From: Cycas panzhihuaensis
Taxonomy: Eukaryota; Plantae; Cycadophyta
Length of the DNA stretch: 64,000 nt
NCBI GenBank assembly: GCA_023213395.1
Contig: CM041465.1
Coordinates: forward strand, 123,697,741-123,761,740
Reading direction: 5' to 3'
Position numbers and translations under genes: made by a program
In this document: piece after piece, positions 1 through 64,000 of the stretch
Numbering within the stretch: the first letter of the stretch is position 1
Layout of the letters: every line of letters begins with the position of its first letter
Notes under the pieces: model-generated
Database searches by the model: none
Told to the model about the DNA's origin: nothing
Seen by the model: only the letters and a program-made list of their open reading frames with translations

Positions 1-1533
1 TCTTGTGGACTGTATTAATTTTATGAATCAATGGCATTTAGAAGCACCAGATGACCAATTTGTTGTAAATAAATAGGTTGCAACAATTTGTGCTAGGTAA
101 GGTACTTGAGCCAAATGAAAAGACAATTACTGCTCTTAAAAAGAAAACATATCCATTAGTAGAGATCTAATGGAAAACATTAAAAAAGCGAAGACACTTA
201 AGAAAGCATGGGAGGCTATCATGTCTATCTTTGAGATGAAAAATGATGCAAGGATCATAATTTTAAATAGTCAACTTTACACTCTTAAAATGACAAGTTC
301 ACTGGTTGGGCTTCTCTAAATGGTAAAAGAAATCATAAATTAATTGAAGAATACTAGGGAGACTATCAATGATAAGGACATCATTGTTACAATATTGAGG
401 AGTTTGTTGAAGAAGTTTCAAAGCTTTATGATGAGTTTTTTATTTTTTTTGTTAGACAAAATGGGAAATATATCTTTTATTATGTTAGAGGCATTTCTAT
501 TATAACGACTAAATATTAAAGGATAACATTGTTAGTGCATTTTCAACAAAGTGAAAAGGGAAGAAACCTTTAATTTTGAAGAAGGTGGTGACTAAAAAAC
601 AATAATAGTCTACTTAGAAGGGGCAAACAAAGTTGTGTTATTGCTACAACAAACTAAGCCATTTCAACAAAGATTATAAGAAGTAGTAGGTTGATTAGTA
701 GGAGAATGGAGATTAGTAGAATCAAAGGAAGAAATTACAGGTAGGGCACATTTCTAAATAGTCAATTGACTCAAGTAACAAGGAAGAAAAGCTCTTCATG
801 GCAACTTCACTAATAAATCCAAAAGGATACGATGTCCAATACATTGATTCAATAACTTAAAGGCACATGTAGTTTCCATATTCATGCATAAGCCTAAGAT
901 GAAATAATCAGTAAAAATAATTATCAAGTATCTCAATAGCACTATTAGATATGATCTTCACCACAGGTTATTATATGATCATAGGTTTATTGATTGCATA
1001 GGCTCAGATTAGACAGGATGTATATATAATAAAAAGTCTACTTTAAGATATACTTTTAGTTTGGGTATTGTGGTAGTTACATGGTGGTTAGAAAAACAAT
1101 CAATAATATTTCTTTCCACTGTAGAAACATAATAGAAGATAGCTGTAGTAAAAACCTATGAAATAATTTGGCTTCGAAGGTTACTTTAGGACTTATAAAA
1201 TAAACAAGTTGGTCCCATAGAACTATTTTGTGACAATCAAAGCACCACTCAAATGACTAGAAATTCAAGGTTTCATGGTAGGACTAAGTGTATTGAAACA
1301 CAACATCATTTCATTAGAGAGTTAGTACAACAAGGAGAACTAGAGTTAGTCTACTATAGCATAGAAGAACTACTATAACAATGAGAAACAAGTAGCAAAT
1401 ATATTCGTAAAGATATTAAACGAGGTAAAATTTAATAAATTCATAGACAAACATAGTGTTTCTCTAAATGGGCATTATAGAGGACAAATGTTGGGAAATT
1501 ACCCATCTGAGGATAATACCCAAACCTATTATA
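1..1533 (+). mobile_element. Copia-1: degenerate, internally deleted Ty1/Copia (gag, start of protease, RT C-terminus/RNase H, start of 3' LTR at ~1489)
   Basis: Gag-like KNDARIIILNSQLYTLKM (~240-295). Protease start YIDSIT*RHM (~839-869) joins directly to RT-end VSIFMHKPK (~870-898). RNase H motifs KKST..YTFSLG and LFCDNQSTTQMTRN...FHGRTKCIETQHHFIRE follow. A purine tract AGAGGACAAA precedes TGTTGG at 1489. Confidence 0.8.
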
Positions 1534-2066
1534 TGTTAAAATTTAAAATTTAACCTTAATACCATATTAAAATGTAGTCATTATGTGCAACAAAAGTATA
1601 TCAAATATATATAATTAATGAATCATATCATGAAGAATTTATATAATCATGTATGTATGTAAGATTAATATATCAAATAATAATATAAATCATAAAGTAT
1701 AAATATATCAAATATGCACCACAAGATAGACAACAAATTTATATGTAAAAAGCCTAATGTGAGAAAAAGTACTGAAGAAAGTTAGAGTTAAAAGCTCCTC
1801 TTTAAATATTAAATAGTTACATCTCCAAATGAGTCATTCCTCTCGATCGTTTTCAAATTCTCAAATGGTGTGTGTATATATTTATATGAATAATTTCCTC
1901 ATGAATTGCCGAAAATATCTTTTGAACCTCTTCATCATTCAATAAGATGTTTACTTGAATAATTGTGTATATCACATCTATTAATACTTTTTGTAAGTAA
2001 GATTTTGTGTAAGTCCACTATATCACATTAAACATTAAATATGTGAAATTATCACATATTATAACA
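1534..2066 (-). repeat. Uninterrupted reference LTR of the non-autonomous family
   Basis: TGTTAAAA...ATAACA termini. PPT complement immediately to the right. Embedded PBS complement CTTAATACCA at ~1555-1564. Confidence 0.85.
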
Positions 2067-2903
2067 CTCCCCCTTAATGTTTAATATTTTCAATCTTCAA
2101 TTTATATCCTCATTCTTGGTCTTCATCTCTTCTATTTTTCCTATATGTTAGTATTTGTAAACCCATTAACATATCATCTGTAACCTATAAATTTGTCAAT
2201 ATCATGCATGTTTCCTATAAGCAATTAATCTATAACCATCTATAATCATCTGTGATCATTAGTGACTAACTCTGAGCAACTATGACTAACTATGAATAAC
2301 CAACCTATAAAATACATGCATAATAATCATCAATTAATCAACAAATCAATCTCAATTTTACAACTCTCACTTGTCATATTTATATGAAGTTTTCTCAATA
2401 ACTTCATATTGTCACCTATAAAACTATTGTAAACATTAAAATTGTCAAATTATCATCTCAACAATCTTATGAATAAAAAATATTACTGATGTACATATAA
2501 AACAACCATCTACTGAAATATATAAATAACCAACGATCGTAATCATTAGTTCTATAGGATGTATTTCTTGTATGTGATTCATCAATAAATATAAACAACA
2601 CTTAATTATTAGACAAAATATTGTTACAAGAGTAGCATAAATATCTCTCACCTCTTGCATACAAAAATAATAATACCACAATATGTATTATACAAGAGGG
2701 GCCTCATTCATCTCACCACTTGTATACAAGTAAATAACTTGTGTGCTATCTTTATTAGCATTTCTACACACTTGTAATATTCTTTTGACAACTATTAATC
2801 TTATCAATATCAACAAATCAATAATCTAAACATATTAACTCTAGGAATAAGGCATACTACTTAGCCGTTATTAAATTATACAAGTATGTTACTTGTTTGG
2901 CTT

Positions 2904-3275
2904 TGTTAGGGATCCAACCCATAACTTACATTCTCTTACATTCTTTTATATCTTCTACTTCTTCTCTCTCTTATATCTTCTATTTCTTCTATTTTCTTAA
3001 TATCCCACATGCATAAGTAGAAGGTTATGTAGTTGTCGTTGAGTACTATATATATTCATATAATATCCCACATGCATAAGGAGGAGGTTGTGTAGTGAGC
3101 ATAAATCCATATATATATTTACGTAATCTTTAAAGTAGGGTATCTAAAATATCATTGTTATTGCATATAATTGGGAGGTTGCCCCCTTGAAGGGTATTGT
3201 AATACAAGTGCTCTTTTGAAGTTATTTGCATGTTATACTGGTGTGCAATTATTATTAAGGAGTGGTTTCCTACCA
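2904..3275 (+). repeat. Gypsy-1 5' LTR
   Basis: Direct repeat of 16194-16564, followed by the PBS. Confidence 0.92.
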
Positions 3276-4235
3276 AGTGGTATCATAGTGGTCGATTCAT
3301 ACCATGTGGAAGAGTTAAGAGTATTAAATAGTTAATTTTTTTTCCATCAATTTTTTCTCATCAATACCTATTCTCATTTAATTTCAGCTTAGTTACTTTA
3401 CTTTTTAGGGGTAGATAACACTGCAATTGGGCAACTACCCTAACACTACCACCGGGCAGTTTTCTTTTGCATTTAGATAGAGCCTATGCCTGGGGTCTAT
3501 AAATATCATAATGATCTATCATTTTAGGCTAAGCACTTTATGGCTTTTCTGTCCCTTGTGTGAAAGACTAGAGATCATACTCCTGATTAAGCCTTAGATA
3601 GAACTCACCTACGGAATTACACCTCTATGTACCTATAGGTATATAGGAAAACCCCCTAGATGGGCATTCCTAGTATAGGTAACCATAAGAAACCTATTGA
3701 CTGTCTACAATTTGTAGTGCACCAATAAGTCGTTAGCTTTAAGAAGTTACTCTCCACATACCCTAGAGACGGGGTAGTAAGACTACAAAGTAGAGTGTTT
3801 GCTTCTATAAGTTGATACTATTTACAACTAGGATCAGTATATCGAAGGGCCTACAAACCAGACAAACCTATACCTAGTGTTCATGGTCAATCTATTAGTG
3901 GTTTGTGCACACCTAGTCAGTCAGTGAGTCAATCATCATTAATTTTTTAAATCCAATGTGTCTAGCCAATTTATCATCAGTTCATGCATACATAGTCAAT
4001 TAGTCAATCAGTAACCAAAAGGTAAAAAAAACTAAAAAGTAAAAAGTAAAAAAGAGAAAAGCAAAAAGTGAAAAAAAGAAAAAACAAAAGTAAAAAGAAA
4101 AAAAAAAAAAGAAATAAATAAACAAATCTATATTACCTCATTGTAAAACATTGAGGATAATAGTCTATAGACACCCCGTCAAATCCTTTTCATTCACATT
4201 TACCAACTAGGATTCAACTTAGGTCTTGTGAATAA

Positions 4236-6838
4236 ATGACCTCTAAGATGAATCCAAGCTAGACTCAAGATCTCAATGATGTTATCACACAACTTCAAGG
4301 AGATATATTATAAATCCAAAATGACCTCAATGAAAAATTTAAAGCAGTAATGCTAGAGCTCACATCCATGAAACCTTTTAAGGAATAAAAGATTAACTTT
4401 GATGATACTACTCATATAGGTGGGAGTTACTTCGCTAGAGAAGATGAAGGTAATGATGGTAGGCGCTTCCGTCTGAACTTCCTTCCCAAGGTAGAAATCA
4501 AGAAGTTCAATAGCATAGATGTACATACCTGGATCACCTAAATAGAACAATACTTTTCTCTTCATCAAATTCTAGCAGATAAGAAGATCCCTCTTGCTTC
4601 TCTACATATGGAAATTGAATCCTACCAATGGAACCAATGGGTTATGAAAATAATTGGTGGGCTTAGTTATCAATGGGAGGGTTTTGTTAAGGATCTTATA
4701 GCTCAATATGATAGTACCTAGAATCATGACCAGTTTAACCAATTAGCTAAAGTCAAATAAGAGAGGATTGTTTTAACTTATACAAAAGAATACCAACATC
4801 TCTTCACAAGGGTTGATGGTCTTGGTTAGAATAAACTACTTGAGTTGTACATTAGTGGTATATGAGATCACATCAGACATGAGTTGCGACTCTTAAAACC
4901 TAATAATATCTCTATAACTATTAATTTTGTTTGACATATTGAAGCAAAAAATAAAGTATCATGACCCCTCCTATGAACATTCCCAGAAAAGTGATCACAA
5001 GTTCAGGTTCTTGGTGTGTGGCAAATGACTTCCTAAGAGATGGATGAAAAACAATTGAAAGGGTTATGTTTTCATTGTAACTAAAAGTGGAATAAAGACC
5101 ATAAATATCTTGAATGACGTTTATTCATAATTGAGGATGTCCAAGATGATGAACTAATAGAGGAAGCCTCATCAGAGCCAAAAAATAATGATTGTGACCC
5201 ACCTGAGAATGAAGAAGAAGATACTGCTACTATGTATGTATATGTCCTAGCTGAAATCACAACCCCTCAGACACTCAAACTTATTAGGTACATTAAGAAA
5301 AGGAAGGTGGTTGTCCTCATAGATTCTGGGAGCACCCACAATTTCATTAATAAAAAACTTGCTGAAGAACTCAAATGTTTTCCATATCCTGTCAAAAAAT
5401 TCTAGGTTATGGTCACTAATAGAGGGACACTCGCTTGTGGGGGAAAATATCATAACATCAAGTTTTAAATAGGTGACTATCACCTCTCCACATCTATGTA
5501 TGCCATTATGGTTGGAGGAGTTGATGTTGTATTAAGTGTACAATGGCTCAAACCACTAGGGACCACTCAACTAAATATGCAAGAGCTCTTCATCTGATTT
5601 ACTTTTGAAGGAATTGGCTATCAATTGAATGGGATCATTCCTCCTCCAACCTAAATAATTAGCTCACACTATATGGAGAGTCTTATTAAAATGGATGGTA
5701 TAGGAATCATTGCCAAATATTATGGTCTGGAAGGTCAAGAACTTCCAACAAAAGGGGACATTCTCCAAGATGATGGTATACCAAATGACTTAAAATCGGT
5801 ACTTCACTGCCACAACTAAGTCTTTTAAGATATTTCTTAAGGTCTTCCCCCTAGTACGTGACCAAGATCATAGCATTGACCTAATAGCTAAAAGTAATCC
5901 TCCTTATATTCAACCATACCAATATCCCTACCAGCAAAAGAATGAAATTAAATAACTAGTTCAAGAATTCATTAATGTTGATACTATTAAGAAAAATAAA
6001 AATATTTTTTCTACTTCGGTGATTTTAGTAAGAAAAATTGATGGCTCATTTCACATGTGTAGACTACCATGAGCTCAATAAGATAACCATCAAGGATAAA
6101 TTTTCTATACTAGTCACCAATGAAGTCTTAGATGAACTCCATGGAGTAGCATTCTTCATATCATTGGAATTACAGTCAGGATACTATCAAATTAGGATCA
6201 CTGCAGAAGATGTCCATAAAACTGTATTTCTTACACATAAAGGACATTATAAATTTTTAATCATGCCATTTGGCTTGATTAATGCCCCATCTACCTTTTA
6301 AGGACTCATGAACAAATTCTTTCAGTCTTACTTAAGGAAGTTCATGTTAGTCTTTTTTGATGACATTCTAATCTTCAGTCGTACATGGGAAGACCATCTT
6401 CAGCATGTTGATAAGGTATTACAAGTGCTTGCAAATAACTAGCTTTATGCTAAAAAATTAAAATATCAATTTAGGTAAATACAAATAGAATATTTTGGCC
6501 ATATTATCTCTCAAGAAGGAGTTAAAGTGAATCTTAAGAAAATTACAGTTATCACGAACTAGCCTAAACCCAAAAACATTAAGGGCCTTTGTGGATTCTT
6601 AGGAACACATGGTATTATCAAAAGTTTATTTAGGGCTATGCAAGGATTACTTCCCCTTTAATCAACTTGTTAAAAAATGATTTCTTTCATTAGAATGATA
6701 AGGCCTATGAAGCATTTAAACACCTAAAGGTGGCTTTAACTAGCACACCAATCCTTGTAATACCAAACTTTACAAAGTCCTTCACCATTGAATGTGATGC
6801 ATCAGGACAAAGCATTGGAGCAGTCTTAATGTAAGAAG
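4236..6838 (+). pseudogene. Gypsy-1 gag-PR-RT-RNase H (5' part), many stops and frameshifts
   Basis: ORF 6038-6301 (LDELHG..SGYYQIR..FLIMPFGLINAPSTF). Protease motif at ~5310-5350. The reading frame MQE|GKPLAFES is split by the Copia-2 insertion. Confidence 0.88.
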
Positions 6839-9800
6839 TGAAAGAGGTTAATATATCAAGGTCATTTGTATAGATTAATTATATGGCCTTCTGATATATT
6901 ATTAGCATTAGTCTCTTAATAAAATGTGCTTTATGTACATTTAGATGTAATTTTGGGTTCATGTCATTAGATGAGAAAATCCTAACCCTAATCCTCACTC
7001 TTAATAATAAAAGGTAAAATCTCAAGGAGGGAGTCATTATTCATTCTCACCTCCAAGCTTGCTCTCATATCTTGTTTCATCTCTTTTTCATTTTCCATTA
7101 TCATTGTATGCATGTGAGTGATTTATTCCATAGATCTATCATTATTTTATGTGGTATTAGAGCTAGAAGGAGATCTATTCACTCCATTCCACTTGCATGG
7201 AACCATTTTGCCTCTCCTTCACCTTCAATGTGAAGTATTGATAATGCACTCATCATTTTTAACATTTTGAGAGCTTAAAATTATAGTACTTTATATGTTA
7301 CTACTTTTTCTATGTGTAAAAATTTTTAAAGATGGAAAATATAGGTTTTTGAAGCTATTTGGTTGCCAAAACATTTCTAGAAGCATTAAAGGCCTACAAT
7401 TTTATGAAATTTTTTATCATCTCATATTTTGATGAAATTTGGCATGCAGAATCACCTTGACTAGATGATCATTTTTGTCTTCTGGAGTAGCTCCAGATTC
7501 AACCTACAATAACGAGTTTTAGCTGGGACAAAATGTTAAAATTTGTAGATAAGTGACTTAAGGCACTTTTCCCAATGAAATCCTTTAATTATAAGCTAAA
7601 AATATGAATATTTTTTTAAAGGATCTGGTAGATTTATGTCTTAGAATTAGTTTAAGATAAATCTCATCAAATTTTATCCACTGATTAGTGAGATTTATGC
7701 AGTTTTCTCACGAATGTTGAATTTGCCTACTCAACCCCACAAATGACATTACGAAGGCATTTCAAATAATTTTTTCACTAATTTTAGGGATGGTACAGAA
7801 GGAAAAGTTGATGTACGTGTTAAGATGTAACTTTTGACATATTGAAGTTCAGATTCTAAGACAGTGGATCTGGCAGGATTATGCTTTTGTACTTTTTCTG
7901 GGCAAAACTTTTTTATGCCTTTTCATAAATATGACTTTACTGCTTTATTAGAAATGATATTCTGAATACTTTTTTCTTCTGCCATAAATTTAAATTCTAT
8001 CATTTAAACCTTCATATTTGTAATTTTTAAAAATTATGTTCATTTATCATTATTTATAAATTTTATGAAAAAATCATAAAATAGGGAAAATTAGTATTTT
8101 AGTGACAAGTTGATTCACTTTTTATCCCATTGTGGTTTTTATATTAAAATTTCTAAAAACATATTTGGAAACATTATACTAAAGTAAAGGAAACCTTGGA
8201 TCAGAAGCAACATTCAGTTCCCCTACTAAATCTAGTATGCTTTTTCTATTTGCATACATAGCATAAATTATCAAAAAAATAGTAGTAATAATAAAGTAAG
8301 AACAAAAGGTAAGTAAGTACATTTCACAACTTTCTATTTCAATTTTCAGTTATTCAGAAATAACTTACATTATTCCTAAAAGGAATCTCACCCATACACT
8401 TTATACCACCAGTTTTTGACTTGTGTGCACATTCGCCTTGATTGAAATAGACCATAGTTAGCCGATGTCCAGGCCCTAAGGGAGGTGTAAGTTTCATACA
8501 GGGTCTAATCTTAATCGGAATAGTGGTGGAGGGATAGGTTAGCCATACCTACGGCCTCCAACCAGGGATAATCCTGATAACCACTTGGAAAAACTGAAAA
8601 CATTAATGCAAGATTAAAATTAACCTGGTCTAATATCTGTCATAGTTGTAAGATACGTACATACCATTTAACTCTTCAGAAGAGGTATGTAGCTGCTGAT
8701 TAGTAAACTGGGTGAGGACTATGAGTACTTGGACCCTACTGTGACTTGGATTTCATCACCAAACGTAGGTGTGAATGACGCAGGTGAAGGCCATAATCGT
8801 ATACTAGAAGCCTTAGGCATCGAAATCTCACCTATATTTGGACATAAGTAAGAGGTTAGTGGCATGACACATCACAACTCTTTGCTGACTCTACATTAGG
8901 CCTCATTCTTACGTCATTGCTTATGCTCATTTTTTATAGTTGTTAAAAAATACTTAATCATTGCTTGCTTCTCATCATAGCATTTATTTATGTATCCCTG
9001 TTGCACTAAGTATATTAGTCACACGTGTCAGTGGCATATACTTCTATCATATCTTCTACTTCATCATCATAATGTCATCTCAATTCAAGCAGAATGTCAA
9101 CTGCATATTGAAACGCAAAGAAAATTGAGATTTATGATACACTCAAGTTAAAAATGTTGCAAAGTATGAAGGCCTTTGGAAAGCCCACTTGTAGCATACA
9201 CCCATCATACCTGCAACAACTACAACACCTACTTTTAGTGGATCTGCCCCAACAACTCCTACAGATACTACAGCCAAACTATAATAGGGGATAGATGATG
9301 AAAAGATTCGTGTAGGAATTATGTTGGTTATTGATCACTCCTTACACAACTTGATTAATGAAGAGAAACATGATACAATCTAGAAGGTCCTTGAAGTTCT
9401 CAAGAAGAACTTTGATACTAAGTCAGATTTAGAATTTGTTCATCTTGTTTTGAAAATGAATAAATTAAAAATGTAGAAAAGATGAGCTCATGAGATAATA
9501 AATCTCCTTCGACCAATAAAACAGGCAATTAATAAAGGCTTTAAGACCCAATGTATCATTTAGGCATTCTTGATCCAATCATGTCTACATGTCCCTGATT
9601 ATAAAAACTTACTTGAAAGTCTTTCATCTAGTGGAATATTGAATATACTCAACTTCGAAGTACTTGCCAAGAAGTTCATAGAATTTAACAAGACCTTTGA
9701 TACCAACTTTGTAGTCTCTGATTCTCTTCCAGATACAATTTTTGAAGTGGAAAAAGAAGCTTGCTACACAAAAAATCAAAGTCCCTCTCGTGACAGAGGA

Positions 9801-12800
9801 AATAATCGAGTAAGAGAAAGAGGAAGAAATATAAGAAATCGTCCATAAAGTTAACCAAACCTTCAGTCACAGCCTCGATAGTCTCAAGGCCAAGGGCCAC
9901 CTCAACAAAGAGCAAGACAATCAAGCCAAACCAATACCTCTTCAGGGATTAGTAATCAAACTATTATGTATGATATGTTAACCATAAAGAACACTTAGCA
10001 AAAGACTGTAGAACTGCCACCTATAAGTTGGCCAAGTTCCAATCAAAACATGGAGCTCACAATGTTGAAGAAACTTGAATCCTTTAGTGATGTAGGTTTT
10101 GTACAAGCACACTTTTAAAGAATTGAGGGATCTTCAGCATCATATGCCATTGACCAACCAAAGAGAAACTTTGAAGCTTGATGTAGATATATCACTTGTG
10201 AATTCCCTTCACCAATACCAAGCCATATTGGAATTATAAATAGTGTGGCTTCAATTGATGGACAGTGGATCATGGAAACAGAAGTGACTCAACATATAAC
10301 ATACAATCGTAGTCTATATCAAACATTTGACTCAAATGTTCAAGGAGTTGTTCACATAGTTGATAAATCACAACAACCTATTGAAGGAATTGGTAACATT
10401 TGCTTGAAACTCCCAGGCTTAAAAGATTTTACATTGCCTGATGTCTTATACATATCCAATCTCAAATAAAACCTACTCTCTTTATTCACACTTGTCTCTC
10501 ATGGATTTAATCTAAGTGTAACCGCAAATAATCAGACTCTCTAGGTCATTCACCCTCCAACTAATCAAGTGATCTTAATTGAACATCTCTCTACCAAACT
10601 CTTTTTACTTAATAGCTCTCAATCTTCTAAAGTCCATTGTGCCCAAAGCCCTTATACCAATGAAGAATTTGCATTTAATTCTATCTTGACCTATCCAACG
10701 TTGTCACTAGAAGCTCTTTGGCATACTCGCATGGGCCATGTTCACATTGATAAATTTAGAGATCTTTCTAATACTCTTCCAAATCTTCCAAAGTTCTCCT
10801 CTAAGCCCTTTAAATGTGAAGCTTGTATCATTGCCAAATCGTATCGATGAGCATTTCCTAAAAGTTAATGGAAATTGAGTCATCCATTATAATTGGTACA
10901 ATCTGATCTATGTGGACCAATGCCCATTCCTTCACTGAAGAGCAAGTTATATTACATCTCTTTTATTGATGATTTCACTAGAAAAGTGTGGGTAGCTTTT
11001 CTACATAAGAAAGATGAAGTCTTTCGTATATTCAAAGAATTCAAAGCTCGCACTGAAAAAGAGTTAAGTTATCAACTTAAATATCTTCAAACTGATAATA
11101 GTGGTGAATATACCTCACACAAGTTTAAAAGCTACCTTTGAGACAATGACATCAAGCATCAAACAACGGTAGTAGGTACCCCACAGCAAAATGGAGTTGT
11201 CGAGCGCATGAATAGGACAATCATGAACATGACTCAAACTATGTTAGTATATAAAAATGTACCTACATACCTATGGGCCAAAGTAATCTGGACAATTGTT
11301 TATTGTATCAATATTGTTAGCCCATCAAAGGAAGGACAATCACTTAATGAAAAGTTATTAGGACAAACTCTCATTGTTCACTACTTCAAAATTTTTGGCT
11401 TTACATGTTATGCCCACATTCTCGATGCATATCGAAATAACCTCTAGCCAAGGGCACTTAAAGGTATCTTTGTTAGATATTCTATGGATAAGAAAAGGTA
11501 TAAGGTCTTTATACCTTCACAACGAAAAATCATTGTTACGAGAGATGTCATTTTTACAAAGATAGAGGATTAGTTACTTAGACTAGACTCTAAAATACCC
11601 TCATGTTGCTATAATAATATTATCAAGTATAATGTTCAGCTTTCAAAATTTGGGGGGGGAAATAGATATAAATTATTCTAAATATTGAAAACTAATAATA
11701 GAGCCTCGGAGGATACAAGTTGTGACTATGAACTAATAAGTGCACATCCAGTACCATTTTTTAAAGATAGCAAAGTTAATAAAAGCAAAGCCATAATAGA
11801 AGAATCATCCTCTCCACCTCCAGTTGATAAAGGCAAAATAGTGGTAGAAGGACCATCTTCCTTAGGTACATCAACATCCTCTTCATAATGTAATCATTTT
11901 AATGAATAATATGAGAACCAAGAAGTTGAGGAAATGAGGACCTCATTTCTAACTCAAGGATCTCGAGAAACCCGCCAACTCAATAAGGACATACGACCAG
12001 ATAAGGTGGGCAAAACTTACACTCGAAGTTTCCATAGAGCAAAGATGTAGGAATCATTATATACTGAGCTTAAATCGGTAGAACTGCATCTTACTTTTAA
12101 TGAAAAGCCCCTCTCATACTAGGAAGCTGTAAAGCATACAACTTTAAAAAATACCATGAACGAAGAGGACCAATCTCTTATCAAGAATGGTACATGAGAG
12201 CTCGTTAATCTACCACTTAGTAAAAAAGTAGTTTAAAATAAATGGATGTTCAAAACAAATATAGATTAGACAGCACCCTTGAAAAACACAAAGTGAGGTT
12301 AGTAACTAAAGGATTTACACAAAGAAAATGTATCAACTACACTGAAGTCTTTGCACCTACAACCAAATGGTATATAATTAGAACTCTTATGGTCTTGATT
12401 ACTCATCAAGGTTGAAAAATCTACCAACTCGATATTAAGACCATGTTTCTCAATGGAGATCTTGAAAAAGAAATTTACATAGCTTAACTAGAAGGATATG
12501 ATATTGAAGGTTAAGGGCATAAGGTTTACAGGCTCAAAAAGTCCTTGTATGGCCTTAAACAAGCCCCTGTGCTTAATTTACTAAGTTGTTTGAAAGAATA
12601 AGATAACTTAGATGTAAGGTTTGTGACTATTAAGATATTGATACAACATTATTCATCAAGTGCCATAAGGATAAAATCACTTATCTTATAATCTTTGTGG
12701 ATGATGTGCTAGTAACAGGTAATAGTGAACAGGCAATAAGCTAGCTGAAAAAGGATCTTGGCTAAATGTTCGAATTGTCTGACCTCGATTTCATAAAATA

Positions 12801-14400
12801 TTACTTGGAAATTAAAGTAACATAAAAGAATAAAAAAAAAAAGTTCCCAAGAAAAATACATCAATGATTTTTTAACCAAATTTCAGTTAGAAGATACCCG
12901 ACTAGTGGTTTTACCTATGTACCCTAATACCAAACTCTCAACTGATGGTAACACTAGGGAGGTAGACACAACACTCTACAAGAAATTTATAGGTAGTCTC
13001 ATCTATATTACCAATACAAGGCTAGATATTGCACTCTGTCGATATTATTGCTCGTTACATGATAAATTTTAACCAAAATCATTGGCAGGCAGCAGTGCGA
13101 GTGTTGAGATACCTTAAGATGACTAGCAAATATGGTTTATTGTATGAGCCTAATTTAGATTTCAAGCTTTCTATATACATAAACTCAGACTTTGTAGGAG
13201 ATAAAGATACAGAAAGATCTATGTCTAGGTATGTAATGTTTCTTAGAATATAACCAAAATCATGGAGATCTAGATGGTAGAAGATAGTTGCATATTCAAC
13301 TGTCGAAGCTAAATGCATTGTTGCTTCTTAGACTAGTAAGGAGGTGATACAACTTAGAAAATTATTGAAAACATTGAATATCACCTAAACAAGTCCTACT
13401 AGCCTTCATGTGGATAATCAATCAGTAATCTGCATGGCAAAAAATCATGTATTTCATGATCGTACCAAACACATAAGTACGAAAGTCCACAGAATTAGAG
13501 AACTTGTTTATGACGGCATAATTCAATTAGAATATTGCCCCACAGTAGATCGAGTGGTGATATCTTCACCAAACCATTGCAAAAGATGAAGTTTGAACAG
13601 TTTTGAAGGCAAGTCAGCCTTAAGGCCTCCATCTTCGATTAATCAAAGAAGATAGCAACAGGATCATCATACACTATTCTCTTTGTGAAAACCTCTTATA
13701 GGCGTGATAGAATAAGAGTAAGTCTCTACTCTATCCTATTTGTGAAAACCCTATGTGGACATAGAAGGATAATGGTTATACTAGTTTTGAAAAATTAGAA
13801 CCTATAAAAACCCAAAAGGACATAAGGGATGACGAAATGGTATATAGAAACTTAACAGATTAAACTGCACATTTAAGTTGCTTAGCTATTAGGCTACGTC
13901 AAAGAGCCATCTTAGCCATTTTGATTTATAAAAGAGGCTATAAATCTTAGAAAGTTTATTAGTTTTTATTCCTTATGAGAGTTTTTCCATAAGAGTGTCA
14001 TTTAAAATTTTAATGTAATAATGAGGCTCAAATGAAGACCTTGTGGAATATATTTTTTCAAAATGACCTTCCACCATTAAAGTGGGGATTGAAAGAGGTT
14101 AATGTATTAAGGTCATTTGTATAAATTAATTATATGATCTTGGAATATATTATTAGTATTAGTCTCTTAATAAAATATGCTTTATGTGCATTTAGATGTA
14201 ATTTCAGGTTCATGTCATTAAGCAAGAAAATCTTAACACTAATGCTCACCCTCAATAATAAAAGATGAAATCTCAAGGAAGAAGTCATTATTCATTCTCA
14301 CCTTCAAGCTTTCTCTCATATCTTGTTTCATCTCTTTTTCATTCTCCATTGCCATTATGTACATGTGAGTGATTTATTCCTTAGATTCATCCTTCCTTTA
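6839..14400 (+). mobile_element. Copia-2: full-length degenerate Ty1/Copia nested in the Gypsy-1 RNase H
   Basis: 311-bp LTRs at 6839-7149 and 14090-14400. PBS TGGTATTAGAGC at 7152-7163. PPT AAAGTGGGGA at ~14079. TSD AGAAG/TGAAG (6834-6838, 14401-14405). Copia domain order PR-INT-RT-RH. Confidence 0.93.
9072..13640 (+). pseudogene. Copia-2 gag-pol pseudogene
   Basis: GAG-pre-integrase LWHTRMGH...CEAC, integrase VQSDLCGP/FIDDFTR/TDNSGEYTS, RT IFVDDVLVTG, RNase H VDNQS...FHDRTKHI. Frequent premature stops. Confidence 0.9.
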
Positions 14401-14405
14401 TGAAG

Positions 14406-16170
14406 GAAAACCTTTGGCCTTTGAAAGTCGTCAACTTACACCCAAGGAACAAGTCAAACCCACCTATGAGAAAGAGATGTTAGAAATTCTCTATGCGGTT
14501 AGGAAATGGCAACAATATTTATTGAGAACATATTTCCAAATTAAAATAGACCATAATAGCTTAAAATATTTCCTATCTCAAAGGATGACATCTGAAGAAC
14601 AACAAAAATAGGTCACTAAAATACAAGCTTTTGACTTTAAAATCATATATAAAAAAGACAAGGATAATATAGTTGTTGACGCTTTATCTTGTAAGGAAGA
14701 AGGATCTACACTATATTCTATTACCATAGTCAATCCCTCTTAGATAGCAATCGCCAAACAAAAATATGATCAAGACCCCTTTACAACGCAGATCATTCAA
14801 GACCTTCAAGCTGGAGTAGGGTATTTAACCTATTATACATGCTCTGCAAATATTCTCTGGTACAAGAATCAAATATATATATGCCCTCACTCTAGCCTCG
14901 ATGAATAAATTTTACATGATGCGCATGCCTCTCCAATAGCAGGTCACTCCAGTTTCCTACGAACATACCACCGCTTAAAATAGTCTTTCTTTTGGAAGGG
15001 ACAAAAAGGAGATGTAAAAAAATATGTTTCCTCATGTAAAATTTGTCAACAATATAAGATAGAAATAGTCAAGTCTCTAAGATTACTACAACCCCTTCCC
15101 ATATGAAATCAATGATGGGAAAAAATTTCTATGGACTTCATCGTGGGTCTGCCTAAGTTAGAAGGAAAAGATCTTATACTAGTGGTTGTTAATAGGCTAA
15201 CCAAATATGCTCATTTTTGTGGTATTCAAACAATATATAAGGCAAAGCAAATTGCTAAAATCTTTTTAAAGGATATATATAAGTTGTATGATATGCCCAA
15301 ATGCATAGTCAATAATTGAAACCCCAAATTTACCAATAACTTCTGAATAGAACTATTCCATCTACTTGGTACTAAAATGACAATGAGCTCATCCTACCAT
15401 CCATAAACAGATAGTTAAACTGAGGCGGTTAATAAGTGCCTTGAAGAATACTTTCGTTGCTATGCTTCAGATAAGCAGGGCCAATGGCATCATTGACTTC
15501 CTTTAACAAAATAGTGGTTTAATACAACATATCATGCATCAGCAGGAATGACTCTGTTCCAAGCATCATATAGCTATGAACCATCCACACTTAAGAACTA
15601 TGCCATAATCAGTTTTAAGGTTCAAGCAGTCAAAGACCATATCCAATAAATAATATAGATTCTTAAGCTACTCAAGGAAAATTAAAACCTGACACAAAAT
15701 CGAATGAAATAACAGGTAGATAAAGGGTGAAGTGAATGAACATTTCAACCAAGTGACTGGATATACTTACGGTTGTAATCATATAAGCATGCATCTCTCA
15801 AATGAGATGGGTAACATATATTATAACCTTGATTTTATGAGCCTTACAAAATTCTCAAGAAGATTGGTGAAGTTGCATATGCCTTGGACTTACCACCACT
15901 ATCAAGGATCCATAATGTTTTTCATGTTTCATGTCTCAAGAGAGTAATTGGGAAACAAGTATAAGTTCAAATAGAATTACCTATCTTAAATGAGGAGGGG
16001 CAACTTCAACTCATTTCAGAATGTATCATCGACTGAAGAATTCAATATCTACGATCCAAACAAATCATTGAGTGTCTCATCAAATAAAAATAACTTTCGT
16101 GAAAAGATACAACCTGGGAGAATGAGCAATTTATCCAACAATACCCTGAGATCACCAAGCTTTGAGGGCA
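14406..16170 (+). pseudogene. Gypsy-1 RNase H-integrase-chromodomain (3' part)
   Basis: ORF 14369-14611 (KPLAFESRQL...YEKEML...DHNSLKYFL) and ORF 15131-15319 (MDFIVGLP...RLTKYAHF). Confidence 0.88.
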
Positions 16171-16193
16171 AAACTTTTTTAAGAGGGGGACTT

Positions 16194-16564
16194 TGTTAGG
16201 AATCCAACCTCTAACTTACCTTATCTAATATCTTCTACTTCTTCTCTCTCTTATATCTTCTATTTCTTCTACTTCTTTCATTTTCTTAATATTCCACATA
16301 CATAAGTAAAAGGTTGTGTAGTGGTCATTAAGTATTATATATATTCATGTAATATCCCACATACATAAGGAAGAGGTTGTGTAGTAAGCATGGAGCCATA
16401 TATATATTTATATAATTTTTAGAATAGGGTATCTAAAATATCATTATTATTGCATGTAATTGAGAGGTTACCCCCTCGAAAGGTATTGCAATACAAATGC
16501 TCTTTTGGAGTTGTTTGCATGTTATATTGGTGTGCAACTATTATTAAGGAGTGGTATCCTACCA
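16194..16564 (+). repeat. Gypsy-1 3' LTR
   Basis: Follows the PPT. Direct repeat of 2904-3275. Confidence 0.92.
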
Positions 16565-17809
16565 AGGTTACTGATGGAAATACTAGTTGTTATTTAACTC
16601 AACATACTTGAATATATCTCTTATTTCTAATTGTAAGATTAAGTGAAATGATCAATTTCATAAATTCTCAACCACATCTGCAGGTGATTAGTCTATATAA
16701 GTGAACTTAACTTGTAACTGTATCTCCTTTATCACATCACATCAATGGACTCTCTTTCAAACCTATATATCCTAATATATAGTGCCAACATGTTTTTAAA
16801 AAATATTTATAAAATTAAATATTAACATACCATCATTTTATTATATTCATCTCTTATATGTGACTTTCTTCATTGTATGCAAATCTCTTCATTAACTTCA
16901 TCTAACCCTATAATCACAATCACACATCACTAGCACAACTGGCATAATCAAATTTTTGGCTCATCAAATCACACCTTAAAGTTAGCTGCAATCTTGGCTC
17001 ACACTCGACTCTCAGAATCGACTTAATTAACATATCAACTAATTCAAGTATAAGCACATTACCTGTTTCTACAAATCTTTCACAACATGGCTCTAATACA
17101 ATATTATAATTTAAAATTTAACTATGATACCATCTTGTAATGTATGCATTATATAAAGTATATCAAACATGTATAATCAATGAATCATCCCATGAGGAAT
17201 ATACACAAATCATGTATAATCAACATATTAAACAATAATATGAACTATAAAATATAAATAAATCAAACATGCACCACAAGATAAATAATAGATTTATATA
17301 TGGAAAACTCAATGTAAAAAAAGTCAAAAAAAATATTAGAATTGGGAACTCTTCTTTAGATATCAAATAATTATATCTCTAAATAAATCATTCGTCTCTC
17401 GATCTTTTTTCAAATTCTCAAATGATATGTGTATACATTTTATATGAATAATCACCTCATGAATAGCATAAAATATTTCTTGAGCTTTTTCATTATCTAA
17501 TAGAATGTTTACATGAATAATCATACATATCACATCTCTCATCTAATAAAATGTTTATATAAATAATTGTACATATCATATCTCTCGATATTTTTGTTGG
17601 ATGGTAACATCTGAGAAGAACAAAAGAACTACCTTATTAATGTACAATATGTACATATATATATATAATGAGAGGTTTCAACTGCCTAATAACTATCTAA
17701 TGTGAAGATGACACATGTCCACTAGTTAATTACCATTCATTAAGGTGGACTTATGTCCTAATATTACATCCTTATGTCCTAAGATAAAACATTATATTCT
17801 AACACCCTC

Positions 17810-20800
17810 TCTTAATGTTTTATCTCTTTAATCCTATTATGTCTCTTAATATTTAAAATTTTTCTTTTCCTAATGGTTTGGTCAAGATATCTGCAATCTG
17901 GTCATGAGTTGGACAATACACAAGGTCTATTTCTTTGTTTTATACTCTCTCTTATAAAGTGATGTTGAACTTTAATGTGTTTAGTTTTGGCATAGAATAC
18001 TAGATTCTTGGTCAGTTTGATTGCACTTTGATTATCGTAGAAGAGAGTGGTTACTATCTCTTGATGTATTTCTAGATCTTTTAATAACTGTCAAAGCCAA
18101 ATTGCTTCAATGGTAGTGCTTACTGCTGATTTATATTCTGCTTCTATTGAAGATAACGCTACTGTTGCTTGCTTCTTACAACTCCAAGAGTTTGGTGAGC
18201 TACCTAAGAAAAAACAAAAGCCACTAGTGGATTTTCTTTGATCTTTGTCACCTGCCCAGTCTCAGTAACAGAAACCTATTAACTGAAGTGGAGGTTCTCT
18301 TGAAAAGTTTAGTTTTAATTCTATTGTTCCCTTGAGATATCTTAAGATTCTTTTGGCAGGATTCTAATGTCTTATCTTTGGCTCATGCATGTATCTGGAT
18401 ACTAGACTCACAGCATATGAGATATCTGGTCTAGTTGTTGTGAGATAGATAAGACTCCTAACAAGTTGCCTGTATAGAGTTGCATCAAAGCAGTGATCTT
18501 CTTGATTTGGAGTTAAATTACAATTTACCTCCATGGGAGTATAACAGGGATTACAGTCTTCTATTATGAATTTAGTTAGAAGATCCTTGATGTACTTACT
18601 TTGACACATGGTGATTGAACTGTCTATTGTTGAATCTGAATCCCTAAGTAGAAGCTCAAGATTCCAAGATTCGTCATTTCAAATTTGTTTCCCAATTGTT
18701 TCTTTATTTCTGCTATGGAGATTTCATCATTCCCTGTTACAAGCATGTCATCGACATAAACTATTATAATAGTTATTGCTCCATTCTTGCTTTTCTTGTA
18801 CAAACTTGAGTCTGAACTACATCTTTAAAAGTCATTTTTATAGAGGTAACTATCTAATTTGGCGTACCATGCACATGGGACCTATTTTAATCCATACATA
18901 GCCCTTTTTAATCTATAGACTAAATGTTCTTTTCCTGCTTTGATGTAACCTTTAGAGTGAAACATGTAAACTTCTTCTTCAATTTCTCCATTTAAGAAGG
19001 CGTTTTTGATGTCCAATTGATATATTTTCTAGTTTTTACATGTTGCTATGGCTATGATTGTTCTGACAGTATTTATCTTGGCCACTAGAGAAAAGGTTTC
19101 TTCGTAATCTATGCCTGTTGTCTATGTGTATCTTTTTGTAACTAACCTGGCTTTATGTTTTTCTATTTTCCCATCTAGTCCTTTTTTGATCTTATAAACC
19201 CATTTGCAACCTATAAGTGACTTGTCAGGGGGTAGCTCAACTAGCTCCCAGGTTTGATTTTTTATGATGAAGTCCATTTCAGAATCCATAGCGTTCCTCC
19301 ATTCAACATGATTTTTGGCTTCTCAGAAGTACTGAGGTTCAACATTACTGATTAGAGCTTTTGGTTTTTGACTCCTTATTCTGTGAGGTAGAATTTCTCC
19401 TTTGTTTCCTTCTAAGGTCTTGAGATACCATTTTGGCAATTTTTTTTTATCTTCACCCTTAGCTTCTGAGATACTTTCTAATGTTGACTTTGTGCTTGAA
19501 TCATGAATGATTTCTTTTGAAGTTTCTTCAGTGACAATGCTAGATTCATCTTCTTCTATATGATTGCACAGAAGAATTTGAGATATTATTTCAAGCATCT
19601 GAGTCTTATCTTCTTCTTTGACTTCTTCATTGAAGATGACATCTCAACTTACATAGACTTTATTAGTTATAAGATCAATGCACTTATATGCTTTTGAGTT
19701 TTTGTTGTATCCCACCATAATGCATTGAATGCTTTTTTAGTCTAATGTTTCTATTTTTTTGTTTGGAATATGAACAAATGCTTGGCTGTCAAAGATCTTT
19801 AAGTGACTTATGTCTGGTTTCCTTCCTGTCCAGGCTTCTTCTAGAGTGGATTCGATTATTGCTTTGGTTGGACTCCTGTTTAACATGTAATAGGCTATGC
19901 TAACAGCTTCAGTGCAATAGGTCTTAGAGACATTCTTTATATGTATCATACTTCGTGCCATTTCCATAATGACTCGATTTTTGCGCTCTGCCACTCCATT
20001 AGATTGGGGCGTGTATGGAGTTATAAATTATCTTTATATTCCTCTATTCTTTCAATATTCCAGAAATTTTTTGGAGATGTATTCACCTCCTCCATCTGAT
20101 CTTATGCACTTAATTTTGGCATTACTTTCTAACTCAGCTTCTGCTTTGAATTCTTTGAATGCATCGAGAGCTTTAGATTTTGTATGTAAAAAATAAATCT
20201 AAATTTTTCTGGTGAGATCATCTATGAAAGTGATGAAGTATCTTTTCTTGTTAATTGAATGTGGAGTAATGGGTCCATAGAGATCAGTGTGAACTAGCTC
20301 TAATTTTTCTTTGGCACGTCATTTGCTTTCTTAAAAAGGAAGTCTATGCTACTTACCAAACTGACAATTTTTACAAACAAAATTGTTTGATGTGATATGA
20401 GGTAGTCCAATTACCAGATTTTTTCTTTCCATATTTTCTAGCTTTTCCATGGGAAGATGTCCATACTTGAAGTGCCATAATTTATTATTATTGTTTGTAG
20501 AATTATATGCTTTTACATCAGGTAAGATGGGGTGAGATATCAACTTGTACAGGTCATTACACTCAACCCCTTTTACAACTACACTTCCATTATTTTTCAT
20601 GTCATAAATGTAACAGAAACCTTGGTCATCAAAGAGTGTATACATCCCCTTTTTTTCTAGTTGAGGAACAGGGAGGAGATTCATTTTCAGATCCGGCACA
20701 AGGAGGAAATCACCTATTTTTTCTATCTTATCTTTGATTTTGACTCCTATTGTTCCCACTCCCTTGATTTTGAGGGAGCATTTGTCTCCAAGCTCCACTG

Positions 20801-21889
20801 ACTTATTTGCAGTGTAAGGTCGTAAATCTTCAAACCATTCCTCTCGACTGGTCATGTGACATGAAGTGCTAGAATCGATGTACCAGACTTCTTTGTCTTA
20901 TAAATTTGTTGTTAGAGCAATAACAAAGGCTATTGCTTCTTCTTCATCTTGATCATCATTGTCTATCTGCTCTTTGCTATAATTTCCCATCGATTTTTTT
21001 CCTCTCTGAGTATCTGCTTTCTTACATTGAAATGGATAATGTCCAGATTGACCACAATGATAATATTTATCAAAAGCTTTATAAGAGTTGGCAAAATGGC
21101 CTATCTTACTGCAACTGTAACATATGATATTTCTACCTCTTGTCCTTGAGTCTTTCCATCATCCTCGTGATGTGCTACTTGTGTCTTGCCATCATCCTAG
21201 CGATGTGCCATAGTTCTCAGCACTTCTTCCATGTCCTCTGCTTCGACCTCTGGATCCCAGATTTAACCTAGATGCAAAGGCGTCCTCGAGATCTGTAACA
21301 CCTTCATACCTGTTATTTCTTTGTTCTTGTTGCAAGAGCAGTCATGTTAAAGACTCCAAAGACATTGTTGCTAATTGATTGGCATTAGTGATAGTATTGA
21401 TTGTGACATCAAATGATCTGGGCAATTTACTGATAATAAGTTCTACCAAATCTCGTTCATTGAGGGGGTCATCGGCATTAGTGAGACTATTTCTTAAAGA
21501 GATTATTTTGTGTAAAAACTTAGTGATAGTCTCTGTCTCTTTCATTTGGAGATTGAACAGTTCAGCCTTTAGGGCTATTATTTTTGCTTTATTTTTTTAC
21601 TGTACATATTTTATAGATATTGCCATATACTAGTAGTAAAGTATAGGTTTTCAATGTAAATAAGAAGTAGATCAGAAATTGATAACTTAAGTATGATAAC
21701 CCTGGCACTATCTCTTTCTTCCCAATTTGTTTGAATAGCCCCTACATCCTTAGATTTTGGTTCAGTTCCAGTAGCAATTTGCTAAGCATTTTTGGCTCTA
21801 AGTAGAGTCTCTATTTTGATTTTCTAAATATGATAGTTACTATTAGTTAATTTATCACAGTCAGACAGGGCAAGCACTGAAGACGCCAT
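17810..21889 (-). pseudogene. Copia-3 gag-pol pseudogene
   Basis: Minus-strand ORFs 21342-21545 (gag), 20349-20855 (PR/GAG-pre), 19737-19994 (AERKNR integrase), 18364-18609 (RT, TRPDISYAVS). Confidence 0.9.
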
Positions 21890-22781
21890 GAAGAACTCAA
21901 AAACTGATTTTTGAAAACCCTAAACCATACTATTGTACAGATTTCTGTATGATACAGAAAGTGTACAGATGGATATAAAAAGTACCTTAAATGAAAGCTG
22001 AGACTGAGCTGAGTCTAAATCTTAGATCAGTTTTCAGAAAGGGTTCTAAATCTGAGAGAAAAAATGCCTCGAAAGGAGCAGCTAATGGCTAAGATTTTAA
22101 GAAAAAACACTCAAAAACTGCTAAAAAACTCCATAAATCCATATGAAAATGCTCTAAGAATGGATGCAATGCAGTAACACATAATCCCTGAAGGAGATTC
22201 AATCCAAAAAGACAAAAAAATCACTGAAAAATGACTTAGGTTAAACCCACGCTGACCTAAAATTGGGCAAAATGGCCCTAAAGAAGTCTCTAAATGAAGT
22301 CCATGTAGAAGAGAAATATGCTTGGAAAGTCCAGATCTATAATCTAGCCAAGTTTCCTCCTGATCTGAGAACTTGAAATTTTTTATCGTATGGTTGTATG
22401 AATCTGTAAATTGGTCCTAGGAAGTCTTCAGAAAATCCTCTGTAGATTCCTTTTGTGATTTCCTTGACTTGAACCTTGTCTAATCACTTCCTTATGTGTT
22501 TCTTTAGGATTCTCCTCAATCCAGTATACAAGTATCAAGATCTGACTAACGTAATTGAAAGGCTTGCTCTGATACCATGTTGGACAGTAACATCTGAGAA
22601 GAACGAAAGAACTACCTTATTAATGTACAATATGTACATATATATATACAATGAGAGGTTTCAACTGCCTAATAACTATCTAATCTAAAGATGACACATG
22701 TCCACTAGTTAATTACCATTCATTAAGGTGGACTTATATGCTAACACATTTATGTCATAATATTACATCCTTGTGTCTTAA

Positions 22782-23095
22782 TGAATTAGGATGTTCCCTA
22801 TGCGTTAGAATCAGGGCCTGATCACTATCACTGTGCCTTTTATTCATATTAATTAGGATCAAGGATAGAATCACTATGGCTATTCACATGTTCACATTGA
22901 TTAAGATAGTGTCTAAGCATTGATTAGATCAAGTCGGTTCAAAAGAATCTAAGCCACCTCGCCTTCCCTTCGTTCCACTCAGGAAAGGGACAACCTTAAA
23001 TAAAGAAGTCTCTCCAACTCGATAGAACGCGCCTATTCTGAGCTGAGAGATAGGAGCTTTAGTTTACAAGGGCCAATACAGGGACGCATATTGAG
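22782..23095. other. ~315-bp foreign insert in the Copia-3 5' LTR
   Basis: Absent from the sister LTR, where the site reads TGTCCTAAGATAAAAC. Flanked by TTAA/CTAA. Higher GC and several CpGs. No terminal inverted repeat. Confidence 0.8.
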
Positions 23096-23642
23096 CTAAG
23101 ATAAAACATTATATTCTAACAATTTTTTTGTCAGTGAAATTTTGTGTGAATTTATTATATCACATTAAACATTACATATATGATAATATCATATATTTCA
23201 ACACTCCTCTTTAATGTTTAATGTTTGCAAGTCTTCAAATATTCAATCTTCATATTTAATTTTTAAATGTTTGTATTTATATATGTTGAAATTTATAAAA
23301 TGTAACATGTATCAAATCTATAGCAATCTGAATCAATTTGTATTACCTGTAACTTTTAAATCTATCAACATCATGTAACTAATCTATAATCTAGAATTAA
23401 CATGTGATCATCTCTGATCATTAGTGATCAACATATTAAGAAATAACATGAATAATAAAATATAAATATCACAAAGCATACAATAATCATTTGTCACAAG
23501 AGACAATAAATTTATACCTGGAAAGTTCATTGTGAAAAAAAATACAAGAGAAAGTTGGAATTATTAACTCTTCTTTACATATCAAATGATTACATCTCCA
23601 AATGAGTAACTCCTATCTCGATCCTTTCTCAAGCTCTCAAGT

Positions 23643-23675
23643 TGTGTGTGTGTGTATGTGTGTGTGTGTGTATGT
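23643..23675. repeat. Imperfect (TG)n microsatellite inside an LTR copy
   Basis: TGTGTGTGTGTGTATGTGTGTGTGTGTGTATGT, expanded from the short GTGTGTGTA in the other LTR copies. Confidence 0.85.
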
Positions 23676-23807
23676 ACATATTTATATGAATAATCTCTTC
23701 ATAAATAACTTGAAATATCTTCTTAGTTGTTTCATCATTCAATATGATAGTTTATATGAATAATTGTACATATCACATCTCACAGTGCTTTTGGTGAGAT
23801 TTTGTGA

Positions 23808-26675
23808 GTCTTTTTCTTTTGCATAATGAATATATTATAATATGGTATTAGAGTAAAATTTTAAATTTTTACATGGTATTAGAGTTATAATGAGAACTTT
23901 GTTTTTAACCATGTTATGAAAAATTTTGTAAAGCAAAGTGAAAATTGTGAGGCAATTACAAAACCAATATCAATCAATAAAAGAGCTAATTTGAAGTGTG
24001 TTCTGATGAGCCAAAAGTTAATTATGCCAATGACATCTGACTAAAATTTTGGGACTAGAAGAACTTGATTAAAGTTACATGTAGAAAATAAAGCCACATA
24101 CAAATGTTGAAAGCCACAAACTGGTGGCATGTCATTTATTGAATTTTGTAGACAATTATTTTAAGCATGTTGGATATATATATACGTAGTATGTAAGATT
24201 GATTGAGTCTACCATACATGATAAAATAATTAAAATTGATGTTGGTTGCATTTACTAATACAAGTTGGCTTCCTACAGAAGTGATTAAGATTCTATGAAA
24301 CCAGTCATCTCACCTAATCTCATAATTAACAACAGATATATATTCACATTATTATGAAAACTAATATCCCATCAACAAGTAAAACAAAGAACAAACGTAT
24401 ACCAATAAATATACAATAACCTATGAGTAATGTGTTATTACGTAGACATGATGATTTAAATAGTTTAAATCCATTAGTAAATCCCCTTAATAAAGCATGA
24501 AGTCACATGAAAGACATCATGCAATTAACAACCTAAGCTGAAAGGAGCAAAACACATTTTTTAAAGGACTACATGATTTTTAAAAAATATTAACAAGTTT
24601 TTTAACATAACTCTTCATTGGAATGTCAAATTTAGGTGCCGTTGGATACATTGAAAAGAGAATTTTGAAGCGATAAAATCAAGTGGTCACATGGCATATT
24701 TCAAATATCAAAAGACAAATTTTAATGGGTAAAATAAGCAAAATAATTGACTTCATAAAAAATGCATTTTAAACCTTTTTTAGATTTGTTTTGGCATTTT
24801 GTAATATTTGTAAAGATTCCAAAGAGCATGATGATGATATTGTTAATTATTGAAAAAAGAAAAAATATGTTTCATTTAAAATAAAAATATTTAAAGCTCA
24901 ATTATAACATTTTAAAGGATAAAATTGATAAAAAATTTAACGATTTGAGACATCATTACATATGCAAATCTTAATATATTAGATATGATTAAATCTCCTT
25001 AATATTTACACATTTAATATAATGAGGTACACAACACTAGTTAAATACAATATTCACCCAATTTATTAGACACTTACTTGAATAATATTCATGACACCAC
25101 TTGATATTGATAAATAGCCCAGTTTGTTTGCAATTGATGTTCAAGAGTTATCAATAAAAAGATATTATTTTCTTCCTGTTTATAAGACAGAGAAAAAGTC
25201 TTACATATTTATCATTTGACATACCAAAATCAAGTGTTGAGGAGTCTAATTAATATATTGTATGTGTTATGTGAGTGAAAAATCTAACTTGCCATTTATA
25301 ACAAGAAGCATAAAAACACATTATTTATATCACTTTATTACAACTAACTTGACTTGGCCAAGTGGTACACCTTATTCCCAAAGTTAGTTTGTTTAGATTA
25401 TTGATTTGTTAATATTGATGAGTTATTTATTGGTTGCTAAAAAAAATTGTACAAGATGTATGTAGAAGAACCAATGGAGATAGCACATGAATTATTTGTT
25501 TATACGTAAGAGGCAACATGAATGAGGCCATTCTTATACAATACATAAATTCTGTTGTTATTCCCATATGCAATAGGTAATATTTTATACTACTCTTGTA
25601 ACAACATCTTTTTTAATAGCTAAGAGTTATTATGTTTGTTAATAAACTATGTATAAAAAACATATCCTAGAAAATTAGTGATTACAATGGTTGGTTATAT
25701 ATATATTTTGGTAAATGGTTGTTATTTTAAATGGATATCAGTAATTATTTTTATTCATGAGATTATTCAAATGATAGATTAATAGATGTTAATGTTTACA
25801 ATAACTTTACAGATAAAAATATAAAGTTAAGGAAAAAACTCCATATAAATATAACAAATGAAAATCATGAAATTAAGACTATTTATTTGGTTGATCAATA
25901 ATCAATATATAAGTATTTTACAAATGGATGATCATAGTTAGTTACTAATGATCACAAATAACTGCTAATATTTACAAGTTAATTATTTGCAAGAGACAAT
26001 TACAAAGTTGATATATTTACAAGTTATAAGTGATACAACTTGATACAAATTGTTATATATTTGATATTCTAACATACAAGAAAAACATTAAGATGAAGAT
26101 TAAAGTTGATTGAAGATTTTAAAACATTAAATATTAAGAGAGATTGTTGGAATATGTGATATTCTCTCATATTTAATGTTTAATGTAAGGTTATAAATGC
26201 ATACACAATTCTACTAATTAAAAATATTGATAGATGTAATATGGATGATTGTTCATATAAACATCCTATTGGATGATGAAAAAACTTGAGAAATATTATA
26301 AGTCATTCATGAGATAACATATTTTATAAATATGTACACAGACCACTTAAATTTTTGAGAAAGAACGATTAGCTTAGAGATATAATTATTTAATATCATA
26401 AAAAAGAGCTTCCTACTCTAATCTTCTCTTATAATTTTTTCAACATTGATTTTTTTTATATATAAATCTATTGTCTTTCTTGTGATGATACTTTACCATG
26501 CTTTTTGATATGTATACTCTATAATCCATATTATTATTTTATATGTTGATATTATATACATAAATTATGTACATTATTTATGATATAATTATTTTATTAT
26601 ACATCAATAATATATTTTTATTATACATAATAAATATATTTTAATATGGTATCAAAATAAAATTCTAAATTTTTA
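23808..26675 (+). mobile_element. Inverted (+ strand) unit of the non-autonomous family
   Basis: LTR end ...TTTTACA at 23873, PBS 23874-23885, PPT AAGAGAGA, LTR from 26145. The interior is the reverse complement of ~27190-28900 (e.g. 25381-25440 vs 27841-27900). Confidence 0.82.
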
Positions 26676-28329
26676 AAATTTTACTCTGATACCATATTGA
26701 AATATACTCATTATACAAAATATAAGTATGTTAAACATATATAATCAATAAATCATATTATGAAAAATATATACAATTCATATAATGTAAGATTAACATA
26801 TCAAACAATAACATAAATATAAAGTATAAACATGATAAAACATCAATAAGCATACACCATAAGAAAGAATGAATTTATAAGTCAAAACATAGTGTAAAAA
26901 AAAACCACGAGAGAGTTGAAATTATAAGCTCCTCTTTAAAATATTAAATGATTGCATCTTAATTCTTAAATTCTTAAGTAGTTTGTATACATGTTTATAA
27001 ATTTGTTACCTCATAAATAGCCTATAAAATTTTTTGAACATTTTCATCATCCAATAAGATGTGTACATGAATAATCATGCTTATCACATCTATCAATGCT
27101 TTTAGTGAGTGAAATTTTATGTGAATCCACTATTTTACATTAAACATTAAATATATATAGATATCAAATATTCAAATACTCCCCTTAATATTTAACGTCT
27201 TCAAGTCTTCAATTAACCTTGATCTTCATATCTTTTGCTTTCCTATACATTGAAATCTATGAACTTATATCAAATTTACATCAAACTGAATAAAGATGCA
27301 TCACCTATAATATGTAATCAATTGTATCAACTATGATCATCAGTGACCAACATAATCATCCACGTGTAAAATGCCTATAAAACTAAACATCAATCAACCA
27401 AACAACTAATTTCAATTTTATGATATTCACTTGTCATGTTTATATGAAATTTTCATTTTAATAACTTTATATATTCACCTATAAAACTGTTGTAAACATC
27501 AACATTGTCAACTTGTGATCTCAATAATTTCAACTAAAATGATTATCGATATCCATATAAAACAACCATTAACCAAAATATATAGATAACTAGTTGTTAT
27601 AATTGTTAATTCTTTAAAATATGTGTTTTATATGTGATTCATCAACAACCAAAACAACAATTAATTATTAGATAAAACATTGTTATAAGAGTAACATAAA
27701 ATCTCTCACCTCTTATATATGAAAACAACACAATCTGTATATTGTACAAGAGTAGCCTTATTCATTTTGTCTCTTATATACGAACAAATAACTTGTGTAC
27801 TAATTTTATCAATGCTTTTATACATATCAATAACTTTTTTTTTGCAACTAATAAATAATTCATCAACATCAACAAATCAATCATCTAAACATACTAACTC
27901 CAAGAATAGGGCATACTACATGACCAAAATAAGTTAATTGTAAGAAGGTAACATAAACTAAGTGTTTTCATGCCTCTTGTCATACATGTCAAGTCAAATT
28001 TTCCACAGACAAACATATAGATTTGATACTAGTTGTATAACCTCAACAACTGAATTTGGTATGCCAATATATGAGACTTTTTCTCTGTCTCATATATAGC
28101 TGAAAATAACATCATTTTAACTCATCTCTCCAACAAATAGACACTGCAAATAAATTAGACCATTCATCGATTATGAAACAAATGGTGTCATCATCATCAT
28201 CTTTAATTCAAATAAGTGTCCAATAAACAAGGTAATCAATGCATTTAACTAGTGATCGCAATTCTATTGATCAAATGTGTAAATATCAAGCAGGATTTTT
28301 ATCATATTCAACATATTAAGATTTTCGTA

Positions 28330-30670
28330 ATAAATTTCACTAAATATATTATACATCTTTAATTTTTTATCGGTTATGCACCTTAAACAATCATTAATGA
28401 ACCTTAAATACCTTCATTTTAAATTAAACTTCTTTTATTTATTATCTATAATCAATAACATTATCATGATCTTTGGAACCTTTTAAAACATTGAAAAATA
28501 TCAAAAGTAGATCTGAAAGAGGTCATAAAAAGCATCTTTTATGAAGTCAAAAGCATGTTAAAATTTACTTATTAAAATCTCTATTATCTAGTCTCTAAAA
28601 CATGCTTTACAACCGCTTGTTTTGACTGTCCCAAAATATCTTTCTAATGCAACTAACAATACATGAATTTGACATTCTAATAAAAATTTACATTCAAAAG
28701 ACTATCAATGTGTTATTAAAAATTAAATGTTCATAACAAATTACATTTAGCCCCTTCCGTTAGGTTGTTGGTTACTCAAATTTTTTTATATGACCATCTG
28801 CTTAGGCTAAGGGTCCTAACATGGATTCTAGATTTTATACAATCAAGTTAAATCCACTTTTACATATGCAAAAAATTTTAAGTACACCTTGCAAAATTTC
28901 ATGTCTACAGAATCTAAAATATTATTAAAAATAATTTAATTAAACACACACTTTGTAATTTTTTTTATTTTGATGAAAAATCTTTGTAAAACCTTTCTAT
29001 ATGGCAATATATTCTTTTAGGCATATATGTCGATTTCTTCATGGTGAACTCCTTTCTCAAAAGGGCAATGTGATTTCCTCTTCCAAAATTAAATTCCATG
29101 GGTAATTACAGTTGTGCCATTCATGAGTGATTACATCGATGGCATTCTTTATAGAGATCTTAAATAAATGGCAACTATGATAGAGTTCTTCAAATATGAT
29201 TTCTTCATGGCTTATGTCTTCAACACATCGAGCCACACTTCGTTTATGATTTTGGGCTCATTGATGTAGGGATTCTCCAAGTTCTATTACTTGAACACTT
29301 TCGTTTCGACAAAAATCTTCATAAAAAAGCTAGATAGTAAGCAAGGTCAACGTTCATTGTAGAAAAGGGCGATTCTCCAAAACCTCACACACAAACAACC
29401 AAGCTCCACAACTTCACGCATGTATTTTCCTTGTGGATATGACTATAGGCATGTGCTTTATAGTGAGTACGTTCCACAGGTGGTGTCATCAATCATCAAA
29501 TAGGTATCAATCATCAAATATCATGTGGTGTCATCAATCATCAAATAGGTATCAATAAACTATATGATTATTAATATTTGATAAGCAAAACTCTTCATTA
29601 GAACATATCTATTAATTTCAAATGGAGATTTTAATATGTCCAGTATATATAATATATCCACGTCAATTTTATATCAATATATCCCACAACTTCAATTTTC
29701 ATTAATTTTAAACATTTAAATATCATAAATGGGCCTTTAAATATTTATTTTTAAACAAAATTTCCTTTTTCATTCACCATCTATCATCAATAACATCATT
29801 ATGATCTTTTGAGCCTTTAAAAACATTAGAATATGCTAAAACAAATATAAAAAATGTCAAAAAATATAACTTTTATTAAATCAAAACCATTTTGTTGAAC
29901 TTTACCCATTAAAGTCTCTCTCATTTTATCTTTGAAATATGCCTTTTAATTATTTACTTTAATTATCTTAAAATCCTTTTTCTAATACAACTAATAGCAC
30001 CTAAATTTGATATTCCAATGAAAGATTATGATCAAAACAATGTCAGTGTGTCCTACAAAATAATGTGATCCTTAAAAAATTAGTTAAGCCCCTTTTTGTT
30101 AGGTCGTTGGTCACTTGACTTTCTCCATGTTACTGCCCGCCTAGGCTAAAGGGGCTAATGCAAATTCCAAATTTTATCCAATATAGTTAATTCAATTTTT
30201 TCACTTATAAACAAAACAATAAATCTGATTTATAAAATTTTGAGATCTATATTCATATTGGATTTAAAATCTGATTAAAATCTAATTAAAACAATGACAA
30301 ACTTTGTAATTTTTTTATTTTGATAAAAATTCTCTAGAAAAAAACTCATGCGCCTGCACCTCAAATTTTTCATCAAAAGCCTCTATATGAATTTCATCTA
30401 TAGACTCGTATAAATTTGCATTTTCGTTCTATGCTTTCCTATATTTAAATAATCTATGTAACATAAACAAAAAATTATTCATAGCATGAGCAATAGTGAA
30501 TTTGAGTTTATCTATAGGATGATCTCTCCTCCAATGGTACAAATCACTGTAGAAATCCACAACTTCACACAAGAATTTTCATGGGCAAGCAAACAATAGA
30601 GAGCACTTATGTAATGCTTCAATTGCACGTAGGGTTGATACAAAAAGCGTAGGTCGAGATCATCAATGGA
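28330..30670. repeat. Old ~1.2-1.35-kb internal tandem duplication in the non-autonomous element
   Basis: ~28440-28990 resembles ~29780-30340 (ATGATCTTT...TTAGGCTAA...CTTTGTAATTTTTTTATTTTGAT). ~29405-29500 resembles ~30557-30670. Confidence 0.7.
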
Positions 30671-32764
30671 CTACAGTTATACTACAGTTAGAATGGCTTC
30701 ATGCATAGATGCACAAACAAGATTATCACTTCACCACTGCATCGAATGGTGAGAGGACTTCAACAATGGAGGCAAAGTCGTATTTTGAATCCTTCTTAAA
30801 TGATGGTGTTTTGCATTCTTTAAAATAGGAATCAACACTTCGCCTTCTTATCAACCTTGTTTCTAGTCTTTCCAAGCTCTTTATTTCTTCAAAGGCAGAT
30901 CTACAAATGTATATGACGATAACATGCAATCCTTATATAGAGCAAACAAAGAATAAGAATGACTCAAAGACACCATACATCTCACACTCACACAGTGATC
31001 ACGATTGTGATTGAGCCTAACATGTAGTATAGCTACAAATCTTCACACATTGCAAACCTTAAATTTTATGCCTTTATTCATCTACCAAACCCTACATTTA
31101 AATACATTTCTTATTTCTAGTCACTTCATACCACATATTACATTGTACAAGTCTACTACCTATTTGGCATATTGATGGGATTATTGGATTGCATGGTTTA
31201 TATCCTACATCTTCTTTATTCAATCTTATCACTTTCAATTTCATAACTTCATGCACATCTCTCAATAGCAAAATATTACAAAAATACTTTTGACTGGGAG
31301 AAAATCCACAAGTTAAAGTGGACAAAAAAATTCCTTAAATAAAAATTAGATAAGAGAGATGCCATCAACAACACTTATCAATTTGTTTTTGCTAATTGTG
31401 AAGTTTAGTGAAATTACCAATCTTACAAAACTTCAGTCACGTCTACAATGGGTTAATTTGTATAGACGAACTCAATTGACAACAATACTTTCTCATCAAA
31501 TCTGGTGGATTTATTTAACACTAGCATGCCTATAAAATATGGATCCATATGTTTAAAATATATGTCCATAATAAATTCAATATCAATATACCATTAGTAA
31601 TATTGTTTTCAACATATTACTCTCATAATTTGTATGTGGTTTTATCTCATGTGTGTTGCTTTAATTTTCTCTATGCAAATCTCTTCATTATATGTGGCTC
31701 TCATCATCTTTTATATTACCTCAGATTTTTTATGACTTATCAAAATACACCTTAAATTAGCTCTGTATTGACTCAATTAGTTTAACAACTAGCTCATATA
31801 GATTTACAACCTGGTTCTACAAGATCTTTCACAACATGGCTCTTATATATTATGGGAGAAATTAAAATTTAACTATAATACCATATTAGAATGTTGTTAC
31901 TATGTGCAGTAAAAATATATCAAATATGTATAATCAATTAATCATATCATGTGAAATATACATAATTATGTATGTAACATCAACATATCAAACAATAATA
32001 CGAATCATAAAATATACACATATCAAACATGCACCATAAGATAGACAATATATTTATCCGTAAAAATTCTAGTGTGAAAAAAATCACAGAAGAAGACTAG
32101 AATTAAAAACTTCTCTTTAAATATTAAATAATACCTCCAATTAAATCCTTCCTCTCTCAATTATTTCTCAAGTTTTCAAATGGTATATATACATATTTAT
32201 ATAAATAATCTCCTCATAAATAACCTAAAATATCTGTTGAACATTTTCATCATCCAACACAATATTACATGAATAATCGTGCATATCACGTCTCTCAATA
32301 TTGTTTATGAGAATAGGCATATGCATAACATCATAGGATCAAATTAATCATAAAACCACATGAAAACAAATGATATTACACATGTACACAAGTTGATAGG
32401 TGGCAAACCCCTTCTGAGGAAGAAAAATCACCTCTTAAAGTTCTATTTTTATTAAGAATAACTGTAAACAGAAAACCAAACAGGTAAATCACCTAACATC
32501 TAAACCAGCTTTTGAAAAGGTATACAGACAGTCCTCCTAGATTCATGAAACCATTTCCTTGAATCTAGGAGATGAATTTATATAAAAAAATATTTATTGA
32601 AATGCAGTTTCACATTTCAACCACCTTTCACATAAGATAAATTAATAAATATTAAAGTTTAAATATTATGATAACTTAAATATACATTTAGACATGTGAC
32701 TTAAATATGAACTTTAAAAAAGAATATAAAGATTACATTAACATTCTAACATCCCCCTTTAATG

Positions 32765-35700
32765 TAAACTTTTGTGCTATAGAAAAAGAAGGTCTTCATC
32801 ATGGTGATCCCCCTTTGATGGAGACTTCTTTTATCTGCAACAGATCTCTGAGATTTAGAAACTTTACTTCAGTTAAAGACTTCATAAGAATATCAACAAT
32901 CTATAAATCTGTTGGACAATAAGACAAAGAAACAAGATTATCAGTAACTAAATTATCAATAAAATGCTAATATAATTCAATATGCTTAGTCCTAGAATAT
33001 GAAACTGGATTTGTAGCTATAGCAATTGCACATTGATTATCAACTTTAAGTTCAATAGAAGAGTTTAGAGACTGACCAATTTCATTTAGTAAAGATTTGA
33101 GCCAAAGTACTTATTTACCAGCTTCAACAAGTGCACGATATTTCGCTTTAGTTGTGGATAAAGTAAGTACCTACATTTTCTAACTAGACCAAGTAATAGA
33201 TGATGAATCTATAAAAAATACATAACCTGAAGTAGATTTGTGATCAGTTATATCACCTTCCCAATCAGAATCAGTATCTCCAGTTAAAGTTAGAGGTTTA
33301 TTACAAAAATTATAAGTTAAACCATAAAACAAAGTATGCTTTAGATATTGTAAAATATGTTTGGTTGCTTTCCAATGAGATTCATGTGGTTGTTGTATAT
33401 AACGGGAACATAAAGTGATAACATAGGAAATGTCAGGGCGGGTGTGAGTTAGATAGATAAGACTACCAATTAGTTGTCTATATAGTGTAGGATCACATAA
33501 AGGTGATGAACAATCAGTAGATAGCTTAACTCCTGATTGTAACAGATTAGATACGGGTTTAGTATTTTCCATGTTAAACTAATGAATTAAGTTTATAATA
33601 TACTTAGGTTGAGATATAGTTATATTTGAATAATTTTGATAAACTTGTAAACTAAGAAAGTAATGTAGTAGACCTAAATCAGTCATTTCAAATTTGTTTA
33701 ATAAAGTAGATTTTAGATGATGAATATTATTAGTTGATGATCCAGTAATTATAATGTCATTAACATAGAGGATTAGAATAGTAAGATTTTCATTTTCATG
33801 TTTAAAATAGAGATTTGGATCACTAATACATCTAGTGTATCCAATGTGAATCAAATAGTCATCTACTTTAGTATACCAAGCTCGAGGAGCTTGTTTTAAA
33901 CTATAAATAGATTTTTTAAGTTTGCAAACTAAATTAAGATTTTCAATAAATCCAGGTGGCTGAAACATATAGATCTATTCTTTAAAATCACCATTCAAGA
34001 AAGCACTCTTAACATCTATTTGGTGGATTTTCCAACCAAACTTGGCTACAAGAGCAATAATTATTTTGATTGTATTCATCTTTACAATAGGGACAAAATT
34101 TTCATTATAATTGATGCCATCTATTTGCGAAAATCCTTTGCAACAAGGTAAGCTTTATATTTTTCAATTGTACCTGTTGAGTTATATTTTATCCTATAGA
34201 CCCATTTACAGTCAACTACATTTTTACCAGGTGGGAGAAGAACAAGATCCCAAATGGAATTTTTAATTAAAGTATTAAATTCAGTCTGCATAGTGTCTTG
34301 CCATACATGATTGTTGATAGCTTGTTTAAATATTTTGGGATCATTATTGTCCATTATTTTTGCCATTAAGGTAAAATTAGTATATAGTTTTTGAGCACTT
34401 GTGCGTCTGGTATCGGTATGATTACCTACATCAGATCTAGCATCAGCAAGTATTTTTGTTGCCCAAACAGGTTGCTTATGAGTAATTGTTTCTGAAGATA
34501 CAGGTTGATTTGATGAACTAGCCTAAAGAGAAGGATCTATTTTAGTGGGTTTGGATATAGTCCAATTTTGGACTTGAGTTAATAAGGATTCCATAACCTC
34601 TACATCAGCTTGTTTATCAGAGGGATCAATCAAACAAGTGTTGGTTAACAAACTTTCAACAGGAAGTTCTACATAAGTAGATATTGAAGAATATCCTTCT
34701 TTATCAAATATTACGTTAGTAAAATAGAAATTTCATGTGTGACTGGATCCAAGAGTCTATAAGCTTTATTCTTTTCGTTGTATCAAACGAAGATATATTT
34801 TTGACTTTTTTTGTCTAATTTTTTGCGTTTTTCATGAGGGATGTGTCCCCATGCAATACTGCCAAAGATTCATAAATGATTGACATATGGTTTTCTTCCA
34901 TACTATTTTTATTCTAGAGTAACGTTCTGTGGACATTTACTAGGTAAATGATTTAATAAATAGTTAGAGCAATTAATTACTTCCGCCCATAATTTTAGAT
35001 CTAGATTCTTTGCATGTAACATATAACGAGTCATCTTAACCAGAGTACGATTTTTACGTTCAGCAACACCGTTTTGTTGAGGTGTGTATGCAATGAAATG
35101 TTGGAACCAAATTCCATATGATTTGCAGAAAGAAGTAAATTTTCCACTTAAATATTCCTTAGCATTATCAGATCGAAATATTTTAATTTTTGAATTTAAT
35201 TGATTTTCAACTAACGTTTTATATTCAACGAAAATGTCAAACACTTGACTACGTGTTTTGAGCATGTAAACCCAATATTTTCTTAAATAATCATCTATAA
35301 ATGTAACAAAATAATGAGAACCTAAGTATGATGTTACATGAAAGGGTCCACATATGTCAGAGTGGACAAGTTCAAGTGGAGCAATTGCTCTGAATTGAGT
35401 TTTATATGGAAATGGATCTATGTGTTGTTTACCTGTCATACAGGCTTTACAAACACCATAAACAGTGTTTAAGGGTAGTAGACCATGAACCATTTCATGC
35501 TTCTTTAAATATTACAGTTTGCCATAGCTTGTATGGCCAAATCGTACATGCCAAAGTTTGTTGACTGAGTCAGATTTGGCAATAAAGACACTAAAAGATT
35601 TTGTTTTGTTATTTTGAAGACTTGTTAGACTATAGAGACCTGTGTTATGATCAACAGGTCCTGAGGCAATACGTCTGAATTTGTTTAATGGTTCTTTAAT

Positions 35701-37035
35701 GATAAATTTATTTTTTTAGAATTCGACGACAAGGTCTTTCTGGGAGATTTGATAGACAGAGAGTAGGTTTAGTAACAAACCAGGTACGTAAAAGACGTCT
35801 TTGATTGAACCATCTTTTAAGATAACATCACCTGATCCTTTGACTTTAAGTTGATTACCACTTCCAAAAAAAATCTCTTCTTTAGAGTTCGTTTCGGATT
35901 GATAAGTGGTTAAATTTTTTTAGTATCTAGTCATGTGATGGGATGCACCAAAGTCAATGATCCACTGCGGTGGTTGATTTGAAGGGGCAACAAATGCAGA
36001 AGTTGTTACTACTAAAGAACAATTATGATTTTGACGATTTTGAGGTTATGCATGAGAATGGGATTGAGGATGAGATTGTGGTCAATTTTGCAATCCCTTG
36101 GAAGCTTTCCATGCTTTCGAAGCTATTCTACTTCTATAGATATCAATAGTGTGACATTTTTTATGACAATAAGCACAACTAGTGTTCTGAGAATGAGTTA
36201 CGTTATTCCTATGAAAAAACTGATTAGAAGTATTCTGATGTTTAGTAGGTCTAAAATACTTAACATTATTTTGTGAAATGGTTGGTGAATCTCTATGAGG
36301 TTTCTGAATTTTTAGATTATTATAAAAATTATTCTGTTATTTATTTTTAAATTATAGCTTAGTTTTAGAAAATAAAGCCTGTGAAGGATCTTTTAAGACA
36401 CATGTTTGGATTAACATTATCTGATGTTCAATCAGTTAGTTTGTTAACTGATTGAATGTTATAGGAGAGTCACCAGCTTGTTGTCTGGCAGTTTTATAGA
36501 GATTAAAATGTTTTGGTAGTTTATTAACTATAAGACGTACGAGTGTATCATCGTCTTTAACATGCATAGTTATTTTTTCAACATCACCTACTTTAGTTTT
36601 AGATTTGATGCAGTTATCTAGATCTTTATTAATTAATTAAATTTTACTTAAAAAGTCCTCAACGTTAGAAATATCATCAAAAGTAAGGTCATATAATTGT
36701 TGTTCTAAGATAGCCACTTAATGTGTATCAACCTTGTCATATTTTTCTTGCAAGATTTTTTAGATAGTGGCTAAGTCATCTGTTTCAGAAAATTATCGAC
36801 TGATTTCTGGTGAGAGTGAGTTTAATATAGTGCCTAAGGCTATATCTGAGTTTATCAGATATACCATATAACTCTCTGTAGCATCTTCTTTTAATTTTTA
36901 AAATTCACATGTCACATATCACAATAACTTTTGTTGTTTGAGCTGATGGGATATGCGATTCCTCCAGTCAGCATAGTTTAAGCCGGCTAATACTAGAATT
37001 GGAACGTAGGTGATTGTCCCTGGTATTAATACCAT
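32765..37035 (-). pseudogene. Copia-4 gag-pol pseudogene
   Basis: Minus-strand ORFs 34909-35493 (VHSDICGP, QQNGVAERKNRTL), 34121-34366, 33579-33968 (LKQAPRAW), 33180-33572 (RPDISY, DSDW). Gag start MVLIPGT...NYADWRNR at 37035. Confidence 0.9.
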
Positions 37036-38422
37036 ATTAAGAGTTATGAGGTTTAATTGAAGATGAAAAATATAAAGGTGATTGAAAAAATAATTACTTA
37101 CTAAAAATACTAACTATTAGATTAATTTAATAGGCATAATTGTAATATACTTGCTTTTAAACAAATAATAACATGTTCTTAAACAAATATCCTCCTTAAG
37201 AAATAATCCCTTTTGATAAACAATCCTCTTTGATAAATAGTCTCCCTTTGACAAACAAATTAGTTCTCCTTACTCTCAGAAAATGAACAAATCCTTAAAG
37301 AAATAAAAAGTCCCCCTTGATTAAAACAGTCTTAATAAAAAAATTTCCCTTAAAAAATAAATATTTATTAAAAAAAAATTATTGATTATCAAGCAAATTA
37401 AATTAAAAAAAAATTTAATGATTAGAACATAACTCTAATATTGAAAGAGATTAAATATCCAAATATTTAATGGGGATTATACTAAGATTTTATTGATTAA
37501 AAATAAAAATTTAATTGAAAAAGATATTAATATATTAAAGAGATATTTTGTAATGGAAAGATACGCTTTTTTTTTTTTTTTTTTAATGTTGAAATAGAGG
37601 GAGATTAATATAGGGAGGAGATTAAAGGAAGGTTTATATCATAATTAAATGAAGTTATAAAGGGGACTAATTTAGCATTAAAAAAATATAGTTAGGGAGG
37701 GTGATTATAATAAATATAATAAAAAAAGGATTTGATATAATAATCAATATAAAAAAATAAAATAAGTGTATTGTTTTATAATAAGAGAGGGAAATATATA
37801 ACGAGTGTTGATTTTGCCTAAGTTGATTAGGCTGTAAAAAGTATGTATATAAAAATATATAATATTGAGAGGGGGTTAGACTTAACAATAGAGAATATAG
37901 TGAATTGATTTAAGTTTAAAATGTAATAAAATTTTGATTATTAAAAAGTATTAAGAGTAGAGGATTCGTATTATTTTGTAAATCAAATATTATGGGAATG
38001 AATTAATAAAGTATAGGGGGGGGGGGGGGGGGGTAATTTAAATTTAGCCTAAAGTTCAATTAAAAGAGATTTTAAATAACTTATTAATGTGATTAAGGGG
38101 AGTGTAAACTCAATCTAATAAGGGGTATTAAAATTAAATCGAAATGTAATAAGGGATGGGGGGTATAGTTTTATTTAAAAGAAAATAAAAAATGAGCGGA
38201 CGGACCCGACAGACAATTTCGTTTTAATAAATAAAATTAAAATTAAATCAAAATAGAAATCAGGGAGGAGGGGGGGGGGGTTAGGGTAGAAACCCTACCT
38301 ACCTGGTTCATTGCAATCGTGGTAGCGGCGCTTTCTTTTTTTTTTAGGTTGTAGTTGCAGGATGATGGAGGCAAAGACAGATCGACTTGTTTGATGTTGG
38401 ACGGCTCTCGCTCCTCTGTACA

Positions 38423-39439
38423 AGTTTGGACATTGGCAGACAGGAAGTATTAGCTGTAGGGCACTTCCTTAAGGTAATCTCTATTCTGATGGTGGTTCTA
38501 CAGTCTGGCAAAGAATCAGAACTAGTGAATTCCAACAGTGGTGCTTGCCCTTTGAGCCTTGCAATCTTTCATGCTGCTGCAGAGCTTTTTGAAGTTATGG
38601 TGACTGATTCAACTGCCTCCACTCTGGTTGCTTGGATTCCACATGCAGTGGAACTTCATAAGGCCTTGCATTCTTCTTCTCCAGGATCTAATAAGAAGGA
38701 TGCACCCACTAGGCTATTGGAATGGGCGGATGCTGTTGTAGTGTATCACAAAAAAGGAGCTATTGGACTTCTCAGATATGCAGCTGTACTAGCCTCTGGT
38801 GGAGATGCCCAAATAACTTCAACAAGTCTCCTGGTATCCGATCCAATGGATGTTGATAATATTATGGCTGATGCAACTGGAGGTCCAGAACTTTAAGTTT
38901 TGGAGACCTTACTTGGAAAGCTTGTATCTGATAAATTTTTTAATGATATTATTTTACGGGACTCTTCCATACCACAATTGATGACAGCTATGTATATTTT
39001 GGCATTTGCTACAGATCATCCGGGAGTTGCTACTGGTCTTGTTGATGAAGGGGCTGAGTGCAATTCTATGGTAGATTTGTTGTTAGAGCGTAGTCAAGAG
39101 CAATATCTTGTTGAAATGTTGTTGCCATCTCTTGTCCTTCTGATTACTTTACTTCGAAAGCTGCAGGAAGTTGCATCGTAATACAAAATTATTAAATGCA
39201 TTGTTGTGTTTACGTTGGGAAATCAGCCCAAAAGTTAGCTGCTCGTACAGCAGTTCTAGCATTTTCTTATCCTTACTCAACACTTGCATTGGGAGCTGTT
39301 TGACATCTTCTTAGTTTTGCTCTATCTTGTTGGTCTGTTTTTGGGTGGACACCTGGCTTGTTTCAATGCCTTCTAGAGAATGTTCCAGCAGAATGGTATA
39401 TGGCTATGGAAAAATGGTACTTCTTCGCTTAATGCTCTG
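38423..39439 (+). pseudogene. VIR: Captured, intron-free fragment of plant VIRILIZER (VIR/EMB2016, m6A methyltransferase complex subunit)
   Basis: Recognised from memory of the plant VIR protein: ELHKALHSSSPGSNKKDAPTRLLEW...GLLRYAAVLASGGDAQ, LRDSSIPQL, LLPSLVLLITLL, HRNTKLLNALL...EISPK, GWTPGLFQCLL, GIWLWKNG. One stop at 38894-38896, frameshifts near 39170-39240 and internal deletions. Confidence 0.9.
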
Positions 39440-39970
39440 ATACCATGTGAGAATAGGCATATGCATAACATCATAGGATCAAATTAATCATAAAACCACA
39501 GGAAAACAAATGATATTACACATGTACATAGGTTGACAGGTGGAAAACCCCTTCTGGGGAAGAAAAACCACCTCTTAAAGTTTTATTTTTATTAAGAATA
39601 GCTGTAAATAGAAAACCAAACAGGTAAACCACCTAACACCTAAACCAACCTTTGAAAAGGCATACAGACAGCCCTCCTATATTCATGGAACCATCTCCTT
39701 GAATCTAGGAGATGAATTTATACAAAGAAAGGTTCATTGAAATGCAGTTCCGCATTTCAACCACCTTTCACATAAGATAAATTAATAAACATTAAAGTTT
39801 AAACATTATGATAACTTAAATACACATTTAGACATGTGACTTAAATATGAACTTTAAAAAAAGAACATAAAGATTACATTAACATTCTAACACTGTTGAT
39901 AAGTAAAATTTTGTAAATCCCCCATATCACATTAAACACTAGATATGTAAAACTATCATATATTCCAATA

Positions 39971-40320
39971 TTATATGGCTACTTATCAGATTATTTAGAC
40001 AAAACAACATTTTTTTTATGGTTGACCTTGAAATGTGTATCAACACTCTCATAGTGCTATCTATATTTTCATGAATTCATTGATCCTAATGTTCATCAGC
40101 ACCAACACCCTCAATTATTTGCTCCCCTTCCATTATTTTCATTGTGTTCTTTGGATCTTTGACATTAACACTAATTATTCCCCTTCCATAGTTTTCATTG
40201 TGTTCTTTGGATCTTTGACACTAACACTTTAAATTTATCATTCATTCTAGAATACTTATTTTCTAAGTGCGGTAGGCAGGGTTCTACTAATTTTAACTCC
40301 ATCTTTAAGAATTTGTCACA
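39971..40320 (+). repeat. Probable remainder of the Copia-1 3' LTR
   Basis: Inferred from the TTATA TSD linking it to 1489-1533. The right boundary is a guess (a CA at 40319-40320). Confidence 0.35.
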
Positions 40321-41190
40321 AATTTAGTTGAAAATTTATTTACCAACACATAATGATAGTGGAATGCTTTACGGCATGTTTATTAGGGTATTTGTATGGA
40401 TGTTGTAATTTAAAACATCGCTAGAATCTTTCAAAACTATTTAGATCCATAATGTGAAGTTTGTCATTGAAAATAGCTTAAATCTTCCTTCAAATTTGCC
40501 TAGACACTTGTACTACAATGTTGGGACACTTTTACCCTTGAGATATTCGAAAAAATAAAAAATCTCTACTAAAAACTAAACTTATATATTGATTTTTTTG
40601 TCAAATTATTCATAGTTGTGTTCCTCAATGAGACACTTCTACGTCAATCACTTAGCTACTCACCAACACTTTTGACTATACATCTGAAGATTTATTTTTT
40701 TTTAACTCAAATTTTTACTCTTTTATTTATTTATTTACTTTTTTAACTCTTATTGTTTTATATCAAATTTTTTAAGATTCCATTATTGATACACATAAGT
40801 TTTCTGAATATTATTTAGTGTGGCTTATATCAAATGTCAAGTTATGAGTAGTTATTTTTACATATCAAGGCATAATCATTTTCTTGATACCAAAACAACT
40901 TTGATTGCCCTCAACTTCTAGCAACACATTCATAGAACAATTATAGATTTCTCAAGTGATTCTATTTACCCTAATGATGATGCAATTTTAATTTATTGCC
41001 ATTGATCAATTTTGGCAACACTTGTTTTGTCATCCAATTTTCTCAATTGAACTAAACCATTTGGAAATATTTATTAGATTATGTAAGGAGTTAACTAACA
41101 CATCTTTAGTTTTCTTGGGTTGGTTCTAAACTTTTTGCCATACAATAATACTTCATCATTTTTCAAAATTGTAGTGATCAAAAATAGCAA

Positions 41191-44100
41191 TGGATATAAA
41201 ATCACTTGCAAGTTCCAAATTTGACTGGTCAACTTGGTAGAGTTATAACATTTGTTTTAGGTATCCATTTAAGCCATTTAAAAAAAAAAAAAACGTAACT
41301 CTTTAAAAAATGCACATTTTGGTATAATTGATAATGCTAATTATTGCTTTATTCACAATTTTTTTTAGCCCAAAAGAAATCACCTAAGAGTCCAAAATAG
41401 TATTTTATGGTTATTTATCATTTTCATAACACTTTATGGGCATTATTTTTCTTAGTTAGGAGATTAGTTTTATTTATGTTCCTATAGTCCTCATGGTATG
41501 TTTAACTATCCATTGGTCAATTTTTGTGCAATTTATAAAACTTTCAAAAGCTTGCTAAAAATAGAAAGTTTTAGATTTAAAAGCCTTTCACTCCGAGTTA
41601 GTTTTTTAATTTTAGAATATGTTTGTTAAAAACTTTTGAGTGGCCAAAGGCCTCAACTTTAAAAACTTATGTATTGTAAAAATTCTTTTTTTTTTTTAGT
41701 TTAACAATTTTTGAAATGAAAAGCTAAAAATTTCACAAAAATAAGTTCTTGTGAAGTTTAGTTCTATTTTCTTTCAGGAGAAAGTTTTTCTTTGAATGCA
41801 TAGATTATTGAAGGAATCTCCACCTTGCCATCTAGTATTAGAGCATGCTTCAACTCTAGAAGGAAAGGAAAAGGAAGTTCACAACAAATTATTAGTGAGT
41901 TTTGTGTTTACCTTCTTAAATATATTTGAAAATTACTAGACGCAGATTGAGAGTGTTTGATGAAGGAAATTAAACAGTTTGATAGACAAAATAACAAGAA
42001 GAGGGAAAGCACAAATGAACAAGCATATACAAAAGCTTCAAAGATGGGACGAAGAGCTTGCAAAGGTGGAGTTGAAACTCACAAAATTTCTTGGGTGAAG
42101 AAAGAGAGTGAGGTGGCAGTAGATAAAAAGTGTTTAATAAAGTTTACCATTGGGCAAACATATCACGATGAAGTATGGTGCAATGTTCTCCCAATAGATG
42201 CATGCCATATACTATTAGGGAGACTATGGTAATATAATAAGAATGCTTATCATGATGGGAGAAAGAATACTTACATCTTTTGAAAGGATGGTGTGAAGGT
42301 TGGATTACTACTTATTAAGGAAAAAGGATAGACAAAGACTATGTTAACTACAAAAGAGTTCTTGAGGGAAATAAGGGAGATAGGGGCTTATTATGGCTTA
42401 GTGATGAATTGGGTGAAAAACAGTAGTAAACTAACACTGATATCATAACAAGTGGCAGAACTATTACAAGAATATATTGATATCAAGTCTAACAAACTAG
42501 TAAAGAATTTACCACCAAAGAGAGGCATCCAACATTAGATTGACTTGATTCCAGAGTTTGCACTACCAAATCAAACTACATTCAGGCTAAGCCCTAAGAA
42601 AAATTAAGAATTATGTTGACAGATTAGTGAATTAATAAAAAATTAGATGGTAAGAGAAAGTATGAGTCCATATGCCACTCCTGCACTCCTAAATCTCCAA
42701 AAAAAGATGGCTCTTAAAGAATGTGTGTTGATTGCAAGGCGATCAACAAAATCGTAATCAAGTATAATTTTCCAATGCCTTGAATGGATGATATGTCAAA
42801 TATTTTGGCAGATACATCCTACTTCACCAAAATAGACCTAAAAAGTGGTTATTACCATATTCAAATTCAAGAAAGGGATGAATGGAAGATAGCCTTCAAA
42901 ATGAGAGATGGGTTGTATGAGTGACCAGTCATGCCATTCAAGATGTCAAATGCCCCAAGTACATTCTTGAGGTTAACGAACATCACATTGCGACCATATA
43001 TTGGTAAGTTTGTAGTTGTTTATTTTGATATACAGTTGAACTAACAGGAAGTACCTATTGCACCCAAAGATAATGTTAGATGTGTTGAGAGTAAAGAAGT
43101 TGTATGTGAACTTAAAGAAATGCAAGTTTATGTAGAGTAGCCTAATATATTTGAGATTTGTAATATCTCAGAATGGGTTGAATATAGATGATGAGAAAAT
43201 TAAAGCCATCATTGAATGCCCTACACTCAACAATGTAATAGAGGTGAGAAGCTTCCATGGTTTAGTTGCATTTTACAGGAAATTCATCAAAATTTTCAAT
43301 GGTATCATTACTCCCTTAGCAAATTATACTAAGATAAAAGAGTTTGTTTAGAACGACACAGTAGACCAAAGCTTCAAGTTGATGAAGTAAAAGGTGATAA
43401 AGGCACTTGTATTGGCCTTACTAAATTTTAGAAGATATGAGGTAAATTACAATGCATCACATGTAGCTATGGGGACCGTGTTAAGTCAAGAAGGAAGGCC
43501 AACAATACATTATAGTAAAAAGTTGAATGAGGCAATAAAAAAGTACACCTATAGCATAGAGTTATATATTGTTATGTAAGAATTAAGGCAATGGTGACAC
43601 TATCTTATGCTCAAAGGACTTTATCTATTTATAGACCACTAAATATTAAGATATGTGAACACAAAAGAAGTTGAATATTAAACAAGCAAAATGAGTATCA
43701 TATCTCTTCAAAGATTTACTTTCACCTTGAAACACAAATCAAAAAAACAAAATCAAGTTACTAGCATATTAAGCAAAAGAGTAGCACTAATAACCACTAT
43801 GGTAAGTAAAATGGTTGGGTATGTGATGCTTTAAAAGATTTATATACTATAGTAAGTAAAATGGTTGGGTCTATGATGCTTTAAAAGATTTATATACTAT
43901 GGTAAGTAAAATGGTTGGGTCTGATGCTTTAAAAGATTTATATAATAATTTTAGTAGAGTTGTGGAACATTGAAAACATTTCTTAACTAATGGAAGTGGA
44001 TCCAAGTATGACACTTATTTTATGTAAGATGGATATATGTTGAAAGGAAAACAACTATATGTTCTAGTTGGGTCCATGGGGTACAACATTATACGATAAT

Positions 44101-46015
44101 TGGATAGTGGAGGATTTAGAGGATACTGTTATAAACAAAACCATAACCTTGGTGGAGAAAAAATATTTTTAGCCAAAGATGACACAAGACACTGCAAAAT
44201 ATACGGCAACATGCAAAATTTAACAAATAGCTAAGGGACATGCATAAAACATTGTACTATATATACCATTACCAGTTCCAGAGAGACCACAGATAGATTT
44301 GACTATGGATTTTCTATTGAGGCTGCCTAATACCCAATAAGATAATGATTCCATATTTATTATTGTTGATAAATTTTTAAAAATGGCTTATTTTATTGCA
44401 TGTAGAAAGACTAATGATGTAACAAAAATAATAGATTTATTTTTCAAAATTGTTACTAGGTTGCATAGAGTGTTGAAAACCATCACTCCAGACAAGAATA
44501 CCAAATTTCTAAATCATTTTTAAAAAATATTATAGAAGAAATTAGGAACAAAGCTACAATTCAATAATACTTACCACCCATAAACTAATGGATAGATAAA
44601 ATGGTAAATAAAAGTTTGGAAAACCTATTGACGTGTATTATTGAAGAGAAACCTAAGTAGTGGGATTTGGCTCTAGCACAAACTAAATTTACCTATAACA
44701 ACTCTAAACAAATCCATAAATAAGCCATCTTTCCAAATTATATATAGCAAGAATTCTATAGGAATATTAGATTTAACCCACTTACCCATTGGTAACAAGC
44801 TAAGCGATGATGTAGAAGCCTTTGTAGATGTAGCAAGTGCATGATAAAGTGAGGAGAAAATTGCAAAATAACAATGCTAAGACATCAACTAATTTGAGTA
44901 GGAGAATAAGGTATTTGCTGGAGAGAATTTGGTGATTGTGTACTTGAGAAAGAATAGATTTTCTCAAAGTACATATAACCAACTGAAATATAAGAAGATA
45001 GACACTTACAAAATTACAAAAAATTACAAATGATAATGCTTATGAGATAAATTTACCCTATAACCTTGGCATTTCAATTGTGTTCAATGTTTCTAATTTA
45101 TATGCTTTTCATAAAGGACAAGATAAATCAAAGTAAGTGTTGGAAACCACAAATACCAAAAAAAAGGAGGGAAGAAATTGAATATGCACTGAACAAGAAA
45201 GCAGTTTACAATAGGCAAGGCAAATATGACAAGTGTTTAATTCAATAGAAGGGGCTACAATAAGAGGATAATACTTAAATTTCTGAAAGTGAATTAAAGA
45301 AACTCAATATAGTTAAGCGACAAAAATTCTAGCATAGCAACTTGCAAAAACTAAGTTCCTTTCAAGTGGGGAGAATGATGCAAAAGCACCTGCAAGTTCC
45401 AAATTCGAATAGTTAGCTTGTCGTAATTATAACTTTTAATCTAAGTGTTTACTTATGCCTTATTTTTTTAAATCATAACTCTTTAAAAACAACACCTCAT
45501 GGTATAATCGGCGATGTCGATTGCCATCTCGTTTGAAAATTTTTTAAACCAAAAAAATTATCTAACATCCAAAATGGTATTCTACGATTATCTATCACTT
45601 TTATAACACCTTGCTGGCATTATTTTTCTTAGTTAGGAAACTAGTTTTATTTATGTCCCTATGAAACTTGTGGCATGTTTAATTACCCATGAGTTAGTTT
45701 TTGTGCAATTTGGAGAATTTTCAAAAACTTACTAAAAATAAAAAAATTTAGATTTAGAATTGTTTTTGCTCCAAATCAATTTCTTAATTTTAAAGAATAG
45801 GATTTTTAGGTGGTCAAAGCTCTCGAATTTGAAAACTTGTATACTCTAAAAATTCAAATTTTTTTCATTTTTTCTTTTTTAATTTAAAAACTTTTAAAAT
45901 GAAAATTTAGAAATTTAACAAGAAGGAGTTCTTATGAAATTTGATTTTGTTTTCTTTTGGAAGAGAATTTATTTATTTTGATGCATATATTATTAAAGGA
46001 ATCACCACCCCACCA
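41191..46015 (+). mobile_element. Gypsy-2: CRM-like Ty3/Gypsy, gag deleted, with chromodomain-like C-terminus
   Basis: Diverged LTRs ~41191-41830 and 45376-46015. Degenerate PBS TAGTATTAGAGC at ~41833. PPT AAGTGGGGAGAA at 45364. YHDEVWCNVLPIDACHILLGR, DLKSGYYHI, EVRSFHGL and integrase remnants. Degenerate TSD GCAAT/GTACT. Confidence 0.85.
43796..43945 (+). repeat. ~50-bp tandem triplication in Gypsy-2 pol
   Basis: ACTATGGTAAGTAAAATGGTTGGGT..TGATGCTTTAAAAGATTTATAT repeated three times. Confidence 0.9.
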
Positions 46016-47725
46016 GTACTTGTGTCATATTTTTTAACAAATTTTCTTAATAATCTACATCCAATTTACTGTGTGCCTTATTTCTTCTAGTTGAATTAGC
46101 TGAAATAACCTTTCGAAGTGATTCATCATCTTCCAAATGGCGAGGAAGGGCTATGCGGAGGCTTAAGATCTCAAATTCGAAGAGAATAATGGCCTTGAGT
46201 GCATGCACTAGTTGAAAGAAAATTTGTTCAATAGCTTGTTTACGGGTTGTATAAATTGCCTATAATATGAAAGATATTTTCTCTACTCAATGTGATCAAC
46301 TAATATCACATATCTTTCATAGACAATTCTCAATAATCTTATTCAAACTCTCAACTTAGCCATTTGCTTGTCTATAGTATGGGGTTGATTTCCAATGGTT
46401 TATCATAAAGGTTGTGTAAGCACCTTAATGACATCGTTGAGAAAACGGAAGCCTTAACCACTTACTAATTCTAATGGGCAACCAAATCTTTTAATGATCA
46501 CTTCATATAGAAATTATGTTATATTTTAGATATCAACATTCTTAAGTGGCCTTGTTTCCACCCATTTAGTTGCATAATCAATGGTGACCAATATATAACC
46601 TACTTTGGATTTTTTTCAATTAAACATATAGAACTAACAAAATCGATTCCTACTTCCTATATAGAGCTTGGGATAGAATCAGGTTAAGAGGTTGGAAACC
46701 TTGGCTACAGGGTTTCCCTATCCACTAACAGTAATTATATGGTTTCACCCAATTCCATGTATTGTTGAATAATGTTGCCCACCATAACCCAACATTTAAT
46801 ATTTTGCAATAAGTGGCTTTTCTACTCACATGTCCACCAACCACCCCTTGATGTGTCAGAGATATAACTTGTTCCACTTCATAAGGTGTTATGCAACGCT
46901 TCAAAACATTGTTTAGGCCAAGTTAATAGAGCTCTCCTTCAATAGACCGGTAAGGTTATACTTTTCTTACCGAGTGCCATTTCTCTACTTCATCTAATCT
47001 CAATGGTAATTCATCAATTGACAAATATTCTAGAATACCTTCATACCATTCTGATGCAATTTCATCAATTTTGAGCAAATAAGCTTCGAAAAAGTTATCC
47101 CAAACCCTAACTGCCTTTTTACCATTGTTAATCCATGGTAATCGATCCAAGATCATGTGCACTTTTTTAAATTTAACCATAATTTTAAATGTAAATTCTT
47201 AGAAAAGCATTAGCCACTTGTTGATTCTTCCTAAAAGTAATAGCTTGTTAAGTATAACAGATGTTAACAATCTACCTTAAATACAAATAAGTTTGACAAT
47301 AAATAATGTTGAAATTTCTATAATGCATATACCATCCGTAATCCTTCCTATTTCATAACAATATAATTTTGTTCTACTAAGGTCACTTTTCTACAAATGA
47401 ATGTAATTGGGTGATTGATGTTTTACTCTCAATACTAGGCTAATAATACCCAATTATGAATTGAGAAGCATTCACATAGACATAAAATATCTTATTCCAA
47501 TCAAAAAATCATAAAATAGTTGTTGTTGCCACTGCTTTCTTTAAGGCTTCAAATACCATTTATTGCTTGCCTTCCCACTCCTATGTAATATATTTTTAAG
47601 CAAATCTTCTAAGGGTTTTAAGATGTGGACATATCCCTTCATTAATCTTTAATAGTGACTAGTTAATCCTAAAAACCCCTTCAACTATTTCCTGGTAAGG
47701 GAAATGGGAAACTTGAGTATTATAA

Positions 47726-47884
47726 ACACTTTTCACAGGTTAATAAGCCTTCCTTACTGACCATATAACCTAGAAAATTTCTAAATGGCACTATAAAAGT
47801 ACACTTTTCACAGGTTAATAAGCCTTCCTTACTGACCATATAACCTAGAAAATTTCTAAATGGCACTATAAAAGTACACTTTTC
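47726..47884. repeat. Perfect 75-bp tandem duplication in Gypsy-3 RT
   Basis: The unit starting ACACTTTTCACAGG at 47726 and 47801 is identical, and ACACTTTTC recurs at 47876. Confidence 0.92.
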
Positions 47885-50800
47885 TAGGTTTAGACATAAC
47901 TTGTTCTCCCAACATGCCTATAGCATCTCTTGAACATTTTTGAATGATTCTTAATTACTTAATATAATGTTTAATCATTAAAAAGTATAGCCACTTTTAT
48001 AACAATCATTTTTCAAAGATGTTAAGAATTATACATTGAAAAGTAGTTGGGGCATTTGTTAACTCAAATGTCATCACTTTATGTGTATGTGCCCCATTCA
48101 ATAAGAATATTATTTTGCTTGGCTTTCAAGTGTAATTTGTACTCAATTATACCCACTAAATCCATTTGTAGAAGAATAGACTTCACTCCCTCCTATTTCC
48201 AAAACATTTTCTATAAAAGGAATAGAAAATAAATCATTTTTTATCATCTTAATCAATTTAAAATAGTCAACATATACTCAAATTTTTCTTTGATACCACT
48301 ACCACTAAGCTAACCCAATCACTATATTCTACTTCCTAGATATAACCTACTTCTAACATTTTGTCTATTTTCTTCATTCACATTTTTTTCATATTTTAGA
48401 TTTATTCTATAAGGTCTTTATTTGATTGGTTTATCTCCCTCAATTAAATCTATGTGATGTATTCCAATCTTTGGTGGAATGCCTTTCAAATATTTATAAA
48501 ACCAAGTGAATAGGTCTCTAAATTCTTTAGAAAATACCTGGGATTGAGCAATTATCCTTTCATCCCAATAATCACTAATTATTATGCTCTTTGAGTTTTC
48601 TTCAATCTCAATGTTTGTTCTTTTTTATTCATTTTAAACTCCTCAATCTATACTTGCTTCTCTTTATTGATTTTGTAACTAAGTGTTTACTCAACATTAT
48701 GATCTTCATAGTTTATCTCCAAATATTCTAGAAAAAAGTTATGAACTTCCTCCTCATCTTCCTCACTTTGTACCTCCATTGCCTCTTTCCATAGCATTGT
48801 TGTTACTAATAGTACCATATACTTGTGATTCTTTACTTCCATAGTTAACTTTTTTTATGTATACTAAGATTTTGCAACTTGTGTCATTAAATATGTAGGA
48901 GATCGTTTTCGAGAACAAGTTTTTCAACTCATCCCATGAATCTTCTCTTATATGTTCCTTTCATAACAACCAATTTTGGCATGTTTTCCCTAGTGTATGA
49001 TAAGAATAAATGAATCCAATCTATTTTAGGTATGCTCTAGGATTTATAAAAAGTTCTACATCACTTAAGATATCATTATGGGCAATCTCTCACAGAGAAT
49101 GTTGGGATCTCACCTAGGTTTTTATTATCAAACTATAATTAGAATGCATGTAAATTTCTAACCAATTCTAAAGTTTATGTTGGTGGATTATATGTCACCA
49201 TCAAGTTGGTCCCTCAAAAGTTTCCACGAAATAAATTATCCACTGATATCAATCCAATACTCAATACTCCATGTATTAGATAGGGTGGTGAGTTACATCG
49301 CCAACCATTCTAAGAAATGGAGATATAACATCCCTACTAATAACAAAGCCTCGTTTGTATCACTACAAAGTATGTTAATCTTACAACCAAAGGGTGGAGT
49401 CTTAAGGATGAAGAAGATAGGGGATGTTAGGGTTAGTTTCCCTAAAGGGAAGAGGAGCGAAACTAGGATTACTAATCACAAAGAGCGATTGGGAATATCA
49501 CTAGAATAAGAAGCCCTAAAAGGAGATTTAGGGGAACTAGGGTTAGAAACCCCAAGAGAAGGGAGAGGTAATTAAATTGGAATAGGGCTTTAACTTGTAC
49601 TTAGTTCATAGAAAAGTGGAGACTTGGGGTTCAAGATAGGCTTATTATAAGGTTCCATCCTTTGGGGGGGGCGGGATTCAGGAATTGGATTAGAGTTCGG
49701 GTTGGAGATAAGATAAAAATTATTCTCAATTAAATTATCATTTTGTTCATCCTTTATAGATTCACATTCATTTTCCCTACTTTCCTTTTCTTGTCCTAAT
49801 ATTATATCTAGGTTCCTATGTAAATAATCACTATCCACACTACCAATTATACTATCTAAAGTGTAACACCATTATCATTACTACTAGCAACACTCGTATA
49901 ATTAGGATCATTGTTATTTATTATATTATCATGATCATAGTTTTTAAACATTGATGAGCAACAAAAAATAGGGTTAACCTACCTCATAAACCCCTTGTAA
50001 CCAATTTTGTATAAAATTTCAAGTTTCACCTCCATCATAATCCAATTCAAGGTGAAATTCACCAAAGCCATCTAGTTCATCTTCATATGGGATGTTCATT
50101 ATCATTGGCTCTCCCATTGCTTGATATATGTTCTCATTAATTAAGGACATGGTGCTTTGATTAGCAATTGCTATGTTGGAGACACCATTTAATATCACTT
50201 CAACTATGCTCTTAACTTTACCCAACATAGGTTAAGTGTCCACCTCCTCTTGCCATAGTGTAAATGCTCTATTCTTCTAGTCTTGGAGGAGTTCTATTTT
50301 ATAGAGCTAGAGTCTTTTAAGTAGGGCAAGATATGACACCCACCCTTTAGTTGATTTTAACACTGTGAATTCCATTGGCACCATATTTATTTCAACATTT
50401 ATCACTTTGCCAAATGGTAATATTTGAAATTTGTTAGCCAATTTGAACAAATATGAGACTAGTTGCATGCTTAGGCTTCCCAAGCACTTCCATGCTTATA
50501 ACAATAACAAGTTCACAACCACTCCACTGTCAACAATCACGTTCTCAAAGGCTTCTCCTAGAACCACCATCATTATGTTTGGGTCTTCATCAAATGAGAG
50601 CAATATACTTTGTCGATGTTTTAGATATACCCCTTGTGAAGTTTTTCACTTGTAACAATCCAACTTGATCCATATTATTACTTGAGTTAACAAAGTTGTT
50701 AATTGTAATTGCTTGGCTAAACTATCCATTAATACCAACATCTTAGGAATGTCTTTTATAAGTATATTTTGAAATTATCGACCACAATCCCTAAGGTTAT

Positions 50801-53433
50801 GAGGTTGATGTCACTTCTTCAAGCCTTTGTTTCCCTCCTCTTTGATATACACTCCTAATTTCTAGTTGAGGTGATTATTGTCTATTTGCTTTTACTTTCT
50901 TTGCAAATTGTTCTAATGTCTACTTTGATTTTGCAAAGCGATCTAAGTCTACCCTTGGATTTGGGTAATCTGACTAAGCTTCCCTCTATTTAATTTACAG
51001 CATACTCCTTACTTGCAAATTTTGAGATTTAGTTGTTTTAGGTATCAATGTTATTAAATTGGCAACATTTTATGTTAAATGGGCAATTGGTAGGCTCATG
51101 AGTGCATAGCCCACATTTAAGGCATATGTATGCACCATTATCTCCAAATCTTTTGTATGGAATTTTCAACCTTCAATGTGCAAATTCCAATCAAAACAAG
51201 CATACACTTACAAGTCCTTTCTTTTTTAACTTCTTCTCCTCTCTCTGTAGTTATCTTTGTATTATACATAAATCAGGAGTCCTCCCTTTTCTCGACCTCT
51301 ACCCCAAGCATTCCTCCCGCTAGAGTTACTATAGCAATCTTTAATTGTATGGTTGTTTATGTCACTTTTGTTCTTTCTTCGTATTTTTTGGGCTATTGAA
51401 ACATTCATTTATAGTATGAGAATTTGCATCACAAATGTGACACCATTTTCAATCCTTTATTGCCTTATTCTTATGATTGGGGCATCATTCAATGCTATTG
51501 TTTCTTTTGCATATATATGACACCATATTAATTCAAGGCACTAAGTAGTTGTTCTATTACTACTTGATTTATTTTCCATAGGTTTTTTCTTCTTTTCTTG
51601 TAGTTTCAATTTTAAAGTATCTTCCTTTAACTTCTCAATTTCTATCGTCTCTTTTTTCATCATTGTTTTACATGCCTTCTATGCTCTTAATTTCTTCATG
51701 TAACATCCTTAGTACATTGTCTTGCATGCTCAATTCCTCTGAGTTGAGCTCCTTTTCAAATGTAATAGCCAATTCCTTTGCCTTTGCAAATGATTTAGTA
51801 AGCCATTATTTTAATGCATTCCTTAATTGGGGTTGCAATCCACTCATGAAATAGATTTTTAATAAGAAATCTGGCAACTCCTCCCCACTAGCAATATTAG
51901 ACATTATAACATACACCTTGAATAGTCAAGTAATGATTCTCCTAACCACTGTTTATGATTTCTTAATACATACAAAATAGCCTCGTTACTCTATAATTTC
52001 TAAAATCTCATCTAAAAAGCATTACAAATTTCTTGCCACATTTTTGCAACTACATCCAATTCTTCATGCCACACCAATGACACTCCACTTAATTTATAAA
52101 CAAATCTCCCTCTGATATCCTCAATAATAATGTTTATTACTTTAATCATATTTTCAAGTAAGTACAAATACTCTATTGCATTTGTAGTCCTATCAAATTT
52201 TAGATGGTTGAATGCACTTTCAACAAGAGGACGCCATCTTGGGAGGTGTTTGTAGTGTCAATACCCTTTCTCTTGTTATGTCAACTTTAGATGACAACCC
52301 CTCCTTTAGTTTTCTCTCTTCCCTCTCCTTAAGGAAGAGGATTGCTTATAAGGGCTTTCACTTGAATAATTCCTTCTACCCTTAGAATTTGAATTGCTAA
52401 TAGTGTTTTTAATCACAAATGAACTCAACTTATGTATTGAATAATTTAATAGTAAATTAGCTTTCCAAATTTACCTCAAAACCACTTTCTACCTCTTCTT
52501 CATAACTACTCGTTCTCTTCAAGCTTTTTTCCAAATAAAACTTCACTTCTTATCAAAATCCCTTTTGGTTTAGATATGTCTACCATAGTTTCCTCTACGA
52601 TAGTGTCTTCTCCACTCAAAATTGTTTGGGATGTTACCATTCACTCCCTTCTAACTTCTTAATGAACTTCTCCTTAGTCCTTCTTGGTTGTGTGCTTATA
52701 AACTTAACTTATTTTCCTCATCATTCCCAAAAATGTCCCTAACCATCTTGGATCCAAATCCATTACATCCAAGTGGGGCCTATTCAATTGAATTCAACTT
52801 AAAAAACTAGAACTATAAAGTGTAAAGGTGCCATGAAAGTAAGGGCACGAACAATAATGATAGCTATACATATCTATAGTAGAGACCTTATTAAAGTAAC
52901 TAGAGGTTAAACAATATTATTGTTATCAAACTAGTAATTGTTTCCTCGATTGCTAAAACTACATAGTCTACATCAAGGTCTAGCATCGTTCATAAAGTGT
53001 TTTCCAAAATAATCAATCTCAAGTCTACAATACTTCCCTAACAAGACAAGGTGTAGAAAAAATGGATTTGGCATGGTGGGCCAAGAGGTCCCCTAAAATG
53101 TGCCAAAACTATTCAAAAAAGAAAGGGAAAAAAAAAAAACTCGACACTTAAAGAAATATACTAAAGAACATACTTCGTTTCGTTTAAAATAGAATACTCT
53201 TGGAGCATAAAAATATGCTCATTTAAATTTATTTTTCACAACCTTAAGAAACATAAAGGAGAAAATCAATTGACTTCCTGCTTGAGAATATCGCTAGACA
53301 GTTCGTGAGAGGCAGTGTAAATTATATATAATGGTGATTCCTACATTTAGAAGTTGCAATTTCGAGTTGATTGAGCATGTCACAAGTGCGAATCAAATGT
53401 AGCAACAATGCCTGCCTAGAATCCATTACTCAC

Positions 53434-53583
53434 CATCTTTGCTAATGAACCCCATCTTCTTATATTCAGATTATAATCTGCATGTGTGGAGATTTTTCCA
53501 AGGTGCCGAAACAAGCCAAAAGGTGCAATGGAGCGTGCAGACACAAGTCTGAAAGTCACATCTGAGCAAACTTTGGAAGACAT
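53434..53583 (-). CDS. Candidate first coding exon (50 aa, transit-peptide-like) of an unidentified host gene
   Basis: A-rich context before ATG, then open MSSKVCSDVTFRLVSARSIAPFGLFRHLGKISTHADYNLNIRRWGSLAKM ending at a consensus donor ATG|GTGAGT. A (CT)n tract and CpG-rich DNA lie upstream. No homolog recognised. Confidence 0.4.
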
Positions 53584-53961
53584 CTTCTTTTTTTTCTTGA
53601 GAGTTTTGCCTTCTGAATTCAGTGTTTATTTAAAACAGCATGGACACATGAAAAAGTAGAAGAACTAGGGCACGCAAAACCTGGCACTGCTGTTTTGTTC
53701 GAAAGAAATTCTACGTTTTGAAGAGAAAATAATAATAATAGTAATAATAGAGAGAGAGAGAGAGAATATGCAAGGGCTGTGCACAATCTTGTGCATTACT
53801 ATTTTCTATTTTCAATTGGCGCCTTCGCATCGTTGCCAGGCGAAACAGTCGCCATGGCGGAAGAAGCAGACAGAGTGGCGGGATGAATAGTCGACATGAC
53901 GGAAGAAGCAGAGACACAGTGGGCGTATATGTACGATTTTCTCTCCAAATTTCATTCAACA

Positions 53962-54345
53962 TAGCCTTTTCTAACCCCGCCGAAAAAACAGAAATTAAGC
54001 GACTCCGCTGCAAAAAAATCGAATCGAAAGAGATTCTTTTAATTTCTGCGAGCGGTTTCTTTCACTGCACATGAAACCCCTGCACCAGAATTCCCGCAGC
54101 GCAGCCCCCTCCATGGGACCTATTGGTTAGGGCTGCCACTATATACCCTGATCAACGTAGCCATTTTTTAACCCCGCCGAAAAAACAGAAATTGAACGAC
54201 TCCGCTACCAAAGAATCGAATCGATTGAGATTCTTTTAATTTCTGCGAGAGGCTTCTTTCCCTGCACATGGAACCCCTGCACCAGAATTTTCGGAGCGCA
54301 GGCCCCTTCATGGGACCTACAAATTAGAGTTGCCATTATACCCTA
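53962..54345. repeat. Two ~197-bp CpG-rich tandem copies (possible promoter region)
   Basis: TAACCCCGCCGAAAAAACAGAAATT at 53972 and 54168. Both copies run to CATGGGACCTA...GCCA..ATACCCT. Confidence 0.85.
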
Positions 54346-54347
54346 AT

Positions 54348-54785
54348 CTTTAAAAAATAAAATAAAATAAAATTATATTGTAAAACATTTCATATCCGGC
54401 GCTTCGACTTTTGCATATGGATATATGATATTTTTTTAAATGAGAATCTTTATGGTGTTTTAAAAATAAAATAAAATTGTGGTGTAATGTATTTCATATC
54501 CGCCGCTTTATCTTTTGCATACGGTCATATGATTTTTTTGAAATGATTTATTTTATGGTGTTTTAAAAAATAAAATTAAATTGTGTTGTAAAGCATTTCA
54601 TGTTCGCCCCTTTAACTTTTACATAGGCATACGGACATATGATTTTTTTTTTTAATGAGATTTTTTAGAGTGTTTTAAGAAATAAAATAAAGTTGTGTTG
54701 TAAAGCATTTCATATCCACCGCTTTAACTTTTGCATTCGAGCATATAATGTTTTTAAAATGAGTCTCTTTATGGTGTTTTAAAGG
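54348..54785. repeat. Four ~110-bp tandem repeats
   Basis: TAAAAAATAAAAT...TGTAAAGCATTTCATATCCGCCGCTTTAACTTTTGCAT...TTTATGGTGTTT repeated four times. Confidence 0.88.
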
Positions 54786-55196
54786 ATCAAAGTACACATT
54801 TTCCTTTGCAGCTTATCATTGGAGTGAGATTTCTTCTTCAAACAAAATTTTGGTTTCTTACACGTTTTGGTGGATAGGTGCACGCATATTTCTTTTATCA
54901 AAATATTTATAAATAGTGTATACTCTCAACAATATGCGAATATTGACAAGCACTCTATTAAACAAGAAAGAAGACAATTACTAACATCCATCACTATGGT
55001 TGTCTATAGTTGAAATTCAATATAAATACTTAATCTAGATCTCACTACGTAGATTTAATTTTTTTACAAGAGTAATAATTTATATTTTTTTAAGAGAATA
55101 ATTATTTACGAGAGTAATTAAACCATCCTAAGTGAAAAGTCATAAATAAAATGGATTGAGGCCATTTATCGATGCAAAAATAATATTTAAAAATAG

Positions 55197-58100
55197 TATT
55201 AAAAAAATTAATCAATATTTTACATGATAATTGACCTTTTTTCTATAATAATAATGGCTACTTGTATGTAAATTGGCAGAGTGATATCCTACATGGCAAC
55301 CAATTAAGCAAATTTATAATCAATAAAATAAAATGTCCTTTTTTGATATGTGTAAAACATATTTTGAACCTATATCATATTACATATTTGTGTGATTGGC
55401 ATGTTCCTCTTCCACCTTTAAGCTCAATCTCATATTTTTTTGGTGGCATATAGCTATCTAACAACTTAATGACAAGCAACACAATTATGGACTTGATAAC
55501 TGCACAGTTAACAAGGGTGAAAAAAAATTCCTCCTAAAAATATTAAAGAAATTTTTTATCATGAATGTGGTTGCTACCACCACTCTCAAACAAGCTTGGA
55601 ACACAATCCATTTCTTTATATATAACAAAAGATGATGCCAAAATTCTAGCATTAAGGAACCAACTGTATAGCTTAAAACTAAGTGGGCTCATGATTGATC
55701 ACCTGCAAGAGGTTAAAATGATCAAAGAGTTTGGCATTTTGGTGTGACACCACTTCACACCTCTCCGAAGCATTTTGGCGCTTGCTACGCCTCTCCTTGT
55801 TGAGTTCTATGGATAAACCATTAGAAGACTTGAAATTGGTCACTGCAATAATCAGAACTCTTCCAACATCATATGAAAAACTTTATCACTAATTTAAACT
55901 TGAAGGGAAAGCTAAATAAATTAACTTTCAATGAATTAGAAGGATTGTTGAAGCTAATGGAGCATAAGCTCAAAGACATCACTAGAGAATCATCGAATGC
56001 ACTAGCAGTTAAGTTCAACTATAAACAACCCTTTGTGCCTAAGAGAAACACTATTTTGTTTGAACACAATGTTTAGCACAAGGATCCTAAAGAATAGATG
56101 AAGTGTTAGCACTATGGTAAAATAGGGCATCAGAAGAGGGATTATTAAAGTTATAGCAACAACGGTGGCAATAGTGTCCTCAACAACCTTGGTAATAAAA
56201 CAGGAGGCACAATGGTCTTCATGGTAGTTTTCTAAAGTGCTCATTCATCAGGTAACAGTGAGAAGAGAGGAAAACTTTTTATAACACCATACTTGATTAG
56301 AGATGATGCAATTGATGTATGAATTATTGACTCAAGGGCAACCAGACATTTAACAAGGAGATTGGAATAGTTTGAAAACATGAAAAAGACAATAAGTGGA
56401 TCCATTACAATTGATGATAAATTTGTTCTACAAGTAGCAGGGATTGGTGAAGTTCCAATCCCCATTTCAAAATACATAAATACATACATAAAAAAATATG
56501 TTGTACATACTTGGTTTAAAGGTCAACCTCATCTCAATCTCTTACATCAAGAAACAACAACATATACATCTCATTGGCGAATGTATTATCCTAAACAAAT
56601 AAGGGATGATAGTTATTGATGGAACAAGGATAAATGACGTACATGTTAAATAACAAATTTAAAAATAAAAAAGCCTTCAATATTTTTGTAAATAATGAAA
56701 AACTCTAGTATAAGAGGATGGGCTATTTGAATTATCACAATCTCTAACTTTTATATAAACTTAATATAGTACATGGCATTCATAAAATCAATGCTAAACA
56801 ATGTTTGTATGAAGCACATATGATGGCTAAACAACATCAAGAGTTGTTCCCAAAAAGCAAAGTAATCCTAGAGTTGGTTTATTTCAATATTTACCGACCA
56901 ATGTTAGTTACGTCAATTGGAGGAGCCAAATATTCTCTAACCCTCAGTGATGACTTATTTAAAAAAGTTTGGATTTACCCTATTAGGGACAAGTTGTAAA
57001 CCTTCAAAGTCTTTAAGTAATTCAAGAAGCATGTCAAGAACGAAATAAATCAAAAACTGAAGATTTTGAAGTTGAACAATGGAGATGAGTACACATCAAA
57101 GAAATTCAGTAAATACTATGAAGACAATGGCATCCAAAGACAGTTGACTATAGCCTACACATCCAAACAAAATGCCATTGCCAAACGCATGAATAGGACT
57201 TTAGTTGAAAAAGTGAAGCATGTGATGAAGAGCAAAGATGTTATTGAATACCTTTGGGTTGGTGAACATTGTTGCTTACCTAAATAATCAGAGTCCAACT
57301 AAAGTAATTTAGAACAAAATAGCATAGGAGGCTTGGTTTGGAAACAAGCCTATAGTCAACCATCTAAAAATGTTTGGGAGTATTATATACATGCATACTC
57401 CTAAGGAAAAGCGAAAGAAGTTTGATGACAAAAGTTCTAAATGTATCATCATTAGATACTGAGAAAAAAAGAAGGCCTATAAGGTTTATGAGTTGAAAAT
57501 CAAAAAGATTCATGTAACCAATAATGTCATCTTCGTTGAAAGTGATTAGCAACTTGACTTAGTTTCATTGGACGTGAAACACTTGATTGATTAGTAATCT
57601 CAACCCATTAGTGAGTAACTTGAGTGTTGTTTATCGAGGTAAATGGTTATCATCAACCCTAAACTAGCCAATGAGATCACAAATGCTGATAATACGATGT
57701 GCAAAAAGTTCAATTTTTTGGACCTCAACCAAGAGACAATGAAAAAGCTCAGTCTAGCGTGTCGTAAATTATAATTGCTTTGGAGGATTACTGCGAAGAA
57801 CCATGCCTCAGAGGTCTACCTTCTTCTTCAAAGAAGAAGTTACCCAAATGGTACCTAAAACCATTAATAATGCCAAGTTGCCTAAAACCTAAGATAAAAG
57901 AAAATCTAAATGTCAATTCAAGGACTAAGTTAACTTTGCATTAATGGGTCAAGTTATGAATGTCGATAAGCCTTCCACTTTTGAGAGGGCAATAAAGAAA
58001 TAAAAATGGAAAGTTGTAAGAGATGCTAAAATCCAAGCAGTAAACAAAAATAAGACTTGGTATTTAGTCAACTTGCCACTCAAAAGCAAGCAATTGGATG

Positions 58101-59560
58101 TAAATGAGTCTATAAGACCAATTCAAATCAGATGGCACCATAAACAAACAAAAACCAAACTTATTGCCAAAGGCTTCAAATAGAAAAAATGTATTGACTA
58201 TTAAGAGACCTTTCCACTTGTGGCAAGGATGAGCTTTATCAAAATCTTTTTGGTGATAGCGACCTAATTCAACCCACAGATACACCAAACGAGTGTAAAA
58301 CATGTCTTCCTCAATCAAAACCTGACTAAAAAAATGTACATGGAACAACCACCTGACTATATCAAAAACGGTCAAGTGCACTTAGTATGTCAATTAAAGA
58401 AGGCTTTGTATGGTTTGAAGGCTCCCTGAGCCTAGTATGACAATATTGATTAGTACTTTCACAAAATTGAGTTTGAAAGATCACCAACTCACTCAAACCT
58501 ATACATAAAGGTCTAGAACAAAGATGTAACCTTTATAATATTATATGTGGATGATTTACTGATCACTAGGAATGATATCACAATAATATCAAACTTAAAA
58601 CAAGATTTGATAAAGAAGTTTGAAATGACAAATCTTGGTTTACTCCATTACTTGGAATGGGAGTATTGCAAAGGCTTGGCAAAGTCTTCATTTCACAGAT
58701 TAAATACACTCCAGAGATTTTAAAAAAATTCACAATGGAAGATAGAAGCTTGTTTCAACTACTATGGAGACAAGAGTCAAACTCATAACTTAGAATGATG
58801 AAAATAAGCTAATGGATGGCACCTTATTCAAACAACTAGTTGATAATTCAATTTAATTCACTATAACCAGATCAAATATTTAATATATTGTTGGCATAAT
58901 TTTTAGATTCATGAACTAAAATAATCACTAATTAGCCGCCAAGAGAATTATCAAATATTTGCATGGAATAGTGCAGTATGGACTAGAGTTTGTTCACAAT
59001 GACAACTTCAAACTAGTTAAGTACACAATTTTATATTAGACACCATGTGTTGATAGTAGAAAGTCCAAATTTGGCTATTGTTTCAATCTAAACTTTGCAT
59101 TTGTGACTTGGAGGAGCAAGAAACAACCAAGTGTTGCTCTTTCAATAACTAAAGTAGAATATAAAGTTGCAAAAAAAAAAAAAAGAAATTGCAATTACAA
59201 TAACCTCGAAAGGCATCTGGCTCAAACAAATTCTTGAAAATGGGTATACATCAACAAAAAACGACAATATTGTATTGTAATAATCAAAATGCATTGACAT
59301 TAGTCAAGAATCCAATTTTTCACACACACTAAACACATCGAGGTTCATCATCATTTCGTTGTAATGTTGATCCAAAATGACAACATTGAACTTGTCTACA
59401 AGCTTATAAAAAAACAACTAGCAAAAATCCTCACCAAGCCCCTAGCTTTGGATAAATTCTAAAATTTTAGGGGAGGGTTAGGTATTAAGATCAACAATGT
59501 AAACATTAAGGAAGAATGTTAGAATAACATTAATTTAAATGTTTACATTAATATTCTATT
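55197..59560 (+). mobile_element. Copia-5: old degenerate Ty1/Copia
   Basis: Gag DDAKILALRNQLYSLKL, protease IIDSRATRHL, integrase NNGDEYTS/KQNAIAKRMNRTL, RT LYVDDLLITR, RNase H KHIEVHHHF. PPT AAGGAAGAA precedes TGTTAG at 59517. 5' LTR boundary approximate. Confidence 0.85.
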
Positions 59561-60699
59561 AGTGAGTTGCTTGTAGGTTACCACTCACGTGAAAACCGTG
59601 TACAACCAACTACTCGTTGGTCGTTACACATCACACACAAATATTTGTAACATGAATGTACAAAGTAATGAGAGAGGAATAAAATAAAAATTAATGATAG
59701 ACAAATCCTATTTAACATATACATATGTGATGTGTTTTACTTGTTTTTCCACCGACTCCAACAAAAAATAAAGAGGACAAAAAAAAATTTACTTTAAAAG
59801 GGCGAGGAACCAATTGAATTGGATCTAATTGTTGATTTAAGTTTCCCACTGCACTTGTGGGAAGGGTACACTTGTCAAGGTTACACAGGTTATAGTCTAG
59901 TTTAGGACACAGTCAACATCATTATCCACATATATCACACAGATTTATTAATGTTTCCACATGATTATATCATAATAGCACACAGTAGTACAAAGATCAA
60001 CACATATTCCACATTCAATCCTTGCAAACACAGAGAATACACAATTTCCACGTAACTCTTATTTTATTAAGCAATAGTTCTTTTACACAAAGTGCTAAAA
60101 TGCATTCCAGCGTCATATATTCACTCTGTCACATGCGCACCCAGGAGGTACCCATCAAAATACATGGCGTCAGGTTGTTGTCATGCGTACTAGTCTCCGT
60201 ACCAATGCGTACCGATATACTTGGCTCTCACCCTCGAGAATATACCATAGAATTGAATCACTCGGTTCTCACCCTAACCGAATGGTCCTTGGGAAACCTC
60301 ATAAATACGCTCCTTGGTATCCTTTGACTAAAGGGTTATGACTGTCTGTCATAATCGTACATTTTCAGTCAAGCGTACCCCTTCCTAACCATTGATTAGT
60401 TTCCTTAACTGACTGTCTTAACTCATCCGCAATGCGTCATACATTTGATGTCATCCGGACTTCAAATGCATTTAATCTTCTCATGCGTACTGTTCCTGTT
60501 TGCTTGCATTCTACCTGGAGGTACGTATCTGTGTTGCGTACCTTTACCAGATACGCACCTGTCATACGTACCCAGAATGTTGGATTCTTCACTTTTTGCT
60601 GCATACATACCTTCGTACGGTCCGTACCTACACAGTCCAAGGATACTCGGCCTCTCTCTGGTCTGCTCATAGCCCAGCGTGTCACATTATGCTCCAACA
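59561..60699. mobile_element. Probable ~1.1-kb solo LTR inserted in the Copia-5 3' LTR
   Basis: Abrupt change to CpG-richer sequence with recurrent CGTAC motifs. Ends ...CTCCAACA. Flanks CTATT/CTAAT. The left terminus is not a clean TG. Confidence 0.5.
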
Positions 60700-63600
60700 C
60701 TAATACCAATTAATGTAAACCTAGTTAAAATTCACATAAAATGAATATTCACCTAAGGTTGATTAAAGAGGTATTAGACAATAGAATGCACAACTAAGGA
60801 CAAGTATTGAAAATAAAGATTGACTCGTCATTTTATGAATAGTAAACAAGCTTATATACAAGTACAAAAAAAATGTAGCATAAACCTTGGGTGAAAAACA
60901 ACTCAACGAAAAAAAAAGCTAAGCTACTTTACAAAAAAGTCACAAGCCATTGAATGACTAAACATACTTAATTAAACCTAAAGGTACCTAGTTCCACGTA
61001 AGTAAATTCAAATACATTTATGGTACGTGATACACATAATACAATTCATCAATGGAGATAATGCAAGAAGTGCATATAAACAAATTTAAATACAATCAAA
61101 TCTAAGTTGTATGATATCTTTACAATTCACTAATCATAGAGAATTGTTGAGAGATATATTTGAATCAATCTATGCAAAGAGCAACATTAATTCTTCAATT
61201 TGGGAGAAACTGTTAACATTCCATGGTGTGGACAGAGATTCCACTCTCTCTACCATTTGAAATTTAGGTGTATTTTGTTGGATAGAATTGAAACAAGTGA
61301 TAATCAAACTATATTAATGGTCCAATGAGGTTGTAACATGAAGTTCAAAGTAAATTATTTTTTATTTTGTTATAGTTTTGAAATACATGCAAGTTTATCA
61401 CTTGCGTTACGTTTGTCTATGTAAGGAGCTTGCATTCGCAAACTCCCTTTCTATGTGCTTAAAGAGAGAAAAAATCAGGTCCCTACATGCACAATAATAG
61501 GTAGAGAATGTCATAGCTATACCTGTGAATGAATGCAAGAGCGATGGGTGTCTAATTAGTCCATATTGGACAAGTTCTTCACCTAGAACTATAGAAGGAA
61601 TTCAAGCACTACTAATTGGTATCTCTATTCATGTATTAATGATGATAGATGCATTTCCCATAGAACCAACATTACGGCTATGTAAACTTTGAGTTTAATA
61701 GAGATGATGTAATTTTATTTTAAATAAATTATTAATTATATCAATGAATTTGCAACAGAGTTATATTCTTCTATTAAAACTATTTCTTTAAGATTATTTC
61801 TACAAAAGATGAATTGTATTATAAAATTCAATGACTTAAATGACATGAATCATTTTTGTCTCCGTTGTCATACTAATAACAATCATTACATTTTTACAAT
61901 GGAAAAATTATGAGAAGACTGAACAAGAAATACAATAAAATGTCAAATCATGCTCAACCCTAGTTAACTATTGTTTTATGCTATGAAAACTCATTCCAAC
62001 TAAATTCAATAATGATGAATACAAGTGTAAATTTCCATAAAAGGCAAAAACACAAAATTAAAGTAGTTAATATTCCACTAAAATCAACCTAGGTTAAAAA
62101 ATACACAATCAGCTCCTCAATTAATGGCACATTCTTCACACTTCAACCATTGCTTAGAACTTGCATGGCAAAACGTTATACCTCAGTAAAATAATTTAAA
62201 ACAAAAAAAAAGCTACATAAGCTATGAATCACAAATTAGAAGGAACAACAGATTAAAGATATGTACACCTCCATTATGAAACTGGAAATGACAAGTTACC
62301 ATTCCATCATACAAAATAAGTCATGTTAGGCTTGATTGAGATTACTACTGAATCAAATTGAAACATAACTCGAGAACACGATAAAGAAATGTATTTAAAA
62401 AAACTACAATTAGAAAACTAAGTTTAAAATCTCAAAATCCATCATGCTTCCATTTTTGTTGAATAAAAAAATTCATGAGTTGTTGGGATCAAAAAAATGA
62501 TGTTGATAATTACCATGATTAAACAGTTTGATTCTCCATTAGGTCTCCTATCAATTTTCTCTTTATAAATTTAAATTTCTCTGTGGAGGGCCAACATCTC
62601 ACATACTATGTCAGATTCTTTAAAACTATTAGCAGCAATGTGTTACCTCTGGGAAATGAAATTATTATAGAGTTACCCCAAGTCTAATAGAGTCTAATAA
62701 AGAATATTGCATTTCGAGGCACTTGATGCTCACTCATATGATAGCTTAATTCCCTTTCATTGAAATCAACCCTCTTGCCAAGCAACCAGTACAAGATTTT
62801 AAAACTTGGATTCAAAAATTATGCCTCAAACATTGTATATAACAAATTTGCATTGCCACCATTTCATTAGTTGTCAATTTTCTTTGCTACTTTATATGCT
62901 TTTACATGTTCTCAGAAGGCAACGAGGTTGTAGCATGCTTTTTGAATGAAAGGGACTTCCAATAAGGGAATGATTGTGTGTGTTTTGGTAGTAGCTTCTT
63001 AAATTGGCAATCATCATGTTCAAAATAAGTTCAAAGGTCTCTCACCAAAACTATAACTGAGATTTCCAAATGACATATACATCCCATAAATGCTGATATT
63101 GTTTCTAATGTTATCTTTTGGATCGCTATAAAGATACAACCATGATTCCAAAGAGATGATTTGGTCTAGATGCTCTTTGTACATTCCAATAATTGCCAAT
63201 TGAAGGAGCAAAATTAAATACCAATTCACAGAAACTTAATGCCTCTGGGAAAAAGAATTTGTATTATGTTCCATGCATCATCAAAACCAAAGAACCAAGT
63301 AACACACAAGTGTTCTACATAAGTTGTCTTAAGCTATTGCCTAGAGTGTACTGATTGAAAGAACTGAAGAAAACAGTGCCTCAATATATCTTCAAACAAC
63401 ATGGATTGATTGTAGAAGATGCATATACCAAGTAAAAGAGAACTTTGACATGAAGGCATTGTTTCTAGTGCCAGGAAAGTGTCACCAATTTGATGTTTAT
63501 TTCATATTTCTGATGGTCCCAAATGTTATTGGTTTAAGTGAAGAGGGAATCAATGCATCTTACAAATAAGTAAGACTACACAAGGTTTGCAGAAATAGTA

Positions 63601-64000
63601 GTTTGGGCAGAGAGAAGGTGAACCCAAACTCTTATCTTTATTCTTAGCTTCATGCCTAAGAGCGACAACTAGGCTCAAGCTTTGATCTTTACCTAAACTA
63701 GCATGATTACATAATTGTTGTAATTGAAAATATATATGAAAATTATCTATTGGGGCAAAATCAATATAGACCTCAACTATTGATATTTTTTCTTGGGCTG
63801 TCTACTCCTTGGTATCAAACAAGGTGCCATTCCCTTCCTTTATGTAGTTAATATCCATAAGTAATGCAAGTACCCTTCCTCAATGGTTTACTTACAAGTT
63901 AAAGTTGCCTTAGATAACAAAATTTAATTAAGCTACAAAAAAATGAATCATGGACCCTGTGAATAATGCCCATTGGGACTCATATCCGCCTAGGGTTAAT

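What the first reader, a model, noticed from the sequence alone, without database searches (positions are those of the whole stretch)
38423..39445. Copia retrotransposon carrying an antisense fragment of VIRILIZER, the m6A-writer scaffold, in its 5' leader
Seen: about 1 kb of VIR-like coding sequence lies between the PBS and gag of a complete LTR-PBS-gag-pol-PPT-LTR element with a TSD, on the strand opposite to element transcription. Established: VIR is a subunit of the plant m6A methyltransferase complex (with MTA, MTB, FIP37, HAKAI), and TE-captured gene fragments can produce siRNAs that cross-react with the donor gene. Inference: every element transcript would begin with antisense VIR RNA. 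That could lower host VIR/m6A as a counter-defence, or shield the 5' LTR from silencing because silencing it would harm an essential gene. It could also be a neutral one-off capture.
Basis: partly seen in the sequence, partly recalled or inferred. Interest (0 to 1): 0.92.

Follow-up and report, generated by a model that had tools for sequence, protein, structure and literature searches.

The report
Dead Copia carrying backwards VIRILIZER fragment
An old, broken Copia retrotransposon of a gymnosperm (probably cycad) genome carries a backwards, intron-free, decaying 1-kb piece of the host's VIRILIZER (m6A-writer) mRNA directly behind its tRNA primer site; it looks like an ordinary neutral gene-fragment capture, not an anti-m6A weapon.

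Summary
Window 38414-39440 (+), possibly from 38387, matches residues about 676-1071 of plant VIRILIZER proteins (phmmer E 6e-66; tblastn 1e-110). It lies antisense in the 5' leader of a minus-strand Ty1/copia element that has LTRs, a tRNA-iMet PBS, a PPT and a 4/5 TSD. The fragment has no introns, two in-frame stops, frameshifts and three internal deletions. Probable transcriptome contigs of a related organism carry the parent VIR mRNA at about 95% nt identity. They leave the window exactly at the PBS, where VIR and PBS share 7 nt (GCTCTGA). This fits plus-strand strong-stop DNA mispriming on spliced VIR mRNA.

The functional reading is not supported. The element's gag-pol is shattered and its LTRs differ by 7.7%. 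The insert is CpG-depleted. No chimeric transcript appeared in the two probable transcriptome contig sets laid. In two related DNA contig sets the insert is covered by 0-9 distinct contigs per listed site, against 19-100 for pol and the LTR. The same junction and deletions do occur there in a few diverged copies, so it is not strictly a single copy. Small RNAs were not testable. Unchecked notes of this scan report similar antisense captures behind the PBS on other DNA of this genome. Published counts are about 400,000 captured fragments per gymnosperm genome.

Verdict: a new member of a known kind, of modest interest.

The parts
32301..32305 (.). Left target-site duplication, ttgtt
   Evidence: Read from the sequence. 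It matches ctgtt at 39893-39897 in 4 of 5 positions.
32306..32751 (-). 3' LTR of the Copia element
   Evidence: Alignment and blastn against 39446-39892: 93% identity, K2P 0.077.
32752..32763 (-). Polypurine tract (attaaaggggga on the minus strand)
   Evidence: Read from the sequence; it abuts the 3' LTR.
33579..34366 (-). Reverse transcriptase remnants (RVT_2), split over several frames
   Evidence: Pfam PF07727, E 6.5e-30 and 5.4e-06. Frames are broken.
34909..35493 (-). Integrase core remnant (rve)
   Evidence: Pfam PF00665, E 3e-11. It lies upstream of RT on the minus strand, which is Copia order.
35923..37035 (-). gag and protease remnants; the gag start is near 37035
   Evidence: Stop-to-stop frames contain gag-like and protease-like (DFGASHHM) motifs, recognised by eye and not Pfam-tested. 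Contig depth in related genomes drops sharply to the right of about 37120.
37036..38386 (-). AT-rich low-complexity leader between gag and the insert. It contains a G-run (38263-38280) and a telobox-like palindrome.
   Evidence: Composition: 25.8% GC. Short tandem repeats. Intermediate contig depth, and 86-87-nt length variants in relatives.
38387..39440 (+). Captured VIRILIZER mRNA fragment (residues about 676-1071), antisense to the element. Homology is firm from 38414. In-frame stops at 38897 and 39179. Versus the parent mRNA: deletions of 90 nt (39038/39039), 8 nt (39170/39171) and about 75 nt (39390-39394), and one extra base at 39230.
39434..39445 (-). Primer binding site TGGTATCAGAGC (tRNA-iMet type). 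Its inner 7 nt (39434-39440, GCTCTGA on +) are also VIR sequence.
   Evidence: Sequence. The parent transcript matches through 39440 and then continues GGACATTAGG, which encodes the NALRTLG of Ginkgo VIR.
39446..39892 (-). 5' LTR, with a TATAAAT motif near 39716-39724 on the minus strand
39893..39897 (.). Right target-site duplication, ctgtt
   Evidence: Read from the sequence.

Best explanation
This is a neutral gene-fragment capture made during reverse transcription of a Copia element. The plus-strand strong-stop DNA ends in the PBS copy ...TGGTATCAGAGC-3'. Instead of transferring to the minus-strand DNA, it annealed through 7 nt (TCAGAGC:GCUCUGA) to a spliced host VIRILIZER mRNA packaged in the particle. 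It was then extended by reverse transcriptase for about 1.2 kb towards the mRNA's 5' end, with internal jumps or later deletions of 90, 8 and about 75 nt. It then switched back to the element's minus-strand DNA in the leader. The result is LTR-PBS-[antisense VIR]-leader-gag-pol-PPT-LTR.

The chimeric element was copied a few times around the same period and was then methylated and silenced. It has since decayed like the rest of the family. It has no demonstrated effect on VIR or m6A.

Shown: donor identity, orientation, absence of introns, the 7-nt overlap at the PBS, decay, and rarity relative to the family. Inferred: the strong-stop mispriming route, the timing, and neutrality.

The confidence of 0.6 is for the whole statement, including the strong-stop route. 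A neutral capture by some RT-mediated route I rate at about 0.8.
For: Donor and orientation. The closest proteins are gymnosperm VIR: Ginkgo 83.5% aa, against 71.5% or less for angiosperms.

mRNA origin:
- A 4759-nt contig in organism A, from what are probably transcriptome contig sets, is colinear with the insert at about 95-96% identity. It carries the 88-90 nt and the 8 nt that the insert lacks.
- Two intron positions conserved in other plants' genomic ORFs fall inside the insert and are intronless there. They are Ginkgo residues about 712 and about 873, at window positions about 38537 and about 39020.

Junction: parent transcripts leave the window at 39440, inside the PBS, giving a 7-nt overlap. 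By simple arithmetic of my own, the chance of 7 nt or more at a random joint is about 8/4^7 = 5e-4. Only plus-strand synthesis on a sense, spliced mRNA gives an antisense, spliced insert abutting the PBS.

Timing: insert versus parent differs by 46-55 of 992 positions (4.6-5.5%), and LTR versus LTR by K2P 0.077. This is compatible with capture at about the time of this copy's insertion.

Neutrality and silencing:
- Stops, frameshifts and deletions in the insert; the longest gag-pol frame is 200 aa.
- CpG observed/expected is 0-0.09 in the LTRs and 0.23 in the insert.
- 10 of the 14 listed differences in the insert have T or A in the window.
- 0-9 distinct DNA contigs per listed site in the insert, against 19-100 in pol and the LTR.
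- No chimeric transcript contig was seen.

Context: about 400,000 captured fragments per gymnosperm genome, with no methylation advantage for carriers in Platycladus (PMC13477047). Microsimilarity-guided template switching has a median of 6 bp (PMC5131818). Unchecked notes of this scan report other antisense captures behind the PBS in this genome.
Against: - The inner junction (38387-38428) could not be resolved, because no canonical VIR-less copy was available. The second template switch is therefore not shown.
- Contig depths are not copy numbers, and the DNA contig sets are from related organisms, not demonstrably the window's own.
- A few diverged copies share the junction and the deletions. 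The chimera therefore survived at least some duplication, which a strictly dead-on-arrival product would not.
- No small-RNA or stranded RNA data of the host could be examined. Antisense function needs no ORF, so coding decay does not exclude it.
- About 26% of sampled 31-mers of the stretch are still identical to sequence in organism A. Cross-reacting siRNAs remain possible in principle.
- I found no published precedent for plus-strand strong-stop priming on mRNA in a limited search.
Confidence: 0.6

Rival explanations
1. Counter-defence. Transcripts of VIR-bearing elements supply antisense VIR RNA or siRNAs that lower host VIR and hence m6A. This would relieve the m6A-dependent restraint on retrotransposon RNA.
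For: - The structure places antisense VIR at the start of any element transcript.
- m6A restrains the Copia element ONSEN in Arabidopsis, and a demethylase promotes its mobility (PMC10686560).
- Orchid Ty3/gypsy elements acquired an m6A demethylase domain (PMC9289625, title only).
- VIR stabilises the writer complex (PMC11019739).
- About a quarter of sampled 31-mers still match VIR sequence of a related organism.
- A few copies share the capture.
Against: - VIR-bearing copies are rare against a family covered by 19-100 distinct contigs per listed site, so there is no amplification advantage.
- The element is coding-dead, old and CpG-depleted.
- Only parent-gene transcripts were seen in the two probable transcriptome contig sets.
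- Other host genes are reported captured in the same position in this genome (unchecked notes). Capture is massive and apparently indiscriminate in gymnosperms.
Confidence: 0.04
2. Epigenetic shield. siRNAs against the 5' end of the element would also hit essential VIR, so selection weakens silencing of carriers (epigenetic conflict).
For: The concept is published for maize (Muyle et al. 2021, as cited) and discussed for gymnosperms. The insert lies next to the 5' LTR.
Against: - CpG observed/expected is 0.09 in the 5' LTR, 0 in the 3' LTR and 0.23 in the insert.
- The differences from the parent are dominated by T or A in the window, which indicates long-term cytosine methylation of exactly this region.
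- In Platycladus, carriers gained no methylation advantage.
- There is no amplification.
Confidence: 0.03
3. DNA-level event. A VIR cDNA or retrocopy fragment was inserted as filler during microhomology-mediated repair of a break in an already integrated element, and the junction at the PBS is a coincidence.
For: Microhomology and either orientation are typical of end-joining filler DNA. The inner junction is unresolved. The internal deletions could be repair-associated or later events.
Against: - The break would have to fall exactly at the inner end of the 12-nt PBS with a 7-nt overlap.
- There is no poly(A), no 3' end of the mRNA and no TSD around the fragment.
- Other captures in this genome are reported directly behind the PBS (unchecked).
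- Several diverged copies share the junction.
Confidence: 0.1

Closest known systems
LTR-mediated retroposition and gene capture by template switching (yeast Ty1, Drosophila and vertebrates in Tan et al. 2016, PMC5131818; maize Bs1)
   Same: A partial, intron-free host mRNA copy lies inside an LTR pair. There is short microsimilarity at the fusion point: 7 nt here, against a median of 6 bp there. The product behaves as a non-autonomous element that may be re-copied.
   Different: In that model, switching between RNA templates would place the gene in the element's sense orientation (my inference; the passages read do not state orientation). In Drosophila the retrocopy replaced internal ORFs. 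Here the fragment is antisense, sits in the leader exactly at the PBS, and gag-pol is retained. This implies plus-strand rather than minus-strand synthesis on the mRNA.
Mass capture of exon fragments by TEs in gymnosperm giga-genomes (Platycladus orientalis study, PMC13477047)
   Same: A gymnosperm host, a fragment of a single donor gene inside a TE, decay of the fragment, and the discussion of epigenetic conflict.
   Different: That work is a genome-wide count without junction-level mechanism. In the passages I read, VIR is not named as a donor.
Retrotransposons that interfere with m6A: orchid Ty3/gypsy elements with an ALKBH demethylase domain (PMC9289625), and ONSEN relying on ALKBH9B (PMC10686560)
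   Same: A link between an LTR retrotransposon and the m6A pathway, with lower m6A favouring the element.
   Different: Those cases involve a sense, protein-coding, conserved domain or a host enzyme with experimental support. Here there is a decayed antisense fragment with no evidence of expression or effect.
Additional antisense ORFs in plant LTR retrotransposons (Vicient and Casacuberta 2020, PMC7264820; listed, not read)
   Same: Non-gag-pol sequence on the opposite strand of an LTR retrotransposon.
   Different: As I recall, those are conserved family-wide ORFs. This one is a broken host-gene piece in a few copies.

Membership tests
VIRILIZER / VIRMA gene family (donor of the insert) | Significant, colinear similarity to proteins that carry the Virilizer N-terminal domain and are annotated as VIR / EMB2016 | tested here: met
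   phmmer E 6e-66. tblastn E 1e-110 over residues 679-1071. The hits carry PF15912 and virilizer names.
VIRILIZER / VIRMA gene family (donor of the insert) | A functional gene: intact reading frame that includes the VIR_N domain | tested here: not met
   Only residues about 676-1071 are present. There are two in-frame stops, frameshifts and three deletions, and no Pfam hit on the fragment itself.
VIRILIZER / VIRMA gene family (donor of the insert) | Sequence relation to solved human VIRMA | tested here: inconclusive
   P0001 against 7vf2_A gives E 9.8e-06, but over 30 residues only and outside the captured part.
Ty1/copia LTR retrotransposon | Paired LTRs with TG..CA ends, PBS next to the 5' LTR, PPT next to the 3' LTR, and a 5-bp TSD | tested here: met
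   The TSD matches in 4 of 5 positions.
Ty1/copia LTR retrotransposon | Integrase upstream of reverse transcriptase (RVT_2) | tested here: met
   rve at 35493-34909 precedes RVT_2 at 34366-33579 on the minus strand.
Ty1/copia LTR retrotransposon | Autonomous: intact gag-pol | tested here: not met
   The longest stop-to-stop frame is 200 aa, and the domains are split over three frames.
Retrotransposon gene capture by template switching | The host-derived segment lacks the donor's introns | tested here: met
   It is colinear with transcript contigs. Two conserved intron sites are absent. The host gene's own introns were not seen directly.
Retrotransposon gene capture by template switching | Microhomology at both fusion points | tested here: inconclusive
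   There are 7 nt at the PBS junction. The inner junction at 38387-38428 is blurred by indels, and no canonical copy was available for comparison.
TE-borne counter-defence / anti-silencing factor | Carriers out-amplify non-carriers | tested here: not met
   0-9 distinct contigs per listed site in the insert, against 19-100 in pol and the LTR. Summed depth is 12-52 against 15,000-80,000. These are related organisms and the measure is rough.
TE-borne counter-defence / anti-silencing factor | The insert is expressed as antisense RNA or small RNA | tested here: inconclusive
   No chimeric contig in the two probable transcriptome contig sets of organism A. No small-RNA data were reachable, and the host individual was not sampled.
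TE-borne counter-defence / anti-silencing factor | A measurable effect on VIR mRNA or m6A | not testable with these tools
   This needs host RNA, m6A and genetic data.

The most novel reading that the evidence does not exclude
A small Copia sublineage in a cycad-like gymnosperm propagates an antisense VIRILIZER leader. Its transcripts or siRNAs dampen the host m6A writer and so relieve m6A-dependent restraint of retrotransposon RNA. It would be an RNA-level analogue of the demethylase domain acquired by orchid Ty3/gypsy elements.

A more modest variant is that plus-strand strong-stop DNA mispriming on host mRNAs is a recurrent and so far undescribed route. It would place antisense gene fragments directly behind the PBS in this genome. 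I rate that variant at about 0.4, with interest about 0.5 if true.
Probability: 0.04. Interest if true: 0.85.

Novelty: new member of a known kind. Interest (0 to 1): 0.3.

Why it matters
Gene-fragment capture by LTR retrotransposons is common, and massive in gymnosperms, so one more donor gene changes little. Two things give this case some value.

First, the junction is unusually legible. An antisense, spliced fragment begins inside the PBS with a 7-nt overlap. This points to plus-strand strong-stop DNA priming on a cellular mRNA, a route that differs from the usual minus-strand template-switch model. If the similar cases noted elsewhere in this genome are confirmed, it would be a recurrent mechanism that could be surveyed.

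Second, the donor is the scaffold of the m6A writer, and m6A is known to restrain at least one plant Copia element. That makes the locus a cheap test case for TE-host conflict over RNA methylation. The present evidence, however, points to a silenced and neutral relic.

Tried and rejected
- ESM Atlas look-up of the 169-aa ORF gave unrelated clusters and low recognition, so it was uninformative.
- Pfam on the insert ORFs found nothing. VIR_N is N-terminal and is absent from the fragment.
The cDNA of the closest VIR proteins and the context of the short VIR-like ORFs could therefore not be fetched.
- The search for homologous proteins with the 169-aa ORF found no gene-called captured copies. The best hit was 79% identical with partial coverage, and these hits are exons of VIR genes of other plants.
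- Other copies of the LTR, leader or insert within the window: none.
- Rfam over 30000-42000 found nothing.
- TRF on the leader found only short AT-rich repeats, although relatives show 86-87-nt length variants.
- Literature search for plus-strand strong-stop priming on mRNA, or for antisense capture at the PBS, found no direct precedent. The search was limited.
- LINE-type processed pseudogene inserted into the leader: rejected. The fragment is internal to the mRNA and has no poly(A), no 3' UTR and no TSD.
- Minus-strand template switch to VIR mRNA: rejected, because it would give sense orientation. A switch to an antisense VIR transcript was rejected because the fragment is spliced at sense-strand introns.
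- The host's own sequencing runs were not among those served. The best share of words was 0.26.
Contig depth is not copy number.

Full report
1. THE ELEMENT

A direct repeat pair frames 32306-39892. Alignment and blastn give LTRs at 32306-32751 and 39446-39892 with 32 mismatches in 447 aligned positions. Of these, 28 are transitions, and K2P is 0.077.

Read on the minus strand, the right LTR starts TG and ends CA. It is followed at once by TGGTATCAGAGC (39445-39434), the usual tRNA-iMet primer binding site. The left LTR is preceded on that strand by attaaaggggga, a polypurine tract. The flanks are ttgtt and ctgtt, a 4/5 target-site duplication.

Pfam finds an integrase core at 34909-35493 and RVT_2 at 33579-34366, both on the minus strand and in Copia order. 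Stop-to-stop frames show gag-like and protease-like pieces, and the gag start is near 37035. No frame is longer than 200 aa.

The element is therefore structurally whole but coding-dead. With K2P 0.077 its age is roughly 3 to 17 million years or more, depending on the substitution rate assumed (my inference).

2. THE INSERT IS VIRILIZER

The 169-aa ORF 38387-38896 (+) was scored against 1.84 billion representative proteins. Thirty-seven hits had E of 0.001 or better. The best was E 6e-66 at 78% identity, aligned to residues 677-829 of a 2367-aa protein.

The long hits carry Pfam VIR_N at their N-terminus. Where named, they are called Virilizer N-terminal domain-containing protein, or 'protein virilizer homolog' or 'embryo defective 2016'.

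tblastn of P0001 on the window gives one HSP only: residues 679-1071 on 38429-39439, E 1e-110. The closest proteins are gymnosperm VIRs: Ginkgo 83.5%, two unnamed transcript-derived proteins 81-82%, Taxus 80%. Angiosperms reach 71.5% at most.

VIR is a stabilising subunit of the Arabidopsis m6A writer complex (PMC11019739).

3. STATE OF THE FRAGMENT

It covers about 393 of about 2370 codons and lacks the VIR_N domain. It has in-frame stops at 38897 and 39179, and frameshifts between 39170 and 39395.

Contigs of organism A were laid on the window. These sets have 130,000-180,000 contigs and about 50 Mb in total, with longest contigs of 10-14 kb, so they are probably transcriptomes. They include a 4759-nt contig colinear with 38576-39389 and an 1858- or 2505-nt contig over 38429-38604. 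Over 992 positions there are 46-55 differences, which is 4.6-5.5%.

Relative to that parent mRNA the insert differs as follows:
- it lacks 88-90 nt at 39038/39039 (30 codons, LYEEGA...YDY in P0001);
- it lacks 8 nt at 39170/39171;
- it has one extra base at 39230;
- it lacks about 75 nt at 39390-39394 (25 codons, PTSLALGPKEACSVLCLLGELFPEE).

4. mRNA ORIGIN

The insert is colinear with transcript contigs. In addition, short ORFs called on genomic contigs of many other plants lose their similarity to Ginkgo VIR at two sharply clustered positions. One is residues 711-713 (13 cases) and the other is residues 871-873 (37 cases), which is where those ORFs run into introns.

These positions map to about 38537 and about 39020 of the window. 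VIR-homologous sequence continues there without interruption. The donor was therefore a spliced sense mRNA. The host gene's own introns were not seen directly.

5. THE JUNCTION AT THE PBS

The parent transcripts match the window through 39440 and then continue GGACATTAGGAGTCGG.... With the preceding AATGCTCTGA this encodes NALRTLGVG, as in Ginkgo VIR. The window instead continues TACCA and then the LTR.

The 7 nt GCTCTGA (39434-39440) therefore belong both to VIR and to the PBS. A random joint shows 7 nt or more of overlap with probability about 8/4^7 = 5e-4 (my arithmetic).

A spliced sense mRNA used as template yields antisense DNA. For that DNA to be part of the element's sense strand, it must have been made during plus-strand synthesis. 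The one plus-strand intermediate whose 3' end is the PBS copy is plus-strand strong-stop DNA. Its end ...TCAGAGC-3' can pair with GCUCUGA in VIR mRNA. Extension then runs from codon 1071 back to about codon 676, which is exactly the order seen behind the PBS.

This route is inferred. I found no published description of it in a limited search. The general principle of microsimilarity-guided switching is well documented, with a median of 6 bp (PMC5131818).

6. THE INNER JUNCTION

Protein-level homology starts at 38429. At the nucleotide level, CTCTGTACAAGTTTG (38414-38428) matches the parent's CTCTGTCCAGGTCT, with two transitions, one transversion and one extra base. A weaker match may reach 38387.

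Without a canonical copy the second switch point cannot be defined. Between it and gag lie 1.35 kb of AT-rich leader with 25.8% GC.

7. COPIES ELSEWHERE

No served run holds more than 26% of the sampled 31-mers, so the host's own reads were not available. Two large DNA contig sets, X3 (organism B) and X6 (organism C), were laid on the window.

In organism B (X3):
- a 285-nt contig spans 38229-38510 and so bridges the inner junction;
- a 311-nt contig spans 38844-39154, colinear over the 90-nt deletion;
- a 138-nt contig spans 39318-39453, colinear over the 75-nt deletion and reaching 13 nt past the VIR end into the PBS and LTR;
- three overlapping, distinct contigs over 38927-39154 differ from the window by 5-10%.

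In organism C (X6):
- two contigs cross the 90-nt deletion point.

The same captured and deleted fragment therefore exists in related genomes, in a few diverged copies.

At the variant sites listed in the insert, 0-9 distinct contigs are counted. At listed sites in pol and the LTR the count is 19-100. Summed contig depth is 12-52 over the insert, against 15,000-80,000 over pol and the LTR. The tool warns that depth is not copy number, so I use this only as an order-of-magnitude contrast. VIR-bearing copies are a tiny minority of a very large family.

The divergences are compatible with one capture followed by a few copies at about the same time. They are: insert versus parent about 5%, copy versus copy 5-10%, and LTR versus LTR 7.7%.

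8. EXPRESSION AND SILENCING

In the two probable transcriptome sets, every contig shown over the insert leaves the window at the insert's two ends. These are parent-gene transcripts. LTR contigs in X18 cover only about 39533-39839, and nothing shown bridges LTR, PBS and VIR. This is weak negative evidence, because organism A may lack the copy and contigs drop rare RNAs.

CpG observed/expected is 0 in the 3' LTR, 0.09 in the 5' LTR and 0.23 in the insert. Ten of the fourteen listed differences in the insert have T or A in the window where the other sequences have C or G. That is the signature of long-term cytosine methylation of the insert itself, and it argues against a shield. Small RNAs could not be examined.

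9. CONTEXT

TE capture of exon fragments averages about 400,000 fragments per gymnosperm genome, from thousands of donor genes. In Platycladus, carriers showed no methylation advantage (PMC13477047). LTR retrotransposons of rice and sorghum carry hundreds to thousands of captured genes, some with small RNAs (PMC3726574).

Notes from this scan, unchecked by me, describe other captures in the same genome:
- a Copia with an antisense Enkurin-domain fragment directly behind its primer site;
- a Copia with an antisense SAP fragment in its leader;
- an AGO4 fragment in a non-autonomous LTR element, with the genome judged 'probably a cycad'.

The cycad guess agrees with the Ginkgo-nearest VIR. If these notes are correct, the process takes many kinds of host mRNA, which favours neutrality for VIR.

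On the other side, m6A does restrain ONSEN in Arabidopsis (PMC10686560). Orchid Ty3/gypsy elements acquired an m6A demethylase domain (PMC9289625, title only).

10. VERDICT

The donor, orientation and position are right. The mechanism of origin is most likely plus-strand strong-stop mispriming on VIR mRNA (confidence about 0.6 for that route, and about 0.8 for a neutral capture by some RT-mediated route). Counter-defence and shield readings are unsupported, at about 0.04 and 0.03.

It is a new member of a known kind. The junction and the possible recurrence of antisense captures behind the PBS are the parts worth a follow-up survey.

Noticed in passing
window 32306-32751 versus 39446-39892: The LTR substitutions are strongly one-sided. 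In 24 of 28 transitions the 3' LTR has A or T where the 5' LTR has G or C, and GC is 26.8% against 31.1%. The cause is unknown.
   Followed up: partly
window 38263-38331: Just inside the inner junction lie an 18-nt G-run (38263-38280), a telobox-like palindrome ttagggtagaaaccctacc (38281-38299), and a PBS-like TGGTAGCGGCGC on the + strand (38320-38331) followed by a T-run. This could be a piece of another transcript or element captured together with VIR.
   Followed up: no
window 37122-38285: In two related genomes this leader segment has summed contig depth of roughly 100-3,600, against 10,000-80,000 for gag-pol and the LTR. There are also 86-87-nt length variants (joints at 37249/37337, 37639/37726 and 37708/37795). 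It is therefore specific to a subfamily, or not native to the family.
   Followed up: partly
window 38575-38619: The parent VIR transcript contigs of organism A branch here, with loose ends before 38575 (pyrimidine-rich) and behind 38619. This suggests intron retention or alternative isoforms of the host VIR mRNA.
   Followed up: no
window 39396-39445: DNA contigs of organisms B and C join 39396 to 39440 or 39445 with 2-5 other letters between. Some related copies therefore carry a further deletion of 43-48 nt next to the PBS.
   Followed up: no
window 34600-37100 and 39450-39840: This Copia family is extremely abundant in related genomes. About 27,000-28,000 contigs per run were laid on 5.8 kb. 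Short family-like contigs about 10% diverged also occur in the RNA-like sets.
   Followed up: no
same genome, other windows (notes s1-822539, s1-819444, s1-819445): Earlier notes report antisense Enkurin-domain and SAP fragments in Copia leaders, one of them directly behind the PBS, and an AGO4 fragment in another LTR element. Antisense capture behind the PBS may be recurrent in this genome.
   Followed up: no
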